Shown here piece by piece: positions 1 through 64,000 of a DNA stretch of 64,000 bases. The notes under the pieces are model-generated. The model was given only the letters and a program-made list of their open reading frames with translations. It did no database searches and had not been told where the DNA came from. The stretch covers positions 96,114 through 160,113 of the forward strand of contig CAZWVL010000002.1 of assembly GCA_964637115.1 (NCBI GenBank). The letters run 5' to 3'. How positions within the stretch are numbered: position 1 is the stretch's first letter; the number at the start of each line of letters is the position of its first letter. Source of the DNA: an uncultured Methanosarcinales archaeon (GTDB lineage: Archaea > Nanobdellota > Nanobdellia > Woesearchaeales > ARS49). The position numbers were made by a program, and so were the translations under genes.

Positions 1-315
1 TTTGCCGTCGCTGGCCGTAATCGAAACCTGGCCATCCTTTTCAGTTATTATTATCAGAACATCACCGCTCAAGCCAGCACCGACACCAGGGCTCGGAGAG
101 ACGCTGAATGACAATGGATCTCCATCGGGGTCAAAAAAAGCAGCGTTCAAATCAAGATTCAAACGGTTGCCATTCGTGCTAAAATCAGATGTGGGAAAGT
201 CCCACTGTGGAGGAAGATTACCTGCAAATGCGCCTGTAGGGGTCGTGACACTCGAAAAACCAGCAAGCACGCCCAACATTAGCAAAATGACGCTCAGATA
301 CCAAACTTCCTTCAT
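1..315 (-). CDS. Secreted/surface protein with Ig/cadherin-like repeat (5' part; runs off the window)
   Basis: Not in the ORF track. ATG at 315 preceded by GGTGA. Reads MKEVWYLSVILLMLGVLAGF...FFDPDGDPLSFSVS...VSITASDGK and is open to position 1; signal peptide plus DPDGDxL/ASDG motifs. Confidence 0.75.
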   Translation of the reverse strand, partial: MKEVWYLSVILLMLGVLAGFSSVTTPTGAFAGNLPPQWDFPTSDFSTNGNRLNLDLNAAFFDPDGDPLSFSVSPSPGVGAGLSGDVLIIITEKDGQVSITASDGK

Positions 316-320
316 TTCAG

Positions 321-608
321 TCACCTTTTTAGAGTTCTTCTTTTCACAGCCCTGCATTCAAGGCAAGTAATGACTTGTCTGCCAGAGCGAACGCGTATCA
401 TTGCGTTCTTTCCCGCTGACAAAAAGGCATTGCATGCCCTGCAAAAACGGCTCTTCCACTTCTGCGGAATGCGCACCTTGTGGCGCGATGCCATCTTTCT
501 GGCCAGCGTAACATAACGCTTTGCAAAAGCTGAACGTATAAGCGCTTGTTCAAAAAGCGCTTCTATTCGTTTTGCAGCGATGCGTTGTCTCGCGGCAGCA
601 GGTTTCAC
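321..608 (-). CDS. rnp4: RNase P protein component 4 (Rpp21/Rpr2)
   Basis: RIxxLF N-terminus, ARRY-like AKRYV, KxRFCRAC...ITCLEC zinc ribbon. Confidence 0.9.
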   Translation of the reverse strand: MKPAAARQRIAAKRIEALFEQALIRSAFAKRYVTLARKMASRHKVRIPQKWKSRFCRACNAFLSAGKNAMIRVRSGRQVITCLECRAVKRRTLKR

Positions 609-661
609 ACAGATACTCTAGTCAATAAAACTATTTAAACATTTGGTTTAAATTTTATGAT

Positions 662-1837
662 ATGCAATGGCTAAAGAACCTGTTCAGAGAGAAAAAGACG
701 TTTGAACAGATAAAACCCTGGATTGATGAAAAAATGGACGAATTCAGCAGAGAAAGAAAACAGTCCATTGCAACAGCGGAGCAGGAATTTCCTCAATTGC
801 TAATAACGGCCAAACAATCAATAGTTTCCCTTGAACAAGCAGAATTGCGCAATCCAGATATTCCTGAACGCGCGAAACACTTCATGCAAGGAAACAGAGA
901 CCAATTCCTTAAGTTAACCAGGCGCTTTCTGGAAAATCTTCTTGTGCCAAAAGAAGCTCCGGATTTCAGCCAGATGGATCTTCTGTTCCATCAGTATGCA
1001 CAAAACACTGCACGTCCTGGAGCAATCTTATCAGAATTTTTCGGCGCGGAAGTAAGCAATATCAGAAAAGCACTTGCTGAAATTGAAAAACAAATTCAAG
1101 AAATCAAAAGAGTTCAGATAAAAATGGATGGAATGCAAAAAATCAATGGCATTCTTACACAAATTGAAAACGTGAAAAAAGAACGAGAATCAATAGAAAA
1201 ACAGCAAGCCGATTTTGAAAAACAGCTGCAACAATTCAAAACAGTCTACGAAACTCTCAAAAAAGAAAAAGAAGACTTCATCAACAAGCCAGATTATGTG
1301 AAAGTCAAAGAAGACCTGGTAAGTGCGGCAAAAGAACGCCAGGAAGCAGAGCAATCCATTGCGAGCATTTTCCTTCCTTTATCCGATGCATTAAAAAAAT
1401 ATGCGCACGACATAAAAAATGAAAAGCTGGCAGGTTATGCAGACAATCCGCTCACTGCACTGATGCACGATTATTCATTCAGCATTTTAAAATACGTTCC
1501 TGGCTTGATTGAAGCAATAAACAGCGGAAAACTGGGGCTTAAGCCAGAAAAAACGCAGAAAGCACTTGAAGCATTAGGCCACGTCAACAAAGATGAACTC
1601 GGTCCAATGTTGCACCGCTATGCAAACGCAAAAAAACGCGAAACCGACATTCATCACGATGTCGCACAAAGGCCCGTAATCAAAGAATACGAACAATACG
1701 CAATATCTTTGAAAACGAAAGCAGCAGAAATACAACAATTGGAGGGCACTATTGCAAAACTTATCCTGCCAACTGATGAACAGCTGAAAGAAGAATTAAA
1801 GCAGGAATTGGAAAAAAACAGAATTGTGCTAATTTAA
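662..1837 (+). CDS. Long coiled-coil hypothetical protein
   Basis: 391 aa, K/E/Q-rich heptad-like composition, no catalytic motif recognised. Confidence 0.7.
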   Translation: MQWLKNLFREKKTFEQIKPWIDEKMDEFSRERKQSIATAEQEFPQLLITAKQSIVSLEQAELRNPDIPERAKHFMQGNRDQFLKLTRRFLENLLVPKEAPDFSQMDLLFHQYAQNTARPGAILSEFFGAEVSNIRKALAEIEKQIQEIKRVQIKMDGMQKINGILTQIENVKKERESIEKQQADFEKQLQQFKTVYETLKKEKEDFINKPDYVKVKEDLVSAAKERQEAEQSIASIFLPLSDALKKYAHDIKNEKLAGYADNPLTALMHDYSFSILKYVPGLIEAINSGKLGLKPEKTQKALEALGHVNKDELGPMLHRYANAKKRETDIHHDVAQRPVIKEYEQYAISLKTKAAEIQQLEGTIAKLILPTDEQLKEELKQELEKNRIVLI

Positions 1838-2983
1838 TATGTTTTCTTTCAAGGCTGTAATGCCCGGCAGATTCTTGCCTTCCAAAAACTCCAATGCTGC
1901 ACCGCCGCCAGTGCTGACATGAGTGAATTTGTTCTCTAATTTTGCTCTTTCGATTGCAGCAACAGAATCTCCACCGCCAACAATAGTAACGCCTTTGCAT
2001 TTCGACATTGCTTTTGCAACTGCCAAAGTGCCTTTGTCAAAAGGTTTTTTCTCAAACATACCCATCGGGCCGTTCCAAAACACATTTTTTGCTTCTTTAA
2101 TGATTTCCGCATAAATCGCCTGCGTTTCAGGACCAATGTCCAAACCAACAGCAGATTTCGGCATTCTATGAATTGAAACAGCCTTCTTTGAATCAAGAAC
2201 AACATCAACAGGCAGAATAATTTTCTTTTTTCCTTTCTTCAGCAAAGATTTTGCCAAAGACACTTTATTTGGCTCAAATCTGCTTTTGCCGACTTTATAA
2301 CCCAATGCTTTGTAGAAAGTAAACATCATTGCACCGCCAATAAGAATGGAGTCAACTTTTTTCAACAGATTCTCAATAACGCCAATCTTGTCGCTCACTT
2401 TAGCGCCGCCCATAATGGCAATAAAAGGGTGCTTTGGGTTTTTCAACAGCGATGAGAGCATTGTGATTTCTTTTTCCAATGAGAAGCCGGCATATGAGGG
2501 CAGGAATTCTGTAATTGCGCTGACGCTCGAATGCGCTCTATGACAGACAGAAAAGGCATCATTAACATAGATGTCTGCAATGGCGGCCAATTTTTGTGCA
2601 AAACCCTTGTCGTTTGCCTCTTCCTCTGGATAAAAGCGCAGATTTTCCAAGAGCAAAACATCGCCTTCGTGCATTCCTCTTACTCTTTCTTCCACATCAC
2701 TGCCAATGCAGTCAGGCTCGTATAATACAGGATATTTCAATAATTTGGACAACTTTTTTGCAACAGGAGCAAGCCTAAGCTCTTCAACAACCGCACCATT
2801 AGGCCTGCCCAAGTGTGACATAAGAATTACTTTTGCTCCTTTTTTCCTCAAGAAGTTAATAGTGGGCAGGGCAGCACGCAAACGCTTGTCGTCTGTTACC
2901 TTGCCGTTCTTCAAAGGCACGTCAAACCCAACACGCACAAGAACATTTTTGCCAGCAACACCTGCCTCTTTAACTGAACGCAT
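1829..2983 (-). CDS. pgk: Phosphoglycerate kinase
   Basis: [49 protein letters not shown] motifs; likely start MRSVK at 2983 (track extends to 3022). Confidence 0.97.
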
Positions 2984-3047
2984 ATGATGACTTCCGTACC
3001 ATACTTTTAAATATTTTTGCATAAGTCACATAAGAAAAGGTGATTAA

Positions 3048-3467
3048 ATGGACTTGTTATACTTCATTCCCGCATTGCGCATAATACTTGGCATACTCTT
3101 TATCATCACGGGAGCAATCAAATTTCCCAATCTCAAAGGATTCAGCGTTATTGTAGCGTCTTATGGATTACTTCCACGGCAGGTTGTAAAGCCAGCAGCA
3201 TATGCACAGCCATTTATTGAATTTATTATAGGCTGGTGGATATTGTCAGGCAAACAATTGTTCTACGCGTCAATTGCAGGTTTTTTGATGATGATTGTTG
3301 CAGACATCTTCATCATAAAAGGACTTATGCAGAAAAAGAAAATGGAAAACTGCGGTTGCTATGGTGTGGCGATAAAAGTTCCTTTAACGTGGAAGAAACT
3401 CGTTGAAAACATTGTATGGACAATACTTTTCATTGTTTTGATAATTGCGGCAAAGCCAGTTATGTGA
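3048..3467 (+). CDS. MauE/DoxX-family membrane protein
   Basis: Hydrophobic helices, GAIK, PFIEF, CGCYG motif. Confidence 0.8.
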   Translation: MDLLYFIPALRIILGILFIITGAIKFPNLKGFSVIVASYGLLPRQVVKPAAYAQPFIEFIIGWWILSGKQLFYASIAGFLMMIVADIFIIKGLMQKKKMENCGCYGVAIKVPLTWKKLVENIVWTILFIVLIIAAKPVM

Positions 3468-4476
3468 TTTTATTCTTCGGCACGCCTGCCAAGAAAGCAT
3501 TAATGTTTTCAATTGTGGTATCGAGAATCCTCGATAATGCTTCATTGCTGTTAAAGGCGTTATGAGGAGTAATGATGACCTGAGGGTGTTCAAGCAAGAT
3601 ATGCTCTTCCAATAAAGTCTTCATATCACAGGCCTTCTGGAAAGTTTCGTGCAACAATTCAGGCTCTTCCTTAATAGCGCACTCCTCTTCCAGCACGTCA
3701 AGACCGCAGGCAGAGAAAATACCCTCCTTCAAGCCAACAAGTATTGCTTCAGTATCAATCAAACCGCCTCTGGCAGTGTTGATAAGCACGCAGCCCTTCT
3801 TGATTTTTCTGACATTATCTTTGTTAATAATGTGATGCGTTTCAGGCATTTCAGGCAAGTGCAAACTAAGAACATCCGATTGTGCTAATAATTCGTCAAA
3901 AGAAACGTAAGTAAAGCCGCACTCCTTTGCCAATGCCTCATTGGGAAATTTGTCGAATGCAATAACGCGCATTCCAAATGCTTCAGCATAATGAGCAACG
4001 TTCCTGCCAATTCGTCCAGAACCCAAAATGCCCAAAGTCTTGCCTTTCAAATCAAAGCCGCGCAAGCCTTCCAAGCCGAAATTCCCTTTTCTTGTGCGTT
4101 CAACACTTGGAATTAATTTTCTTGAAATGGCTAATAAGAGAGCCATAGCGTGTTCTGCAACAGTATTGTCGCCATAAGCCGGAACATTGCAGGCAACGAT
4201 ATTTCTTTTCCTGCAAGCTTCAACATCAATATGGTCAAAGCCGGTAGACATTGTTGTGACTAACTTTGCTTTCCCGAGTTTTTTCAACAGAGCATCATTA
4301 ATTTTGGAATAAATGAATAAAGCAATAACATCACAATCAGCAACTTTGTCAGCGTTCTGCTCAGTCAAAGGCTCGTCAAAGAAAAGAATTTCCTGGCCTT
4401 TAATGAACTTCCTGATATAGTCCTGCATTCCGCCAAGACCAAACTTGGCCAGCTCAAAAAACGCTATTTTTGCCAT
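3460..4476 (-). CDS. D-2-hydroxyacid dehydrogenase (D-lactate dehydrogenase-like)
   Basis: STGFDHID, VAEHA, GxGxIG (GSGRIG), INTARGG, LDVLEEE, TPHNAF. Confidence 0.93.
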   Translation of the reverse strand: MAKIAFFELAKFGLGGMQDYIRKFIKGQEILFFDEPLTEQNADKVADCDVIALFIYSKINDALLKKLGKAKLVTTMSTGFDHIDVEACRKRNIVACNVPAYGDNTVAEHAMALLLAISRKLIPSVERTRKGNFGLEGLRGFDLKGKTLGILGSGRIGRNVAHYAEAFGMRVIAFDKFPNEALAKECGFTYVSFDELLAQSDVLSLHLPEMPETHHIINKDNVRKIKKGCVLINTARGGLIDTEAILVGLKEGIFSACGLDVLEEECAIKEEPELLHETFQKACDMKTLLEEHILLEHPQVIITPHNAFNSNEALSRILDTTIENINAFLAGVPKNKIT

Positions 4477-4514
4477 CTTTTTTCAAGAAAGCCGCTTTCA
4501 GAAGTATTTAAGCG

Positions 4515-4955
4515 TTATGCTACTATACGAATACAAGTCTTGCGAATTACTGGTGCATACTTTGGCAAATCTTCAGCCAGATGAACAAATACTTCAGAAG
4601 GTTCTCTTATTTTTCTGGCAGTTACTGCAGCATCGTCATAATACATTTGTGCGTTTAGTTCTAATCTTATTGGGCACGGTTCCTGCCAATATACACGCCA
4701 ATACAGAATGCCATCAGCAAGCTGGCGCAAATGTTCAAACCTGTCAGAAGGTTCATGCGGAATTTTCAGATGACGTTCGATTACTGCCTGTAAAAGATCT
4801 TTAGGCGGGCGTTTAGTTACTTTCGCTGTTATTAACTGAATAATGTAGCTATGAACCGTTGTAGGAGTCCATACTCTTTCCTCTCTTTCTGATTCCTTAA
4901 AAGCAGACTCAATTAAGGTTTTCAGATGCGCTTTCGGATTTATCAGATCCTCCAT
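4515..4955 (-). CDS. Hypothetical protein
   Basis: 146-aa ORF filling the gap between neighbours; no motif recognised. Confidence 0.6.
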   Translation of the reverse strand: MEDLINPKAHLKTLIESAFKESEREERVWTPTTVHSYIIQLITAKVTKRPPKDLLQAVIERHLKIPHEPSDRFEHLRQLADGILYWRVYWQEPCPIRLELNAQMYYDDAAVTARKIREPSEVFVHLAEDLPKYAPVIRKTCIRIVA

Positions 4956-4979
4956 TTTAGATGCAGAAATTAAACTTAA

Positions 4980-5675
4980 TTAAATATTTTTCTTTGGAAT
5001 AGCGACTTCAAGCTCAACTTTCACTTCCTTATCCTTAATGTTATGAACCGAGACGTAAACGTCCATCCACACTTTTTCAGTCCGAGCCATTTTGGGCTTA
5101 TATAGCTTGCCGCGCTCGTCACGCAATATCAATTGTTCTCCATCTGAAGGACGCTCCTGGCAATATAAATCTTGAAATTGAACTGCGTCAGAACTTGGGG
5201 TATTGTAATCAAAACCATTACTATTTTTGAAAAAGTTTCCGACTGACTCGAAGCTTATTTTTTTTACCGGCAATCGTGCAACAAGCGGCAGCAAATACAA
5301 TACGTCCTTTTCTTTTGGTTTTGTTAAATCTCCGATATCAGTGTTTTCTCCCACGGCATAGGTCTTTGAGAATTTCACTTTAACCTCATTTGAGACAATG
5401 CCCTGATCCCGTTTGGGATGAACTGACAACAGATATTTTCTCGCATCAATTTCAACTTCAAATTCCTTTGTCATTCTGTTTATCGGCTGGCCAATGTACT
5501 TTACCCTGTCCCCATGCTTGCGTTCAACATTTAGCGGACTGTTGCCTTCAAGCCAGCTGACGAGTTCATCCTGCGGAACAGAACGCAAACCAAAACCAAG
5601 ATCAAGCAGAAGTTCCAAGTCATTAAATCCAGAAATTTGCTTCACTGCCCTACTCACGTCAGACAATCCCGGCAT
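4980..5675 (-). CDS. Hypothetical protein
   Basis: Likely start MPGLSD at 5675 (track gives 5777); no motif recognised. Confidence 0.6.
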   Translation of the reverse strand: MPGLSDVSRAVKQISGFNDLELLLDLGFGLRSVPQDELVSWLEGNSPLNVERKHGDRVKYIGQPINRMTKEFEVEIDARKYLLSVHPKRDQGIVSNEVKVKFSKTYAVGENTDIGDLTKPKEKDVLYLLPLVARLPVKKISFESVGNFFKNSNGFDYNTPSSDAVQFQDLYCQERPSDGEQLILRDERGKLYKPKMARTEKVWMDVYVSVHNIKDKEVKVELEVAIPKKNI

Positions 5676-5818
5676 AGCATCACTCACTACAAGTATCCAA
5701 AAGTGTATACTGGCTTGCTTTAAATACGTTATGACTAAAAAAGAGCATTTGAAGGAAAGTTGACGTAAATGTGTCAAGTTCGGTACATTTTTATATGTGA
5801 AATGCTTGTAAACTTTTC

Positions 5819-6436
5819 ATGGAAAGCATAAACCAGCAAGTGTGGAAAGCGCTGCAGACTGACCCTGCGATAATGAGAGACTTACAAAGAAAGTTGGTCA
5901 ACACAAGAGCTTTGGCAAAATATTTGATACAAAAATATGACTTTAAAGTAAGCTTGGACGCAATTATTTCTTCAATAAGGCGCTTCCCGTTGGATGCTTA
6001 CCAAGAAGAAGAAAAAATACTGCAGCACATATTCAAGGAAGCAATTGTCAGCACAAAAAATAACATTGCCTGCGTTACTGTAAACATGGCTCCGAACGAA
6101 GCATTTGCAAAAATCTGCGGGCTAAACCTGCCCCTGCTGCGAATGACGACAGGAACTGAGGAAGTCAAGATCCTTGTTGAAAACGGCATGGCAGAAAAAA
6201 TCGCAAAACTTTTCAAAAATCCAGAAATTGAGCACAATCTGAGCGAGATAAGCATCACAGTTGCAGAGAAAGCACACAGGACAAAAGGAGTGCTGGCAAG
6301 AATGGCAGCAGAAATGGCCCTGGCAAACATAAACATACACGAGTTATGCATGTGCTCACCAGAATACTTGATTTACGTATCACAAAAAGACATTGTGAAA
6401 GCGCACGAAAGAATAATTACGCTCACACAAAGTTAA
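5819..6436 (+). CDS. ACT-domain-containing protein
   Basis: C-terminal KGVLARMAAEMALANINI ACT-like motif; N-terminal helical domain. Confidence 0.8.
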   Translation: MESINQQVWKALQTDPAIMRDLQRKLVNTRALAKYLIQKYDFKVSLDAIISSIRRFPLDAYQEEEKILQHIFKEAIVSTKNNIACVTVNMAPNEAFAKICGLNLPLLRMTTGTEEVKILVENGMAEKIAKLFKNPEIEHNLSEISITVAEKAHRTKGVLARMAAEMALANINIHELCMCSPEYLIYVSQKDIVKAHERIITLTQS

Positions 6437-6475
6437 TATAAGATAGAAGAGCATTTTAATAAAAAAAGGTGAATT

Positions 6476-7978
<1,503 letters not shown>

Positions 7979-7979
<1 letters not shown>

Positions 7980-8647
7980 TACACAATGTGCGCCTTGATT
8001 ATCTTCACTTCAGTCTTCGGCTTGTCACCAGGATTTGTAGGTGTTGAACCAATCTTGTCCAACACATCAACGCCCTCCATAACTTCTCCGAAAATGGCGT
8101 GCTTGCCGTCAAGCCAAGGTGTAGGGACAAGCGTAATGAAAAACTGACTTCCGCCAGAGTTAGGGCCTGAATTTGCCATGCTTAAGATGCCTTTCTTGTC
8201 GTGCTTCAAACCAGGACCGAATTCGTCTGGAATTTTGTAGCCAGGACCGCCTGTGCCAGTTCCAGTTGGATCTCCGCCCTGAATCATAAAGTTCTTTATG
8301 ACTCTGTGGAAGATTGTGCCATCATAATATCCTTTTTCAATTAAATCCTTGAAATTCTTGACCGTCTTTGGCGCTTTGTCATCAAACAATCTTACTTTCA
8401 TATTACCCATAGTTGTTTCCAGAACTACAATATTTCCCATACTTTTCTCCTCCACTTCCAATTTTTCAACTTCTTCCAATACTTTTTCAGCCTCAACACT
8501 TTCAGACTCTATTTTCTCTGCATCAGACTGAGCCTGCTCTACCTGCTCAGCCGCCTTTGAAACATCATCTAATTCATCTTTAATTATCGGCTTGGCCGGC
8601 TGCGCGCACGCGACCAATATTAACATAAATAATATAATCCATTTCAT
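7979..8647 (-). CDS. Cyclophilin-type peptidyl-prolyl isomerase with lipoprotein signal
   Basis: [42 protein letters not shown]; N-terminal LVAC lipobox. Confidence 0.95.
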
Positions 8648-8648
8648 T

Positions 8649-9593
8649 TTAGTCCTCCTTCCGTATCCCAGCTACGAAAAATCCCTCAGTATCGTTATCC
8701 TGAGGCCACATCCTCAGACAGTTGTGAACTTCAGGATTATAAATTTCTCCGTCAAATTCTAAAATAGGCTTGCTCTTGATAGGCAGGTCAATTTCCAGCA
8801 TTCTTGCATCTTTTGCGTTTTCCAACAAATAACTAACTACAGCTTCATTCTCTTCCGGCTCAGTCGAACAAGTACTGTAAACCAAAGTGCCCCCTGGCTT
8901 CAAAACTTTCCAAGCAGCCATTATTAACTTCCTTTGCATTCTTGACAATCTTTTCACCATGTCCGGATTCCACATCATAATGGTCTTGGGAGATTTTCTT
9001 ATTGTGCCTGTACCTGAACAGGGAGCATCCAGCAGCACTTTGTCAAACACCACTCCAGCATCAGCAAACTTCTCGCCCTGCATCAAAGTAATAATGTGAT
9101 TATAGCTGCCAATGCGCTGCATGTTAATGCCTAAAGCAGCCAAACGGTCGCCCTTGACGTCATTTGCAACAACCATTCCCTCGTTCTTCAAATATTGCGC
9201 GATTTGGGAAGCTTTGCTGCCAGGAGAAGCAGCCATATCAAGAATAATGTCGCCTGGCTGAGGGTCAAGAACGACAGGAGGAATCATACTTGCAGCTTCC
9301 TGAACATAATAATAACCTAATGCGTGCTCAATTGTGTTGCCAACGTCTAATCTGCCGCCTTTATGCTCAATGAAAAATCCTTCCTTGCACCAGAGAACCG
9401 GCTCAAGATTCCAGTCATTCTGAAGTCTTTTGGCGCATTCTTCAACAGAAATCTTTAATGTGTTAATCCTGATTGATTTGCGCAAAAAAGAAAGCGTGTA
9501 TTTCTTGAATTCTTCCCAGTCAGTCAGCTTGCTATAACGCTCTACAAATTTGTCCTTGAATACGTATTTTGCTGCATCTGGAAAAGGCTTCAT
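8649..9593 (-). CDS. RsmB/NOL1/NOP2/Sun RNA m5C methyltransferase
   Basis: [34 protein letters not shown]. Confidence 0.93.
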
Positions 9594-11242
9594 AATGTTT
9601 TGCTCACGTATGGTCCATCAATTTTATAGCCCAATTTATAATAGTATTCCCTTGCACCAATGCCGGAAATTACGAGAATCTTTTCGCATTTGAATTCTTC
9701 CTTCGCAATCCGTTCTGCCTCTGCCATCAACTGCCTGCCAAGACCTTTGTGCTGCACATCACCCTGCTCGCCTAACGGGACAGCTTGACCATAGACGTGC
9801 AGTTCCCTTATGCCGGCACTGTTCTTTGGAATTTCAGAACGGTGAGACTCTGGAACAATTCTTAACCTGCAAAAGCCGAGCAACAAGTCATTTTTTGTGT
9901 CTTCAAATGACAGGAAAATTTCTTTTCCGCCACTTGCTTCGTAATCTTCACGCAATAATTTGACTGAAGACCAATCAATAACGTGTTCACGCGGCTCCCT
10001 GCAGCGAATGCAGCGACATTTCAAGCCCTTTTCCTTCAGTTTCTGTTCAACCAACTGGCGCATATTCGTCAAATTAGGGCCGGCATCAATCACAGTGCTT
10101 GGAATATCTCTTTGCACGCGCATAATCCTGCACCACTTTGGAACGTGCTTCTTAGCTTCAACAATAATATCTGCAGCATCCTCTGAAGATAATGGGAGGT
10201 ACTTGCCAGCTTTCCAAAGACCGTACAGGCCAGTGCCTTTCAAGACAGTTGTCGGATAAATTTTGATTGCATCAGGCATATAATCAGAATTTGTAAAGAG
10301 CTCTTTGTAATCTTCCAAGTCCATGTGCTTGGTCATGCCAGGCAAACCAGGCATCATATGATAGCCAACCTTTAGCAAACTATTGCGCATTAATTTTGTA
10401 GCTTTGACAGCGTCCTGGAGCGTGTGCCCACGGTGAGTTGATTTCATAACATTTTCGCGCAAACACTGCACGCCCATTTCAACTCTTGTCGTGCCAAGTT
10501 TCAGCATTCCATCAATATGAGGCTCGAAACACCAATCAGGTTTTGTCTCAATGCAGAGAGCAACGCAACGGATTTTAGCTTTTTCATTACGCATTTGCTC
10601 TGCCTCAAGAGAACTTGCACCTTTGAGTTTCAGTTCCTTTTCGTGAATGTGCTTTGTTCTTTCAGCATCACCAACTTTGCCAGGCAGTTCAAAGAACGAC
10701 AAGAACTTATCCATGTCAACTTCTTCTTTATAGAACATTTCGCCAAAATCATTCATTGCCTTTAGCGCATATGTGATGAAATCTTCCTGATACTGCACAG
10801 GCAGAGCAGGAAAAGTGCCTCCCTGCACGATAACTTCAGTTTTTTGAGGTAGGTGGCCAGTTGCAATGAATTGTTCCAATCTGTTAAAAACAATCAAATA
10901 AGGGTCATAAAAATTCCTGATGCCTCGCATCGTACTTGGCTCTTTTCCTGTGTATGACTGCGGAACATTGCCGAACGGAGAATCAGGACCGCCAGGACAA
11001 TAAACGCACTTTCCGTGCGGACAGGAAAAAGGAGCGGTCATCAACGCAAGTGGAGAAACACCAGACATAGTGCGCATAGGCTTTGTCTGCACTTTAGCCT
11101 TAGTGCGTAGAAAAACTTCAACATTACTCGGAATACTGGCCAGATTGTATTTTTTTGAGAGCTTGACCTTAAGCTTGGCTAGAGCTTCCTTTGAAACACC
11201 CTTCCTTACAGCTTCCTCAACTTCAACAAAAAACCCATTCAT
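9590..11242 (-). CDS. elp3: Elp3 tRNA uridine(34) acetyltransferase (radical SAM + GNAT)
   Basis: CPHGKCVYCPG, ETKPD, VEMGVQ, KIYPT, RVQRDIP, IRELHVYG, QHKGLG. Confidence 0.95.
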   Translation of the reverse strand: MNGFFVEVEEAVRKGVSKEALAKLKVKLSKKYNLASIPSNVEVFLRTKAKVQTKPMRTMSGVSPLALMTAPFSCPHGKCVYCPGGPDSPFGNVPQSYTGKEPSTMRGIRNFYDPYLIVFNRLEQFIATGHLPQKTEVIVQGGTFPALPVQYQEDFITYALKAMNDFGEMFYKEEVDMDKFLSFFELPGKVGDAERTKHIHEKELKLKGASSLEAEQMRNEKAKIRCVALCIETKPDWCFEPHIDGMLKLGTTRVEMGVQCLRENVMKSTHRGHTLQDAVKATKLMRNSLLKVGYHMMPGLPGMTKHMDLEDYKELFTNSDYMPDAIKIYPTTVLKGTGLYGLWKAGKYLPLSSEDAADIIVEAKKHVPKWCRIMRVQRDIPSTVIDAGPNLTNMRQLVEQKLKEKGLKCRCIRCREPREHVIDWSSVKLLREDYEASGGKEIFLSFEDTKNDLLLGFCRLRIVPESHRSEIPKNSAGIRELHVYGQAVPLGEQGDVQHKGLGRQLMAEAERIAKEEFKCEKILVISGIGAREYYYKLGYKIDGPYVSKTL

Positions 11243-11273
11243 TTCAGAAAAGTTCCCGACGATGTTTATAAAT

Positions 11274-11894
11274 TTATTCGCTTTCCATCTTTTTCAAGTA
11301 TTCTGGGCCAAGCATTTTTTGTTGAAGAGCGTTTAGAGCATAACCAAAACAAACAGGAATTCCGAGCGAATTCAGGCCTTTCTCAGCTCTAATACCTGCG
11401 ATGAAATCCATGGGCCAACTAGTGTTCAATGGAGGAGGGCCAACAAGTCCAATAGTATACATGTAATCTTTCCAAGCGCCTCTCGAATCACCCATCGCTT
11501 GCAAAGCCCTTCCACGTTTTGCGTAACGCAAAGCCTCTTCCGGCTCCAAATTTATAGCACGATTAAAATTTGTTATGGCCTCAGAAAAATTTCCTCTTTT
11601 GCTTAAGATTGTTCCAAGCTTGCTATATGCGGTTGCTAGTCCATTAATGCTCAGAGCGCAAACCTTTGAATCATGCATTTCCAATAAACGCTCCAAATCG
11701 GCAACAGCTTCATCAAATCTTTTTAGTCCTATGAATGCTAGAGAACGACTGTGATAAGCGTAAGCGTTGTTAGGATGCAGTTCGATTAAATCAGAACAGA
11801 TGCCGATTACTTTATTGAGGTTTGGAATTTCATCTGACCAATATGCTGCCCTGAGTGTGTCGCGTGCCAATTCAACCTGTGTATCCGGATCCAT
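11274..11894 (-). CDS. TPR-repeat protein
   Basis: AYAYHSRSLAF...EAVADL; AYSKLG...EAITNFNRAINLEP TPR consensus. Confidence 0.8.
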   Translation of the reverse strand: MDPDTQVELARDTLRAAYWSDEIPNLNKVIGICSDLIELHPNNAYAYHSRSLAFIGLKRFDEAVADLERLLEMHDSKVCALSINGLATAYSKLGTILSKRGNFSEAITNFNRAINLEPEEALRYAKRGRALQAMGDSRGAWKDYMYTIGLVGPPPLNTSWPMDFIAGIRAEKGLNSLGIPVCFGYALNALQQKMLGPEYLKKMESE

Positions 11895-11951
11895 CTTAGC
11901 ATATGACGAGAAGGTTTTTAATTAAGTTTTCGCAGACCTTTTAAACCTATT

Positions 11952-12497
11952 TTATTCGCCCGGCGCAGAGAATCTGATGCTGGAAATGTGCAAAGCAGTT
12001 CCGGGTTCAAGAATCACGTCAAGGTATAATGTCAAACTGCTGAACAATGAATCATCAAGAAGACAAGTTTCCGCGCACTCGTTCCTGAATGCGCCTTCAA
12101 TTGTTTTATAGCCAGTTGGAAGCGATTCAATCTTGTCAATCTTATTCCCGGGCTCAATGTTTAATTCACTAACTGTCATTCCTGTAATGACTTCCATTGC
12201 GGAACCCGGCTTTTTCTTATTTGAAAATACAAGCCAGCGCAAATTACCATCAGACAAGTACACGTTCACCAGGCCTGCACCTTTGACTGTTCCGGTCAGT
12301 GCAAGCGAGGAAATCTTCATCAGCTCGCCTGAAGACGCGGTAAGAATAAAACGCTGGCTTTCTGAAACGTCAATATTTAATTCCTGAGAATACGTTTCAG
12401 TCGGCACAAAACCAGTGATGCTCGGCTTTCCCAGCAAAAGTGCTGCACAAACAAGACCAAGCACAATCAATCCAAGCACCGCACGGTGAAATTCCAT
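11952..12497 (-). CDS. Exported hypothetical protein (CxETC domain)
   Basis: N-terminal TM/signal ending SITGF; RWLVF and FxxECAETCLL motifs. Confidence 0.7.
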   Translation of the reverse strand: MEFHRAVLGLIVLGLVCAALLLGKPSITGFVPTETYSQELNIDVSESQRFILTASSGELMKISSLALTGTVKGAGLVNVYLSDGNLRWLVFSNKKKPGSAMEVITGMTVSELNIEPGNKIDKIESLPTGYKTIEGAFRNECAETCLLDDSLFSSLTLYLDVILEPGTALHISSIRFSAPGE

Positions 12498-12502
12498 GAG
12501 TT

Positions 12503-13237
12503 TTACTCTCCTGAAAGCTGTTTATAAATCTTTTCGATTTCGTCACGCTCAGAAGCATTACCCATTGAATCAATTTTTTTCAGCACGTTAGTCCATTCAT
12601 CTTTAACAAGATCATCAGTGTTGACTTTTTCTCCTGTTTTCTCCGCCCTCTTGAGACGTGCTGCAACCTTTTCCGCAACTTCCTCAATCTGACTCTTCAA
12701 TTTTGCGGCAACAGGCGAGCTTTTCTCCCTGACTTTGGAAAGAAAGGACCTGACCCTGTCTTTTAGGGGCACTGGAGGCTCTAGATGCATGCCAATATCT
12801 CCTGTCTCCTTCCATTTTGAGACTGCGCTGTTCAAATTGCTCACGATATGCTCATGAATGCGCTCACGCATTTCTTCCTTTTCCTGCTTTTTCAATTGCT
12901 CGGCATCAAGCTCTTCTTCAATCTCTGCAGTTTCAAGAATTTCTTTCTCTTTCTTGGCAGAATCAATCTCCCTTTCAGGAACTGCAGCGCCCTCTGCAGT
13001 AATTCTGATACCGTGCTCTATTGCAACAGATTCTTTCTCAACTGATTTTTCTTCAACCGGCTGCTCAGGAACATCTTCAACGATTTCCTTGAACAATCCG
13101 GCCACTTTGTGCTTGAATAACGAGAATTTAGAAGAGTCTCTCTGTTTGCCGTGCTCGTGATGTTCAGCACGGTGCTTTTCGTGATGGTTCACTTCTTTTG
13201 CTCCCATTCTTCTTCTGCCTCTTCCAATTCCTTCCAT
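12503..13237 (-). CDS. Charged, His-patch hypothetical protein
   Basis: E/K-rich with HHEKHRAEHHEH; overlaps the upstream gene. Confidence 0.6.
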   Translation of the reverse strand: MEGIGRGRRRMGAKEVNHHEKHRAEHHEHGKQRDSSKFSLFKHKVAGLFKEIVEDVPEQPVEEKSVEKESVAIEHGIRITAEGAAVPEREIDSAKKEKEILETAEIEEELDAEQLKKQEKEEMRERIHEHIVSNLNSAVSKWKETGDIGMHLEPPVPLKDRVRSFLSKVREKSSPVAAKLKSQIEEVAEKVAARLKRAEKTGEKVNTDDLVKDEWTNVLKKIDSMGNASERDEIEKIYKQLSGE

Positions 13238-14007
13238 ACGCTAACAGATGGCTTGGCTGGGTCTTTATTCATCTGCAGCATTTCAAAAGCCAGGAGGGCG
13301 AATAATATGATAAATACGCCTGCAGCACAAATACTTGCCGCTTTTTTTGCAGTAACTGCGATAGCGGCCGTTGGAGCGGCAACTGAAACGCCGAATACGC
13401 CGCCCAATATTAAAAACGCGCCCAGAAAAACCATAACAAGGATTTTCTTTGTTGTGGGATTATTGCAGAAATGGCCAACGGTGTGCGATCCAACCACTGC
13501 TACAACTAACAGCAAGACAAGCACCAGCATTGAATGATCGGGCGCGCTTGACTGTTGTATTGTTTTGATTGCAAGACCGCTTGGATTTAAGGGCACGGAA
13601 AAGTGAAGCGCGTCAATAGAAAGCATACCAGGACCTGAGATGTATACGAACAACTGTTTTGGTATTACGCCCGGCAGGTCACAGCTTTCTATGCACGCAG
13701 AGTCAAAGCTCGCGCCAAAAGCAGAGAGTTCGACTGTCTCCATCAATACTCCAGTATCAAAAACCAACCAACGCTCAGGACCTTCAGTAACGAGCCATAC
13801 TTGCGCATAACCAGGACCCTCCCACGAGCCAGAAATTCCAAAACCGCTTAGAGGAAAAGAACGCAAAAACGGAATTTCTTTTGTTTCAGAAAAACGATAA
13901 TGAGCTTCTTCAGTAAACTCAGTAACTTGCGCGGGCTTGACTGATATGACGCCCAGAACAATTCCAATAACAATGGTAGTAATCAGCACTGCTTTTTTCC
14001 ACATCAT
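13189..14007 (-). CDS. Membrane protein with CxESC exported domain
   Basis: Signal/TM, domain paralogous to 11952-12497, three C-terminal TM helices. Confidence 0.7.
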   Translation of the reverse strand: MMWKKAVLITTIVIGIVLGVISVKPAQVTEFTEEAHYRFSETKEIPFLRSFPLSGFGISGSWEGPGYAQVWLVTEGPERWLVFDTGVLMETVELSAFGASFDSACIESCDLPGVIPKQLFVYISGPGMLSIDALHFSVPLNPSGLAIKTIQQSSAPDHSMLVLVLLLVVAVVGSHTVGHFCNNPTTKKILVMVFLGAFLILGGVFGVSVAAPTAAIAVTAKKAASICAAGVFIILFALLAFEMLQMNKDPAKPSVSVWKELEEAEEEWEQKK

Positions 14008-14564
14008 TGCACCACTGCCGTGATAACATCAAAGTAAAGATCGTTTTTCTCAGGGCAAGCGTTGTTGCACTTCACAATATCATCCCACGCATTTTCCACT
14101 TTCCTGTCCTGCGATTCCTTCACCTGCTCGTTAGCAATACTCAATGCCTTTGAAAATTCCAACAAGTGTTCAGGATCTCCCCAGTACTTTGCTGTCGCGA
14201 TAATGTTGATTAATAATGCGCTTTCTGGTATGTCCTTTTCGAAAGCGGCAACTGTAACCAATACCATATCAAGATAAGCTTCATCAGGGCAGGCAGTTGA
14301 CAAGCACTTAGTCATCCTGTCCCATTGATCCTTCACTTCAGCACTGTCAGATTCTGCGACAAGGTCGTCCAAATTGCTGATAAGATTGGCACGGTCAACA
14401 GGGTCAGCAGCTTTTCTCAGCTCAATACTCTTGTAAATAATAGGCTTTACTGGAGGCTCGCTGGACACCACTTTAACGATAATCATAACTGCGGCAACAA
14501 TGATGATAATGCCCAGAATTGAAAATATAACAGTGCTAAAACCTCTTTGAACGGCCATGCCCAA
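14004..14564 (-). CDS. Single-TM exported hypothetical protein
   Basis: N-terminal TM; two W-x-x-x-x-KC...CP repeats. Confidence 0.65.
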   Translation of the reverse strand: MGMAVQRGFSTVIFSILGIIIIVAAVMIIVKVVSSEPPVKPIIYKSIELRKAADPVDRANLISNLDDLVAESDSAEVKDQWDRMTKCLSTACPDEAYLDMVLVTVAAFEKDIPESALLINIIATAKYWGDPEHLLEFSKALSIANEQVKESQDRKVENAWDDIVKCNNACPEKNDLYFDVITAVVQ

Positions 14565-14604
14565 CTTAACAGTTTAACTATATTAAAAGGTTACGGTATA
14601 AGAA

Positions 14605-15372
14605 TTATTTCTTTGCTTCTGGTTTTGCAGCCGCACCAGGAGCGCCCGGCTTTGCACCTGGAGCGCCAGGAGCAGCAGCGCCTTCAACCGGCAGCAATTC
14701 TTCAATAATGACAGTTGGAATCTTTGCCTCAACCAATTTTGCCTTAATGGCTCCTCTCGGCTGGCCGGCCATACTTTCAATAATTTGCTTCGCAGTTGCC
14801 ATAAACTCAGCCTTACGTTTTTCGATGTCAGCAAGCAGTTTTTGTTTCTTCTGCTCGAGCTCTCTCAACTCTTCAGCTGACAACTCTGTTTTCTCTGCCT
14901 TGATTTCAGCATCATACTGGCCGCTGTTGATATCCTGAATAGTTTCAACTGCCCTCTTGCCCTCGATCATAACACCCATACTGTTACAAGTGCCGGCAAT
15001 TTCCTTAACCATTGCAAACATGTCCCTGCCGGACAAATTATCCTGTTTCATTTTGGCTATTTTAATGACCTGCTCAATCTTCAAATCTGCAACAAGGTCA
15101 GTCTCTGGAGAACCAGAACCCTTCTCAATATGAGCTTCCTGTTTGACCAACGCGCTTGCAGGAGGAGTGCCAACAGTAATTGTAACATTCTTAGCTTCAT
15201 CAACAACAATCTTGACAGGAACCTGAACGCCCTTGAAGTCAGCAGTTTTCTTATTGATATCAGAAATAATCTGGCCTATGTTTACGCCCAACGGACCTAG
15301 AGCTGGACCTAACGGAGGTGCAGCTGATGCTTTACCACCTTCAATCATTGCGTCTACAGTCTGCTTAGGCAT
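14605..15372 (-). CDS. rpl11: 50S ribosomal protein uL11 with long C-terminal extension
   Basis: GGKASAAPPLGPALGPLG, VPVKI, VGTPPAS, GTCNSMGV; 255 aa. Confidence 0.95.
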   Translation of the reverse strand: MPKQTVDAMIEGGKASAAPPLGPALGPLGVNIGQIISDINKKTADFKGVQVPVKIVVDEAKNVTITVGTPPASALVKQEAHIEKGSGSPETDLVADLKIEQVIKIAKMKQDNLSGRDMFAMVKEIAGTCNSMGVMIEGKRAVETIQDINSGQYDAEIKAEKTELSAEELRELEQKKQKLLADIEKRKAEFMATAKQIIESMAGQPRGAIKAKLVEAKIPTVIIEELLPVEGAAAPGAPGAKPGAPGAAAKPEAKK

Positions 15373-15412
15373 GTATATGGTCCCCCTATGCTTCCTTTAA
15401 AAAGCTTTCTCT

Positions 15413-16027
15413 CTAAAGTTCATCTTCAGATGATGCTTCTGCTGTTTCAGTTTCCCTTCTGATGACCTTCACAGCATCCATCTTGACAGTAATCGGAATT
15501 GGTACAGCTGCACCAAGAAGCTCGACAACGACTTCTTCTTTTGTCTTGTCAATTCTTGTAACCTTGGCCTGCTCGCGCTTGAACGGACCTGAAATAATCT
15601 CAACAATGTCGCTCTTGCGAATATCAACCTCGCGCTTAACTTGTTCAAGCATGTGCTCAATTTCCGAGTAATTAATTTCCTTCGGCAAAATGCCTCTGGC
15701 ATATGGAACGTTAAAAGCAGCCTGCTCTGCAGACTGCCTGTCAGCAGCTTCTACGAAAATATAGCCGCGCATACCGTGCGGACGGATAACAGAGAAAACA
15801 GGAAGCTTCTTTTTCTTAACATTGCTTACTAAGAAATCCAAAACCTGATCTTCACGGTTGGCAGTTGTTCTTAATGCGAAAATGAGAGTTCCTAATTCTT
15901 CTTTCTTCGGAGCTTCAACTTTTTTTTCTTCGACAACTTCTGGCGCTTTAACTTCTTCAACTGCACCAGCAATCGTAGGAATACCTACCGGCGCCTTTTG
16001 CTCTCCACCCTGCTCGTTTTCTTCCAT
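15413..16027 (-). CDS. spt5: Transcription elongation factor Spt5 (NusG)
   Basis: TTANRE, GYIFVEA, KOW IISGPFK, VVELLGAAVPIPITV. Confidence 0.95.
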   Translation of the reverse strand: MEENEQGGEQKAPVGIPTIAGAVEEVKAPEVVEEKKVEAPKKEELGTLIFALRTTANREDQVLDFLVSNVKKKKLPVFSVIRPHGMRGYIFVEAADRQSAEQAAFNVPYARGILPKEINYSEIEHMLEQVKREVDIRKSDIVEIISGPFKREQAKVTRIDKTKEEVVVELLGAAVPIPITVKMDAVKVIRRETETAEASSEDEL

Positions 16028-16087
16028 TTTTCAAATCTCCGAGAATAATGAGAGTGAAAAGTAGTCGGTTGTTTATAAAGTTTACGA

Positions 16088-16459
16088 TTAGAACAATATT
16101 TCCTTCAAGAAGTGAATGGCAAAGCCAATGACGCCAATAATCGCCATTCCAATGGCTGAAATTTTGACAATGGTAGTAAATTCCTGCTTGTCAGGCTTTT
16201 TGGTAACTCTAAGAACACGCTTGCATTCCATGGTAAAAGCTTTCAAACGGTCAAATTTGCCAGAGATTGGAGCTCCAATCTGCTTTGGCTGCTGTTCCAA
16301 CTTCTTAGGAATTTCCTGCTGTGGCTCGGCTTTAACTGCCTCTTCAACAGACTCCTGAACATCATGCAACGGCTGCTCAGATTCTGCAACTTCAGATCTT
16401 TCCTCTATCTGAGAAATCTCTTCCTGAAGCTCTTCGTCCTTTTTCTGTTCGTCCTGCAT
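16088..16459 (-). CDS. secE: Protein translocase subunit SecE (Sec61 gamma)
   Basis: RVLRVTKKPDKQEF...IGVIGF; position between ftsZ and spt5. Confidence 0.92.
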   Translation of the reverse strand: MQDEQKKDEELQEEISQIEERSEVAESEQPLHDVQESVEEAVKAEPQQEIPKKLEQQPKQIGAPISGKFDRLKAFTMECKRVLRVTKKPDKQEFTTIVKISAIGMAIIGVIGFAIHFLKEILF

Positions 16460-16485
16460 ACTAAGAATTTTCTATACGTGCTTTA

Positions 16486-17013
16486 TTAATCTTTCTTAGG
16501 CTTCAAGTTAAACTTGACAAAAATCTCCTCGTAAGACCGCATGTCAATCAGTTCATCTGCAGGCACCAATTTTCCTGAGAAATAAAGATCCATCAAGCGT
16601 ACAACACCAGGAACAAACCCCCTCAGGTGATTATGAGCATCATCCAAAGCTTCTTTGCCAAATTTAATAACTTTCTGCGCATCCTTTTCTTCTTTGGTCA
16701 AACCTTGCCATGACTCTCTTTCAGCCCCGCATATAAAATCAGGATTTTGATAACGCTTGTCATTCACCCAGACATCTGTCACAATTTTTCCATTCGAATA
16801 TACGTTAACAATATCGCCCTCTTTTATCAGGGTCAGCCTAATTTCCTGAGGGTTACGTTCGTATTCAAAATTCGTGTCATTTATCGTGCTAGAGATCTCA
16901 AAATAACCGCGACCGGGGATGTGGCGGCGATAAAAAGAAACGTCGACATTCGGTATAATAATTCTTTTGCGCAGTTCGGATTCAACCCTATCATCCAGTT
17001 TGCTTGCCATCAT
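16486..17013 (-). CDS. Hypothetical protein
   Basis: 175-aa ORF co-directional inside the ftsZ-secE cluster. Confidence 0.6.
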   Translation of the reverse strand: MMASKLDDRVESELRKRIIIPNVDVSFYRRHIPGRGYFEISSTINDTNFEYERNPQEIRLTLIKEGDIVNVYSNGKIVTDVWVNDKRYQNPDFICGAERESWQGLTKEEKDAQKVIKFGKEALDDAHNHLRGFVPGVVRLMDLYFSGKLVPADELIDMRSYEEIFVKFNLKPKKD

Positions 17014-17019
17014 AAGAAA

Positions 17020-18141
17020 TTAATCCACAAACTCAATGCCAAGCTCAGACTGCATCTCCTCTCTGGTTGCTTCAGAGAGTTTCTTGGTCTTGCCAAAGAT
17101 TTGTGGAGACTTCACCCCAGTCACTATCAACATAACTCTAAGCATACTGCCCAAGTCCTCATAAATCTGCGCGCCCCAAATGATTTTTGCATCTTCTGAT
17201 AATCTTTCAGAAATGGTTTCAACAACCCTTCTTGCCTCGTTCAAAGTAAGATCTTTGCTTCCAGCAACATTAATCAACGCGCCAGTTGCACCAGTAATGT
17301 CAACATCCAATAATGGATTGTTGATTGCCTTTTCAACAGCCTCTGTTGCCCTGTTTTCAGAATCACTTTCACCAACACCAATCAATGCAACACCACCGTT
17401 GCTCATGACTGCACGGATGTCTGCAAAGTCCAAGTTAACAAGACCTGCTTTAGTTACTAATTCTGCGATGCCCTTCACTGCATTAGTCAAGATTTCATCT
17501 GCAACCTTGAACGCAGTGTGCAAGGGCAGGTCAGGAGCAAGCTCCAGCAACTTGTCATTAGGGATAACGATGAGCGTGTCAACATACTGCTGCAATTTTT
17601 CCAAGCCGATAACCGCGTTCTCATATCTCCTGTTGCCTTCCATCGTAAACGGCATCGTAACAATTCCAACAGTCAGGGCACCCATCTTCTTGGCAGTTTC
17701 TGCAACAACGGGAGCAGAACCAGTACCGGTGCCACCACCCATACCACATGTGATGAACACCATATCAGCATCAGCAAGAGCAGTCTTCAAATCGTGTTCG
17801 TTCTCTCTGGCTGCTTCCTCGCCAACTCTTGGATCAGAGCCTGCGCCAAGACCTTTTGTAACTTCACGGCCAATCAAGATTTTCTTGTCAGCATTAGTAT
17901 AAAGAAGATCTTGCGCATCAGTGTTAACTGCAACAGTTTCTGCGCCTTGAACGCCAACCTCAGTAATTCTGTTAATGGTATTATTACCACCACCGCCACA
18001 GCCAACCACCTTTATGCTTGCTCTTTGCTTGGAAAGAAGCTCTTCAAGTTCTGTGTCAAGAGGGTGGGCACTATTTCTTTTCTGCGTCAGCTTCGGATCG
18101 TTAGAATTTTGCTGAGTTTGTGGCGGTTTTATGAAATCCAT
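17020..18141 (-). CDS. ftsZ: Cell division protein FtsZ
   Basis: [23 protein letters not shown]. Confidence 0.98.
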
Positions 18142-18209
18142 AGTTCCCCTTTACCTAAAATTTTGCAGACTGAAGAACTATTTAAGCATTATGAGGCAAG
18201 AGAATATAT

Positions 18210-18851
18210 TTACTTCTTTGCAGAGAATTCTGCTTCAAGACTTGTCAGTTCAGCAATTTTTTTTGCTAATTCCTTGCTGATTGGCTCTGGCAGTTCAGAC
18301 GGGAAAGTGATAATCGCTTTCTTTTCCTTCAATTCAACAGGCACTTTGAGGCCAAGAAGGACTTTCAATAAAGCTTCAACCTGTGCTTTCTTTTCAGTTA
18401 CAATCCTGTTGGCCTTCAAATCATACGAAACATCCCTGCCGGCAAGAGGATGGTTAAAATCAACAACAGTCCTGCCGCCACTGACAGTCTTCACAATGCC
18501 AACATAATTGTCAATGTTCAACCTCAAGCCAGGCACTGGCTTAATGCCCTGTTCAGTGAACTTGCTAGTAGGAACCATAGTGACTAATTTAGGATTCTTG
18601 GCACCAAATGCCTTTGCCGCCGGTAAGTCTAAAGTGTACTTGCCCGGCTCCTTGCCTTCCAAAAACTCATCAATGCCCTTCAGGATTTGGTGCTCTCCAA
18701 TGCAAATAATGACTGGAGAATATTCGCCTTTTTCAGAGAAAATCTGAGCTTCTTTTGCAGTATTAACATCAGTAGTATCAAACACTTCGTTAGTATCTTT
18801 CAAACGACCCGTGTATTCAATTTCCACAAAATCGTGCTTTTTGATAGGCAT
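18210..18851 (-). CDS. FKBP-type peptidyl-prolyl isomerase (SlyD-like)
   Basis: IEYTGRL..VFDTT, IGEHQILKGID, VDFNHPLAG. Confidence 0.93.
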   Translation of the reverse strand: MPIKKHDFVEIEYTGRLKDTNEVFDTTDVNTAKEAQIFSEKGEYSPVIICIGEHQILKGIDEFLEGKEPGKYTLDLPAAKAFGAKNPKLVTMVPTSKFTEQGIKPVPGLRLNIDNYVGIVKTVSGGRTVVDFNHPLAGRDVSYDLKANRIVTEKKAQVEALLKVLLGLKVPVELKEKKAIITFPSELPEPISKELAKKIAELTSLEAEFSAKK

Positions 18852-18912
18852 GCCGAGAGGGGACTAGAGATTGTTTAAAAAACTTACTCTGGGAAAAGTT
18901 AAATGACAGTGT

Positions 18913-18997
18913 GCCGCAGTTCAGCTCAGTTTTTCTCTCCCCCACAAGTGCGGGGAGAGAAAAACTGACATTGTGCTTAGTACGAGGCGCGCGGCCA
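18913..18997. other. Strong intergenic hairpin (17-bp perfect inverted repeat); candidate structured RNA or terminator
   Basis: TCAGTTTTTCTCTCCCC (18926-18942) / GGGGAGAGAAAAACTGA (18952-18968); outer GCCGC/GCGGC. Confidence 0.6.
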
Positions 18998-19058
18998 TTA
19001 ATTTCTCATTATTGCCCTCTGCAAAAGCTTTTTATATAGAGATACATAAACAATCCGC

Positions 19059-19547
19059 ATGAAAAGAGGTCAGCTGAAGGCAATTATCATTATCCTTCTT
19101 ATCATTGGCGTTGTTGTGAGCTTTCTAATGTTTTCACAAAAACAAGCAGGAAAAGCAGTATATCAAGAAATCCCTTCAGTGTATGAAGAAAAACCTGTAG
19201 AACAAATAATTTACAAAGTTCCGGAAGCACCTGCTCCGAAAAAGCCTGCTCCAGAAATACCTGTTCCCGTGGCAACAATACAACCACCGGCAGCACCAAA
19301 ACCTTGCATTGCAACATTTGATGCTGTCTCTTGCCACGCAGCAACAGCGCTTGCAATGAAAAAATGCCCGTCAAATTACAAGTGCAAGACAACATCAATA
19401 TGGGTGGCAGCGGAAGGATGCGGAATAGAAGTAACGTGCACTCCGCCAACCAGCGGCATCAAACAACCAGAATATCCGAGAGAAGGAGAAAAACTGCCAT
19501 ACGCAGCAGGATACTACCGCCAGCCGGCATCAAGCGGATATTCATAG
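19059..19547 (+). CDS. Single-TM exported protein with Pro-rich linker and 6-Cys domain
   Basis: N-terminal TM, PEAPAPKKPAP linker, six Cys. Confidence 0.65.
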   Translation: MKRGQLKAIIIILLIIGVVVSFLMFSQKQAGKAVYQEIPSVYEEKPVEQIIYKVPEAPAPKKPAPEIPVPVATIQPPAAPKPCIATFDAVSCHAATALAMKKCPSNYKCKTTSIWVAAEGCGIEVTCTPPTSGIKQPEYPREGEKLPYAAGYYRQPASSGYS

Positions 19548-20081
19548 TTTAGATTTGATAAAGTTAAGAACTTTCTGGACAGACTGTTCAATCGTCATTC
19601 CGGTTGTATCTAGAGCAAAGTCGTAGTTTTTTTCATCTGAAATGTCAACAGAATACCATTTCTTGTAACGTTCAACATCATCTTTCCACCTTTTTATAAC
19701 AGCATTCAGCATGCCTTCAACAGTCTTTTGATGCTTTTCATCTGGACGCTGGTTGGCAAAAATACGCTCCGCAGCTTTTTTCATATCACACGCCAGAAAG
19801 ATTTTGACAGAATTGGGAATGAAATGCCATGCTGTCCTGCTGTCCATCACAAAATCATCTTGGGTCTTTCCAAAATGTTCAACCTTCTTATCAATTTCCT
19901 TATCAGTCCAATCTTCTTTCTTGCCAATTTCATTCAACTGGTCAATCGTCAAGCCGCGCTCCATGGCAAGCTGGCCGCGCATGTCACCACCAGAATAATG
20001 CTTGTAGCCAAGCTTTTTTGCCAAAGCCTTTGCCAGAGTTGTCTTGCCAGAACCAGGAGTTCCGTTAATGGTAATAATCAT
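19542..20081 (-). CDS. cmk: Cytidylate kinase (archaeal type)
   Basis: GTPGSGKTT P-loop, YSGGDMR, DKEID, DSRTA. Confidence 0.88.
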   Translation of the reverse strand: MIITINGTPGSGKTTLAKALAKKLGYKHYSGGDMRGQLAMERGLTIDQLNEIGKKEDWTDKEIDKKVEHFGKTQDDFVMDSRTAWHFIPNSVKIFLACDMKKAAERIFANQRPDEKHQKTVEGMLNAVIKRWKDDVERYKKWYSVDISDEKNYDFALDTTGMTIEQSVQKVLNFIKSKL

Positions 20082-20431
20082 ACTTGAATAACACCCATGG
20101 CGTACAAAAATTTTTCTCGCATACGCGCCAACGTTTCGGGAGGATATTGCGACAACTTTATAGGTGAAAAAAATGAATAAATCGCTTCCGCATCATCTTT
20201 CCATGTCGAAAGTCTGTGCTGTTTTCTTTTTGTTTGTATGCTTGGCACGAGTTTGTCAATAGCGGGCATTAGTTCGTCAATAGATGAAATGACTCTTTGT
20301 GCAAGATTAATAACCGGCTGCCCTGGTGCAAACTCACCAATGGCGTGCGCACGCTCCACTTTTTCACATTCTGAATTCATCTGCTGGTATAATTGATGCA
20401 CTTCAGCAACATATGTCTTCACGCTGTCCAT
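20078..20431 (-). CDS. Hypothetical protein
   Basis: 117 aa, 4-nt overlap with cmk. Confidence 0.55.
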   Translation of the reverse strand: MDSVKTYVAEVHQLYQQMNSECEKVERAHAIGEFAPGQPVINLAQRVISSIDELMPAIDKLVPSIQTKRKQHRLSTWKDDAEAIYSFFSPIKLSQYPPETLARMREKFLYAMGVIQV

Positions 20432-20536
20432 CTTTTCTGAGCACAGTCCATTTGGATATAAAAAGTTATGTTATAGAGCATTATATGGCAAACTTTTTAA
20501 ATGAGTGCTTAGATTTGTATATGGGAGTGAAGAACT

Positions 20537-21316
20537 ATGGAAAAAACTGAGCCTGTTGCTGAACAGACATGTGGTCACTTTGTTGAAGGCGATGATATAT
20601 CAAAGTTCTGCTACTTAACCGGTGATAAAAACAAGGCGCATCAGGGAGATTTGGCAGTGGTTCCAGCGTTCATGCTTGACTTCTATGCAAAACGAGCTTC
20701 CGATGAACATCCTCAAAGGGAAGGACTTCAGTTTATCACACTAAACACTCATTTCCACGATATCATACGCAAAGGTGAAAAGTTCAAAATAAGCCACGCC
20801 GGAATAGGCACGAATGATGGCAACATGGTATGTTATTTTGAAATCCGCAAAATCGGCGATGAAGACCCAGCAAAAAAACCAGTAGCCGCAGTCGAAGTCG
20901 AATATGGCAAAATGCTTCCTTCACCGGCAGCAGTCCGCTACGATAACCGCGGTAACCCAAGCACACAGAAAACACACTCCTATACTCTTGATCTGAACCA
21001 ACTGCAAGAAGTCAAAGAAGTACTCAAATTACCTCGAACTGCAGATTTAGAGTCACGTCTTATAACGGCCGTCAGCTTAAGTGCCAATGCACTTCTCGCG
21101 GGCTTTGATGAAAGTTCGGGCAAACAACCCTTTTTCGGTGGCCACAAGCTAACAGTTTATGATGGATTCGATGCCGCGCTTGCAGAAAGTGAAATTTTAC
21201 TCACCGTCAGAGCAGACAAAAAACCACAAAACGCTCCACCTGTCTATGTCCGCGGAGAAAGCAAGAATGGTAGGCGAATCTTCGACCTTCAAGCAACCAT
21301 CTTTTATGCAGCCTAA
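20537..21316 (+). CDS. MaoC-like hotdog-fold protein (putative)
   Basis: [17 protein letters not shown] resembles the MaoC F..LSGDxNPxH motif; FHDIIRKGE resembles RF..PV..G. Confidence 0.5.
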
Positions 21317-21372
21317 ACGGCGCAAGCTATTTAAATAAGCTCTCATCTCAAAATCTCAATCTGGGGGTTATT

Positions 21373-23004
21373 ATGTCAAATCGAGAAATACAACCTATAT
21401 TCATATTGCCGGAAGGCACACAGCGAACTACTGGCAGGAATGCACAACGCAACAACATAATGGCAGCAAAACTCGTTGCTGAGACTGTCAGAACAACACT
21501 AGGTCCAAAAGGAATGGACAAGATGATAGTTGACAGCATGGGCGACATTACTATCACAAATGACGGTGTAACGATTCTCGAAGAAATGCAGGTAGAACAT
21601 CCAGCAGCCAAGATGATTGTAGAAGTTGCAAAAACACAGGAAGCAGAAGTAGGAGATGGAACGACGACAGCTGTTGTAATTGCAGGCGAATTATTGAGAA
21701 GAGCAGAAGAACTACTTGACCTGAATGTACACCCGACTGTTGTCGCACGCGGCTACAGGATGGCAGAAGAAAAAGCGCAGGAAATATTGAATAAAATTGC
21801 TGAAAACGTCAAACCAGAAAATATTGATATACTCCAAAAGATAGCCGTGACTGCATTAACAGGCAAGGGAGCAGAAAGCGCAAAAGAAAAACTTTCAGTA
21901 CTTGCAGTAACTGCAGTAAAAAACGTATCAGAATACTTGAATGGAGCGTTCCATTTTGACAAAGAAAACATCAAGCTTGAAAAAAGAACCGGCGGATCTG
22001 TAGAAGACACGGAGCTCATTCAAGGCATCTTACTAGAGAAAGAAGCAGTGCACCCAGGAATGCCTAAAATTATTAAGAATCCAAAAATAGCATTACTAGA
22101 CTCTGCGCTTGAAATCAAGGACACGGAAATTGATGCCAAGATTGAAATAACAAACCCGTTGCAAATGCAGGAGTTCCTCCAGCAGGAAGAAAAAATGCTT
22201 TCTGACATGGTTGACAAGATAGTAGCATCAGGAGCGAACGCAGTCTTCTGCCAAAAAGGCATAGATGACGTGGCACAGCATTTCCTTGCGAAAAAAGGAA
22301 TCTATGCAGCAAGACGCGTCAAGAAATCAGACATGGAAGCACTTGCACGCGCAACAGGAGCACGTATAGTAACTTCATTGCGCGACTTAAGCTCAAAAGA
22401 CCTTGGAACAGCAGGCGTAATCGAAGAAAAGAAAATAGGCGCGGACGAAATGACCTGCGTAACAGGATGCAAGAATCCAAAAGCAGTCACGATATTAGTC
22501 AGAGGCGGAACGGAACACGTTGTAGATGAAGCAAAACGCGCGCTTACTGACGCCATTGGAGACGTTGCAGCAGCACTAAAGAACGGCAAAGTAGTTGCAG
22601 GAGCAGGAGCGTCAGAAATCGAAGTTGCCAAAGAACTGCGCAAATACGCAGACGGACTTGAAGGCAGAGAACAGCTTGCAGTAATGGCATTTGCAGAAGC
22701 ACTTGAAGTCATACCAAGAACACTTGCAGAAAATGCAGGAATGGACCCAATCAACATTTTAGTGGAGCTGAAAGCAGCCCACGACAAAAAGCAAATCTGG
22801 GCAGGCATAGACGTGTTCAAGGGAAAAGTTGTGGATGCGTGGAGAGCCGGCGTCATAGAGCCATTAAAGATAAAGACACAGGCATTAAGCTCAGCATCAG
22901 AAGTTGCACAAATGATTTTGCGCATCGACGATGTCATCGCTGGCGGAAAAGCACCGCCACCGCAAATGCCACCCGGCATGGGCGGACACGGAATGGAATT
23001 CTAA
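21373..23004 (+). CDS. ths: Thermosome (group II chaperonin) subunit
   Basis: [30 protein letters not shown]; GGM-like tail. Confidence 0.98.
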
Positions 23005-23792
23005 CGTTTCAGCTCGTCATACTGGTATGAAACAACAGAAGTGAACTGCTTAATAGGCATCGGCTTCTTGAAAAAATTCCAATTCTGCCCGTGCTCTGTT
23101 TTAGTCACGTAAGACTTAATCGGAGGATGAGTCTTCTTCTGAGGAAACATTCCAGCCAAAAATCTGAAAATATCCATTTCTTCACTAGCACATCCTGCAA
23201 CAACATATGGAGGATCTTCATCTGAAACGCCAAGCTTGCGCAGCATCAAATACGCCCGCTTTCTGCCAGCAGATAAACACATTTCAACACTCCTGTCGAA
23301 ATAACTATCCGTCCAGAAAGAAAACGCGTGCAACTGATAAGGACGCCACAAAGGCACATTCTGGATGAGAACACCATTTGTTTCACGAGAAGGGCCTTGC
23401 TTTTTCTTATACACTCTGGCCATTTCGAAAGTAAACGTCTTGGTGCTGATACGATCAACGTCTGGAAGCTTCCGCTCAGAAGCACTTCCCGCCTCGACAG
23501 GCAGGTAACGATTATCAAACAAATTCAACACTCTTTCAGGCAAATTGCCGCTTCCCTTGACATCAGCTCCAACCAGATTATACGGCACGTTTTCGGAGGA
23601 ATCATCATGCGGAAACTTTTCAAGCTCAAGCCAAGAATTTCCAAGCGCCAGCCACAAAATATCATCGCGGTACGTCTGCAAACTGTCAAAGAAAGGATCA
23701 GCCTGCTCAGGCCTAAACAACGTCGCCTCTATATTCAACCTCGCCTCTGTATTCAGCCTCATTTTTGTCTTCACTTGCGCAGACGAAACCAA
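23001..23792 (-). CDS. Hypothetical protein
   Basis: 263-aa ORF convergent on ths; no motif recognised. Confidence 0.6.
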
Positions 23793-23854
23793 CCGCTCCT
23801 TTAAAAGCGTTTTGATTCACAGCCTTTTTATAGTCGACAGGCAGTTTTGAGAAA

Positions 23855-24385
23855 ATGCGCTCGGTTATCAAAGGAAAAAGAGTGACATTGCGGAAGCCGC
23901 GGATGAAAGATGCTGATAAGATAACTGAATACTGTCAAGATAAAACACTGTACAAGTATACGCTACGGCTTCCCTGGCCTTACAAGCGGAAACACGCAAT
24001 TTCGTACCTTAAAGATTGCGCAAAAAAATGGAAAACAAAGAAAGGATATGCTTATATTATTGAATTCGAAGGCCAGCCAATCGGCATGGTAGACTTGCGA
24101 CCTGAAGAAGGAGACAAAGCATCATTCGGCTACTGGATAGCACATCCGTACTGGGGTAAAGGATTCGCGACAGAAGCGACAAAATTAGTCATGAAAGAAG
24201 GATTCAAAACACTCAAACTTCACAGAATATATTCAATGCATAATCCAAAAAATCCAGCCAGCGGGCGCGTGATGGAAAAACTCGGAATGAAATATGAAGG
24301 ATTGCTTCGAGAGCACGACAAGAAAGGCAAAAAGTATATTGATTCGGTCTATCGTGGAATTCTAAGGCGGGAGTTTAAGGGGTAG
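23855..24385 (+). CDS. RimJ/RimL-family GNAT acetyltransferase
   Basis: GYWIAHPYWGKGFATEA, NPASGRVMEKLGM. Confidence 0.92.
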   Translation: MRSVIKGKRVTLRKPRMKDADKITEYCQDKTLYKYTLRLPWPYKRKHAISYLKDCAKKWKTKKGYAYIIEFEGQPIGMVDLRPEEGDKASFGYWIAHPYWGKGFATEATKLVMKEGFKTLKLHRIYSMHNPKNPASGRVMEKLGMKYEGLLREHDKKGKKYIDSVYRGILRREFKG

Positions 24386-24443
24386 AAATCTTTATATACC
24401 AACTTGCCTCTTTTTCCAACATATAGATAAAAAAGGTGATTAT

Positions 24444-24971
24444 ATGGCAGACGATGAAACTCCTTCAGAAGACGAATACGAACTTCTTCCGCACAAAGAA
24501 ATAGAAGACTTGAAAGAAGAACTCTCAAAGCTAAAGGAATTTGAGATAGCACCAAGCAAGAAAATGCAAGTTAGTTTGCTTGAGCTCAACACCAAACTTG
24601 ACAAATTGCTTACCATCTTTGAAGATGCAACGCACGAAATGAGAATAGAAGAAGGCGGATTAAGCTTTACAGAAAAAATGAAGCCACTTCTTGAAAAAAT
24701 GAACAAGATTCTGGAACAGAATTCGGAAATTGCAAGCGGCATATTGGCACTTGCAGATATGGTGAAAGAAGTAAAAGAAACAAAAGAAGCGCCAAGAATG
24801 GAAGCGCCGCCATCTTTTGCGCCAGAAGCACCAATGCCGCCAATGCCACCAATGGGAATGGAAGCACCAAGGCCACCAATGATGGCGCCGCCGCGCGGAC
24901 CAATGCCGCCAGGAGTTCCGCCAGGAATTCCGCTGCCTCCAATGCCAAGACGGAGAACATTCGGGCTATGA
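24444..24971 (+). CDS. Coiled-coil protein with Pro/Met-rich tail
   Basis: GGTGA RBS; C-terminal PPMPPMG...PPGVPPG low-complexity region. Confidence 0.7.
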   Translation: MADDETPSEDEYELLPHKEIEDLKEELSKLKEFEIAPSKKMQVSLLELNTKLDKLLTIFEDATHEMRIEEGGLSFTEKMKPLLEKMNKILEQNSEIASGILALADMVKEVKETKEAPRMEAPPSFAPEAPMPPMPPMGMEAPRPPMMAPPRGPMPPGVPPGIPLPPMPRRRTFGL

Positions 24972-25507
24972 GCCTGCCGTTAGACACCGGCGACCAATTA
25001 ATTGACCGGACAAAAAGCGCGATGTACCTTTACTATTTAGCACGCGCGATGCACAGAGTAGATGGAAGAGAGCTGGCACGCAAAAAAGTGGAGCTTTCAA
25101 TAAAGCAACTGAAGAAAATAAGCACGAAAGATTTGCATTCTCACATCGAAGAACTTGAAGGACACATAACAGAAGCAATACACAGAGAAAAGCAGATACA
25201 AGGACACCAGAAAGGAGAAGAATCAGTCCACGGAGAGCTTACGCACAAGATTGTAAAGCTCGAAAAAAAATTAGGACGTTATCTTGAAACACAAGAAGAG
25301 CGCAAGACCAGAATACAAGAGCTTGAAAACAAGATTAAGAGCAAATTTGAGTCAAAAAAAGAAAGAATTGAGATTTTTAAGAAGGATCTGCAAAAGCTGC
25401 TGAAACTTTACCACGGAGCAAAAAGAGCAAAAGCGTCAAAAGAACAATTATTATCCATTGCACGACGAATGGAGCAAGTGAAGTGCAGGATTGCGGTTCT
25501 AAAGTAA
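24968..25507 (+). CDS. Coiled-coil hypothetical protein
   Basis: K/E-rich, 4-nt overlap with the upstream gene. Confidence 0.65.
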   Translation: MSLPLDTGDQLIDRTKSAMYLYYLARAMHRVDGRELARKKVELSIKQLKKISTKDLHSHIEELEGHITEAIHREKQIQGHQKGEESVHGELTHKIVKLEKKLGRYLETQEERKTRIQELENKIKSKFESKKERIEIFKKDLQKLLKLYHGAKRAKASKEQLLSIARRMEQVKCRIAVLK

Positions 25508-25582
25508 TCCCTCATTAGTAGTTACATTAGAAACCTTTATAAATGCAGTGTTCTTAGTCCTATTAGGGGAATTTTAATAAAC

Positions 25583-26371
25583 ATGAAAGATATGCTTGTT
25601 GATATGGGGGAGTTTATTTGGAGTCCTAGTAATGGCATTGACGTATCAAGCCACGGCAGGCCACCCTACAAACTTTTCAGCCCTTTTTCTCATAATCCAG
25701 AATACCAAATACCAGTTCCTGGAAGCGAATACCTCCGAGCAGATTCCGTAGAAGGCATATGGCAGGGACTGAAAATTCTCAATGGCACAACTGATACTTC
25801 TCTTTTCACAGGCAGGCCGCAAAAGAGAAAAGGAACACCAGACGGGCATATTTATGGAAAAGAAGTTCTAAACTGCGTTGATGCCAGAAAAAATATTTAC
25901 GTTCCGGCATATATTTATCACGCAATCAATAACGCCCTGCCAAAAGCTTGGCCAAGTCTTGAGCGCATGCTAAAAGACGGCTGTGTTGTTCTGCACGATA
26001 TCGAAAAAAACGGGTCAATAGAAAATTCCACACGCTCACTTGCACATTCCGCCATTCTTGTTGAACTTCTAAATGTGATTAAAGGCGCGCCAATTCCGAA
26101 AACAGATGCCGGCCATCCAAATCCAACAGCTTTCCGATATCTTCACGAACAAGTTGATGCATTGGCGGATTACAGGAAAAACCTTCCAGCAGACAAAAAA
26201 CGTTTGTTGGACGAAGTAGTCACGTTTGCCTATCTATTCTCACCAAGCGAGCACAAACAGACATTTGCACTTCGTATGATAAAAGCAGCAGATATACATA
26301 CAGAGCGACTTGAAAGATACAAGCCAACAGAACGGACTAAAACACCTTATCAAGATTGCTTACGGCGCTGA
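25583..26371 (+). CDS. DUF6939-like / NADAR-like protein
   Basis: LFSPF..IPVPG..SVEGIWQGLK..ARKNIYVPAY..LAHSAIL motif series. Confidence 0.65.
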   Translation: MKDMLVDMGEFIWSPSNGIDVSSHGRPPYKLFSPFSHNPEYQIPVPGSEYLRADSVEGIWQGLKILNGTTDTSLFTGRPQKRKGTPDGHIYGKEVLNCVDARKNIYVPAYIYHAINNALPKAWPSLERMLKDGCVVLHDIEKNGSIENSTRSLAHSAILVELLNVIKGAPIPKTDAGHPNPTAFRYLHEQVDALADYRKNLPADKKRLLDEVVTFAYLFSPSEHKQTFALRMIKAADIHTERLERYKPTERTKTPYQDCLRR

Positions 26372-26829
26372 ATGCTCAATTCAAGAATATCATTTTCTGA
26401 TAGAATACTTTCAACAGCAAAATGCACAACGCTGCGGGAAGCCTTAAGCCAGACCCGATCAACAGGAACTGCCAATTCAAGCCAAACTTCTGTATCAGCA
26501 GATTTTGAACCAAGCTCCTTGCAAATGGCAGCTTCAGGCCAGTCCTGCATGACTCCTCTGGGCGCCAAATAGACAAACGGATCTTCAAGCGAAGGTTCAA
26601 TACGTCGCATGGAACGAATCTGTGTCGCGTTTTCCCAAGCAGTATAATGAATGCACTTGATGTATACATTAGAATCGGTTACCTTCAAGCCCTGAATCAC
26701 TTTGCCGTCAACATATACAAAATTATCCTTGAATTCAAATATAACTTTTTTTGCAGGAAAAATCTTTTTCTCAATAACCTCCTTTAAACGATAATATCCG
26801 CCATAAGATGCGCTCGGTACTTCTGTCAT
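26350..26829 (-). CDS. Putative ADP-ribosyltransferase (H-Y clade, HYD1-like)
   Basis: IHYT....A.QIRS.R.IEPS...FVYLAP...ELG pattern. Confidence 0.55.
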   Translation of the reverse strand: MTEVPSASYGGYYRLKEVIEKKIFPAKKVIFEFKDNFVYVDGKVIQGLKVTDSNVYIKCIHYTAWENATQIRSMRRIEPSLEDPFVYLAPRGVMQDWPEAAICKELGSKSADTEVWLELAVPVDRVWLKASRSVVHFAVESILSENDILELSIQRRKQS

Positions 26830-27086
26830 TTGTAGTTTAGCCAGATTTTCTTAACAAACGGAATCGTAAGCGTAGAAATAAGAAAGGCCACTGCAGGAAC
26901 AACAGAATTAACAAAAGGTTTTGGAAGACCAGCAAAATAAAAGAAAACAACCACGACAAAATAAGTCAAAACTGCAATCAATACTTTCCGCGTCCAGCTT
27001 GTTTCCCACGCCTTATCTGCCTCAACGCGCCTGTTCCTTTCTTTAATTTGTTTAATTTCTTTTTCCAACTGCTTAACAGATATCAT
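26826..27086 (-). CDS. Small 2-TM membrane protein
   Basis: ERNRRVEADKAWETSWTRK followed by two hydrophobic helices. Confidence 0.75.
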   Translation of the reverse strand: MISVKQLEKEIKQIKERNRRVEADKAWETSWTRKVLIAVLTYFVVVVFFYFAGLPKPFVNSVVPAVAFLISTLTIPFVKKIWLNYK

Positions 27087-28786
27087 TTGTGCGCGAACCA
27101 GAAAGTGATCTTATTCTTCTGTTTGCTGTCTAATCTACAAAAGCCGAATCTTTCAAACTGCACCATTGTGCCGACAGCAAGGTCCTTTAAGCCAGCTTCA
27201 CCAATTCCCTTTTTCAGCTTCTTGTCGGGCATTAACACTTCAACATCAATAATCTCGCCGCCGACAGGCAGCCAATGAATTGTAGCTTCGCCATTTTTGT
27301 GGAAAATGTCATAGCCGGTGCTGTCAAACAGACAATCCTTGCCTTCTTTCTTGAAGTTCAAACAATCCTTCAAGCGATACAGCTTCGTGGCTTTTACAGA
27401 AGCAGAATCATCTTTGGTAATGTAAAAGTCTGACTTTGTCTGGAATGTTCGTTTGCCACGGTTTTCGTCGTCAGGATGCAAAGGAATCTGCACAGTCTGC
27501 TCAGGCGCATTTTTTACAGTTATTTTCACAGGGTCCCAGACAAAGAAATACCTGTTTGCAATCGGGTCAATAATCGCGCGATTGTGAGCTTCCAAACTCT
27601 TGAAAAAGTCATCTTTGGGAACAACTTTATCATTCAGGCCAACACCCATATCCATTGCGAATGCCTGGAATGCGCCCGACTGGAAGCCTCTTCTTCTCAT
27701 CGCCGCCAAGAACGGCAGCCTGATGTCATCCCAGTCATCATACTCACCGCGCTCAATCGCGGCTTTTGTCTTTCTTTTACTGACTTCAATACCTTCAAAA
27801 TTAATCCTGCCAATGTATGAATGGAACGGCTCTTTCCACCCGAAGAAGTCATAGATGTGCTTCTGGCGCTTTGCATTATCAAAATGGTCTTTTCCCCTGA
27901 TGGAATGAGTGACCCCGAGATCATGGTCATCAACGGCAACTGCAAAATTCATCAACGGCCAGACCTTATACTTGTCCTTTGTTCTAGGATGCACATTATG
28001 GTTAATTCTCAAAGCAGGCCAGTCGCGCATGGCAGGATTCGGGTCATTAATATCAGTCTTGATCCTCACAACAGCAGCGCCGGGCTCGTACTCAACAAAC
28101 ATCTTGTCCCAGCGCGCCAACTGCTCTTTGATTGACAAGTCCCGGCACGGACACGCCTGTTTTTTCAGTGACAAATTTCTGAACATATCAGATGAACAAG
28201 TGCATATGTACGCTTTTCCTTTGCTGATGAGCTTTTCAGCATAATCGTAATACGCTTCCAACCGGTCGCTTTGGAACAGTATTTTGGCAATTCTGTTATC
28301 GGTCAGCCAGTTTAAATCTTCCTCGTCCATCTTGTAGGCGGGGACGTAAATTTCCTCTGGATTTGTGTCTTCAATGCGCAAAATTAACCTGCCATCATAT
28401 TCCTTGCAGTACAAATGGCTCAATGAGAACACAATTGCATGGCCAATGTGCATTGGGCCACTTGGGCTGGGAGCAAGACGCATGACGACTTTGCCTTTTT
28501 CCATACCTTGCAATGGCTTCAGCTTCTTTTCTTCAACAATATGTTTTTCAACCAACAGTTCAGGCGCAATTTTCTGCAATTCTGCAATCTGGTCATTAAC
28601 AGTCATCAAGCGAACTTCATCGCAAATCTTTTTTATTTCAGGCGAGAGTTTTTTCAATTCTGCCTTCAATTCAGGACGCTCTCCAAGAATTCTGCCTATA
28701 ACAGAGCCCATATTTGGAACGCCATTGTATCTTCTGGCGTTGTCCAAAGCATACTTGCGAACACTCTTTTTCAGCTCTTCGTCCAT
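27083..28786 (-). CDS. gltX: Glutamate--tRNA ligase (archaeal type)
   Basis: APSPSGPMHIGH, RIEDTNP, VSKRK, QFERFGFCRLD. Confidence 0.97.
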   Translation of the reverse strand: MDEELKKSVRKYALDNARRYNGVPNMGSVIGRILGERPELKAELKKLSPEIKKICDEVRLMTVNDQIAELQKIAPELLVEKHIVEEKKLKPLQGMEKGKVVMRLAPSPSGPMHIGHAIVFSLSHLYCKEYDGRLILRIEDTNPEEIYVPAYKMDEEDLNWLTDNRIAKILFQSDRLEAYYDYAEKLISKGKAYICTCSSDMFRNLSLKKQACPCRDLSIKEQLARWDKMFVEYEPGAAVVRIKTDINDPNPAMRDWPALRINHNVHPRTKDKYKVWPLMNFAVAVDDHDLGVTHSIRGKDHFDNAKRQKHIYDFFGWKEPFHSYIGRINFEGIEVSKRKTKAAIERGEYDDWDDIRLPFLAAMRRRGFQSGAFQAFAMDMGVGLNDKVVPKDDFFKSLEAHNRAIIDPIANRYFFVWDPVKITVKNAPEQTVQIPLHPDDENRGKRTFQTKSDFYITKDDSASVKATKLYRLKDCLNFKKEGKDCLFDSTGYDIFHKNGEATIHWLPVGGEIIDVEVLMPDKKLKKGIGEAGLKDLAVGTMVQFERFGFCRLDSKQKNKITFWFAHK

Positions 28787-28822
28787 ATATTAAGAGGAAA
28801 AGAGTCAGTATTTAAAGATTGT

Positions 28823-29527
28823 TTAGAACGGCTCGACTTTTCGCTTTGCACTCTTAAGGTAAGCACCCGTTTTTTGCATCTTAACTGCAAATGCATCAGC
28901 AGCTCTTTCTTCTTTTTCAACTGAAGCTGATGAAAACCAGGCAATGGGAGAAAACACGCGCACAAAACCAACACTGAACTTTCCCCAGGATGCACGTGAT
29001 TTCACATGATGCAATTCGTGCAAGAGAACAGCGTCCAATTCCTTCTTTGAAAGCAGTTCAAACATGCCGACGGATATGAAAATCTTCTTTCCAAGCGTGA
29101 AAGCGACCGGCTTTGCTTTGTCAACCAAAAATAATTCTGCCTTAATCCCTGCTATCCTGCACAATTCTTTGAATTGTTTAAAGGACAGCGGTTTAGAAAT
29201 TTTTCTGTATATGCGAGGGATGATGGCATATCCTGCAACAAATGACAATGCCATCACGACAGGCAGGAAGTAAATGACAAATTTAGTCAGCAGCGTCGTG
29301 CACCATTCAAGCAATCCCTGTGCAAAACTCATACTGCAATTAATTGACAGAGCAAAATAAAACAATGGTGACACCAAGAAAAACAAGTGCGCATACAGCA
29401 GTGCAGGCCTGTCATATTTTTTCCAGGCAAAAAACGCAACACTGGCAAACAGCAAGGAAGCCACCACTAATAGCATCTTTGCAGGGTCGGTTGCAAACAA
29501 CACCGCACTATCAATAATTCCATTCAC
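28823..29527 (-). CDS. BlaR1-like M48/M56 membrane zinc peptidase
   Basis: Three N-terminal TMs, PVAFTLG, AVLLHELHH, EERAADAFA. Confidence 0.88.
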   Translation of the reverse strand: MNGIIDSAVLFATDPAKMLLVVASLLFASVAFFAWKKYDRPALLYAHLFFLVSPLFYFALSINCSMSFAQGLLEWCTTLLTKFVIYFLPVVMALSFVAGYAIIPRIYRKISKPLSFKQFKELCRIAGIKAELFLVDKAKPVAFTLGKKIFISVGMFELLSKKELDAVLLHELHHVKSRASWGKFSVGFVRVFSPIAWFSSASVEKEERAADAFAVKMQKTGAYLKSAKRKVEPF

Positions 29528-29889
29528 CTTTTTCTAAACCTCTCGTTAAAGTATGAAACAGCCGTCGGGCCAAAAGTTTCAATAAGCTGGTTGACTGTTT
29601 TTTCAACAACAGATTTCTCAAATGAATTCTTGTCCTGCGTTGGGTAATAAATATATCGCACGCCGCCTCTTGCCGTTTCAATCTTTCTGGCTACAATGCC
29701 CTTGTCGTGCAAACGGTCGCAAATAACAGCAACAGAACTTAGTGCGACTTTTGATTTAAGCTTTTCGTGAATCTCCCTGACGCGCATTTTCTTGTCCGGC
29801 CAGAGCACTTTCAATACGTCACCTTCCAGCGGGCTCATTAAAGAATCAAAATCAGCAACTTTTTCTTTCATGTTTGCTATAAAGTCCAC
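29524..29889 (-). CDS. BlaI/MecI/CopY-family transcriptional repressor
   Basis: SPLEGDVLKVLW...VREIHE...SSVAVICDRLHDKGIV wHTH; 4-nt overlap with the peptidase gene. Confidence 0.88.
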   Translation of the reverse strand: MDFIANMKEKVADFDSLMSPLEGDVLKVLWPDKKMRVREIHEKLKSKVALSSVAVICDRLHDKGIVARKIETARGGVRYIYYPTQDKNSFEKSVVEKTVNQLIETFGPTAVSYFNERFRKR

Positions 29890-29903
29890 AATCTTTAAAT
29901 ACT

Positions 29904-29918
29904 TTACGCTTGGTGTAA
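29904..29918. promoter_or_regulatory. Candidate BlaI-like operator, site 1 (TTACG-N5-TGTAA)
   Basis: Inverted repeat between the TATA-like TTTAAATA (29894-29901) and ATG 29927. Confidence 0.5.
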
Positions 29919-29926
29919 CGGTTTAG

Positions 29927-30733
29927 ATGAAACGTACACTTTTATTTATCACGCTCTTGTCATTGCTTGGCTGCGCCACGCCGCCATTGGAAATGTCATC
30001 TATGCCGATGGAGCACGACATGAACATGGATGCGAAGATGATAGTCCATGGAGAGATGAACAATTCATTGGAGGTCATGGACTTTAACATAGCATTCGAG
30101 CGACCACCAGCTGAAACAGGAAAAACAGCGCCTCTAAAATTCAATCTTTCACGGCAAGGCGAGCCACTGACGGAATTGCAAATAATGCATGACAAACCAA
30201 TGCACGTCATCCTTGTCAGAAAAGATTTGAAGCATTTTGATCATGTCCATCCAGAGCAGCCTGAGCCAGGAATCTTTGTCGTGCCATACATTTTTGCTGC
30301 ATCGGGAGAATACCGTATTTGGACGGATTTTATGTATGGCAACATGCAGCACATCATTGATTTTGATATTAACGTGACCGGAGAACCAGAAGCAAAAGAA
30401 CCGGACAAACTCAATGGTTTACATGTTGCAATCAATCAGCCTGAACAGATAACTGAAGGAAAAGCAGCACCGTTCACTTTTACTATTACAGATGAAACTG
30501 GAAAGGCAGTACCCATTACTGAAAAATTCCTTGCTGCCGCAGGGCATTTAATACTCATAGATGAAACTTTGAACGAATTTTCACATGCTCACGATGAGAA
30601 AATGGACAACGACAATGTCCTGTCCTTCGAATACACTCCTGAAAATCCAGGAAAACACAAAGCATGGGTTCAGTTCTCGGTCGATGGGCAAAACAGAACT
30701 GCGGCGTTTGAATTTGCTGTTCGCAAAGCTTAA
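29927..30733 (+). CDS. His/Met-rich metal-binding lipoprotein with two Ig-like domains
   Basis: LLGC lipobox; MSSMPMEHDMNMD; HVILVRKDLKHFDHVHP and HLILIDETLNEFSHAH. Confidence 0.8.
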   Translation: MKRTLLFITLLSLLGCATPPLEMSSMPMEHDMNMDAKMIVHGEMNNSLEVMDFNIAFERPPAETGKTAPLKFNLSRQGEPLTELQIMHDKPMHVILVRKDLKHFDHVHPEQPEPGIFVVPYIFAASGEYRIWTDFMYGNMQHIIDFDINVTGEPEAKEPDKLNGLHVAINQPEQITEGKAAPFTFTITDETGKAVPITEKFLAAAGHLILIDETLNEFSHAHDEKMDNDNVLSFEYTPENPGKHKAWVQFSVDGQNRTAAFEFAVRKA

Positions 30734-30744
30734 ATATAGAAGCG

Positions 30745-30759
30745 TTACATTAATTGTAA
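30745..30759. promoter_or_regulatory. Candidate BlaI-like operator, site 2 (TTACA-N5-TGTAA)
   Basis: Perfect inverted repeat between TTAAATAT (30730-30737) and ATG 30764. Confidence 0.55.
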
Positions 30760-30763
30760 GACT

Positions 30764-31171
30764 ATGACACTCAAAGAAAAACTGGTGGGAAGCGCCGGAG
30801 CGGTATCAGGAGTAACGAGCGCACTGGGCGGATATCAGGTCTGCCACAATCTGTGCATGTCGGTTATTGCACTGCTTGGAATATTAGGCATAACAGTTGC
30901 AGGAATGCCACTAATGTTTCTTACAAAAATAGCAATACCATTCTGGATTGCGGCTGTTGCTATGCTTGGCGTCCTCGTCTTCATGCGCATTAGAATGAAA
31001 TGCGTATCAGGAAAATTACTCGTGTTTAATTCTGGTCTCATTATCGCCGGAATACCGTTTGCACCGTTCAAAAATTACCCAGCCGCACTCTGGAGCGTTG
31101 GCGGACTGCTAATAGTTATTACAGTTGTATCATACATTAAAGGGAAATTCAATGGCAAAAAGAAAAAATAA
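30764..31171 (+). CDS. 4-TM membrane protein with CHxxC motif
   Basis: QVCHNLCMS in the first hydrophobic segment; reminiscent of MerC-like transporters (family not confirmed). Confidence 0.7.
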   Translation: MTLKEKLVGSAGAVSGVTSALGGYQVCHNLCMSVIALLGILGITVAGMPLMFLTKIAIPFWIAAVAMLGVLVFMRIRMKCVSGKLLVFNSGLIIAGIPFAPFKNYPAALWSVGGLLIVITVVSYIKGKFNGKKKK

Positions 31172-31886
31172 ACAAAGCAATTTTATCATTGCAGGCATTG
31201 TGATAGCAATCGTGCTTATAGCATTCAACTTCTATATGACTTCCCAAATTAAAAAACTGCAGCCGACAACACAGGAAAATGCACCGATGATGGGAAAATC
31301 AATGTCCAGAATGGGCTTCACTGAATTTGACAAGCAAAAAGCGCGGGAATTCATGGACAAAAACAATGATGGCAAGTGCGACATCTGCGGGATGCCTATA
31401 GAGCAATGCATTGCTTCTGGCATGATGCAGTGCAGCGGCATGGACCCAAATGCCACAATGGGACTGCTCGGCTCCCAGCACATACACGCGGACTGGAAAA
31501 TTTATCTTAACGGAAAAGAATTTGACTGGTCGCCATATGCAGAGCGACACCACAAACAAATGATGGGAGACAAGAGCATTACGGATACAAGCGCATTCAT
31601 ACATATCCACCCGGCCGAAGGGCAGGAAAAAGGAGGAGATATTATGCATATGCACGCGACTGGCATACCACTTAGCCTCTTCTTTGAGAGTCTGGGCATG
31701 AAATTTGACAAAAACTGCCTGGAAGCGGATAGCAAGAAATACTGTAATCTAAAAATGTACGTGAATGGAAAAGAAAATACTGAATTTGAAGAGTATGTAT
31801 TCAATGATTTAGACAAAATTTTAATCACGGATAAAAAAACTGAAGAGCAAATGAAAAGCATAACAAACTTCGCGGAGGCACATTAG
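31152..31886 (+). CDS. Exported protein with DxNxDG-CxxC module and HxH domain
   Basis: TM anchor, MDKNNDGKCDICGM, HIHADW, FIHIHP, HMHATG; likely start 31152. Confidence 0.75.
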   Translation: MAKRKNKQSNFIIAGIVIAIVLIAFNFYMTSQIKKLQPTTQENAPMMGKSMSRMGFTEFDKQKAREFMDKNNDGKCDICGMPIEQCIASGMMQCSGMDPNATMGLLGSQHIHADWKIYLNGKEFDWSPYAERHHKQMMGDKSITDTSAFIHIHPAEGQEKGGDIMHMHATGIPLSLFFESLGMKFDKNCLEADSKKYCNLKMYVNGKENTEFEEYVFNDLDKILITDKKTEEQMKSITNFAEAH

Positions 31887-31887
31887 G

Positions 31888-32352
31888 ATGAAAAGAATAT
31901 TCCTGGGATTATTGCTCGTGCTGGTTGCGTGCGCACCAGCTCAGACGGTGAAGGAATCTCCGCAAAAAGGATTTGACATACACCTTGATGCGCAGCACTC
32001 GGTAAAAGACGCAAAGCCAGTAGTGCATCACTGGTGCAAGCGCATAAATGCAGAAATCGTTGAATGCCTCATGTTTGATTCAGACAAAGCAAACGCAAAT
32101 CTCGTCGGTGTTGAGACGATGATACCAAACGATGTATGGAACACATTGAGCGAGGAACAGAAGAAAGAATGGCACAACCATGCTGAAAAAGTAAAACCAG
32201 AACAATTCGTTGATATGACTCCAGAAGAAGCAGCGAAGACTGCTGATGACTTAAAAAATACTTATGGCAGAGTAACATACTTCTGGAACTTCCCCAAAGA
32301 CCAATATCCTGTAGTGCGGCCATTCCTAGACTCGGACCCGGTGACCCAATGA
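31888..32352 (+). CDS. DUF1264/OBAP-like lipoprotein
   Basis: LVAC lipobox; HHWCK..ECLMFD..ANLVGVE..WHNH. Confidence 0.75.
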   Translation: MKRIFLGLLLVLVACAPAQTVKESPQKGFDIHLDAQHSVKDAKPVVHHWCKRINAEIVECLMFDSDKANANLVGVETMIPNDVWNTLSEEQKKEWHNHAEKVKPEQFVDMTPEEAAKTADDLKNTYGRVTYFWNFPKDQYPVVRPFLDSDPVTQ

Positions 32353-32699
32353 AACAGGAATACCTTCTTGCAGGAATATGCGTCGTGCTGGTGGCTATCG
32401 TCGGCTTTCAGGCATATTCGATGTTAGGATTATCAAAAAACACAAATGTCCAGGCGGCTTCTGCGCCAGCACAGCAAGCACCACAGTTAAAGCTCCCTGC
32501 AAACATTCAATCAAGCGCGCCAATGAGTTTTGCCAGCTTTGAAGAAGAAGTTGCGTATTACAAGAAGAATGCAAATAATCCGAAGAATATCAATATAGAA
32601 CAGGCAGTGCGCAACATGGATGCAAATCATGATGGCCTGTGCGACAAATGTGGCATGGCAATCCTGCACTGCATAGAACAAGGAATGGAGAATATGTAG
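32349..32699 (+). CDS. Small exported protein with DxNxDG-CxxC module
   Basis: TM anchor, A/P/Q linker, MDANHDGLCDKCGMAILHC. Confidence 0.75.
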   Translation: MKQEYLLAGICVVLVAIVGFQAYSMLGLSKNTNVQAASAPAQQAPQLKLPANIQSSAPMSFASFEEEVAYYKKNANNPKNINIEQAVRNMDANHDGLCDKCGMAILHCIEQGMENM

Positions 32700-32879
32700 A
32701 TGAAATGTGGGAAGCACAAATGGCTCATATCCCTTTGCTGCCTGCTTCCCATACTTATCATTGTTGCACTGCCGCTTTTTGGCATACGAAATCAGTATAT
32801 CAGCTGGCTTGCATTTCTCGCATGCCCGTTAGCCATGCTGCTCATGATGATGAACAATGATAAAAAAAGGTGCCACTAA
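32700..32879 (+). CDS. DUF2933-like small membrane protein (59 aa)
   Basis: Not in the ORF track. MKCGKHKWLISLCCLLPILIIVALPLFGIRNQYISWLAFLACPLAMLLMMMNNDKKRCH; ATG directly follows the upstream TAG. Confidence 0.8.
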   Translation: MKCGKHKWLISLCCLLPILIIVALPLFGIRNQYISWLAFLACPLAMLLMMMNNDKKRCH

Positions 32880-32932
32880 GATGAATGAAAAGCTCACATC
32901 TGCACACAAGCAGAATATGAGGAGTATGTGAA

Positions 32933-33889
32933 ATGAAGAAGTTAATGCCACTATTCATCATCGCAGCACTGCTGACCATTTCTGCTTATGCACTCGAACT
33001 ACCACCAGGAGTGCAGAAACTTCTCGAATATCAGAACACAGTTGCACTTTCTATAACGTTTTTAATTGCATTCCTCGGCGGAATAATAACGTTCACATCA
33101 CCCTGCGGATTTGTTGTTTTACCGACCTTTTTTTCATACCTTTTCAAAGAAAGAAAACGTGCAATGTTCATGACTGCAATATTCTCACTCGGCATGACCA
33201 CCGCATTCATAATTTTTGGAATAATCGCCGGAGCAGTTGGAAATTTCTTCAACGATTACAAAACATTCTTTGCATCCCTTTCCGGCATACTGCTTGTTAT
33301 ATTTGGAATCATGCTCATTTTCAATGTCGGCTTCAGCATATTTGACTTCAAAGTCAAGCACAAGCCAAACCATGGCTGGGGAGTTTTCTTTCTCGGATTT
33401 TTCTTCGCAATTGGCTGGACGCCGTGCGTCGGACCTATACTCGGCGGCATAATCGTCCTGGCAACAGGAGTTGGAAGCATACTAAAATCAGCGCTCCTGT
33501 TCGGCTTCTATGCACTAGGCGTTGCACTGCCACTTCTCATTGTATCGTACTTCTCTGACAAATATGATGTTGCCAGATGGTTCACCAGCAAGCACGTCGA
33601 ATTCAGCATATTTGGAAAGAAAATATACACGCACCTCTATGGAATCATCGGCGGCATAATTTTGATAATAGTCGGACTCATCATGTTCTTCCAAAAAGGC
33701 ACAAAAATTTTCATGGACAAAATTCCCGAATATCTTCCATGGACTATGGATATGTTCACTGATGTCAATGAAAAGCTGGTTGAGTCGGCATTTTTCACCA
33801 GCAGGACAGCAAACATTATCGGTATCATTATTGGACTTGTGTTATTGTTTGTTTTATGGAAAGCAATATGGCATCACAAAAAAGAATAA
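32933..33889 (+). CDS. ccdA: CcdA/DsbD transmembrane electron-transfer protein
   Basis: TFTSPCGFVVLP and GWTPCVGPILG Cys pair, multiple TMs. Confidence 0.9.
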   Translation: MKKLMPLFIIAALLTISAYALELPPGVQKLLEYQNTVALSITFLIAFLGGIITFTSPCGFVVLPTFFSYLFKERKRAMFMTAIFSLGMTTAFIIFGIIAGAVGNFFNDYKTFFASLSGILLVIFGIMLIFNVGFSIFDFKVKHKPNHGWGVFFLGFFFAIGWTPCVGPILGGIIVLATGVGSILKSALLFGFYALGVALPLLIVSYFSDKYDVARWFTSKHVEFSIFGKKIYTHLYGIIGGIILIIVGLIMFFQKGTKIFMDKIPEYLPWTMDMFTDVNEKLVESAFFTSRTANIIGIIIGLVLLFVLWKAIWHHKKE

Positions 33890-33914
33890 ATAGGAGGAGT
33901 TAAAGCACACACTT

Positions 33915-34595
33915 ATGCAAGACGATGGTTCAAAAGAAGTGTTGGACGCGCTTACGGGACATGAACGCCGCGAGCAAGCGAAAAAAGCAAAAGAAGAAGC
34001 TCGCGAGCAGAAAGAATCAGCACAAGAAGCAAAAGAACAAAAAAAGAGCTACTTTTGGATAGCCGTTACTCTCATAGTTCTCATCGCATTTGCAGGCGGC
34101 GTCTGGTGGCTGTACACGCACAAAAAAGAAACATATACGGACGGTCCTGTTCACTGGCACGTGCTTCTGGATATTAGAATTTGCGGGGAAAAACGCGATA
34201 TACGCGGCGGCAAAACATCGGGAAACATGGGTGACAAGGCCATGTATGGACCCCACTTGCTGCACCACCATAACGACAATACCATTCACATCGAAGGACA
34301 AATCATAAAGAAAGAAGACATTGCACTTGGAAACTTCTTTGACGGAATAGATATTCCATTTGACAAAGACAAAATAATGGACAAGAAAAACGGCGACTTA
34401 TGTCCTGATGGCAGGCCTGGTGTGTTAAAGATGTACGTAAATGACCAGCCAAGAACAGACTTCAGAGATTACGTGCCATTCGCAGTTCAGGACGCGCGCA
34501 AACAAATTGTCAAGCTCGTGTTTGAACCGGAAGGCGGAATGGCAGCAAATGTTACTGCGGCAAACACGACAAATATAACTAATACAAGTTCGTAA
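33915..34595 (+). CDS. Single-TM protein with exported HxH domain
   Basis: HWHVLLDIRICG, LHHHNDNTIHIEG, LGNFF, LKMYVN; paralog of the C-domain of 31152-31886. Confidence 0.75.
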   Translation: MQDDGSKEVLDALTGHERREQAKKAKEEAREQKESAQEAKEQKKSYFWIAVTLIVLIAFAGGVWWLYTHKKETYTDGPVHWHVLLDIRICGEKRDIRGGKTSGNMGDKAMYGPHLLHHHNDNTIHIEGQIIKKEDIALGNFFDGIDIPFDKDKIMDKKNGDLCPDGRPGVLKMYVNDQPRTDFRDYVPFAVQDARKQIVKLVFEPEGGMAANVTAANTTNITNTSS

Positions 34596-34613
34596 AGCTT
34601 TTATACTAAAGCT

Positions 34614-34628
34614 TTTCAATGAATGTAA
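34614..34628. promoter_or_regulatory. Candidate BlaI-like operator, site 3 (TTTCA-N5-TGTAA)
   Basis: Between TTTTATA (34599-34605) and ATG 34649. Confidence 0.45.
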
Positions 34629-34648
34629 AGCAATAGGCAGGTGTAAAA

Positions 34649-35404
34649 ATGACAGAACATCACAAAGAACAGGAAGTAAGCAGTTCAACGATATGGCTCA
34701 TTGCCATCGCAGCAGTGTTAATTCTTTTCAACCAGATACAATTATTCCAGCTTGGCAATATGGTCGGTGTTCCGGTATTTGGCGGCATCGGCGGAAGCAA
34801 GCTCTCATTTTCAGGCGGCGAAGGAAAAACATTAGCGCCAGTGCTTCTGGCAGCAGGAGAAAGCCCAGTACTTCCAGGCTACGGCACAAAAGTCAAAGAG
34901 CTTCCAACAATCAGCAAATCGCCAGCAAAGAAAGAAACCGGCGATGCAGCACAAGACGCATTGAATTTCCTTGTTCCAACCGGCGTACCAGAATACGGCC
35001 AGGAAGTAGGAATCACGTTTGATGATCCGATAGGCGCACAAAAAGTCTGGGGTGCTTACGACAGAAGCATACAACTAACTCCAGAACAGCAGAAACGCTG
35101 GGATAAAATAGTGGGCTCATTCACCTGCGACTACTGCTGCGGCTCGCCACAAAGGCCGACAATAATCACCCACTGCGGATGTGCGCACGCACGAGCATGG
35201 AGAGGAATGGCAAAATGGTTCATCACTAACATGGGCGACCAAGTAAGTGATGAACAAATAATGGGAGAGTTAAGCAAATGGAAAGCACTCTGGTATCCAG
35301 GACCAACTGTCAAACGAGTTGTCCAGGAACAATCTCTCGCATCAGGAGATACATCAGCACCAGTCAAACTTGACGACCTGCCGCAAATGGTAGGCGGATG
35401 TTAG
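34649..35404 (+). CDS. Exported Cys-cluster protein ending LPQMVGGC
   Basis: TM anchor; CDYCCG-x10-CGCAH cluster; C-terminal DDLPQMVGGC. Confidence 0.8.
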   Translation: MTEHHKEQEVSSSTIWLIAIAAVLILFNQIQLFQLGNMVGVPVFGGIGGSKLSFSGGEGKTLAPVLLAAGESPVLPGYGTKVKELPTISKSPAKKETGDAAQDALNFLVPTGVPEYGQEVGITFDDPIGAQKVWGAYDRSIQLTPEQQKRWDKIVGSFTCDYCCGSPQRPTIITHCGCAHARAWRGMAKWFITNMGDQVSDEQIMGELSKWKALWYPGPTVKRVVQEQSLASGDTSAPVKLDDLPQMVGGC

Positions 35405-35414
35405 GAGGCAAAAA

Positions 35415-35618
35415 ATGAACAAAAACGTCGTAATTGCAATCGTGCTTGGAGCACTCGTGTTAATCGCGGGCATACAAGCATTCCAGCTATTTACCTTGAA
35501 GGATAAGCTGGGAAGCGGACAGTTAAGCGCTGGAACTAGCACACAGGCGAGCTCAGGAGGCAATCCACAGCTACCAAGCAACCTGCAAAATCTGCCAGAA
35601 ATGGTCGGCGGCTGTTAA
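35415..35618 (+). CDS. Small TM-anchored peptide ending LPEMVGGC
   Basis: GGAGG RBS; TM, G/S linker, QNLPEMVGGC. Confidence 0.8.
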   Translation: MNKNVVIAIVLGALVLIAGIQAFQLFTLKDKLGSGQLSAGTSTQASSGGNPQLPSNLQNLPEMVGGC

Positions 35619-35646
35619 TTAGTTTTTTTTAAATTGCTTTTTTAAC
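35619..35646 (+). terminator. Oligo-T tract, candidate archaeal terminator
   Basis: T runs immediately after the stop codon. Confidence 0.4.
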
Positions 35647-35714
35647 TTATATTTTGATGAGGGCAAAAGCATAAATACCAGTGGTTCTCCGACCAGAACA
35701 AGAGGGGCATACAC

Positions 35715-36863
35715 ATGACAAAAGAAGATAAACTCAGCAATATCAACACATACTTGATAATCGCACTTGTTATCGTTGTCGGCATTGGATTGTACTTTAC
35801 ACTTTCCGTTCCTGTTAAAGAAGCACCAAAAGCCATCCCTCCAAAAGAAGTAATGGTAACAATTCTCCAAGGATGCGAAGACTGCTTCAACATCAGCGCG
35901 GCAACAGACTTCCTTAAACAGCAGAAGAACATTAACATTACATCAACAAAAGAACTCAGTCTTGAAGAAGCAGCAGCAGAAGCAGCCAAGTATGGCATCA
36001 CCAAGCTGCCAGCAGCAATAATTACGGGAGACATTGCAAATCTGACAATAGAGAATTTCGACACGAAAGAAAATGCGCTAGTATTCGATAAATCGCCGCC
36101 ACCATACTATGATGTTTCAGCAGGAGCTGTAAAAGGAAAAGTAATTGTAACAATAATCGAAGACAAAAGCTGCACCAACTGCTTTGACATGAGCCAGATT
36201 ATGGACCAGCTCAAGAGCGCAGGCATCAAGATAACAAGCGAGACAAGAGTAGATGCCAAGAGCACAGACGGAAAGCAGCTCATATCACAATACAAGATAG
36301 AAAAGGTTCCAACACTTATTTTCAACAATGACGCTTTAGAATATGATGTTGTAACACAAGTCTGGGACCAAGTTGGCAGCAAGGAAAGCGACGGCAGCCT
36401 TGTATTAAGGCTTGTCACCCCGCCATACGTCAACGTAAGCACGGGCAAAATAGAAGGACTTGTGGAAATGACAATGCTTACAGATAAAGGCTGCAAAGAA
36501 TGTTACAATGCAAGCGTGCTTCAAGACTTGTTCAGCCAGAGCTTCGGCATGACATTCAAAAAGGCGAAGAATGTGGATGTCGCAAGCACTGAAGGAAAAA
36601 CCCTGCTCAAGAAATACAGTATAGAACTTGTTCCAACAGTCATATTGTCAAAAGATGCAAGCGCATATCCAAACCTGCCGCAATCGTGGAAGCAGATTGG
36701 CAGCCAAGAGAAGGACGGCGTGTATGTCTTCAGAAGCATTCCACTGCTTCAAGACTACTTTGCAGAATCAGGCGGAAGTTTTGCCTATAAGAACGTAAGT
36801 TCAGGCGAAGTAATGCCGAAGAAAGAAGAAGCAGAGATAACTGCACCTTCTGAAGAAAAGTAA
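35715..36863 (+). CDS. Exported protein with three thioredoxin-like CxxC domains
   Basis: CEDC, CTNC and CKEC, each followed by a cis-Pro-like KLP/KVP/LVP loop. Confidence 0.8.
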   Translation: MTKEDKLSNINTYLIIALVIVVGIGLYFTLSVPVKEAPKAIPPKEVMVTILQGCEDCFNISAATDFLKQQKNINITSTKELSLEEAAAEAAKYGITKLPAAIITGDIANLTIENFDTKENALVFDKSPPPYYDVSAGAVKGKVIVTIIEDKSCTNCFDMSQIMDQLKSAGIKITSETRVDAKSTDGKQLISQYKIEKVPTLIFNNDALEYDVVTQVWDQVGSKESDGSLVLRLVTPPYVNVSTGKIEGLVEMTMLTDKGCKECYNASVLQDLFSQSFGMTFKKAKNVDVASTEGKTLLKKYSIELVPTVILSKDASAYPNLPQSWKQIGSQEKDGVYVFRSIPLLQDYFAESGGSFAYKNVSSGEVMPKKEEAEITAPSEEK

Positions 36864-36943
36864 TTCTTTTTTTATAGTTATTTTTAATGATAAAGTTTAA
36901 ATACTTAGATTATTGTAACTCTTCTATCAAAAGTGGTGAGGGT

Positions 36944-37090
36944 ATGATGAAAGCAAAGTACCGATGCGGCGGGTGCAACTGGAAGTTTACTAGAAACTAC
37001 CAGCCAAATTTGTGCCCATATTGCGGCAAAGCAGCAATTTCTATTGACGCAACGCAAGCTGCAGACGAATTGTTAAGAGAAATAGAGTGA
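36944..37090 (+). CDS. Small C4 zinc-finger protein (48 aa)
   Basis: GGTGAGG RBS; CGGC...CPYC; track start 36887 is probably too long. Confidence 0.75.
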   Translation: MMKAKYRCGGCNWKFTRNYQPNLCPYCGKAAISIDATQAADELLREIE

Positions 37091-37140
37091 CTTTTTCTCA
37101 ATTCATAACATTTATCTAATTGAAGTTTTTTTCTTTGCAC

Positions 37141-37482
37141 ATGCGGGCGTGGATTGCATTCGGAATTTTAATTGCATTAATTCTGCTTGTAAATTTTGGA
37201 CCTATGCTATTAGCAAGCGGATGTCCAAGCAAACAATACGGCAATGGTAGCTCAGTTATCAAGTATTTCTCATCACCATTCTGCTTGGCGTGCTGGGCGC
37301 AAAAACCCATTATAGAACGCGTTGCTGCTGAAGAAAACGTAACTTTTGAAGAATACGATGTTGACTTTTGCAGGGATGCAGCAACGCCACATTACGTCAG
37401 AGGAGTTCCAGCATTCAAAGTTGGCGATACAATTAAATACGGCCTCCAGAACGAGGAACAACTAAGGGAGATGGTCGGATGA
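37141..37482 (+). CDS. Exported thioredoxin-family protein
   Basis: TM anchor; YFSSPFCLAC, VRGVPAF. Confidence 0.8.
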   Translation: MRAWIAFGILIALILLVNFGPMLLASGCPSKQYGNGSSVIKYFSSPFCLACWAQKPIIERVAAEENVTFEEYDVDFCRDAATPHYVRGVPAFKVGDTIKYGLQNEEQLREMVG

Positions 37483-37679
37483 AATACAGAATTCTGCTGG
37501 CAGCACTGTGCTTAGGAATACTTGTTGGATTAACATTCTTCGGCCAATCTGAAGTAACGCCGACTGGAACAGCATCATTCAATTGCTACGTCGAGAACGA
37601 GCCCTGCAGCTGCGACGATAAACAGTGTGTTTGCGGTGAACATACTGTACCTATAGAGTATTGCAGTAAAAAAGCTTAA
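37479..37679 (+). CDS. Small exported Cys-rich peptide
   Basis: Signal, PTG, then NCYVENEPCSCDDKQCVCGEHTVPIEYC. Confidence 0.7.
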   Translation: MKYRILLAALCLGILVGLTFFGQSEVTPTGTASFNCYVENEPCSCDDKQCVCGEHTVPIEYCSKKA

Positions 37680-37705
37680 ATACTAACGTTGAGCAGGATG
37701 CATCA

Positions 37706-37882
37706 ATGAATACAGAATACATATTTTACACCGTCGGCATAATATTCATGATTGCCGCAGTTTTATACTTCACCTGGGACTATTTATTCCAGCTTGCACG
37801 AAGCCTCAAAATTGTTGCACTCATCTTACTAACATTGTTCTTCTATTTCATGGCAAATTTCTTCAAGGAGCGTGATCTTTAA
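37706..37882 (+). CDS. Small 2-TM protein (58 aa)
   Basis: Not in the track. MNTEYIFYTVGIIFMIAAVLYFTWDYLFQLARSLKIVALILLTLFFYFMANFFKERDL; TAATG coupling to the next gene. Confidence 0.7.
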   Translation: MNTEYIFYTVGIIFMIAAVLYFTWDYLFQLARSLKIVALILLTLFFYFMANFFKERDL

Positions 37883-38703
37883 TGCCATCAACCTGGGCTC
37901 CTATCGTGTTTTGGGTATTGCTAGTGCCATTACTGATAATAATGTTAATAGTGTATTTGCGCAGCAAGAAATTTTCCAGACTTGTCTTCATATTAAGCGT
38001 TTTTACGTACGCAATGACAGTCATGTACTGGATTGACGCTTACTTGCTAGGAAGAAACGCCATTGTTTTCCTTCTCGTAATTTCATCATTGCTAATGATG
38101 TTCGTCGGCTGGCTAATTCACAAAGAGAAAAGAGAAAAATCGTGGGGCGGATGGAAAATAGCCACGACATGCATGGCAGCCATAGCGATTATTGTAGCGC
38201 TAAGCGCATCACCGATTGGATGGAAAATTTCAACAAGTTCGACGCCCTCAATCAAACTGAGCGAGTTACAGCCAATCCTTGAAGAAGGACAGCCAAGTTA
38301 CAGCGCATCATTCCAGATTTACACAGTTACGGTAACCAATACATTCATTCCAAGACAATACGAACTGCCGCAAGCATCAGCATGCTTGTATAACATCGAG
38401 AAAAAAGCAGCAACGAATGCAAATGTCTTCTGGAGCGAGCCAGGAGTGCAGTCAGATTTCGGGCTTCCAGGCAACACAGTTGAAGTAGGCAGAGGAAGCA
38501 AAACAGCAACACTCAAAATCAGCCAGAGTCCATATTACAAGCCAGCGCCCCGCGAAGCAAAGCCAGTACAATTTGAGCCGCAAGTGTGGAATGAGCTTTA
38601 CTTGTTCTTGAGCACAGGTAGAACATATCAGTATGTCGACTGCTACAACTTTGACTCTGTAGACAAAAGCAAGGCGATAAAAATACTAATCTCTCAGGAC
38701 TAA
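37882..38703 (+). CDS. Membrane protein with exported C-terminal domain
   Basis: Four N-terminal TMs followed by a soluble domain. Confidence 0.7.
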   Translation: MPSTWAPIVFWVLLVPLLIIMLIVYLRSKKFSRLVFILSVFTYAMTVMYWIDAYLLGRNAIVFLLVISSLLMMFVGWLIHKEKREKSWGGWKIATTCMAAIAIIVALSASPIGWKISTSSTPSIKLSELQPILEEGQPSYSASFQIYTVTVTNTFIPRQYELPQASACLYNIEKKAATNANVFWSEPGVQSDFGLPGNTVEVGRGSKTATLKISQSPYYKPAPREAKPVQFEPQVWNELYLFLSTGRTYQYVDCYNFDSVDKSKAIKILISQD

Positions 38704-39291
38704 ACGCGCATCAACTGCCTTGCCTTCCTTTTCATTAATGAAGAACGGGTTAACATCTAATTCTTCAATATTCCTGATTTTTTCCGGCAATTTTGAGAGC
38801 GAGACCATCGCATCAATCAATGCCTTCATTTTGACAGGTTTCTGGCCTCTAACGCCGTGCAGCAAAGCCTTGCCTTTCAACTCATTCAACATCTGCTCGG
38901 CATCCTTGCCAGTAATCGGACACACGCGGAATGAAACGTCCCTGTAAACTTCAACAAAAATTCCGCCAATGCCTGTTAACAGCACGTGGCCAAATGAAGG
39001 ATCGTTCTTGATGCCAAGAAACATTTCAACACCAGAACAATGCTCTTGGACAAGCACTTTGCCCTGTTCAAGAAACTTTGAAGCAATTGTACGAAGTTCT
39101 GCCAAGTCGTGCACAATCTTCACACCGCCCACTTCTGTTTTATGAATAGCTTTTGGAGAGATAAGCTTCAACACGACAGGAAAACCGTAATTCTTCGAAT
39201 AACGTTCAACTTGCGCAAGACTGGAGGCAACGTGATGCTTGGCAACTGGAATGTTCAGTTTGCTTAAGGATTCGTCAACAGTTGATATCAT
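38686..39291 (-). CDS. acdB: ADP-forming acetate--CoA ligase beta subunit (ATP-grasp)
   Basis: FPVVLKLISP..HKTEVGGV, DPSFG, GIGGIFVEVYRDVSFR, ELDVNP, AVDAR. Confidence 0.93.
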   Translation of the reverse strand: MISTVDESLSKLNIPVAKHHVASSLAQVERYSKNYGFPVVLKLISPKAIHKTEVGGVKIVHDLAELRTIASKFLEQGKVLVQEHCSGVEMFLGIKNDPSFGHVLLTGIGGIFVEVYRDVSFRVCPITGKDAEQMLNELKGKALLHGVRGQKPVKMKALIDAMVSLSKLPEKIRNIEELDVNPFFINEKEGKAVDARLVLRD

Positions 39292-40487
39292 GTGCCCTCC
39301 ACCTTTCGCAATGCCCACAAGCCCAGCACAAAAAACACTATCACTGAAATCAAAGCAGCTTGATAGCTTACGAACTTTGCCAGCGCGCCAAAAATAATTG
39401 GGCCAAGAACGCCGGAAAACTTGTTGGTAAGCTCAAGAAAACCAAAAAACTGGCCGATGTCCTTATGCGCGACCATCTGCAGCAATTTCGGACGTTGAGC
39501 GGTCCAGACAGTGCCCAAAGCAGCGCCTCCCAGAGTGCCTGCAATAATGAAAACCGTAAGATTATCGACGAAATACAGCAGGCCGATAACAACGATCCAC
39601 GCTACGCCTGCCCAGACAAGCACTTTCTTAGGACCATATTTATCAGTCCACCTGCCCGAAAGGAAACTGCCGGCAACAGCGCCCAAAGACTGGATAGCGT
39701 ACACAACAAAAAAAGCCTGAACGCTTAAATGAATCTGCTCTCTTGCAAACAAGAACAGGAAAACAATGACTGCATTAATCGCGTCAGCATAAAAAAACAT
39801 TGCGAGAAGGAAAAAAAGAAAAGACCTGTGCTTGCGCAGATTCCTGAAAGTATTGATTACGTTGCGGATACTGTCACGAACGTGCATCCAGGTAGTGCGA
39901 CGATTTAATTTTGATTTTGGCTCATGAATTCCCAGGAATGTGAACAAGGAAAAAGCAAAGAACATTATGGCCGTAGCGGTAAAAATAGCACGCGCACCCT
40001 CAGAAGTTTCCCAGCCAAGCTGTGAAAGCAGAATGGCTGCAATTCCTAATGAGACTAGTGTGCCAACGTAACCCATGCCAGTGCCAATGCCTGACACGTA
40101 TCCGAGTTCGTCACGCTTGGCTATCTTAGGAAGTAGAGCGTTATATGTTGTTAATGCGGCGTGATAGGCGAAATTAGCGAAAAAGCCAGCAGCCAAAGCC
40201 CAGCCAAGCGAAACCTGTCCGACCAGCCAAGTTAGCAGGCAGCAGACAATAGTAAAAATAACAATAAACGGCATCCGCCTGCCAATAACATCGCTCCAAG
40301 CGCCGATGATGGGGACTATGAACCCTACCGCAAGCATACTTAATCCGAATACAAGACCAATCTGGAACTCATTGCCGCCAAGAAAAGTCTTAACGTAGAA
40401 TGGGAAGAAGAACGTGACAAACAATGCTGAGAAAATAGTATTTGCCAGGTCATACATGCCCCAGGCAAAAACCTCTTTCTTTTTCAT
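39288..40487 (-). CDS. MFS transporter (UMF1/Atg22-like)
   Basis: AWGMYDLANTIFS, YNALLP, SGIGTGMGYVG, ~12 TMs. Confidence 0.9.
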   Translation of the reverse strand: MKKKEVFAWGMYDLANTIFSALFVTFFFPFYVKTFLGGNEFQIGLVFGLSMLAVGFIVPIIGAWSDVIGRRMPFIVIFTIVCCLLTWLVGQVSLGWALAAGFFANFAYHAALTTYNALLPKIAKRDELGYVSGIGTGMGYVGTLVSLGIAAILLSQLGWETSEGARAIFTATAIMFFAFSLFTFLGIHEPKSKLNRRTTWMHVRDSIRNVINTFRNLRKHRSFLFFLLAMFFYADAINAVIVFLFLFAREQIHLSVQAFFVVYAIQSLGAVAGSFLSGRWTDKYGPKKVLVWAGVAWIVVIGLLYFVDNLTVFIIAGTLGGAALGTVWTAQRPKLLQMVAHKDIGQFFGFLELTNKFSGVLGPIIFGALAKFVSYQAALISVIVFFVLGLWALRKVEGT

Positions 40488-40564
40488 AACAGGGCAGTGT
40501 ATATTTCCTTTTAAAAACCTTGCCAACAAAAAGGTATATTAATCACTTAATCAACAAAGAAAGA

Positions 40565-40870
40565 ATGAACCACGACCGAACGCTTCTAATAACAGCATTT
40601 GTTAGCATATTCGTGCTGCTCGTAATAGGCACAATAGCATTCAAGCATATCGAAGGGTGGTCAACCGTTAATGCCCTGTATTTCACAGGAATGACTATGC
40701 TCACAGTGGGATACGGTGATATAACACCGCATACCACCGCAGGAAAAATAGCTGCTCTCATTTTCGCGTTTGTTTCAGTAGGAATAGCGTTGTATGCTGT
40801 CAACTTAATCGCGCGCATTGCATTCAGGCAAAAACTAGAAAGCACTAAATGGCTGCTGAAGAAAAAATAA
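40565..40870 (+). CDS. 2-TM potassium channel pore subunit
   Basis: ALYF...TVGYGDITP selectivity filter. Confidence 0.92.
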   Translation: MNHDRTLLITAFVSIFVLLVIGTIAFKHIEGWSTVNALYFTGMTMLTVGYGDITPHTTAGKIAALIFAFVSVGIALYAVNLIARIAFRQKLESTKWLLKKK

Positions 40871-41428
40871 TCATCTATCGTACTGCTTAAGCTTCTCAGC
40901 CCAATTAATAGTAAAGTTCTCGGTGTCAAGACAAGTAACTTGCATAAATTCAACCAACACTTCAACAGTCTGGGAGTCAATCATATCATTGTTAATTGAA
41001 ATGGTAGATGCAATCCAGCCCTTGAACAACCTGCCGCCCATATAATTAAAGCGCATTACCTTTTTCAGCTCAATAGGCCTTTTCTGCTGCTGCTCTTCCA
41101 GACCAATCCAAGTGAGATTATAGCAGGAAGCATTTCTTACTGCTGCTTCTAATTCCGGAATCATCTTGTGCGCTGCGCCGATAGTCAAGTCTTCAAACAC
41201 TTCCTCTGTCACGCTTCCTGTAATTGAATTTGAAGAGTTTTCGGTAATGTTTTGAGTTTCATTAAGAACATCTTCAGTTAAATTCAGCTCTTTAGTTGTG
41301 TTTTCAGGGACTGACTTGATTGTCTGCACAACTTCAGGAGAATAAACTGTTTCGTTTACTTCCGGCTCAACAAACTCCACGCATGCGGCCAGCAGTAATA
41401 GAACAGCCACAACCCATCCCGATTTCAT
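40871..41428 (-). CDS. Hypothetical lipoprotein
   Basis: LAAC lipobox, N/T/E-rich linker with NxT sequons. Confidence 0.65.
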   Translation of the reverse strand: MKSGWVVAVLLLLAACVEFVEPEVNETVYSPEVVQTIKSVPENTTKELNLTEDVLNETQNITENSSNSITGSVTEEVFEDLTIGAAHKMIPELEAAVRNASCYNLTWIGLEEQQQKRPIELKKVMRFNYMGGRLFKGWIASTISINNDMIDSQTVEVLVEFMQVTCLDTENFTINWAEKLKQYDR

Positions 41429-41488
41429 ATGCTATGCGTCCATATAGACGTATAAAAGGCTTTTGATGGTGAAAAATATAAAAGAAAA

Positions 41489-42235
41489 TTAAAGAATTTT
41501 CGTACACATCAACCCATTATCAAGCGCCGCAAGATAGAAGCTTTTGACTCTTGAATCGCAGCGGGATTTAGGCAGATGCGTTCCTGTAATTTTTTGCAGA
41601 TAGTCTTCCATCATATGACCGTAATCATTGATGTTATCAGCAATAATCATGCCGTTCTTGTTCATGATAGGAACTAACAGATCCAAGTACTTGCCATAGT
41701 TCTCCTTGTCCGCATCCAAAAAGACGAAATCAATTTTAGGACTTTTCCAGTTAGAAAGAATCTGCGATGCTTCGCCTTCGAGCAGCGTGATGTTTGTAAG
41801 ACCGCTCTTGCTGATGTGCTTTTTCGCCAAATCTATCTTCGGCTGAAGGAGTTCTATAGTATTCACTTTTCCTTTTGCGCATTTTGCAGCATTTGCCAGG
41901 AAAATAGTTGAAAATGCAGCTGAAGTGCCAATTTCCAGAATATGCTTGTAGCCTGCCAGCTCAATTATTCTTTTCATGACCATGGCAGATTTTCTTGGTA
42001 CTGACCAAAAGCCAATTTTCTCGTTCTTTTCCTTACGGCCAAAAGAGTGCGCGTTGTCCTGAGGAACAAAATACCATGTTTTCTCCAGTTTTTCAATTTC
42101 TGTAAGCGCGGATTGCTCATCGGCATTCAATTTATTGCGGAGAACTTCCATGGAATTCAGTTTGGCCGGAATTTTAAGCTTTGCCAAAACGTGTTTAGCA
42201 ATGAAAAGCTCGTCCATTTGGTCAATGCTTGTCAT
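41489..42235 (-). CDS. Class I SAM-dependent O-methyltransferase with N-terminal extension
   Basis: ILEIGTSAAFST, FLDADKENY, IIADNI. Confidence 0.85.
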   Translation of the reverse strand: MTSIDQMDELFIAKHVLAKLKIPAKLNSMEVLRNKLNADEQSALTEIEKLEKTWYFVPQDNAHSFGRKEKNEKIGFWSVPRKSAMVMKRIIELAGYKHILEIGTSAAFSTIFLANAAKCAKGKVNTIELLQPKIDLAKKHISKSGLTNITLLEGEASQILSNWKSPKIDFVFLDADKENYGKYLDLLVPIMNKNGMIIADNINDYGHMMEDYLQKITGTHLPKSRCDSRVKSFYLAALDNGLMCTKIL

Positions 42236-42236
42236 T

Positions 42237-43241
42237 TTAGCCTCCAAAATTCAACAATCCGTTGCCAGTATTGATGACAAGCACCGAGCTTTTCTGCGGG
42301 TCAAATGAAGGATCGATTTCCTTAAGCCTTGGAAGCAGAGCAAATCCGCTTGCACCGCTTGCTTCAGCAGAAATTCCATTAGTTTTCAAGACCTTCATTG
42401 CTTGCATAATTTCCTCGTCGCCAACATGATGAACAAGGTATGGCTTGCGCACACGGCCCTTTTTGTCGATAGTATCATGTCGTGTCCAACCTTTTCCGTC
42501 ACGTGCGAGCGCTTCTGTGTCAACCCAGATAGGGCCGAACAGCATAATCGCTATCGTATCAGGGTTTCCTGAGCTCACTGGAATGACCTTTGTCTTGAGA
42601 TTATTGTCGTTAATGTAATCGATAATCTCATTGCAGAGAATTCCAGCTCCAAAAGGCACTATTACGAAGTCTGGAGCATTTTTGAGCTGTTCAATGGCTT
42701 CGATAATGATGTTTACATACGCTGGCCTGTCGAGTCCTTCGGTTATGTCAACAAAGCAGTCAAGCACTTTGTTGTTTTTGCGGGCAAGTTCTTCAAGGTC
42801 CTTTTCGCGGTAGATTTTTGCACTTAAGTCTATATCCACGATGTCGCAAGTTTTGACAATTTTGCCAAGCACTTCTTTAGCATCAAGAATAGTGCCTTCG
42901 GAGTTGGGTCCAAACTTCTTTCCAAATAGCTTTGGAGGCACAAAAGCTACTGCATTGACGACTTTGCTTCCGAAGGCCTTGTTCAGCTGATCGCAGAAAA
43001 AACCCATGCTGAATGCAGTATTACCATATGAGATGGAGCCAAAGGTCGTTTTCTTTATAGGCAGACCTTTGTTCAGTGATTCAACTATCGGCTTGAGCAT
43101 TTCAAAGGCTAATCTGTCCTTGAACGTATTCGTCGGATTTTTTGTTTCGTCCTTCATGAAAAGGTGTGCTACATTAAACAATCCGCTTACATTCACGAGC
43201 GGCGTATTTCCGGGCTTTTGCAGTGTTATTTTTTGGTTCAT
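42237..43241 (-). CDS. PLP-dependent fold-type II enzyme (threonine-synthase-like, divergent)
   Basis: GNTPL, KDETKNPTNTFKDR (PLP Lys), SYGNT, VPFGAG, EASGA, INTGNG. Confidence 0.85.
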   Translation of the reverse strand: MNQKITLQKPGNTPLVNVSGLFNVAHLFMKDETKNPTNTFKDRLAFEMLKPIVESLNKGLPIKKTTFGSISYGNTAFSMGFFCDQLNKAFGSKVVNAVAFVPPKLFGKKFGPNSEGTILDAKEVLGKIVKTCDIVDIDLSAKIYREKDLEELARKNNKVLDCFVDITEGLDRPAYVNIIIEAIEQLKNAPDFVIVPFGAGILCNEIIDYINDNNLKTKVIPVSSGNPDTIAIMLFGPIWVDTEALARDGKGWTRHDTIDKKGRVRKPYLVHHVGDEEIMQAMKVLKTNGISAEASGASGFALLPRLKEIDPSFDPQKSSVLVINTGNGLLNFGG

Positions 43242-43358
43242 TTTGACCACCTCATTTATACTACTGCTAGGTGGTAAATTGGTATTTTAAGTTTTGTTAC
43301 CCCTTTTGGAGATATAAGATGAGAAAGCTTATATAGGCCGGAATGGGATTTTAGGCCA

Positions 43359-44087
43359 ATGGATGTTGAAATATTCAAAGAACTCGGATTTACGGAAAGA
43401 GAGATTAAAGTCTATCTGGCACTGCTTGAACTGGGGTCGAGTACAGTAGGCCCAATATCCGACAAGTCAGGATTACAGCATACTAAAGTCTATGAAACGC
43501 TGCAGAAGTTAATCGAAAAGGGGCTGGTGCACTATATCATCGTCTCAAAAACCAAGCATTTTGAAGCAGCTGACCCAAAACAAATCCTTTCAATGCTTGA
43601 AGAACGCAAGAGAAAATTCGCATCTGTTCTTGACGAGCTAGAGCTAAAGCAGAAGTTTGCAAAGGAAAAACAAGTTGCAATAGTGCACGACGGGTTCAAG
43701 GCGGTAAAAGCGCTGTTTAACAGAATAGCTGATGAGCTGCAAAAAGGAGACTTCTACTATGCATTTGCCCTCAAAGAAGCATATAGAGACACGTCAGCTC
43801 CGTTATTGCTTAGAACATTCCATCAAAAGTTAGCAGAGAAAAAGATAAATGACAAGGCGCTGGTGAGCATTGAAGTAAAAAAAGAAGTGAAGTCAGCATA
43901 CCAAGACAATAAAAACATACAACTAAGGTTTGTAAAAAGAAGCACGCCAATCGGCTGCATAATAATCAAAAACAAAGTAATCCAGCTCGTGTGGGGGGAA
44001 AGACCAACAGCAATTGAAACAACCTCCTCACAAATCTACCAGCAATACAAGAAATTTTTTGAAGAATTATGGGAGGAAGCAAAATGA
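43359..44087 (+). CDS. TrmB-family transcriptional regulator
   Basis: LGFTEREIKVYLALLELG...KVYETLQKLIEKGLV. Confidence 0.9.
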   Translation: MDVEIFKELGFTEREIKVYLALLELGSSTVGPISDKSGLQHTKVYETLQKLIEKGLVHYIIVSKTKHFEAADPKQILSMLEERKRKFASVLDELELKQKFAKEKQVAIVHDGFKAVKALFNRIADELQKGDFYYAFALKEAYRDTSAPLLLRTFHQKLAEKKINDKALVSIEVKKEVKSAYQDNKNIQLRFVKRSTPIGCIIIKNKVIQLVWGERPTAIETTSSQIYQQYKKFFEELWEEAK

Positions 44088-44135
44088 AACCTTTTTATAC
44101 AGTGCTTCCAGCATATACAACCAAAAAGAGGTCAT

Positions 44136-44732
44136 ATGGTATACCCAATTAGCAAGTTAGTGTTCTGGCCACTCTTATCGCTATTTATTAAAAGAATTGA
44201 TGGATTAAAGAACCTGCCGAAAAAACCATTCATATTTGCATCAAATCATTCAAGCTACATTGACGGCGTAATACTGATATTTCTTGTGGCATGGCACCGC
44301 AACATGCAATTGTGCGCGTTTGCGACAAACGAAAAATTCCTAGGACCATTCTGGAACATGATGTTCAACCATTTTGGCGCTATACGAGTGAACGGAAGCA
44401 TGGAAAAAGCACTCGAAGCACTAAAACAAGGAAAATCAATGGGAATATTTCCAGAAGGCGGAAGAACGTACGCTCACAAACTAAATCCCATCAAGCACAC
44501 AGGACTAGGAGTGCTCGCACTGTTAAGCAAAAAACCAGTTGTGCCCGTAGCAATGAACACCTGGCACTTCTGGAACAGATACCAAACAATTCCAAACTTC
44601 AAAAGCAACATCAAAATTACAATAGGAAAGCCAATACGGTTCAAAGGCAAACTAAACAAAAAAACAGCAAGGAAAGTAATCAACACAGTGTGGAAAGAGG
44701 TGAAACGCCTTGCGCGAATATCTCACGCTTAA
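44136..44732 (+). CDS. PlsC-like lysophospholipid acyltransferase
   Basis: NHSSYID (HX4D), IFPEGGRT, VPVA. Confidence 0.9.
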   Translation: MVYPISKLVFWPLLSLFIKRIDGLKNLPKKPFIFASNHSSYIDGVILIFLVAWHRNMQLCAFATNEKFLGPFWNMMFNHFGAIRVNGSMEKALEALKQGKSMGIFPEGGRTYAHKLNPIKHTGLGVLALLSKKPVVPVAMNTWHFWNRYQTIPNFKSNIKITIGKPIRFKGKLNKKTARKVINTVWKEVKRLARISHA

Positions 44733-46173
44733 ACAACTAAGGACGTTTACCTTTGAAAAAATAGAAAGACTGCAGAATATAAGATTTAAAGCAACGTGCA
44801 GGTTCATGCTGCCATACGTGCCATTCTATGCCAATATGTTCAAACAGTACGGAGTTGATCCATTCAGCCTGAAAAAAGTGGAGGACTGGAAAACAAAAGG
44901 ACTGCCATTGATAAAAAAAGCAACTTACATGAAAAACCCGAAGGATTTTGTTGTAACACCAGACCTTAAAAAAATATTTTACAACCATTTCTCATATCTT
45001 GACAATCAAGGCGAATATGGCAGTGCCGCGCACTTGCTCCTTTCCCACCATAAAAAAGAGATTCTTAAAAATTATTACTCGCCCAAAATGCTGATATTTT
45101 CAGGAGGAACAGAAAGCGGAAATCCAACGCCGGTTTTACTTACGGGAGCGCAGAAATTTGACAATTTAATGCCAATCCTAAAGATTATTGGCGATATAAT
45201 CTTCGAAAAAATTCCCATGGATAAAAAAACAGGAATGAACGTTTTCCCCTACGCGCCTCATTTAGGCTGGCACGCAGTACATCACGCCCTTGACATAAAT
45301 GCAGACTTGAACTTATGCACGGCAGCAGGAGGAGCAATCCCAACAGAAAGACTAATTGCGCTGGCTGGCAAATCACAACCAAACATCATTTGTGGCATGA
45401 GCGATTATCTTCGTAACAGATTCCTGCCAATGGCCATAGAGAAGAAAATAAGGCTGCCGGAGCAGGTATTGTTCATTAATGGAGCGCAAAAAATGCACGA
45501 TGCAGAAAGAGACAAAATAGCAGAACTCGCACGAAAAGTTGGCGTAATCCAGGCAATCGTGCTTGATTTGTACGGCGCGAGCGAATTCAAAGAAGCATTA
45601 TTGCCAGAATGTTCTCCAAAAAGCGGATACCATCACGTTGCACCACTAAGTACTATAATCAAGACAGTGGAAGTCGAGCACGCAACAGATGAAGTAATAG
45701 ATGACTGGAACTTCGCACCACAAGGCTACGCGGCAAGCTGGAACATTGACGGTGCGGGAACACTCCTGAATGGATATTTTATTGGAGACAAATACGACAA
45801 AGTAACAAGTGAAAAGTGCCAGCACTGCCAGCTAAATGTCACACGATTGTATGGAATCAACAGAATACGAGAAGTAGAAGCACAATACAGGCTAACTGGT
45901 GTTGTGGAAGAGAAAGTCAAAGGAACACGCGTTAATCTGGTATCAATAAGAGACACTGCACTTTCATTAACTGAAGTCAAGGAAGCGCAAGTCTATCTCA
46001 ACAGAAAAAAAGCAATAATTGAATTAAGAATAATAACGGATTCGTTCACAAAAGCAAAACAACAACTGACAAAACTGTTTGCGGGAGAAGAAATAAGGCC
46101 GAAAATCGTTCAAAGCACATTGCAGAAATTACAAGGCGACAAGATAAAGTTTGAGGGTATTAAAGTAGAATGA
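44710..46173 (+). CDS. Adenylate-forming ligase (PaaK/F390-synthetase-like)
   Basis: PFY..F...GVDP...LP..K N-terminus; SGGTESGNP P-loop variant; LYGASE. Confidence 0.7.
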   Translation: MREYLTLKQLRTFTFEKIERLQNIRFKATCRFMLPYVPFYANMFKQYGVDPFSLKKVEDWKTKGLPLIKKATYMKNPKDFVVTPDLKKIFYNHFSYLDNQGEYGSAAHLLLSHHKKEILKNYYSPKMLIFSGGTESGNPTPVLLTGAQKFDNLMPILKIIGDIIFEKIPMDKKTGMNVFPYAPHLGWHAVHHALDINADLNLCTAAGGAIPTERLIALAGKSQPNIICGMSDYLRNRFLPMAIEKKIRLPEQVLFINGAQKMHDAERDKIAELARKVGVIQAIVLDLYGASEFKEALLPECSPKSGYHHVAPLSTIIKTVEVEHATDEVIDDWNFAPQGYAASWNIDGAGTLLNGYFIGDKYDKVTSEKCQHCQLNVTRLYGINRIREVEAQYRLTGVVEEKVKGTRVNLVSIRDTALSLTEVKEAQVYLNRKKAIIELRIITDSFTKAKQQLTKLFAGEEIRPKIVQSTLQKLQGDKIKFEGIKVE

Positions 46174-47519
46174 ACCTTGACCCATTCTTTCACGCGAAAA
46201 GCATTGCAATCGTTGGAGCAGCAAGAGAGCCGGGAAAAGTAGGAAATACGATTTTGAAGCAGATGATGGGCAGAGATTTCAAGCTGTATCCAGTAAATCC
46301 GAATGCTGACAATATTCTCGGCTTGAAATGCTATGCAAGTGTACTGCAAATACCTACAAAAGTTGAACTTGCGGTAATTGCAACACCTGGCGCTACTGTA
46401 CCAAGCATACTTGATCAGTGCGGCAAGAAAGGAATCAAGCACGTTGTGATAATTTCAGCAGGCTTCAAAGAAATAGGCAACATGAAACTTGAGAAAGAAC
46501 TGCAGGATAAATTGAAAGGAAACGATATAACCTGCATTGGGCCGAATTGTCTAGGAATATTTGACGCGCATACAAACATGGACATGCTGTTTTTGCCCAA
46601 GGAACGATTACAACGGCCAAAACCGGGTGTTATATCATTCATTTCACAAAGCGGGGCGACAGGAAGTGCGGTTTTAGATTTGGCCGCGTATGAAAATTAT
46701 GGTTTTGCAAAGTTCATCAGCTACGGCAATGCTGCAAACGTGGATGAAAGCGATTTGCTGGACTATCTTTCAAAGGATCCTGATACCAAAGTCATCTGCA
46801 TGTATATTGAAGGAGCGCATAACGGCAGAAAATTCCTTGAAACGGCAAAAAGATGTAAAAAACCAATCATTGTAGTAAAGGGAGGAGTTACAGAAGCAGG
46901 AAGCAAAGCAGCAAAAAGCCACACGGGCGCTTTGGCAGGTAGCGCAGACGTTTATTATGGAGCGTTCAAGCAGGCAAATTTAGTTATTGCACATAAATTA
47001 GAAGAATTGTTTGAATTTGCCAAATTATTTGAGAAAGCACGAGTACGTGCAACAGGCGACAGAGTGCACATAATCACCAATGGCGGCGGATACGGCATTC
47101 TGACTGCAGATGCAATTACTCATTATGGACTACAATTGGCACAAGTAGGCAAAAAAATCAAAGATTTGCAGAAAGTTTTCCCTCCGACGGTAGTTGTAGA
47201 TAATCCAACTGATGTTCTTGGTGATGCAACTGTTGAAAGGTATAAGCTGGTGCTTGAAGCGGCGCTAAAAGACATTACAAATGACAGCATTGTAGTTACA
47301 GTACTTACACAAACGCCGCTTTTAGATGAAAGTTTAGTGCGCGTTATTAGAGACATCAACGCAAAAGCACACAAGCCGATAATTCTGGTAATAACCGGGA
47401 GCGAATATTCATTACGCATGAAAAAACAGTTTGAAGCAGCAGGATTAGCGTGCTTTACTTTCCCAGAGAACGCTGTTAGGGCGCTGGCGGCGTATACGCA
47501 TTACTGCTTGAATTCTTAA
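46170..47519 (+). CDS. acdA: ADP-forming acetate--CoA ligase alpha subunit
   Basis: IVGAAREPGKVG, IGPNCLG, SQSG, SYGN, SHTG (phospho-His), TNGGG, NPTD. Confidence 0.93.
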   Translation: MNLDPFFHAKSIAIVGAAREPGKVGNTILKQMMGRDFKLYPVNPNADNILGLKCYASVLQIPTKVELAVIATPGATVPSILDQCGKKGIKHVVIISAGFKEIGNMKLEKELQDKLKGNDITCIGPNCLGIFDAHTNMDMLFLPKERLQRPKPGVISFISQSGATGSAVLDLAAYENYGFAKFISYGNAANVDESDLLDYLSKDPDTKVICMYIEGAHNGRKFLETAKRCKKPIIVVKGGVTEAGSKAAKSHTGALAGSADVYYGAFKQANLVIAHKLEELFEFAKLFEKARVRATGDRVHIITNGGGYGILTADAITHYGLQLAQVGKKIKDLQKVFPPTVVVDNPTDVLGDATVERYKLVLEAALKDITNDSIVVTVLTQTPLLDESLVRVIRDINAKAHKPIILVITGSEYSLRMKKQFEAAGLACFTFPENAVRALAAYTHYCLNS

Positions 47520-47585
47520 TATTCTTCCAATCTGCTCAAAATATTTATATACTTTCAAGAACTCCGTGAATTCGAGAGGTGAATT

Positions 47586-48221
47586 ATGTCCATTCGTGAA
47601 TTGCTTAGCCCAAAAAATTGCTCATTCCTTCTTGTTGACTACCAGCCACAAATGCTTTTTGCAGTGCACTCGATTGATGGACAAACACTGATTAACAATG
47701 CAACAGGCCTTGCGAAGGCAGCCAAAGTCTTCAAGATCCCTACAGTCTTAACCACAATCTCAGAAAAGAGTTTCAGCGGTCCTATTTTCCCTGAAGTATT
47801 GAATGTTTTATCAAAAATCAAGCCAATCGACAGGACAAGCATCAACTGCTGGGAAGACAAAAAAGTAGTTGCTGCAGTTGAGAAAAGTGGAAGGAAAAAA
47901 CTGGTCGTCGCAGGATTATGGACTACGCTGTGCGTCGGCATGCCAGTGATTCACGCGCTCGAAGCAGGTTATGAAGTATATTTCGTTGTAGACGCCTGCG
48001 GCGATGTTAGCAACACGGCGCACGATATGGCCGTAAAGCGGATGATCCAAGCAGGCGCAGTGCCCGTTACCTGGCTGCAAGTGCTCCTAGAAATCCAACG
48101 AGACTGGGCATATAAAGAAACCTATGATGCAGTTCTCCAAGTGGCAAGGGAGCACTCAGGCGCGTACGGAACAGGCATTCGCTATGCAGATGCCATGATC
48201 TGGAAGAAAAATAAACATTAA
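47586..48221 (+). CDS. Isochorismatase-family cysteine hydrolase (YcaC-like)
   Basis: LLVDYQP, DRTSINCWED, AGLWTTLCV, VVDACG. Confidence 0.9.
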   Translation: MSIRELLSPKNCSFLLVDYQPQMLFAVHSIDGQTLINNATGLAKAAKVFKIPTVLTTISEKSFSGPIFPEVLNVLSKIKPIDRTSINCWEDKKVVAAVEKSGRKKLVVAGLWTTLCVGMPVIHALEAGYEVYFVVDACGDVSNTAHDMAVKRMIQAGAVPVTWLQVLLEIQRDWAYKETYDAVLQVAREHSGAYGTGIRYADAMIWKKNKH

Positions 48222-49363
48222 CCAATAAACTTCTCAATCCTATCCAGCGCCTTCTCAATTATCGGCAGTTTTGTGGCGAAACTGCATCGGATGAATCCTT
48301 CGCCCTCTGTGCCGAAGTCAGAGCCTGGAACAACTGCAACTTTCTGCTTTTTGAGAAGATTGAAAGCAAACTTCCAGCTGTTCTTATTCAAGTGCTTGAT
48401 GTTCGAGAACGTGTAGAAAGCACCTTTTGGATTTGGAGTTGAAAGGCCCATATCATTCAAGCGGCGCACGATAATTTTGCGTCTTTTGTCATATTCTTTG
48501 ACCATGTCAAGTGTGTATTTTTTTGGCAAGGCAAGCGCCTTAATGCCGAGCTTTTGAGATAATGTAGGCGCGCAAATAGTTGTGTAAATGTGCGTCTTTT
48601 TTATCGCGCTTGCGGCTTTTTCGGGACAGACAACATAGCCAAGACGGAAACCGCACATTGCGTACGTCTTTGAGAAAGACTGGAAAGTAAAAGTCCTATC
48701 AGACATGCCGTTCAAGCTCGCCATACTAATGTGCTTTGCATCATCATAAATTATTTTTTCGTAAGCTTCATCAGAGAAAATAGACAAATCATGCTCAACC
48801 GCAAGGTCAGCGATTTCCTCTAAAATTTTCTTGCTAATCACGTTGCCTGTCGGGTTGGCAGGAGAGTTCAGCAAGATAACGCGAGTCTTCTTGTCAATAA
48901 GCTTTTTCATTTCATCAGGATTCGGCTCAAAATCATTTTCCTCGGATAGGCTGTAACTGTCAACAGCAGCATTAAACAGCTCAAAAGACGGCAGGAAACC
49001 CATAAAGCCAGGATTTGGAACAAGAATTTCTTCAGAAACGTCAAGCAAACAGGCAGCAGCAAGCATCAAAGCTTCCTGGGAACCACAGGCGACGACGACA
49101 TTCTCGGGTTTAGCATTAATCTTGTTATCACGTTTGACCTTTCTGCAAATCGCCTCACGCAATTCTTTCAGACCGCCAGCAGGGGAGTAATGATTGGACT
49201 GATTAGCCAAACGCTTAACTTCCGCCACCAAAGGCTTTGGCAAAGGAAAATCAGGCTCTCCAGGACCAAGCGAAAGAATTTTGGGCTCTTCAACCATTAT
49301 CTCAATAAGTCTTTCAATAGCCTGATCTGGCAACTGTTCCTCACGTTCAGACAAATGCACCAT
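48218..49363 (-). CDS. Class I/II PLP aminotransferase (aspartate aminotransferase-like)
   Basis: LGPGEPDF, NSPANPTG, SDEAYE, SFSKTYAMCGFRLG. Confidence 0.95.
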   Translation of the reverse strand: MVHLSEREEQLPDQAIERLIEIMVEEPKILSLGPGEPDFPLPKPLVAEVKRLANQSNHYSPAGGLKELREAICRKVKRDNKINAKPENVVVACGSQEALMLAAACLLDVSEEILVPNPGFMGFLPSFELFNAAVDSYSLSEENDFEPNPDEMKKLIDKKTRVILLNSPANPTGNVISKKILEEIADLAVEHDLSIFSDEAYEKIIYDDAKHISMASLNGMSDRTFTFQSFSKTYAMCGFRLGYVVCPEKAASAIKKTHIYTTICAPTLSQKLGIKALALPKKYTLDMVKEYDKRRKIIVRRLNDMGLSTPNPKGAFYTFSNIKHLNKNSWKFAFNLLKKQKVAVVPGSDFGTEGEGFIRCSFATKLPIIEKALDRIEKFIG

Positions 49364-49419
49364 CTTTTTCTACAAATGAGTACATAAACTTTAAAAAGCC
49401 AACGTTTCTGAGGCTTTAC

Positions 49420-49560
49420 ATGGAAAAGGGGGACTGGCAAGTCATTATCATCGTGATTATTGTTCTTATCATAATCGCATTCTTAACAATGTCAATGGAC
49501 AAACTATTTCCAACGCCAACAGTACAGCAAGCAGTACAACAAGTGGTGAATGCGACGTGA
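49420..49560 (+). CDS. Small single-TM protein (46 aa)
   Basis: Not in the track. MEKGDWQVIIIVIIVLIIIAFLTMSMDKLFPTPTVQQAVQQVVNAT; GTGA overlap with the next gene. Confidence 0.65.
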   Translation: MEKGDWQVIIIVIIVLIIIAFLTMSMDKLFPTPTVQQAVQQVVNAT

Positions 49561-50366
49561 AAGACCTGTCAAAAGAACTCGTTGTAAAAGAACTTGGAAA
49601 TGCGTTTATTTTGCTCAAGAAAAACCCATTCTGGCTGGTGATTGCGTCAGTGATTGACGCAGTGTTCTTTTTGGCATACGGATTTTTCACAACACCAGTA
49701 AGCGACAAAATAATTGAGCACTCTGTCTTGCTGACAAATCAATTGTCAGACCTGCTAAGACAGACTGGAGGAGTGCCAACAGGACTGCTGGCAAAGCTAT
49801 TTGGACCAGAACTATGGCCATACACGGCAAAACTATTGTCAATCATACTCATACTATTTGTAGTAATTTACATCCTGTATGTAATTTTCCACGGAAGCAG
49901 CTGGTGGATGGCAACACACATAGCAGGAGAGAAAGAAAAGTATGGGAAATATATGGCAGGATTTGCGAAAATAAACCTGTTCTGGATAGCCTGCTTAATC
50001 ATTTACAGATTCCTTGACGTGATAATTAGTTTACGCTATTTGCTGATACAGAAAATTGCGCCCGGAGCGCCGAATATTGCAGGGAAAGTTTTATTTGCAG
50101 TTTTATTGCTTGCTGTTATTGCAGCATTCTTCAGCTATCCATTCCTAAAAATCAAAACTTTGTTCAAAACACCAATGCGAACCAGCATTCCGCTCATCAT
50201 TCTCAGCACAAGCATCTATTTATGTGCACAATTCATTCTCAACATGATAGGCAAGGCAAACGTTAATGCTGCACTGCTTGCGGGATTAATTATTTTGTTC
50301 CCAACGATGAATTTAATACGTGTATATGTAACAAGAGTACTGAGCCATGTTCACGCACGCAATTAA
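49557..50366 (+). CDS. Multi-pass membrane hypothetical protein
   Basis: About six hydrophobic segments; overlaps lgt start. Confidence 0.7.
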   Translation: MKDLSKELVVKELGNAFILLKKNPFWLVIASVIDAVFFLAYGFFTTPVSDKIIEHSVLLTNQLSDLLRQTGGVPTGLLAKLFGPELWPYTAKLLSIILILFVVIYILYVIFHGSSWWMATHIAGEKEKYGKYMAGFAKINLFWIACLIIYRFLDVIISLRYLLIQKIAPGAPNIAGKVLFAVLLLAVIAAFFSYPFLKIKTLFKTPMRTSIPLIILSTSIYLCAQFILNMIGKANVNAALLAGLIILFPTMNLIRVYVTRVLSHVHARN

Positions 50367-51096
50367 CCCAACAATACTGCATTTAGGACCGCTTGAGATT
50401 AGATGGTATGGGTTAATGTACGTTTTTGCATTCTTTGTAACTTATTATTACGTCAGGGGCGCGATAAGACAAGGCAAGCTCAAATTAACTGAAAATGAAC
50501 TTGACTCGTTGCTTGGATGGATGGTAGTATGCATGATATTGGGCGCACGGCTGTTCTATGCAATATTCTATAATCCAACTTACTTTATGGACGCGCCGTG
50601 GAAAATACTATTTGTCTGGGAAGGAGGACTAAGCTTCCATGGCGGATTAGTTGGAGTTGCATTCGCAGCGTGGTGGTACGGCACAAGAAAAAAAGGAATA
50701 CCGTTCTTACATTTAGCAGACCTTTTCTGCGTTCCAATAGCACTCGGCAACGCATTTGGAAGAATAGGAAACTTCATCAACGGAGAACTGTATGGTGTTG
50801 CTACTAACTTGCCTTGGGGTGTTGTGTTTCCAGGAGCAGAAGGAGCAAGACACCCAACGCAAATATATGAGGCGCTCTATAATGTAGTAATCTTTGGCAT
50901 ACTTTACTCATTGCGCAACAAAGAATGGAAAGACGGCACATTGTTTGGCGTTTATTTGATGCTGTACGGCATATTCCGCTTTGGTGTTGAGTTTATCAAA
51001 GATTTGCCTTCTTATGGGCCGTTGACAATGGGGCAATGGCTGACGCTGCCGGTTTTCTTGATTGGAATATGGCTGGTGTGGCGCAGTAAAGAGTAG
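50347..51096 (+). CDS. lgt: Prolipoprotein diacylglyceryl transferase
   Basis: IRWYG, LGARL, WEGGLSFHGG, GRIGNFINGELYG, HPTQIYE, RFGVEF. Confidence 0.95.
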   Translation: MFTHAINPTILHLGPLEIRWYGLMYVFAFFVTYYYVRGAIRQGKLKLTENELDSLLGWMVVCMILGARLFYAIFYNPTYFMDAPWKILFVWEGGLSFHGGLVGVAFAAWWYGTRKKGIPFLHLADLFCVPIALGNAFGRIGNFINGELYGVATNLPWGVVFPGAEGARHPTQIYEALYNVVIFGILYSLRNKEWKDGTLFGVYLMLYGIFRFGVEFIKDLPSYGPLTMGQWLTLPVFLIGIWLVWRSKE

Positions 51097-51145
51097 TACT
51101 TTCTACACACAACGTTTAAATACCATAATCTGCTCACTGCAACAT

Positions 51146-51586
51146 ATGAAAAGAGGTATTATCGTTCTATTGATACTATTAGTAGCCTGTGCGGCAAAAA
51201 CAGCACCAACTCCTGAGCAAAAGCCGGTTGTTATGGAAGAAATCAAAATAGTGGAAGACACAACAATGCCGGCAAAACCAATGTATGAGCCGCCGCCAAC
51301 AGGCCCAACAGACGCTGACGTGGAAGTCAAGATTGAAGCAAAACGCTATGAATTCCTGCCCGATGAAGTAATTGCAAGACAAGGAAACAAAGTCAGATTA
51401 ATAATAACGGCACAAGACGTTCCACACACATTTGAAATGCCATCATATAACATCAAAGAAGACCTGCCAGTAGGAGAAGATGTAGTGATTGAATTTGTAG
51501 CAGACAAAAAAGGAGACTTCACCTTCAGCTGCGGCGTGGAAGGCCATGAAGGCCAAGGAATGAAAGGCAAGTTACACGTAGTATGA
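51146..51586 (+). CDS. Cupredoxin-domain lipoprotein
   Basis: LVAC lipobox; DVPH...FSCGVEGHEGQGM type 1 Cu ligands. Confidence 0.88.
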   Translation: MKRGIIVLLILLVACAAKTAPTPEQKPVVMEEIKIVEDTTMPAKPMYEPPPTGPTDADVEVKIEAKRYEFLPDEVIARQGNKVRLIITAQDVPHTFEMPSYNIKEDLPVGEDVVIEFVADKKGDFTFSCGVEGHEGQGMKGKLHVV

Positions 51587-52305
51587 AAGCATTCTTCATT
51601 CTTTTACTATTATTAATGGCGTGTGTACAAGAAGCACAACCAGGAATACAGCCGCCGCTAAAACCATTAACAGGAGCATTGCCATCAGGCACTGCAACAA
51701 CAGTAGATGGGCAGACAATAGCATACCAGATTTATCCCGGCAAAGCAGGCAGCACGCCGATTATTTTACTTCATATGTTACGAAGAACCAGATCAGATTG
51801 GGATTCGATTGCCAGATGGCTGCAAAGAAACGGATACACTGTAATTGCACCAGATATGCGCGGACACGGACAAAGCACAAGCAACTGGGAAGATTTCACA
51901 CCAGATGACTTCAACAAGATAACGTACGATATTAGTGCGATGAAGAGCGTGTTAGAGAATCAGGGTGCAGACGTTACAAAACTCACCATAATTGGCGCGA
52001 GCATTGGAGCGAATGCTGCATTCAACTATGCTTCTTCGGACCAGGATGTCAAAACAGTAATATTGCTAAGCCCCGGACTAGATTTTAGAGGAATTTCAAC
52101 CGCTAATACCAAGTTCAGCAAGCCATTTTTAATAATTGCAAGCAAAGATGATGAGTACAGCGCGCAAAGCTCAGTGCAGATAGCTAATAACAACGCGTAT
52201 GCAAAGATTGTGCTATTTGAAGATGCCGGACACGGAACAAACATGTTTTCAAAGAAAGAATTAGCACCAATGATATTGGAATGGCTTAAATCGAATGCAA
52301 AGTAA
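51583..52305 (+). CDS. Alpha/beta hydrolase lipoprotein
   Basis: LMAC lipobox; DMRGHG, GASIG, SKDD, AGHG. Confidence 0.88.
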   Translation: MKAFFILLLLLMACVQEAQPGIQPPLKPLTGALPSGTATTVDGQTIAYQIYPGKAGSTPIILLHMLRRTRSDWDSIARWLQRNGYTVIAPDMRGHGQSTSNWEDFTPDDFNKITYDISAMKSVLENQGADVTKLTIIGASIGANAAFNYASSDQDVKTVILLSPGLDFRGISTANTKFSKPFLIIASKDDEYSAQSSVQIANNNAYAKIVLFEDAGHGTNMFSKKELAPMILEWLKSNAK

Positions 52306-52358
52306 TTTCACAAGTTTTATATAACCAGCAAGAAAGAATTTGTTTGAGAGAGGTCAAC

Positions 52359-52607
52359 ATGCCAGCCAAAAAATCAAAAGTCATTGTTTATTCAACACCA
52401 ACCTGTCCTTACTGTCACGCGGCCAAGGAATTCTTAAAAGAGAACAAAGTAGAGTACGAAGACGTTGATGTCAGCAAAAACCAAGACAGAGCACAAGAAA
52501 TGATAGAAAAATCAGGACAGATGGGGGTTCCTGTGCTTGACATCAATGGAACGATAATTGTCGGTTACGATAAAGAAGCGATAAAGAAAGCGTTGAAATT
52601 GAAATAA
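52359..52607 (+). CDS. Glutaredoxin (NrdH/YruB-like)
   Basis: YSTPTCPYC, SGQMGVPV. Confidence 0.93.
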   Translation: MPAKKSKVIVYSTPTCPYCHAAKEFLKENKVEYEDVDVSKNQDRAQEMIEKSGQMGVPVLDINGTIIVGYDKEAIKKALKLK

Positions 52608-52620
52608 TGAGGTGAACTCT

Positions 52621-52818
52621 ATGGCACAAAAAATGAAACCAATCGACATTGCATCTTGGGTGCTTTGCACAATTGCTGCACTCCAATTAGGCATCATAGG
52701 CGCGTTCAATTATGACGTCCTCGGAATGCTTGGAGGCCTTACAAAAATAGTGTATATCCTTATAGGCCTCGGCGGATTGTTCAGCCTCTGGCACATGGCT
52801 ACTTGCAAGAAGAAATAA
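52621..52818 (+). CDS. DUF378-family small membrane protein
   Basis: Two TMs, GIIGAFNYDVL...IVYILIGL. Confidence 0.8.
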   Translation: MAQKMKPIDIASWVLCTIAALQLGIIGAFNYDVLGMLGGLTKIVYILIGLGGLFSLWHMATCKKK

Positions 52819-52849
52819 TCTTTAAGTTTTCTTTTTTTTCGTTTTTTAG

Positions 52850-53019
52850 CATAAGCTTAAAAAATGCTCCTCATCACGGCACGATTAAGGGCACGTAGCT
52901 CAGGCCTCAAACTTTATCCAAAGTTTGATCAAAGCGCATTCAAGTGGGGCATAAAGCCCCACGACATAAGCTTAAAAACAGTGCCCTGCAGGTATTAACT
53001 TTAAGGGCACGTAGCTCAG
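52850..53019 (+). repeat. Duplicated tRNA promoter plus tRNA-Ala 5' end
   Basis: CATAAGCTTAAAAA at 52850 and 52965; TTAAGGGCACGTAGCTCAG at 52885 and 53001. Confidence 0.85.
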
Positions 53020-53078
53020 CCTGGTAGAGCACATCGTTCGCAACGATGGGGCCCCGGGTTCAAATCCCGGCGTGTCCA
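53005..53078 (+). tRNA. tRNA-Ala(CGC)
   Basis: Cloverleaf, G3:U70, anticodon arm CATCG-TTCGCAA-CGATG, GTTCAAATC. Confidence 0.95.
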
Positions 53079-53125
53079 CTTATAGAAAACCCTCCTAGAA
53101 GCTAGGGATTTTCAGATCCGAGAAT

Positions 53126-53371
53126 TCACAAATCCTTATCAGGGTCTATATCATCAAGCCCCAAATCCTTAAGCCGTATTTTGCAAGCTCTCGCTTCATG
53201 CTGAATAGCCCTGATGATCAGGTTATACGCCTCGACCTTTCCATGATTAAAGGGATCGTCGTATTTTTTCTTAGCTGCTGCTGCTTCCTGGGCCTGCTCC
53301 TTAATCTCAAGCCCCACATCATGAAGAAACAATTTGTAAATCCTGTCCGTTTTAGGCTTTTTCAGAATCAT
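53126..53371 (-). CDS. Small helical hypothetical protein
   Basis: 81 aa ending LGLDDIDPDKDL; convergent on tRNA-Ala. Confidence 0.6.
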   Translation of the reverse strand: MILKKPKTDRIYKLFLHDVGLEIKEQAQEAAAAKKKYDDPFNHGKVEAYNLIIRAIQHEARACKIRLKDLGLDDIDPDKDL

Positions 53372-53474
53372 GCTTGCTCATCAGTTATTGATATTCTTAA
53401 AACTTGTGTTAATCTCACATTTTCGGATGGTTCAAATCAATATTGTTCTGAACATTAGAACGGGCATTAATTTC

Positions 53475-54110
53475 TCACATTTGCTTCTTCACGCCCGCTT
53501 TCGGGCACAATTTGTTAACAGGGCACTTGCTGCAATAAGGAGTTGGGGCTTGGCAGATTGCACGGCCGTGGGCTTTCAGCAGCCATTGAGTTTCTTTCCA
53601 GTGAGATTCGGGAATCAATGCGTTCAGGTCTTTCTCAATCTTTTCAGGGTTAGTATTCTTTGTCCAGCCCAAACGGTAAGAGACACGAATGACGTGGGTG
53701 TCAACAACAACGCCATTTACGATGTCAAATGCGTTAGTAAGAATGACAATTGCAGTCTTCCTACCAATCCCTGGCAGCTCGGTTAATTCCTCAATAGTTC
53801 TTGGAACTTTGCCGTTGTGCTGTTTGACTAAAATCTTGCACGCCTCAATAATGTGCTTTGCCTTGTTGCCGGCAAATGTAATCTTGCTGATGTACTTGAG
53901 CAGGTCTGAAACGGATGCTTTTGCGTAGTCTTCAGTTTTCTTGTATTTGGCAAATAACGCGGGCGTGGAAGCATTGACTACTTCATCCCGCACCTGAGCA
54001 GAAAGAATGGCTGCGACCATCAAGTCCAAAGGAGCTTTGAAATTAAGATAGTATTTGGCGTTTGGGTACTCTTTCTTGAGAATCTTCAGCACTTCCACCG
54101 CTTTTTCCAT
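53475..54110 (-). CDS. nth: Endonuclease III
   Basis: ILSAQ, LPGIGRKTA HhH, VDTHV, CQAPTPYCSKCPVNKLC 4Fe-4S. Confidence 0.95.
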   Translation of the reverse strand: MEKAVEVLKILKKEYPNAKYYLNFKAPLDLMVAAILSAQVRDEVVNASTPALFAKYKKTEDYAKASVSDLLKYISKITFAGNKAKHIIEACKILVKQHNGKVPRTIEELTELPGIGRKTAIVILTNAFDIVNGVVVDTHVIRVSYRLGWTKNTNPEKIEKDLNALIPESHWKETQWLLKAHGRAICQAPTPYCSKCPVNKLCPKAGVKKQM

Positions 54111-54203
54111 ATTATATAATGTGCGCCAGAAGAATAAAAATGTATGTGTCAGTCGTACTATAATGACATCAGTTTCAAAAGCCCTGTTTTCTTAGTGCTT
54201 TTT

Positions 54204-54554
54204 ATGTATAAGTCAGCGAAGTATGCGCTAGATTTCATGTTCTTGTTCATGTTAGTACTCAGTATAATATTATTCTCAATAGGATACTTTGTTGATTTGC
54301 ATGGAACAGCGCTTGAAACCATAGAAAAAGTGGACTTTGTAATCCTTGGCGGCTATTATGCATTCTTTTTGCACGGAATTTACAAGGCCAAAAATAAAAT
54401 CACCTATTGCAAAAAACACTGGATAATGCTGGCATTGCTTGTGCTGCCGCTCATTCCAATAGCAAGACTTGCACGATTTGCACATTTGGAACGAGCGACG
54501 GCAGTAGGACTGAACACTTTGTGGCACTTTTTGGATGAATTGGAATTATTGTAG
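54204..54554 (+). CDS. Stand-alone voltage-sensor-like (S1-S4) membrane protein
   Basis: Three TMs followed by ARLARFAHLER (basic residue every third position). Confidence 0.55.
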   Translation: MYKSAKYALDFMFLFMLVLSIILFSIGYFVDLHGTALETIEKVDFVILGGYYAFFLHGIYKAKNKITYCKKHWIMLALLVLPLIPIARLARFAHLERATAVGLNTLWHFLDELELL

Positions 54555-54593
54555 AAACCTATATATACCGTTATTCTAGGTCGATTATTTGAT

Positions 54594-54667
54594 GGGCAGG
54601 TAGTTCAGCCCGGTAGAACGCCCCGCTGGCAGCGGGGAGGCCGTGGGTTCAAATCCCGCCCTGTCCA
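54594..54667 (+). tRNA. tRNA-Ala(GGC)
   Basis: Cloverleaf, G3:U70, CCCCG-CTGGCAG-CGGGG. Confidence 0.95.
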
Positions 54668-54716
54668 CTCAGCTTCTACGAAATCTTTTTAAAGCCCCCC
54701 TATCCCCGAAGGTATT

Positions 54717-55355
54717 ATGGTCAAGGGTGTATTATTTGATTTTTGGGGGACGCTAGTTGAGAACGGCACGTACTCTCCGCTTAAGCAAAGCTTTGCAATA
54801 CTGCGCTTGAGAATGCCGTTCGGCCAGTTTGCAGAACAATTTGAAAAAGTGCTGATGACAAAGAAATACGAAGACCAGGCAGCAGCATTCACAGAAGTCT
54901 GCAAAGCATTCAACATAGATCCCATTCCGATAGTAATTGAGAAACTGATAGGCGTATGGAATAAGAACCGATTACTAGCAACACTGTACCCTGAAACTAT
55001 TGACACCTTGAAAGCACTCAAGGACAAGAAAATCAAGGTAATTCTTGTCAGCAATGCGCCAGCAAACAGCGTAGAATCAGTAATGGAACGCTTTGGAATG
55101 CAAGACTTGTTTGACGGCATATTTATCAGCTGCGAACACGGCAAGTTGAAGACAGAAGGATTGTTTGAAGACGCATTAAAGAAACACAAGCTCAAGAAAA
55201 CCGATGCAATAGCTGTAGGAGACAGTATAGAAACAGACATAAAAGGAGCAGAAGCAGCAGGCATTAAAGCATACTTAATTGACAGAAGAGGCAAAAGAGA
55301 ATTCGTAAATAAAATACAATCACTGACAGAAATACTCAAGATAGTGGAGGAATAA
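54717..55355 (+). CDS. HAD-superfamily hydrolase
   Basis: FDFWGTL, VSN, VGDSIETDI. Confidence 0.9.
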   Translation: MVKGVLFDFWGTLVENGTYSPLKQSFAILRLRMPFGQFAEQFEKVLMTKKYEDQAAAFTEVCKAFNIDPIPIVIEKLIGVWNKNRLLATLYPETIDTLKALKDKKIKVILVSNAPANSVESVMERFGMQDLFDGIFISCEHGKLKTEGLFEDALKKHKLKKTDAIAVGDSIETDIKGAEAAGIKAYLIDRRGKREFVNKIQSLTEILKIVEE

Positions 55356-55356
55356 T

Positions 55357-55575
55357 ATGCACCAAGCTTATGTTGTACACCGAGACATTAGGAAAAAAGC
55401 ACGCGGCTTCAGCTGCAATGAAATAACAGAATCAGGAATGACTTGCAAAGACTTTAGCGCGCTCAAATTGCCTTGGGACTCAATGAGAAAATCAAAATAT
55501 GCTGAAAATGTTGCGTACTTGAAAAAATTGGAAAAGCCAGCAGCAAAACCGGCAAAAAAACCAAAAGCGAAATGA
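55357..55575 (+). CDS. Small basic hypothetical protein
   Basis: Coupled to both neighbours; two Cys; K/A/P tail. Confidence 0.6.
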   Translation: MHQAYVVHRDIRKKARGFSCNEITESGMTCKDFSALKLPWDSMRKSKYAENVAYLKKLEKPAAKPAKKPKAK

Positions 55576-55985
55576 ACGACTGCATCTTCTGTAAGATTGT
55601 AAGAAAAGAAATACCTTCTGAAAATTTTGTGTATGAAAACGACAAAATAATGGCTTTTCTGGATATAGCGCCAAGCAGTCCAGGGCATACTCTTGTAGTG
55701 CCAAAAGCACACTATGTTGACTTGCTGGACACGCCTGATGATGTGCTGGCAGAAATCATCACGAAAGCAAAAAAGATAGCGCCAGCAGTAATGAAAGGAG
55801 CAGGCGCGCAGGGCTTTAACACAATATTTAACACCAAGCCCGCAGCAGGGCAAGTTGTTTTTCACACACACCTGCATATCATTCCCCGCTTCACCAATGA
55901 CGGTTTGAAACACTGGCCCAAAATTGAGATGAGCGCGGAAGAAATGAAGAAAATAAAGGAAAAGATTGTTTCTGCACTCAAATAG
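55572..55985 (+). CDS. HIT-family hydrolase
   Basis: CIFCKI, GHTLVVPK, HTHLHIIPR. Confidence 0.95.
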   Translation: MNDCIFCKIVRKEIPSENFVYENDKIMAFLDIAPSSPGHTLVVPKAHYVDLLDTPDDVLAEIITKAKKIAPAVMKGAGAQGFNTIFNTKPAAGQVVFHTHLHIIPRFTNDGLKHWPKIEMSAEEMKKIKEKIVSALK

Positions 55986-56007
55986 CGCGACAACTCGCGG
56001 TCTTCGA

Positions 56008-56024
56008 CCCCACGACATAAGCTT
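56008..56024 (+). promoter_or_regulatory. tRNA promoter element identical to 52957-52973
   Basis: CCCCACGACATAAGCTT ends 32 nt before the mature 5' end in both tRNA genes. Confidence 0.7.
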
Positions 56025-56055
56025 TTTAAGTGCGCCCTTTTCGAGATACTATTAC

Positions 56056-56133
56056 GGCGCTGTAGCTCAGCCTGGTTAGAGCACTGGTTTCATAAGCCAG
56101 GGGTCACGAGTTCAAATCTCGTCAGCGCCACCA
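56056..56133 (+). tRNA. tRNA-Met(CAT), elongator-type (Ile2 not excluded), with encoded CCA
   Basis: Cloverleaf, CTGGT-TTCATAA-GCCAG, ends ACCA; lacks the initiator GGG/CCC anticodon stem. Confidence 0.92.
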
Positions 56134-56850
56134 TTATTTGATATTAGAATATGCGATTTGGTTGTATGCTACCAACTTCATTCTGCCTTCTGGATGCTTT
56201 GATGTGTTTATTTTATAAATCTGCAGGCCGCAATTAGGAACCGGGTTCTTTTGGTCGAGCCGCATAAGTTTTTTTTCACCTAAATGTTCAAACAATGCTC
56301 TGAATGTCAGATACGTAATTCCATGCGTTGATACCAGTACGTTCTGTCCTGCATGGTCGCGATGCAGTTTGTCCAAGAAGCTGTGCACTCGCTGCTCGAC
56401 ATCAGGAAAATTCTCTCCTCCAGGAGGTCGATACCAATATCGTCCATCACGTTTACGCCTCGCAGCTTCGTCAGGAAATCTTGCTTTTATAGCGTTTGCG
56501 GTCATTCCATACATCCACCCTGATTCCCGTTCACGCAGCCGATTGTCGGTAAATAAGCGTACCTGATGGCTGAACTGTGCCGTGATATGTCCTGCAGTAT
56601 CAATACATCGTCTGTATGGAGAAGAAAAGATGATATCAAAAGCGTCTCCTTTTGCAAGAACTTTGCCAGTTTCAGTAGCTTGCCGTTTTCCTTCTTTTGT
56701 TAAGGGAACGTCCATATCCCGCGCGTTCTCAAGCAACTCAACAGGCTGTTTTTCCGCACTAAGCAAGTTTGCAATATCGTGTGCTTCATTCATTTTAGAA
56801 TAGCCATGCCTTACGATTACAAGCCGTTTAGGCCATTTTAGTTCCCCCAT
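56134..56850 (-). CDS. Histidine phosphatase (phosphoglycerate mutase family)
   Basis: IVRHGYS, SSPYRRC, LRERESG, GGE, STHG. Confidence 0.92.
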   Translation of the reverse strand: MGELKWPKRLVIVRHGYSKMNEAHDIANLLSAEKQPVELLENARDMDVPLTKEGKRQATETGKVLAKGDAFDIIFSSPYRRCIDTAGHITAQFSHQVRLFTDNRLRERESGWMYGMTANAIKARFPDEAARRKRDGRYWYRPPGGENFPDVEQRVHSFLDKLHRDHAGQNVLVSTHGITYLTFRALFEHLGEKKLMRLDQKNPVPNCGLQIYKINTSKHPEGRMKLVAYNQIAYSNIK

Positions 56851-56978
56851 GCATATTAAGGAGGTTGTCAAGCTATTAAAGATTTTGCCACCATATTTAT
56901 ATAGTCAATTTCTATATTTACTCATAAAGAGGCATTGCCGAATCCGGCAGGCTTCTTTGAAACAAAGAGGTGATTTGA

Positions 56979-57128
56979 ATGGAATCAAAAACTCGTGGCT
57001 GGGTAAACATCATCGGTGCCTTAGTGGCAGGATGGTTAGCCTGGACTGGACAAGACAAGTGGAGCTTGTTAATACTTGCGCTGCTGTTCCTGATTGCAGG
57101 ATGGCACCACACATCAAGAGGCAAGTAA
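56979..57128 (+). CDS. Small 2-TM protein (49 aa)
   Basis: Not in the track. GAGGTGA RBS; MESKTRGWVNIIGALVAGWLAWTGQDKWSLLILALLFLIAGWHHTSRGK; followed by a T tract. Confidence 0.75.
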   Translation: MESKTRGWVNIIGALVAGWLAWTGQDKWSLLILALLFLIAGWHHTSRGK

Positions 57129-57200
57129 GCTCTTAAATTCATTTTTTTATTTTTTATTCTGGAAAGCTTTATAAGATTAGTCTAGACTTTTTCTTCTAAT

Positions 57201-57285
57201 GCCGTGGTGGGACAACCTGGTTACTCCGCAGCCTTGGAAAGGCTGTTTCCGCAAGGATATCCCGGTTCAAATCCGGGCCACGGCG
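57201..57285 (+). tRNA. tRNA-Ser(GGA)
   Basis: GCCGTGG/CCACGGC, CAGCC-TTGGAAA-GGCTG, long variable arm, G73. Confidence 0.93.
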
Positions 57286-57673
57286 TTTTTCAGGATTTAG
57301 ACCGGCAATCGAAAAGGAGCTGTTTGCCGGCTGTTCAGGTAGGAAAAAAGCTTTTTTTGAGCTTGTTTTTTTCGTCATTTTTTTCTCAAAATTTTTGCCA
57401 ATCGCGTTTTTGCATTGTTTTTGCCGGAATAGCGCTTTTCAGCACCATTCTGGCAATTTCGGAAAGCAAGTTGTGAGCGAAATTCATAAATTTATCCTTG
57501 CAAAACAGGATTTGAACCGGCATAACTTTCATTTATAAATAAAATGAAAGTGAAATTCTTTTCAGGATTTGTTCCCGTTTCTCAAAATTTTTTACAAAAA
57601 ATTAAGCTTGGAAAGAACAGTAAAAGTTGGACCTGTAGAATACCCTTCAACAAACTAGCTCTTTTTCGCTTAC

Positions 57674-58741
57674 TCATATATAGAGACTTGGTCTCGGATC
57701 ATATTCACAGCCAAGTGCTTCCTCGAGGTATTGGCTGAGTTGTGTGCACCAGCGTGCGAATTCTTCTTCTTTTGGTTCGTGCCATGTTGTAAATTGTTCC
57801 AAGAGGTATTGGTTGACTCGATCGTTTGCTGTATAAGATCCATATTTTTTTATCGGCTGATCGCCCACGAGGAAACCAAGGTACGTACTATGAACATCCA
57901 CCCACATTTCTTTTGTAGTCTTTTGCAGAGGCCATCGATAAAGCCCTTCACGTTTGAAGGTTGCAAATATCATGTCGCGCTCCGAAGCACTCAATTCTTT
58001 TACACGTATAATGATGTTACCGACGTCACCGTGTGCTGATCTAAAAGAAACAAGGGAAAGTCCTTTCTCCATGAAAAAAACGCGGAACTTATCCCACTTC
58101 TCATTCGCGAATGAGATTGCTGCTGGGGAGCCTACAAAAGAGTATATGATTGGTGCCATTCCTTGAACTTGGCGTTCCAGCCCCTGGTATTCCTTGAAAG
58201 ATCTATACGCATTAACATATCTCGCGCATTCTGCTTGCATATCAGCAGGCAAGGACGTGCACATTCGTGCAAGCTCTTCTTCGCTTGGCTCGTGCCAGTT
58301 TTTAAACTCTTCAAGAAGATACTTGTTTATTCGACCAATTTCTTTTTGGTCTGCAGGATATATACTTACAGTACGTCTTCGCTCGCCAACTCGAAGATCA
58401 ATACTTGCACTTGAGGCATCTCTCACACCTTCCTTTTTATTCTTCCATTTGTGAATACCTTCGTCCTCTAGTGTTGCAAAAATCTCGTCGCGCTCCGATG
58501 CAGATAATTCTTTGATGCGCAAGGTGACAGCACCCGATCCCACAAATACGACAAAGGACATACCCTTTCCAACCAGAAATAGTTCAAAATTGTTGTAGTC
58601 GTTATCGTTGAACATGATACTTGTCATTTGGTGTCCGAAATCATAGTTGAGAAAAGTTTGTTCTGGCTCTGTTGTCAAACGCGGGGCGCAAGCAGCGAGA
58701 AGCGCAAGAAAAATTAAGATTATAATGTGGCGCCGGTTCAT
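57674..58741 (-). CDS. Lipoprotein with internal tandem duplication
   Basis: LAAC lipobox; KELSASERD and YLLExF.xWHEP each occur twice. Confidence 0.75.
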   Translation of the reverse strand: MNRRHIIILIFLALLAACAPRLTTEPEQTFLNYDFGHQMTSIMFNDNDYNNFELFLVGKGMSFVVFVGSGAVTLRIKELSASERDEIFATLEDEGIHKWKNKKEGVRDASSASIDLRVGERRRTVSIYPADQKEIGRINKYLLEEFKNWHEPSEEELARMCTSLPADMQAECARYVNAYRSFKEYQGLERQVQGMAPIIYSFVGSPAAISFANEKWDKFRVFFMEKGLSLVSFRSAHGDVGNIIIRVKELSASERDMIFATFKREGLYRWPLQKTTKEMWVDVHSTYLGFLVGDQPIKKYGSYTANDRVNQYLLEQFTTWHEPKEEEFARWCTQLSQYLEEALGCEYDPRPSLYI

Positions 58742-58906
58742 GTCTTATGAAAAGGCACCTATTTTATTTAAAAGTTCTTATTTGACAAGATAACTTCCTT
58801 CGCCTTTTCTTAGGGTGTTTGCCCACTTTTTGAGATATGTAATGAAAATGTCATGCACGGCTCATCCAGAAAGATTAAAAAGCCAGAACAGTAAACACAA
58901 CGGCGT

Positions 58907-59905
58907 ATGAAAAAGCTGCTGATATTGTTGATGTTTTTAGTTAGTTGTGCATCTCCTTCCAATGTAGAAGTTCTTGTTGAAAACCTTCAAGTTCCATGGG
59001 CAGTAGCGTTCATTAATGACGATTTTCTTTTTACAGAAAGAAATACGGGCACGGTATACCATTATGAAAATGGCCAAACAAGAGCCATCGGCACAATGCC
59101 TATTGCTCAAACAAGCGAAAGCGGACTTTTGGGCATTGCAGTAGACCCAAAATTTGAGAAGAACAAATACGTGTACGTCTATTACACTTATGGTGGCAAG
59201 GAATCGCACCTCAACAGAGTATCAAGGTTCAAGTATGATGAAATGCTGAAAGATGAAACAATACTCATTGACGCGATTCCCGGAGCAAAATACCATGATG
59301 GTGGCAGGTTGGAGTTTGGACCAGATGACAAATTATACGTGACAACAGGAGACGCACTCGAACCATCATCTGCACAAGACCTCAGCTCAACAGCAGGAAA
59401 GATATTGCGCATTAATACAGATGGAAGTATTCCAAAAGATAATCCGTTCCCAGGCTCCCCAGTCTATTCTTACGGTCACAGAAACCCTCAAGGACTTGCG
59501 TGGTATAATGGTATGATGATTGCTCCAGAGCACGGGTCAAGCCAGAACGATGAGATAAACATAATTGTTCCAGGAAACAACTACGGCTGGCCGATAGCGC
59601 AGTGCACTGCACATGAAGGATATATTGCGCCAATCCGCTGCTTTTCAGACTGGACGCTGGCGCCAGGAGGAGCAACCTTTGACAGCAATGGCAATCTATA
59701 CGTAGCAGGACTGAGAGGAGCGCAGATACGAAAATTTACGATGAAAGAAGGCCAGATTGTTGCTGAGGAAGTGTTCCTTGACAATTTAGGACGCCTGAGA
59801 GAAGTCAAGCATCATGACGGCTATCTGTACATCACCACATCAAACCAAGACGGCAGAGGAGCGCCAAGACTTGGAGATGACAAAATATTCAGAATACGCG
59901 TATGA
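58907..59905 (+). CDS. PQQ-dependent aldose sugar dehydrogenase-like lipoprotein
   Basis: LVSC lipobox; GLLGIAVDP, HDGGRLEFGPD, YSYGHRNPQG, NYGWP. Confidence 0.9.
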   Translation: MKKLLILLMFLVSCASPSNVEVLVENLQVPWAVAFINDDFLFTERNTGTVYHYENGQTRAIGTMPIAQTSESGLLGIAVDPKFEKNKYVYVYYTYGGKESHLNRVSRFKYDEMLKDETILIDAIPGAKYHDGGRLEFGPDDKLYVTTGDALEPSSAQDLSSTAGKILRINTDGSIPKDNPFPGSPVYSYGHRNPQGLAWYNGMMIAPEHGSSQNDEINIIVPGNNYGWPIAQCTAHEGYIAPIRCFSDWTLAPGGATFDSNGNLYVAGLRGAQIRKFTMKEGQIVAEEVFLDNLGRLREVKHHDGYLYITTSNQDGRGAPRLGDDKIFRIRV

Positions 59906-60450
59906 ATGAGTTAAGAAAATTATCAAACCAGCTCACGCTGCTTAGAATCGTGCTCGTTCCTGTTCTATGGGTGCTGGCAGCGCTCAAAATGAACACTGCC
60001 TTTGCAATTTTTCTCTTTACGGCAGGCTTGACAGACGCGCTTGATGGAATTGCTGCAAGGATGCTAAAGCAAAAATCTGACTTTGGAGTCTGGTTTGACT
60101 CATTTGCTGACAATCTTATAGCCGCATCTGCAGCATTCTGGACTTGGTTGCTTCTTCCAGATTTTGTTTATCAGAATCTTGCTATCATCAGCATCCTTGT
60201 TGTATTATTTGTACTAAGCCTTGGCCTGGGCTTTATCAAATATGGAAGAATGGTAGACTATCATATGTATGCAGGCAAAACGTCTGCTATTTTCCTATAC
60301 GTTTTTGTCGTGCATTCCCTGCTGTTTACACCAAATCAGATCTTTTTGTATATTACGGCAGCGGTAATTGCGATAGGGCTTCTTGAAGAAATACTTGTGA
60401 CACTTGTGAACAAATCATTCCAAAAGAACAAAAAGTCAATATTTTTCTAG
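59902..60450 (+). CDS. CDP-alcohol phosphatidyltransferase (PgsA-like)
   Basis: NQLTLLR, TDALDGIAAR...SDFG..FD..AD. Confidence 0.9.
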   Translation: MNELRKLSNQLTLLRIVLVPVLWVLAALKMNTAFAIFLFTAGLTDALDGIAARMLKQKSDFGVWFDSFADNLIAASAAFWTWLLLPDFVYQNLAIISILVVLFVLSLGLGFIKYGRMVDYHMYAGKTSAIFLYVFVVHSLLFTPNQIFLYITAAVIAIGLLEEILVTLVNKSFQKNKKSIFF

Positions 60451-60488
60451 CACAAGGTTTATAAAAAGCCGTACATACGAAATTCTGT

Positions 60489-61847
60489 ATGCAAAAGAGG
60501 TATGATGTAATAGTAATAGGTGCAGGTTCAGGACTCGAGATTTCTTCGTATGCAGCTGAGCAAGAAATGAGCGTTGCAGTCGTAGAACAAGGACCATTTG
60601 GAGGCACTTGTTTGAACAGGGGCTGCATACCATCAAAAATGCTCATTTACAGCGCAGATGTCGCTGAAACAATACAACGCGCAAACCTGTTTGGAATTAG
60701 CGCAAAAATAACAAGCATTGACTGGAAAAAAATGGTCAATAGAGTCAGCACTTTTGTGGACAAAGACGCATGGCAAATAGAACAAGGAAACAGAAAAACA
60801 AAGAATGTTACGGTTTACAAAACACAAGCGAAATTTGTAGGCAAAAAAACACTTGAAGTAGGCAAGGACACCATAACTGCAGACAAAATATTCATTTGCG
60901 CAGGAGCGCGGCCAAGCATACCGCCAATACCAGGACTGCAGGATGTTGACTATATAACTTCGGATGAAGCATTAAGACTCAAGAAGCAGCCGAAGAAGAT
61001 GATAATAATTGGCGGCGGCTATATTGCAGCAGAACTCGCGCACTTTTTTGGTTCACTGGGAACTGATGTTACCATATTACAGCGCGGCAACCTGCTCATG
61101 AACAATGAAGACAGCGAAATCGCACAAAAATTCACTGAAATATATCAGAAGAAGTTCAATGTCATTCTGAACGCGAATACTTTGCGCGTATCAAAAAAAG
61201 GAAAAAATGTTGCAGTAGAGATAGATGTCCAAGGAAAAAGAAAAACGCTTGTTGGAGATACGCTGCTTGTTGCAACAGGAAGAATGCCAAATACAGACAT
61301 CTTGAATGTCAAGGCAACAGGAGTAGAGGTAAACGAACGCGGATTTGTAAAAGTCAATGAATACCTGGAAACCTCAGTGCCGGGCATTTGGGCAATAGGA
61401 GACATAGCAGGAATATACATGTTCAAACACAGCGCCAGCTTAGAAGCAGAATACGCCATCAAGAACGCATTTGGCCAAAAAGAAGTAGTTGATTATGCGG
61501 CAATGCCGCACGCAGCCTTCTCATCACCGCAAGTTGCGGCAGTAGGAAAGACAGAAGATGAATTGAAAATGCAAAAGATACCATATGTAAAGGCAATTTA
61601 CAAGTATAAGGGCACGGGGTATGGAATAGCAATAGATGATAATGACGGATTCGTTAAGTTACTCGCGCATCCTTACACAAAAGAGATACTTGGATGCCAT
61701 ATACTTGGAACAGATGCAAGCATCCTGATACACGAAGTAATTGTAGCAATGAAAGCAAAACTAGGTGTAAAGGGAATTACAAACGCAGTACACATACACC
61801 CGGCATTGTCAGAAGTCGTGCAAAGAGCATTCAAAAAGATTCCTTAA
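60489..61847 (+). CDS. Flavoprotein disulfide reductase (Lpd/mycothione-reductase-like)
   Basis: GAGSG, GGTCLNRGCIPSK, GGGYIAAE, HIHPALSE. Confidence 0.9.
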   Translation: MQKRYDVIVIGAGSGLEISSYAAEQEMSVAVVEQGPFGGTCLNRGCIPSKMLIYSADVAETIQRANLFGISAKITSIDWKKMVNRVSTFVDKDAWQIEQGNRKTKNVTVYKTQAKFVGKKTLEVGKDTITADKIFICAGARPSIPPIPGLQDVDYITSDEALRLKKQPKKMIIIGGGYIAAELAHFFGSLGTDVTILQRGNLLMNNEDSEIAQKFTEIYQKKFNVILNANTLRVSKKGKNVAVEIDVQGKRKTLVGDTLLVATGRMPNTDILNVKATGVEVNERGFVKVNEYLETSVPGIWAIGDIAGIYMFKHSASLEAEYAIKNAFGQKEVVDYAAMPHAAFSSPQVAAVGKTEDELKMQKIPYVKAIYKYKGTGYGIAIDDNDGFVKLLAHPYTKEILGCHILGTDASILIHEVIVAMKAKLGVKGITNAVHIHPALSEVVQRAFKKIP

Positions 61848-62382
61848 GATATTCTTTTGCTTTCAGGATAATCAAACAAGTAAATGACTCATTAATAGAG
61901 CCGTCCATCACTTTCTTGACTGCTTCCTTAAACTTCATCTTTACCGGCTTGATAATTTCAGTGCCTTCCCGGTGATGGTTATGAAAAGAAAGCTTTCTTG
62001 CCAGATACAAGTCCTGCGGAGAATCAATCAAAGGAGACATAGGGTCAACTGTGCCAAGATGAATCCATTCCTTTGCTTCAATGCCCAGTTCTTCGTGCAA
62101 TTCACGCTTTGCGGTTTCCAAAGGATTTTCATTTTGTTCCCTGCCGCCGCAAGCAGCCAAAATAGTGGGCTTGTTCATAGCATAATAGAACTCCTCAATC
62201 AAGTGCGCATTGCCATCATCATCAATCGGAAGAATGCTCACGCCTCCTTTAAATTTCACATAGCCAAATATGCCAGGCTTTCCATCAGGGCGAATAACAT
62301 CATCATGAAACACCTCAGTCCAAGGGTTCTTGTAAACGGAAGTGTGCTTTTGGACAGTCCACGGACCACGTTTTTCTGGCAT
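61831..62382 (-). CDS. NUDIX hydrolase (ADP-ribose pyrophosphatase-like)
   Basis: GGREQNENPLETAKRELHEELG Nudix box. Confidence 0.88.
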   Translation of the reverse strand: MPEKRGPWTVQKHTSVYKNPWTEVFHDDVIRPDGKPGIFGYVKFKGGVSILPIDDDGNAHLIEEFYYAMNKPTILAACGGREQNENPLETAKRELHEELGIEAKEWIHLGTVDPMSPLIDSPQDLYLARKLSFHNHHREGTEIIKPVKMKFKEAVKKVMDGSINESFTCLIILKAKEYLKESF

Positions 62383-62503
62383 TGCCAGGGCAGTGTCAGA
62401 ACGATATTTAATGGTTTTGAAGAGTAAGCTTTTTAAACTACCTTTGCATCAATAGACGAAACAAAGGGTATATCCCTTAGTAAAAAACAAAGAGGTGAAT
62501 TCC

Positions 62504-62815
62504 ATGGGAATGGAAAATTTCGGTAGAATAGCATTCTATGTCGGCTTGGTTATTTCAATCGTAGCCGGCTGGGTTCAAGTGCAGGCATGGTGGCTGGCAG
62601 TACTAGGTCTTATTGTAGGACTGCTAAACGTCACAATAAAGGAAAACAACAGATTCCTGCTTGCAACCTTGGTATTGGTAACAGCAGGTATTGCGCTCGG
62701 AACAGTCTTCGGCGTAGTAGTTGAAAGAATCTTGATGGCATACATTGCCTTCACAGCAGCTGCAGCATTCATCGTAGCGCTGAAAGAAGTCTATTCAATA
62801 CAAAAGGGCAAGTAA
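62504..62815 (+). CDS. Small multi-TM membrane protein
   Basis: GAGGTGA RBS; hydrophobic with GLLNVT.KE motif. Confidence 0.75.
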   Translation: MGMENFGRIAFYVGLVISIVAGWVQVQAWWLAVLGLIVGLLNVTIKENNRFLLATLVLVTAGIALGTVFGVVVERILMAYIAFTAAAAFIVALKEVYSIQKGK

Positions 62816-62875
62816 TTGCCTTTATTTTTTTATTTTTTGTAAATTCTTATATAGTAGTTCGAGTTCTTTATCGTC

Positions 62876-63244
62876 ATGAGATGGGTGGTATTAACGCTAT
62901 TAATATTGGCAGCCTGCGCGCAAGCGCCTGAGCCTGTGTTTGCACCGCCAACAAAAGTCACAATGGCTGTATGCGAGGCAACACAGACAGTGGGAGAAAG
63001 GTGCAGCCAGACCTGCGAATGCTTAAGGCCTGCAGAATGCATTAACAAAATATGTTCTTTAGTTGGCCAGCAGGAAGGCGCGCCGTGCGTTGAAAACAAA
63101 CAATGCCTATCAGGATATTGCACTGAAAGCGGCCAATGCGGCGGACCTGATGGGCCAAAGGCAAGCTTTGACTGCGAGAAAACCTGCAGGGACAGGTACA
63201 CAGGCGCGCCTGGCGAATGCTATACAGTCTGCAAGTATAGATAG
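62876..63244 (+). CDS. Cys-rich lipoprotein (14 Cys after the lipobox)
   Basis: LAAC lipobox; repeated G..C-x-C-x-C-x-C units. Confidence 0.75.
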   Translation: MRWVVLTLLILAACAQAPEPVFAPPTKVTMAVCEATQTVGERCSQTCECLRPAECINKICSLVGQQEGAPCVENKQCLSGYCTESGQCGGPDGPKASFDCEKTCRDRYTGAPGECYTVCKYR

Positions 63245-63793
63245 CTGTAAAGTAAACGCTACCTCGCGTTCAGATATCTTTATGAACTTTACTTGCACGT
63301 TTACGTGCAGAACTCATTGAGAACAATGATGAACAAAATGCATCCTAAGCTGACTGGAACGGAACCGGAGCCCAAAGTACCAACGGATCTTCGCAAAGCC
63401 CTTGCGACTGCTTCGAAGTCGAAGGCTCAATGGAGCGATCTCACGCCGATCGCGCGCAGGGACTTCATTGGTTGGATAGATTCAGCCAAACAACCGGAGA
63501 CACGTAGGCGCCGCATCGAGAGAGTCTGCGATATGCTTGCGGCTGGAAAGCGACGCCCCTGCTGTTATGCAGTTGTACCCATGGATCTTTACAAAACCCT
63601 CGGGGCTACCCCTAAGGCGAAGGCTCAATGGAGCGATCTCACGCCAATCGAGCGTAGAAACTTTATTAGCTGGATAGATTCAGCCAAACAACCGGAGACA
63701 CGTAGGCGTCGCATCGAGAGAGCCTGCGATATGCTTGCGGCTGGAAAGCGACGCCCCCTGATGTTTTTCAATCAGCTCAAAGTATAGATAGCT
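63233..63793 (+). repeat. 14-bp direct repeats flanking the YdeI-like gene
   Basis: AAGTATAGATAGCT at 63233-63246 and 63780-63793. Confidence 0.75.
63326..63787 (+). CDS. YdeI/OmpD-associated (bacteriocin-protection) family protein, two tandem domains
   Basis: VPxDL..AL...AKAQWSDLTP..RR.FI.WIDSAKQPETRRRRIER twice; DNA repeats 63421-63561 and 63619-63760. Confidence 0.88.
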   Translation: MMNKMHPKLTGTEPEPKVPTDLRKALATASKSKAQWSDLTPIARRDFIGWIDSAKQPETRRRRIERVCDMLAAGKRRPCCYAVVPMDLYKTLGATPKAKAQWSDLTPIERRNFISWIDSAKQPETRRRRIERACDMLAAGKRRPLMFFNQLKV

Positions 63794-63877
63794 TTTTAAA
63801 CGACTTATTTACCTCACATATTGCCCCCGCTGGTTGACTTTCATCAAGCAGTCAGCGACTTTGGGCCAGATTTCCCT

Positions 63878-63952
63878 GCCGGGATAGTATAGTCCGGTCA
63901 AGTATTCGGCCCTCTCGCGGCTGAGACACGGGTTCAAATCCCGTTCCCGGCA
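63878..63952 (+). tRNA. tRNA-Glu(CTC)
   Basis: GCCGGGA/TCCCGGC, CGGCC-CTCTCGC-GGCTG, GTTCAAATC. Confidence 0.92.
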
Positions 63953-64000
63953 TTAACCAAGATATAGACTTAGATCTTTATCTAAACTGTAAAGTTTATG

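Follow-up and report, generated by a model that had tools for sequence, protein, structure and literature searches.

In the 64,000-nucleotide stretch of archaeal DNA analysed here (the window), a repressor gene and a protease gene on the minus strand diverge from 14 co-directional genes on the plus strand, all of them present as open frames at the coordinates first listed (Table 1). The first-pass annotation, made from the letters alone, had recognised this divergence but counted 13 downstream genes, and its intergenic gap of 37 bp holds only with a GTG start for the repressor; the true start is likely the ATG at 29871, because orthologues begin at MKEK, and with this ATG, used by relatives, the gap becomes 55 bp. 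According to a hydropathy scan, 13 of the 14 downstream products are polytopic or carry either a lipobox or an N-terminal transmembrane segment, the Zn-ribbon protein being the only one with neither transmembrane segment nor lipobox. As originally described, these 13 anchored or exported products are rich in Cys, His and Met, and no CxxCH motif occurs anywhere in the locus, in line with the reported absence of a CxxCH cytochrome.

Table 1. Genes and regulatory sites of the locus (positions in the window).
Feature	Position	Strand	Basis
Short M48/M56 membrane metalloprotease, 234 aa	28823..29527	-	Peptidase_M48 HMM
BlaI/CopY-family winged-helix repressor	29524..29889	-	Penicillinase_R HMM
Divergent promoter P1 + operator O1	29894..29918	.	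TATA TTTAAATA + palindrome TTACGCTTGGTGTAA
Met/His lipoprotein, locus gene 1	29927..30733	+	lipobox LLGC
Internal promoter P2 + operator O2	30726..30759	+	AAGCTTAAATATA + TTACATTAATTGTAA
Polytopic CHxxC membrane protein, locus gene 2	30764..31171	+	QVCHNxC motif
DxNxDG-CxxCGM + His-cluster membrane-anchored protein	31152..31886	+	alignment
DUF1264 exported protein	31888..32352	+	HMM, 87 bits
Short DxNxDG-CxxC paralogue (DxN2)	32349..32699	+	DNA repeat D1
Two-transmembrane Cys-rich miniprotein, 59 aa	32700..32879	+	DUF2933 likeness by eye only
CcdA/DsbD-type transmembrane electron carrier	32933..33889	+	DsbD_TM/CcdA HMM
Membrane-anchored His-cluster (HxH) domain paralogue	33915..34595	+	motifs HWH, HxH, HxE
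Internal promoter P3 + degenerate operator O3	34594..34628	+	AAAGCTTTTATACT + TTTCAATGAATGTAA
CysClu core protein	34649..35404	+	CxxCC...CGCxH, LPQMVGGC end
MVGGC-tailed miniprotein, 67 aa	35415..35618	+	C-terminal LPxMVGGC
Triple thioredoxin-fold protein, membrane-anchored	35715..36863	+	three CxxC domains
Small cytoplasmic Zn-ribbon protein	36887..37090	+	CGGC...CPYC
Single-domain thioredoxin, membrane-anchored	37120..37482	+	CLAC motif
Exported Cys peptide, 66 aa, 7 Cys	37479..37679	+	ORF, hydropathy

The repressor matches Penicillinase_R (57.5 bits for a cut-off of 22.6) and reaches only 31 bits against the CopY_TcrY model, the cut-off of which is 122; it is devoid of a C-terminal CxC metal hook, and its C-terminal FG..A..YF..RF pattern is conserved. 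The protease, whose start overlaps the repressor stop by 4 nt, matches Peptidase_M48 (31.6 bits for a cut-off of 20.3), scores under the cut-off for M56, and displays a HELHH motif at residues 168-172, an E..AD motif further downstream, three predicted transmembrane segments and no penicillin-sensor domain. A Cys pair (C64 and C76) located in its outward TM2-TM3 loop is invariant among 23 close orthologues; across DPANN, at least 80% of 50 homologues retain it. These family matches support the BlaI/BlaR control suggested at the outset, the unit being of a BlaI plus short BlaR-like type. In loci without the repressor, another membrane-tethered wHTH regulator is often found, likewise with an outward Cys pair.

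A palindrome, TTACR-N5-YGTAA, lies directly 3' of the TATA box at three promoters of the locus, and its ACA/TGT half-sites are those typical of the BlaI family. At P1, the TATA box (29894-29901) is centred ~26 nt from the repressor ATG and ~30 nt from the gene 1 ATG (29927), and O1 (29904-29918) follows immediately; O2 (30745-30759) comes after the P2 TATA box and ends 4 nt upstream of the ATG at 30764, and the degenerate site O3 (34614-34628) follows P3. When the 1.27 Mb of the genome were scanned with a matrix built from 38 sites, all of other genomes or relatives, the four best matches were O1 (24.0), a site at copA, the P2 site (21.3) and the P3 site (18.1), in this order, and four sites scored at least 18 against 0.2 in shuffles. 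Within the window, TTAC-N7-GTAA occurs three times for 0.53 expected, a number reached in 0 of 100 shuffles; two are sites of the locus and the third lies at 60353. Genome-wide, there are six tight operator sites, three of them no more than 25 nt away from the starts of gene 1, gene 2 and copA. The operator-like boxes spotted earlier are thus real and above chance at both scales. O1 is retained by 19 of 24 orthologous divergent regions, even where repressor identity falls to 50%, an identical core of the P2 type precedes the orthologous gene in another genus (locus L045), and orthologues of the P3 gene, which encodes CysClu, have perfect sites upstream in other genomes (L048 and L049). In addition, other genomes have the operator ahead of separately transcribed CHxxC, CysClu, HxH and CcdA units, and it recurs across DPANN phyla in the gaps between repressor and CysClu.

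The search for CopA elsewhere in the genome, which had been advised, retrieved from another contig a Cu(I) P-type ATPase of the P1B-1 type, with CPC, YN and MxxSS motifs, two HMA domains and a YHS-like N-terminus. The copA palindrome follows the TATA box and lies 3 nt upstream of the ATG. The site is found at copA in 10 of 18 repressor-bearing relatives versus 0 of 11 relatives without the repressor (including one unpublished genome, G010); CopA is present in every repressor-bearing genome, and the eight repressor-bearing relatives with no operator at copA count against a common regulon. Of the 80 loci across DPANN, 11-12 have CopA within 10 kb of the module; no operator site was found upstream of copA in the distant loci with adjacent CopA (n=11). 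That the copA operator is limited to this genus and a small number of neighbours is a further point against a common regulon.

The CysClu protein consists of a transmembrane anchor, a linker, a helical domain and the LPQMVGGC end, with C160, C163, C164, C176, C178 and H180 as invariant residues. The family, which spreads DPANN-wide, has no match in Pfam, and the only fold match of its AF2 model (pLDDT 87) is the periplasmic domain of CcmH (2hl7; Z 5.1, rmsd 2.7 Å over 71 residues). This CcmH/NrfF/CycL domain (PF03918), the only solved fold resembling that of CysClu, is a three-helix bundle with a CxxC in the first loop; like CysClu it faces outwards, and CcmH is a thiol oxidoreductase fed through CcdA/DsbD. 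The likeness is limited by a Z score of only 5.1, no HMM match at the sequence level, and three extra invariant Cys and a His in CysClu. In its long forms, CysClu also includes a fused CPxC membrane domain. The miniprotein encoded next to CysClu has a transmembrane anchor (QxxQL) joined by a low-complexity linker to a C-terminal LPxMVGGC that is invariant; it is present in 78 of 80 CysClu loci, and these two proteins are the only ones in this genome to carry the MVGGC tail.

Family matches to CcdA and to four thioredoxin domains substantiate the thiol-redox set that had been proposed. The triple thioredoxin protein, with one conserved CxxC per domain (CEDC, CTNC and CKEC), is encoded at 71 of 80 loci, or at 45 of 48 when only loci with sufficient flanking sequence are counted; the small thioredoxin likely starts at the ATG at 37141. 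CcdA (43.9 bits to DsbD_TM/CcdA) retains both transmembrane Cys (SPC, CxGP) and bears a C-terminal extension; it has no other obvious client, since no cytochrome c assembly genes, VKOR or multicopper oxidase were found in the genome. A second, shorter CcdA is encoded on contig C15.

Among the other surface proteins, the gene 1 lipoprotein, a variable first gene among relatives, has a Met/His-rich N-terminus and two Ig-like repeats with conserved FDHxHP and FxHxHD; at 22.7 bits for a cut-off of 25.9 it is YtkA-like by resemblance only, and it is a candidate Cu-binding protein. The CHxxC membrane protein, without match in Pfam or NCBIfam and present in 40 of 80 DPANN loci, has its conserved QVCHNxC in a transmembrane helix, besides a third conserved Cys. 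The DxNxDG/His-cluster protein, found in 51 of 80 loci, associates a four-Cys module with invariant H110, H112, D114, H151, H166, H168 and a C-terminal H244, and its AF2 model (pLDDT 82) gives weak beta-grasp/DUF4430-like fold matches (Z 4.3-4.7); DxN2 lacks the His domain, repeat D1 amounting to 72% DNA identity over 60 nt, and the His-cluster paralogue has one conserved Cys. The DUF1264 protein, with a lipobox-like LVAC, is encoded by an accessory gene (0 of 24 close loci and 2 of 80 distant ones). The 59-aa miniprotein (7 of 80 loci) was earlier called DUF2933-like, a label that stands as a resemblance, with no HMM match to DUF2933. The Zn-ribbon gene is probably a separate transcription unit, as its orientation varies among relatives.

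Among 61 related genomes, repressor and CysClu are both present in 23 and both absent from 33, while 1 has the repressor alone and 4 have CysClu alone, counts that overstate the support because related genomes are not independent samples; the module comes and goes with the repressor. No trace of the module was found in 5 of 14 same-genus genomes (completeness 83-97%; G010 included), and it is accessory rather than essential. Its core, namely CysClu, the MVGGC miniprotein, the triple thioredoxin and the His-cluster protein, was recovered in 80 loci across DPANN, with the same gene types in differing orders. The cluster of this tiny DPANN (Woesearchaeota-type) archaeon is thus real and widely conserved, and the expected co-occurrence is borne out. 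As one system, the gene set of the first-pass annotation stands for its core; six genes (DUF1264, DxN2, DUF2933-like, Zn finger, small Trx and Cys peptide) are lineage-specific additions which, together with next1/next2, are rare or restricted to close relatives.

While no paper describing the cluster was found in a literature search, several known systems resemble parts of it. The PetR/PetP pair of Synechocystis (slr0241/slr0240) also combines a BlaI/CopY-family repressor without CxC hook and a short M48/M56 membrane protease without beta-lactam sensor domain, encoded by two overlapping genes, with candidate ligands within the TM2-TM3 loop and an inverted-repeat operator with ACA/TGT cores; there the signal is copper, which triggers cleavage (bioRxiv 10.1101/2020.07.31.226407; PMC7896320, PNAS 2021 commentary). 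The present pair differs by its loop ligands (two Cys vs. two Met), its operator spacer (5 vs. 3 nt), its predicted transmembrane segments (3 vs. 4), its archaeal host, with a TATA-type promoter and an operator over the start site, and its regulon, i.e. copA and about 14 surface thiol/metal genes instead of a plastocyanin/cytochrome c6 switch. The CopY/CopR regulons of Firmicutes share the repressor family, the ACA/TGT half-sites and control of a CopA-type exporter, with KACANNTGTA as cop box and a spacer of 2 nt (PMC7253601), whereas CopY senses copper directly via a C-terminal CxCx4CxC, absent here, and has no partner protease. As for the surface proteins, the copper-induced Scs (ScsABCD) is likewise an envelope set where a DsbD/CcdA-type electron importer feeds thioredoxin-fold proteins that repair damage by copper, one or more of them binding Cu(I) (PMC10907172, PMC8900818, PMC3322552). 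Neither the ScsB N-terminal domain nor a DsbA-like ScsC is present here, and the CysClu, MVGGC-arm and His-cluster families have no counterpart in Scs. In enterobacteria the Scs regulator is CpxR/CueR, the regulator here being of another type.

The cluster is most likely a copper/thiol surface defence, since the DNA site of its switch also precedes the gene of a copper pump. More precisely, with a probability of about 0.55, the locus is one arm of an undescribed, PetR/PetP-like, proteolysis-switched copper/thiol-stress regulon. The repressor dimer would bind the operators and prevent transcription from starting, also at the divergent promoter of its own gene. By analogy with PetR/PetP and BlaI/BlaR1, the co-translated membrane protease would sense Cu(I) or copper-driven thiol oxidation via its two outward Cys and then cleave the repressor, and derepression would turn on CopA, exporting Cu(I), along with the surface protein set. 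CcdA could then pass electrons from cytoplasmic thioredoxin to the triple and small thioredoxins, which would keep the Cys of the CxxCC/CGCxH protein and the flexible MVGGC arms reduced; these arms, the His-cluster proteins, the Met/His lipoprotein and the small Cys-rich proteins may bind or pass on copper, and the thioredoxins may also repair copper-scrambled disulfides in surface proteins. The interpretation first offered is upheld in part: the type of control, the outward-facing thiol-redox set, the co-occurrence and the copper link (shared copA operator, CopA near the module, PetR/PetP precedent) stand, but neither conservation of all 14 genes nor a stand-alone, ATP-independent relay does, as the locus appears co-regulated with the ATP-driven CopA. 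Counting against the proposed regulon, the genome holds further weak Penicillinase_R-like genes, the products of which could bind the operator.

Copper is not the only signal compatible with a sensor bearing a Cys pair and with a reductive set of thioredoxins: disulfide or oxidant stress suits them equally well. An oxidant-stress repair regulon, where the protease Cys pair would sense oxidation instead of metal, the path from CcdA to the thioredoxins would serve reductive isomerisation of Cys-rich surface proteins, and copA would be a passenger because Cu(I) toxicity is thiol toxicity, nonetheless appears unlikely. It accommodates the four thioredoxin domains with CcdA, the conserved Cys pairs of the sensor loop and of the alternative wHTH regulators, and the recurrent DsbA-like, TrxB and glutaredoxin-like neighbours of the module, but leaves unexplained the His-cluster and Met/His proteins, the CopA synteny and the shared copA operator.

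Rhodanese genes neighbour the module in 14 of 80 loci, which hints at sulfur chemistry. SoxY possesses a C-terminal GGCGG carrier arm, and its flexible Gly-Gly-Cys arm, with genes beside CcdA (SoxV) and exported thioredoxins (SoxS/SoxW), recalls the invariant, linker-borne VGGC-COOH tail restricted in this genome to CysClu and the miniprotein. By such a mechanism, which we deem rather improbable, the terminal Cys would carry a covalent adduct (persulfide/polysulfide) between CysClu and the thioredoxin domains, the CcdA/thioredoxins would regenerate the arm in the manner of SoxV and SoxS/W acting on SoxY, and one possible purpose would be the precipitation or detoxification of metals as sulfides. 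In the present arm, however, the Cys is the very last residue and an N-terminal helix tethers it to the membrane; the miniprotein has no SoxY/SoxZ fold, the locus encodes no Sox enzymes, and no rhodanese lies in this genome's own locus (G000).

Patchiness of the module within the genus weighs against a housekeeping machine for oxidative folding, since an essential machine should not be dispensable. Such a quinone-independent substitute for DsbB/VKOR, forming surface disulfides perhaps with a copper catalyst in the His-cluster domain, would agree with the missing VKOR, the CHNxC in a transmembrane helix, the CPxC fusions and the CcmH-like CxxC fold of CysClu, but repressor control in common with a copper exporter and the supply of electrons by CcdA, i.e. 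in the opposite direction, make it very improbable. Finally, that a repressor-controlled core of 4-6 genes is merely flanked by unrelated exported genes, as the rarity of accessory genes and the flipping Zn finger might suggest, is barely credible given operators before three separate units spanning the locus, an accessory CHxxC-DxN block with its own operator both here and in another genus, and the recurrence of the same gene types across DPANN in varied orders.

The genome holding the window is 1.27 Mb in 27 contigs and 98% complete; the sequencing runs listed as containing the stretch are all of sediment DNA and none of RNA, and the related records retrieved are DPANN MAGs. On the minus strand, the locus encodes a 121-aa Penicillinase_R repressor and a 234-aa M48/M56 metalloprotease, in overlapping genes divergent from 14 open reading frames on the plus strand, where the first-pass annotation had counted 13. 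Except for the Zn ribbon, the plus-strand products (13/14) carry a transmembrane anchor, a lipobox or several transmembrane segments and, as already noticed from the sequence, none of the locus products contains a CxxCH motif. The designation DUF2933-like is not backed by a family match, the frame at 32700-32876 having no Pfam match at E up to 0.1. The lipoprotein scored 22.7 bits with the YtkA-like model PF13115 (cut-off 25.9), and searches of PDB sequences with this protein and with the DUF1264 protein returned no useful match.

Features of the locus and of related sites (window positions unless a contig is given)
Feature	Position	Strand	Description
Glutamyl-tRNA synthetase gene start	28786	-	
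ACAATCTTTAAATACT, first copy	28807-28822		exact 16-nt inverted repeat
Protease-repressor gene overlap	29524-29527	-	4 nt
ACAATCTTTAAATACT, second copy	29888-29903		exact 16-nt inverted repeat
Intergenic TATA box	29894-29901		
Gene 1		+	Met/His-rich lipoprotein
Gene 2 (CHxxC)		+	membrane protein, CHNLC within helix
Canonical cop box	31120-31129		TACAGTTGTA
Gene 3 (DxN1)	31152-31886	+	DxNxDG-CxxC + His-cluster protein
Gene 4		+	DUF1264 (PF06884, 87.2 bits, cut-off 25)
Gene 5 (DxN2)		+	DxNxDG-CxxC paralogue, short
Gene 6		+	Cys-rich miniprotein, two transmembrane segments
Gene 7		+	CcdA
Gene 8 (HxH)		+	second His-cluster protein
Gene 9 (CysClu)	34649-35404	+	CxxCC...CGCxH protein, C-terminus LPQMVGGC
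Gene 10	35415-35618	+	67-aa miniprotein, C-terminus LPEMVGGC
Gene 11		+	triple thioredoxin
Gene 12		+	Zn ribbon
Gene 13		+	single thioredoxin
Gene 14		+	7-Cys peptide
Downstream gene pair	37706-38703		membrane proteins of 58 and 273 aa
Gene divergent from copA	C3:129544-130500		318-aa product
Second CcdA	C15:10576-11196		233-aa frame, 71.7 bits

The earlier reading of the minus-strand genes as a repressor/peptidase unit divergent from the other genes stands. The repressor, the start of which was shifted to the ATG at 29871 by alignment with relatives, matches Penicillinase_R (PF03965) over residues 19-115 with 57.5 bits against 22.6, and the protease alongside exhibits the HExxH motif of M56/BlaR1-MecR1 peptidases as HELHH, conserved together with E..AD, in a zinc-protease domain flanked by transmembrane helices. 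Membership of the CopY/TcrY subfamily (TIGR02698) is not supported for the repressor (31 bits for a cut-off of 121.95); unlike CopY, it is devoid of the C-terminal CxCx4CxC metal hook, as it contains one Cys in total and none in its C-terminal part. Regarding the protease, PF01435 is matched with 31.6 bits against 20.3, PF05569 with 20.1 bits, under its cut-off of 31, and blaR1_generic (NF000326) with 19.9 bits for a cut-off of 400; unlike BlaR1/MecR1, the protein stops after the protease domain and the C-terminal penicillin-binding sensor domain is absent. The repressor-protease pairing is retained in about 50 loci.

The closest regulatory analogue is PetR/PetP, where the repressor is cleaved by the protease in a copper-dependent manner (10.1101/2020.07.31.226407). 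Both systems associate a repressor with a sensor-less M48/M56 protease through an overlapping gene pair; they differ in the outward TM2-TM3 loop, where the locus protease has two conserved Cys at the position matching the two conserved Met of PetP, which are proposed copper ligands. Judged on sequence, the pair is of the PetRP type and would represent a second, archaeal example of this recently found protease-type copper switch, with Cys replacing Met: the repressor would bind the predicted operators and the protease would cleave it upon a signal, which may be copper. In about 28 loci across DPANN, mostly lacking the repressor, another regulator is encoded just (~100 nt) upstream of the CysClu gene, e.g. 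L126:5-505, L133:8737-9240, L142:8839-9339, L155:8833-9336 and about 24 further loci. It spans the membrane twice, with a GC-x3-4-C pair facing outwards and a winged helix (DUF7343/MarR-like) at the C-terminus, and resembles a one-component regulator, tethered to the membrane, that would serve the same module as an alternative.

The two divergent start codons lie ~26 and ~30 nt from one TATA box, immediately downstream of which TTACGCTTGGTGTAA is found, and TTACATTAATTGTAA stands 4 nt upstream of the second gene. The pattern TTAC-N7-GTAA has three matches in the window, the third at 60353, vs. 0.53 expected, and three were reached in none of 100 shuffles. The tight operator pattern occurs six times in the whole genome, with one copy on contig C3, directly after a TATA box and 3 nt ahead of the ATG of a P1B-1 ATPase of 858 aa; the latter, i.e. 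CopA, combines the CPC, YN and MxxSS motifs with two HMA domains and an N-terminus that is YHS-like. The search for CopA in the rest of the genome, suggested by the first-pass annotation, was thus positive, and its shared operator-like boxes were borne out by a matrix built from 38 sites, all from genomes other than the source genome, and scanned over the 1.27 Mb of the latter. The top four matches are the locus promoter P1 (24.0), copA (21.7), the locus promoter P2 (21.3) and a degenerate site upstream of CysClu (P3, 18.1), when Markov shuffles gave 0.2 matches scoring at least 18. The predicted operators at P1, P2, P3 and copA follow TTACR-N5-YGTAA, a dyad with the TACA/TGTA half-sites of BlaI/MecI/CopY, and are conserved in relatives. 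Their ACA/TGT half-sites are those of BlaI, MecI, CopY and PetR; their spacer, of 5 nt, is longer than that of the cop box (2 nt) or of PetR (3 nt). At the sequence level, a conserved predicted operator is common to the locus and copA.

Other candidates were set aside. The next matrix matches, at C19:7871, C12:22015, C4:48768 and C3:151565, are inside coding sequences, and a TTAC-N7-GTAA at C3:72723, ahead of the gene for ribosomal protein S6e, precedes the TATA box of this gene and is probably due to chance. The canonical cop box TACANNTGTA has one copy in the window, in the 3'-terminal part of the CHxxC gene and 23 nt before the DxN1 ATG, and may also be a chance occurrence since 0.44 is expected, i.e. 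a non-significant difference. Scans for sigma-70 promoters and terminators gave matches no commoner than in shuffles. The AAGCTTWWATA boxes are not retained as operators and read instead as promoter elements, probably a shared BRE/TATA variant; of 11 genome copies, three precede units of the cluster (30726, 34595 and 37672, the latter ahead of the gene at 37706, just beyond the reported range) and another is at 43325. As for the inverted repeat ACAATCTTTAAATACT, its only two copies in the genome flank the repressor-protease pair and correspond to one promoter core, before the operon and before the glutamyl-tRNA synthetase gene, with the operator following the operon copy only. On contig C3, the gene divergent from copA shares the operator-bearing intergenic region, and its product resembles by eye a Ca2+/cation antiporter-type membrane protein.

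Among the 61 genomes of the order, the repressor is present in 24, including the source genome; among relatives, it is found in 22/36 of the same family and in 1/24 of other families. The syntenic order is GluRS, protease and repressor, then divergently an occasional lipoprotein, CcdA, HxH, CysClu, MVGGC miniprotein, triple thioredoxin, Zn ribbon, thioredoxin and Cys peptide; a block of CHxxC, DxN1, DxN2 and miniprotein is optional (six genomes), and the DUF1264 gene is specific to the source genome among near-relative loci. Of the 24 divergent regions, 19 have the operator after the TATA box, with repressor identity as low as 50%. Where the CHxxC, CysClu, HxH or CcdA genes stand as their own units, additional copies are located in front of them. 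The copA site is present in 10/18 repressor-bearing genomes vs. 0/11 repressor-less ones, the result being the same without the unpublished G010, one of the latter. In three relatives (L063 of G007, L066 of G036 and L068 of G032), the copA leader is ~10 nt shorter and the right half-site of the operator consists of the start codon and a Val codon, ATGGTAA (TTACAATTATGGTAA), so that the palindrome survives the leader deletion.

With the CysClu profile, the module is recovered in 27/61 genomes; repressor and CysClu co-occur in 23, the repressor is alone in one, which is 73% complete, CysClu is alone in four and neither is found in 33, counts which are indicative only because the genomes are kin. 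Both are missing from 5/14 genomes of the same genus and the module is therefore accessory. The neighbourhood conservation, which the first-pass annotation proposed to check, extends further, since a DPANN-wide scan with one genome per species yielded 80 loci from Woese-, Pace-, Aenigmat-, Iain- and Nanoarchaeota. Among the 48 loci whose downstream flank reaches at least 5 kb, the triple thioredoxin is present in 45, the MVGGC miniprotein in 43 (the family being in 78/80 loci under more sensitive clustering), the His-cluster protein in 40, the CHxxC protein in 21 and CcdA in 16; rhodanese, DsbA-like proteins, thioredoxin reductase and glutaredoxin-like proteins are further recurrent neighbours. 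The divergent repressor is encoded in 22 of 58 loci with sufficient upstream DNA, with a high-scoring operator in the gap for 14 of the 22. CopA is encoded within 10 kb in 11-12 of the 80 loci, often co-directionally; no operator scoring at least 11 precedes CopA in the 11 distant CopA-adjacent loci.

In CysClu, residues C160, C163, C164, C176, C178 and H180 are invariant. Its AF2 model (pLDDT 87) has a single fold match with Z of at least 5, namely the periplasmic thiol oxidoreductase CcmH 2hl7 (Z 5.1, rmsd 2.7 Å, 71/82 residues, C160/C163 covered), a three-helix bundle whose first loop holds CxxC, which ranks 35 in Foldseek with E 3.3, where no match at E <=0.001 was obtained. The CcmH/NrfF model (PF03918) matches nothing in the whole genome at E up to 10 and none of 36 CysClu family members, no cytochrome c assembly genes were found in the genome, and the relation to CcmH is treated as a resemblance, not membership. 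Neither Pfam nor NCBIfam assigns a family to CysClu, and its profile has no match among PDB sequences; its 341 database relatives are all unnamed and without Pfam domains, 264 clusters at 50% identity were obtained among 1.84 billion representatives, and only unnamed clusters were hit in the ESM Atlas (scores 0.81-0.83). The LPxMVGGC-COOH tail is invariant, as is QxxQL where the anchor helix ends, and CysClu and the miniprotein are the only two proteins of the genome with an MVGGC C-terminus. The DxN1 family has four Cys, six His and one Asp invariant, one His being the very last residue; its model (pLDDT 82) gave weak, beta-grasp/DUF4430-like fold matches, and comparison of the His-cluster protein with PDB sequences gave nothing useful. 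CcdA is confirmed by PF02683 (43.9 bits against 27.1), with SPC and CxGP, i.e. one Cys in each of two transmembrane helices, conserved in 36 homologues; a second, shorter CcdA being encoded elsewhere in the genome, the locus one is a specialised paralogue extended at its C-terminus.

Taken at the sequence level, the outward-facing thiol-redox and His/Met/Cys proteins are a co-inherited set. Electrons would pass from CcdA to the thioredoxins and then to the Cys arms, the core proteins may bind copper, and the CysClu, MVGGC arm and DxNxDG-CxxC/His-cluster families probably bind metal. A tentative reading, to which we give about one chance in five, is that a new extracytoplasmic relay of ultra-small archaea is made up of CysClu, the triple thioredoxin, the His-cluster protein and the ...MVGGC arms tethered to the membrane; in it, the terminal Cys of a flexible arm would carry Cu(I) or else a sulfur adduct from station to station, CcdA-fed thioredoxins would reset the arm and a protease-type copper/thiol sensor would switch it on. 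Rivals of the main reading, a probable copper/thiol-stress regulon under the PetRP-type pair, were ranked by how far they account for the copA link, for the patchy distribution and for the direction in which electrons flow: disulfide-stress repair, then a SoxY-like sulfur carrier arm and, lastly, a housekeeping disulfide-forming machine. The closest functional analogue of the locus is the Scs system, which copper induces; the two are alike in function only, and none of the Scs domains (ScsB N-terminal periplasmic, DsbA-like ScsC, TlpA-like ScsD) was reported for the locus by Pfam/NCBIfam. If true, the relay described above would be a chemistry without characterised counterpart and, if proven carriers, the arms would constitute a new envelope chemistry.

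Cysteine-rich proteins cover the surfaces of DPANN archaea, which live attached to other cells. The regulon bears on how these surfaces are protected or maintained, and supplies a predicted operator, a sensor and a target set, as well as at least three annotation-less families (CysClu, the MVGGC arm and the DxNxDG-CxxC/His-cluster protein) conserved over several DPANN phyla. Literature searches on DPANN CcdA/thioredoxin/copper and on archaeal BlaR1/BlaI/copper found no description of this cluster, and those on MVGGC returned unrelated papers only; what is new here is the operator and its copA copy on a different contig, together with the ranking from the genome-wide matrix scan and the counts of co-inheritance.

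In close relatives, the locus is also followed by the downstream pair of membrane-protein genes, which has its own promoter box, no operator and no association with the module in distant DPANN. Homologues of CysClu of 400-435 aa, e.g. in Aenigmatarchaeota (P0059, P0061, P0095, P0097, P0107 and others in the CysClu alignment), possess an N-terminal polytopic membrane domain with CPxC in a helix. Kinship of the CHxxC protein with this domain was not retained (BLASTP E 0.31, not significant); only inspection by eye shows a common C-x2-C...G.TV...PL.FL pattern. The C-terminus of the His-cluster family is always ...F(A/S)xxH-COOH, and His-cluster and MVGGC proteins alike have a potential metal ligand as their last residue.

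Follow-up and report, generated by a model that had tools for sequence, protein, structure and literature searches.

Bacterial membranes are built of ester lipids and archaeal ones of ether lipids, and this "lipid divide" is a central open problem of early cell evolution; how DPANN archaea source their membranes is also unsettled. The locus described here bears on that divide, since it raises the question of what a PlsC-family acyltransferase does in a tiny, host-dependent archaeon, where its gene overlaps that of an adenylate-forming ligase, which in turn overlaps that of a subunit of an ADP-forming acyl-CoA synthetase.

Gene organization

In the window (the whole 64,000-nt stretch of DNA that was analysed), the forward strand encodes a PlsC/LPLAT-family acyltransferase of 198 aa at 44136-44732, a divergent PaaK-fold adenylate-forming ligase of 487 aa with a TTG start at 44710-46173, and AcdA, the 449-aa alpha subunit of an ADP-forming (NDP-forming) acyl-CoA synthetase, at 46170-47519. 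As the initial annotation had stated, the genes overlap: acyltransferase and ligase share 23 nt, ligase and AcdA 4 nt (ATGA). Shine-Dalgarno-like sequences, GAGGTGA and AAGAGGT, lie 5' of the ligase and acyltransferase starts, respectively. They are not chance ORFs, because they are conserved in many genomes. The acdA gene, which had also been named as a partner in the coupling, was recognized by four Pfam domains (Succ_CoA_lig, CoA_binding_2, CoA_binding and Ligase_CoA_2) and by a full-length match to TIGR02717 (E 2.5e-137) at 458.2 bits, under the curated cut-off of 567.15; the domains and the full-length match place its product in the superfamily at large.

On the reverse strand lie a gene for an MFS transporter identified by Pfam (MFS_1, Atg22-like; 39288-40529) and, adjoining it, one for AcdB, the ATP-grasp beta subunit of an ADP-forming acyl-CoA synthetase (38686-39318; PF13549 E 5e-51, also matched in NCBIfam), which in most relatives is found 5' of the MFS gene. 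The MFS protein matches generic MFS and Atg22 models only in Pfam and NCBIfam, apart from a weak match to a lactate transporter model; the LplT model is absent among its NCBIfam matches. Five inserted genes separate it from the acyltransferase. Directly 5' of the latter, on the forward strand, is a TrmB-family transcription regulator (43359-44087; PF01978 E 1.2e-18), possibly a local regulator; a TrmB match was seen in 1 of 46 related DPANN-type loci, there distant and on the opposite strand, and this position is peculiar to the window. An isochorismatase/YcaC-like cysteine hydrolase (47586-48221, forward; PF00857 E 1.3e-27), at 146.6 bits under the NF041461 cut-off of 310, was matched in only 1 of 80 loci, and its membership of the module is doubtful because it is conserved in that closest relative only.

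Further along the forward strand are a bacterial-type prolipoprotein diacylglyceryl transferase, Lgt (50347-51096; PF01790 E 4.5e-75; 203 bits against TIGR00544, exceeding the cut-off of 118.9), a likely consumer of diacyl-glycerolipid, and a CDP-alcohol phosphatidyltransferase (59902-60450; PF01066 E 8.9e-20) with weak pgsA and clsA matches under the cut-offs, which provides a context of head-group attachment. The archaeal origin assumed at the outset agrees with the presence, on this contig, of genes for a thermosome and an Elp3-like protein and with homologues that carry the labels Woesearchaeota or Nanoarchaeia.

The acyltransferase

The acyltransferase matches PF01553 with E 1.5e-19 (70.6 bits against a gathering cut-off of 23). 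Both motifs reported as intact hold up in an alignment of 26 acyltransferases: in HX4D (N37-H38-S-S-Y-I-D43) the histidine is present in all 26 and the aspartate in 25, and in FPEGGR (residues 105-110) P106, E107 and G108 are present in 26/26 and R110 in 25/26. The block IV proline, P137, is likewise conserved in 26 of 26, and in a second alignment H38 does not vary and D43 is found in at least 90% of the sequences. The PDB sequence match, 5kym (E 1.1e-7; query residues 21-187 against chain residues 66-235), is also the best Foldseek match of the AlphaFold2 model (pLDDT 88), as 5kym_A, with E 4.8e-10, TM 0.69 (query) and rmsd 3.6. The N-terminus bears a single short hydrophobic helix. Aas-type NCBIfam models are matched with E 6e-11 to 4e-6, and the curated cut-off of TIGR00530 (AGP_acyltrn) is missed, at 52.8 bits against 102.95.

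In PF01553 acyltransferases, the glycerol-phosphate acceptor is bound by an Arg that is conserved in block II. This block is some 10-16 residues shorter here than in GpsA-linked acyltransferases (AIRV-NGS versus AIPVDRExGG), and in the alignment the Arg is not conserved among ligase-linked acyltransferases, being found only in the closest clade; the acceptor may therefore not be lysophosphatidate.

The ligase

The ligase has no Pfam match and only weak N-terminal matches in NCBIfam. It does not reach the PaaK equivalogs (18.6 bits against 646.3 for TIGR02155, 18.7 against 700 for NF041878), whose matches cover only its N-terminal 80 or so residues; its best NCBIfam match, a weak one, is FlxY (flexirubin synthesis), and the best scores of its relatives are with the FlxY, PaaK and DVU_1553 models. 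The AlphaFold2 model (pLDDT 89) is of PaaK type, with two domains and an N-terminal microdomain: Foldseek found BT_0428 (E 1.7e-20) and PaaK1 (E about 5e-20), TM 0.67/0.74, and VIA-align against PaaK-type structures gave Z 29-30 and rmsd 2.5-4.5 over 311-409 residues. The "PaaK-like ligase" of the initial annotation is upheld by these models, as is its variant P-loop, SGGTESGNP, within FSGGTESGNPTPV at residues 130-142. Canonical PaaK-type P-loops are of the SSGTTGKPT type, from which this one departs; among 30 homologues the family motif is FSGGTESGxPTPV, with F130, S131, G133, E135 and P139 invariant and the Lys position variable. The insertion of about 40 residues noted before the P-loop is a three-helix segment at about 85-123, estimated at some 41 residues against PaaK2 (profile alignment offsets) and, with hhalign against the nearest PaaK-like relatives, at 27 (consensus) to 39 (first sequence).

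In the C-terminal domain, K480 is conserved in at least 90% of the 30 homologues and aligns with an invariant Lys of 13 PaaK-like relatives; it is presumably the catalytic Lys (A10). With P-loop, YGASE, hinge and K480 in place, the ligase appears to have its full catalytic set. A subgroup of relatives shares its CxxC-like segment. Among the top structural matches, those for which a ligand or substrate is named act on aromatic or short acids (phenylacetate, 2-hydroxyisobutyrate, salicylate and 3-amino-4-hydroxybenzoate), and none of them is a long-chain fatty-acid enzyme. Its family, of which 1.84 billion proteins contain 38 cluster representatives (E<=1e-30), seems to be a small branch of PaaK-type ligases not yet characterised.

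Conservation of the module

Eighty loci with ligase homologues were compared, 46 of DPANN type and 34 of Thorarchaeota type; much of their synteny comes from related, non-independent genomes. The acyltransferase is the most constant neighbour of the ligase, abutting it, mostly with overlap, in 35 of the 40 DPANN-type loci with at least 650 nt of upstream DNA. AcdA lies 3' of the ligase in 25/37 DPANN loci, and an MFS gene of one and the same type lies within 3.5 kb in 31/35. The three overlapping genes form, as judged from this synteny, the heart of a module conserved in some Woesearchaeota, in which AcdB and MFS are encoded opposite to acyltransferase, ligase and AcdA. In six loci the ligase has no C-terminal domain at all, and AcdA overlaps its stop even in the clade where that domain has been lost. 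An acyltransferase, AcdA or MFS neighbour was found in none of the 34 Thorarchaeota-type loci.

Within the window's own family, ligase and acyltransferase occur together in two genomes (G000 and G292) and are both missing from a third (G044). The ligase is rare, with full-length close matches in 3 of the 201 genomes of the order (G000, G292 and G162), against PF01553 acyltransferases in 105/201; most such acyltransferases therefore work without it. Remote ligase homologues from other orders are overlapped by a hexapeptide-type acyltransferase in three loci and lie divergent from one in a fourth, which fits a ligase that supplies acyl donors and shows that the family is not by nature tied to lipids; beside one remote homologue (locus L118) there is an MFS gene of the window's type (E 3e-114).

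Other Woesearchaeales encode proteins of about 730-850 aa that join AMP-binding, PP-binding and PF01553 domains. This architecture was confirmed with Pfam in five loci (L086, L087, L088, L098 and L102, the last split over two ORFs), and another 10 were recognized by phmmer and length. In 5 of the 12 loci with enough upstream DNA, an MFS gene of the window's type lies directly 5' of the fusion on the same strand (phmmer E 1e-92 to 1e-98). The AMP-binding domain is FadD-like, with long-chain-fatty-acid-CoA ligases as best NCBIfam matches, and in the tree the acyltransferase domains split off as a clade of their own (100/100 support). Fusion-length PF01553 frames were seen in other genomes than the three that have a full-length close ligase match, and a literature search found no published name for the fusions. 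Taken with the adjacency in 35 of 40 loci, which supports a functional rather than accidental pairing of ligase and acyltransferase, these fusions lend Rosetta-stone support to the coupling that the initial annotation had proposed.

Lipid genes of the genome

In the acyltransferase tree, the window protein falls in a 100/100 clade with standalone acyltransferases that adjoin GpsA in 6 of 7 loci. Among these closest relatives, the order acyltransferase-acyltransferase-GpsA on one strand was seen in 38 of 41 archaeal loci, the other three being cut by contig ends. This supports a tie of the acyltransferase family to glycerol-3-phosphate (G3P) lipid synthesis. PlsC and GpsA in DPANN have already been published (PMC6431249, PMC5059525). 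The published surveys give these homologues as present or absent only; our literature search found no paper on the ligase/MFS coupling.

The genome, 98.3% complete, gave no ACP or PP-binding match, and G1PDH, GGGPS, DGGGPS, AMP-binding (FadD-type) ligase, thiolase, acyl-CoA dehydrogenase, PlsY and Lnt were not found in it. Its sole Fe-ADH_2 match is AroB, and its sole UbiA resembles decaprenyl-phosphate phosphoribosyltransferase. It has a GpsA-like gene, a PlsB-like acyltransferase, CarS adjoining PgsA, and Lgt, the first three all under curated cut-offs; the best match of the cytidylyltransferase is CarS-type, not CdsA-type (NF003114, 130.7 bits against a cut-off of 148; PF01864 E 4.8e-27). 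By this inventory the genome is unable to make fatty acids or isoprenoid ether cores, which fits scavenging. The premise that an archaeon needs no PlsC fails for this order: besides the 105 genomes with PF01553, Lgt is found in 189/201 and a clear GGGPS in only 1/201.

Interpretation

The explanation that we favour, at about even chances, is an ACP-independent salvage of scavenged, probably fatty, acids into G3P ester lipids. The MFS protein would import the acid, or flip a lysolipid; the PaaK-fold ligase would adenylate the acid and pass it to a thiol, most likely CoA; the membrane-associated PlsC-family enzyme would move the acyl group to a lyso-glycerolipid or G3P-derived acceptor; and the product would enter the CarS/CdsA-like, PgsA and Lgt steps of the genome. 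AcdA/AcdB could contribute by interconverting acyl-CoA and acid, or by balancing ATP and CoA. We infer the identity of the acid, CoA as its carrier, the acceptor and the role of the ADP-forming synthetase. The initial proposal is supported in part: comparison backs the pairing of ligase and acyltransferase, the link to G3P lipids and scavenging, and a fatty acid as substrate, a lysolipid as acceptor and a host as source of the lipid stay putative. One sub-variant would be re-acylation of imported lysolipids, as in Aas/LplT; another, a de novo route to phosphatidate that employs the PlsB-like enzyme and leaves the second acylation to the acyltransferase.

The genes might be coupled in this way with an acyl group that is not fatty, an aromatic, hydroxy or short-chain acid being esterified to a membrane acceptor -- a lipid, a glycan carrier or another -- as a decoration of a lipid head group or of the cell surface. 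We consider this possible, though unlikely: where a ligand or substrate is named for the nearest structures, it is an aromatic or short acid, the weak FlxY match and the FlxY, PaaK and DVU_1553 scores of the relatives lean the same way, the acyltransferase has a degenerate block II, and the remote homologues pair with hexapeptide acyltransferases, which often acylate sugars or amines. However, the acyltransferase clusters with those of GpsA operons, the analogous fusions carry a FadD-like domain closest to long-chain-fatty-acid-CoA ligases, and the genome has no other fatty-acid activator, yet retains Lgt and PgsA, which need acyl lipids.

It is distinctly improbable that the module serves acid/CoA energy metabolism, the ligase and AcdA/AcdB cycling an organic acid and its CoA ester while the MFS protein moves the acid and the acyltransferase is a neighbour with an independent housekeeping role. 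AMP-forming and ADP-forming enzymes acting on one acid would make a futile cycle, no neighbour is more constant than the acyltransferase, whose gene mostly overlaps the ligase start, and the fusions place adenylation and acyl transfer in one chain; these points outweigh, in our view, the flanking of the module by AcdA and AcdB in most loci, the AcdA overlap that survives loss of the ligase C-terminal domain, and the weak lactate-transporter match. Very improbable is the acylation of scavenged archaeal lyso-ether lipids (for example, monoalkyl glycerol phosphate from a host) into mixed ether/ester lipids, followed by CarS-like activation. The CarS-type cytidylyltransferase would suit it, albeit with a score under the cut-off, as would a block II unlike that of GpsA-linked acyltransferases and a genome that cannot itself complete archaeol, GGGPS and DGGGPS being absent; G3P stereochemistry, in contrast, is indicated by the GpsA-like gene and by the sister acyltransferases linked to GpsA. 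Uptake and modification of host lipids by DPANN is proposed by Probst et al. 2020 (PMC7242380), also in keeping with the lyso-ether route.

The acyltransferase here has a conserved module around it whose mechanism can be read from its genes, and the same order has two parallel types of module. In a genome with none of the known routes to ether cores, fatty acids or ACP, but with Lgt and PgsA retained, the assembly of ester lipids by an archaeon out of scavenged acids becomes a concrete, testable claim. More tentatively, and in our view less likely than not, Woesearchaeales may largely have given up G1P isoprenoid ether lipid synthesis for bacterial-type G3P acyl-ester membranes made from scavenged acids. 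This operon would then belong to a set of three interchangeable entry modules: the PaaK-like ligase with acyltransferase and ACD, the fusion of AMP-binding, carrier and acyltransferase domains, and a GpsA-acyltransferase-acyltransferase-Etf-ACAD operon. In that case the divergent PaaK-fold enzyme would represent a novel type of fatty-acyl ligase that needs no ACP; AcdA might be its partner, given that one clade loses the ligase C-terminal domain but keeps AcdA.

Comparison with known systems

The acyltransferase shares its fold, at 25-27% identity, with Thermotoga maritima PlsC (5KYM), and HX4D, FPEGxR and the block IV prolines with bacterial PlsC, but at 198 aa it lacks the N-terminal part of about 65 residues of the Thermotoga enzyme, its block II is short and without the conserved Arg, and it falls under the TIGR00530 cut-off. 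The ligase has the whole-chain fold of PaaK1/2 (2Y27, 2Y4O), BT_0428 (4R1L) and 2-hydroxyisobutyryl-CoA ligase (6HE0), and the N-terminal microdomain, hinge and C-terminal Lys of PaaK-type ligases; it differs in its 14-19% identity and want of a Pfam match, in a P-loop one residue longer and without the Lys of TGKPT, and in the extra helical insert of 27-41 residues. With the Woesearchaeal fusions (L086-L102) the module shares the order of organisms, the type of MFS partner, the acyltransferase superfamily and the joining of adenylation to acyl transfer, whereas the fusions have a FadD-like adenylation domain, a carrier domain and acyltransferases of a separate clade.

Compared with the E. coli lysophospholipid re-acylation system Aas and LplT (J Biol Chem 2024, PMC11416262), the window ligase is PaaK-fold, not an AMP-binding enzyme of FadD/AAS type; acyl-ACP chemistry is not matched, as the genome encodes neither ACP nor a PP-binding domain; its MFS protein resembles Atg22 and hits none of the LplT models; and the genes are separate, with an ADP-forming acyl-CoA synthetase in the module. 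Both systems nevertheless link genetically an MFS transporter, an adenylate-forming enzyme and a PlsC-family acyltransferase, and sister Woesearchaeales, like Aas, fuse the adenylation and acyltransferase parts. By analogy, the best reading is a salvage route that would work like Aas/LplT or FadD plus PlsC, but with a non-orthologous ligase.

Genes and gene products

The initial annotation described overlapping genes here, and the three ORFs are indeed real: an acyltransferase of 198 aa (window positions 44136-44732), a ligase of 487 aa with a TTG start (44710-46173) and AcdA, a 449-aa subunit of an ADP-forming acyl-CoA synthetase, or ACD (46170-47519). The overlaps measure 23 nt between acyltransferase and ligase and 4 nt between ligase and AcdA, and Shine-Dalgarno-like sequences precede the acyltransferase and ligase starts. 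The contig that contains the window is 160 kb long and belongs to a genome of 1.27 Mb (27 contigs, 98.3% complete, 4.25% contamination); among its genes are those for a thermosome, an Elp3-like protein, FtsZ and a TrmB regulator, and the database records with homologues of the studied genes carry the label Woesearchaeota, Nanoarchaeia or Nanoarchaeota. An insertion of five genes separates the MFS gene from the acyltransferase. Located at 40520-44087 and missing at this site in most relatives, they code for a small membrane protein that resembles an ion channel, an unknown secreted protein, an O-methyltransferase, a PLP-dependent enzyme and a TrmB regulator. The sequencing runs containing the operon stretch included no RNA run, only DNA runs from sediment metagenomes of three studies, some of which possibly represent the source sample.

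The acyltransferase matches PF01553 (E 1.5e-19) and carries the intact HX4D and FPEGxR motifs attributed to it, as NHSSYID and FPEGGR; among 26 aligned relatives, H38, P106, E107 and G108 are found in all 26, and D43 and R110 in 25. Its AlphaFold2 model (pLDDT 88) is closest to the Thermotoga PlsC structure 5KYM (E 4.8e-10, TM 0.69), followed by GPAT, LpxM and PatA. Unlike Thermotoga PlsC, it lacks the first ~65 residues, and it also departs from PlsC in scoring below the TIGR00530 cut-off (52.8 vs 102.95) and in having a shortened block II without a conserved Arg. An origin of the ligase-acyltransferase pair in a flexirubin cluster (Flavobacteriales) was considered, one relative, protein P0371, being so labelled in one source. 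That protein is mainly found in Woesearchaeota, in a GpsA-linked group, and the bacterial relatives of the acyltransferase belong to other groups (Oligoflexia, 50% identity; Dadabacteria and Thermodesulfobacteriota, 41-43%), so this source was dropped.

No Pfam family matches the ligase at E<=0.01, and its NCBIfam matches, to FlxY, PaaK and F390 synthetase, are weak and N-terminal only (E 2e-5 to 1e-3). The predicted model (pLDDT 89, pTM 0.85) is nonetheless clearly of the PaaK type proposed from the sequence: Foldseek gave BT_0428 at E 1.7e-20 and PaaK1 at about 5e-20, with TM up to 0.67/0.74, and VIA-align gave Z scores of 30.3 for BT_0428, 29.9 for PaaK1 and 29.4 for 2-hydroxyisobutyryl-CoA ligase, with GH3 enzymes at 18-19. 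The variant P-loop that had been remarked on proved to be a family trait, FSGGTESGxPTPV, in which the usual Lys position is variable, and the insertion of ~40 aa described before it is confirmed, at about 41 residues relative to PaaK2. Compared with 13 more closely related PaaK-like proteins (hhalign probability 100%, E 3.8e-68), it is 27-39 residues long; it forms three helices at 89-123 in the model, and K480 aligns to the invariant C-terminal Lys of those 13 proteins. Those top structural matches that have a named ligand or substrate are users of aromatic or short acids. Complex prediction for ligase and acyltransferase gave no answer (score 0.00 in two runs), which speaks neither for nor against binding.

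The ligase family is small, with 186 matches at E<=1e-3 in a search of 5.8 billion proteins. Of 1.84 billion cluster representatives, 421 match at E<=1e-3, and the number falls to 38 at E<=1e-30. For the more distant members of the family, the highest-scoring models are FlxY, PaaK and DVU_1553. A search for remote PaaK-like relatives with one protein, P0157, gave no locus, and a protein atlas search returned only AMP-binding-type clusters and one Thorarchaeota cluster.

Conservation of the gene neighborhood

A scan for ligase relatives, using one genome per species, gave 355 stretches, of which the best 80 were analysed; 46 are DPANN-type (33-85% identity) and 34 Thorarchaeota-/Promethearchaeota-type (about 30%). 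Among these best 80 of 355, the acyltransferase abuts the ligase in 35 of the 40 DPANN-type loci that have 650 nt or more of upstream sequence (on the upstream side in 34, on the downstream side in one), AcdA lies 3' of the ligase in 25/37, and a window-type MFS gene is found within 3.5 kb of it in 31/35, usually with AcdB, the other ACD subunit, behind it, though many of the 46 loci are related and the counts thus overstate independent support. Judged from gene order, these counts point to an ancestral layout in which AcdB and the MFS gene share one strand and acyltransferase, ligase and AcdA face them from the opposite one. Acyltransferase, AcdA and MFS neighbors were seen in none of the 34 Thorarchaeota-type loci from the same best 80. 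Those homologues were set aside as a functional lead; their neighborhoods are syntenic, contain no lipid or acyl genes, and hold PAC2, tRNA-binding, cobW-like, E2F/DP, cyclophilin-like and VWA genes.

In six loci of one clade (L032 and L034-L038; in L035 at about 6001-7180), the ligase is only 393-404 aa long and ends at the domain hinge, without its C-terminal domain, and no C-domain-like sequence was found elsewhere within these loci. Such ligases still overlap AcdA, and the persistence of this tight linkage suggests that the two form a real partnership around acyl-CoA.

Within the window's own order, full-length close ligase matches occur in three of a sample of 201 genomes (the window's own, G292 and G162) and partial ones (E about 1e-27) in two more, while PF01553 is present in 105/201, a tally that takes in four unpublished genomes, which contributed to this count alone. 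In the window's family, ligase and acyltransferase occur together in the window's genome and in G292, and neither occurs in a third genome, G044.

Related architectures in other archaea

Other architectures lend the coupling independent support. Woesearchaeales also encode fusion proteins of ~730-850 aa combining AMP-binding, PP-binding and PF01553 (PlsC-type acyltransferase) domains (loci L086-L103, e.g. L087:784-3219 and L093:1918-4458); the architecture was confirmed by Pfam in 5 loci and reaches 15 in all by phmmer and length. A full-length homologue of the window MFS protein (E 1e-92 to 1e-98) lies directly upstream of the fusion, on the same strand, in 5 of the 12 loci whose upstream sequence is long enough. 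In three loci, the start of the fusion gene lies within the end of a small ORF of 105-112 aa or otherwise overlaps it. In another genome, G216, a remote ligase homologue is divergent to a window-type MFS gene (E 3e-114).

Elsewhere in Woesearchaeota (L104-L110 and L120-L161), tandem standalone acyltransferases adjoin GpsA, in 6/7 loci of a first set; in a second, larger one of 41 archaeal loci, 38 show the order acyltransferase-acyltransferase-GpsA on one strand, and contig ends truncate the remaining three. EtfA/EtfB, acyl-CoA dehydrogenase and SDR genes often precede this operon, whose content resembles a phosphatidate route of bacterial type accompanied by genes reminiscent of beta-oxidation. 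When 69 acyltransferase sequences were placed in a maximum-likelihood tree, with no bacterial outgroup, the fusion domains grouped in one clade (100/100) and all standalone acyltransferases in the other (100/100), the GpsA-linked group (98/82) nesting among the ligase-linked acyltransferases. In other orders of the class, the coupled partner of remote ligase homologues (E about 1e-43 to 1e-50 to the ligase family profile) is a ~230-aa acyltransferase of the hexapeptide-repeat kind, not PlsC-type; the two genes overlap in L113, L114 and L116 and are divergent in L115.

Lipid genes of the genome and order

Searches of the window's genome found no PP-binding/ACP, GGGPS, AMP-binding ligases, PlsY, acyl-CoA dehydrogenase or thiolase. 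Lnt was rejected as a source of lysolipid, there being no match to it in this genome. The sole Fe-ADH_2 match is AroB rather than G1P dehydrogenase, and the sole UbiA enzyme is more like decaprenyl-phosphate phosphoribosyltransferase than DGGGP synthase. Coming from a 98%-complete MAG, such absences are strong evidence, though not proof. In the 201 genomes sampled from the order, a clear match to GGGPS appears once, and 11 further matches are partial and marginally over the cut-off.

What the genome does encode includes a GpsA-like gene (NF000942 186 bits vs a cut-off of 257) and, on the window's contig (C2) a short way upstream of the window, an acyltransferase of 395 aa that resembles PlsB/GPAT (C2:88582-89769, + strand) with the motifs HKSHLD and FPERSRSYTG, whose TIGR03703 match (E 2.5e-16) is far below the cut-off. 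About 5 kb beyond it lies an overlapping pair, CarS-like and PgsA (C2:94178-95187, - strand), the latter at 129 bits in TIGR00560, above the cut-off of 109. The same contig, outside the window (C2:81226-83076, + strand), also encodes a protein of 616 aa that is rich in Cys, contains a long tandem repeat of (T/S)PT and ends in a membrane anchor. Within the window, a bacterial-type Lgt is found at 50347-51096 on the + strand (PF01790 E 4.5e-75; TIGR00544 203 bits, above 119). Its family is present in 189/201 genomes of the order and in none of four archaeal control genomes; a 2025 paper on archaeal lipoproteins states, in its accessible text, that no archaeal Lgt homologues have been identified (PMC12462473).

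Possible function and relation to known systems

Judging from its gene content, this organism appears to make neither acyl nor isoprenoid chains, to lack ACP and to have this one adenylate-forming enzyme only; at the same time it keeps predicted enzymes that would use G3P and activated acyl groups to make CDP-activated lipid, PG and lipoproteins. The simplest account is that the module may be the entry point for scavenged acids: the MFS protein would import the acid, the ligase, if it acts as PaaK-type enzymes do, would activate it as a CoA thioester, and the acyltransferase would move the acyl group onto a glycerolipid acceptor. We regard the chances of this account as about evenly balanced. 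A less likely alternative is a ligase and acyltransferase coupled in the same way, with an acid that is aromatic, hydroxy or short-chain. Our confidence in the entry-point account goes no further because of the aromatic or short acids used by the ligase's structural matches, the pairing of remote ligase homologues with hexapeptide acyltransferases in other orders, and the atypical acceptor-binding block of the acyltransferase.

Coleman et al., 2019 (PMC6431249), in the text available, describe PlsC and PlsY as largely confined to environmental Euryarchaeota, DPANN and Asgard archaea and interpret them as transfers from Bacteria; the corresponding text of Yokobori et al., 2016 (PMC5059525) has DPANN lacking G1PDH, with GpsA in Woesearchaeota. 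Given these reports, it is not new for a DPANN archaeon to carry a PlsC-like gene. Scavenging and modification of lipids by CPR bacteria and DPANN archaea were proposed by Probst et al., 2020 (PMC7242380, available text). In open-access main text, we found no description of the PaaK-like ligase, of its coupling to an acyltransferase, an MFS protein and ACD, of the fused analogue that shares this MFS partner, or of the acyltransferase-acyltransferase-GpsA operons. If scavenged acids do enter in the way proposed, the module would work much as Aas/LplT does, as described in the accessible text of PMC11416262, and much as FadD together with PlsC, but it is a member of neither system.
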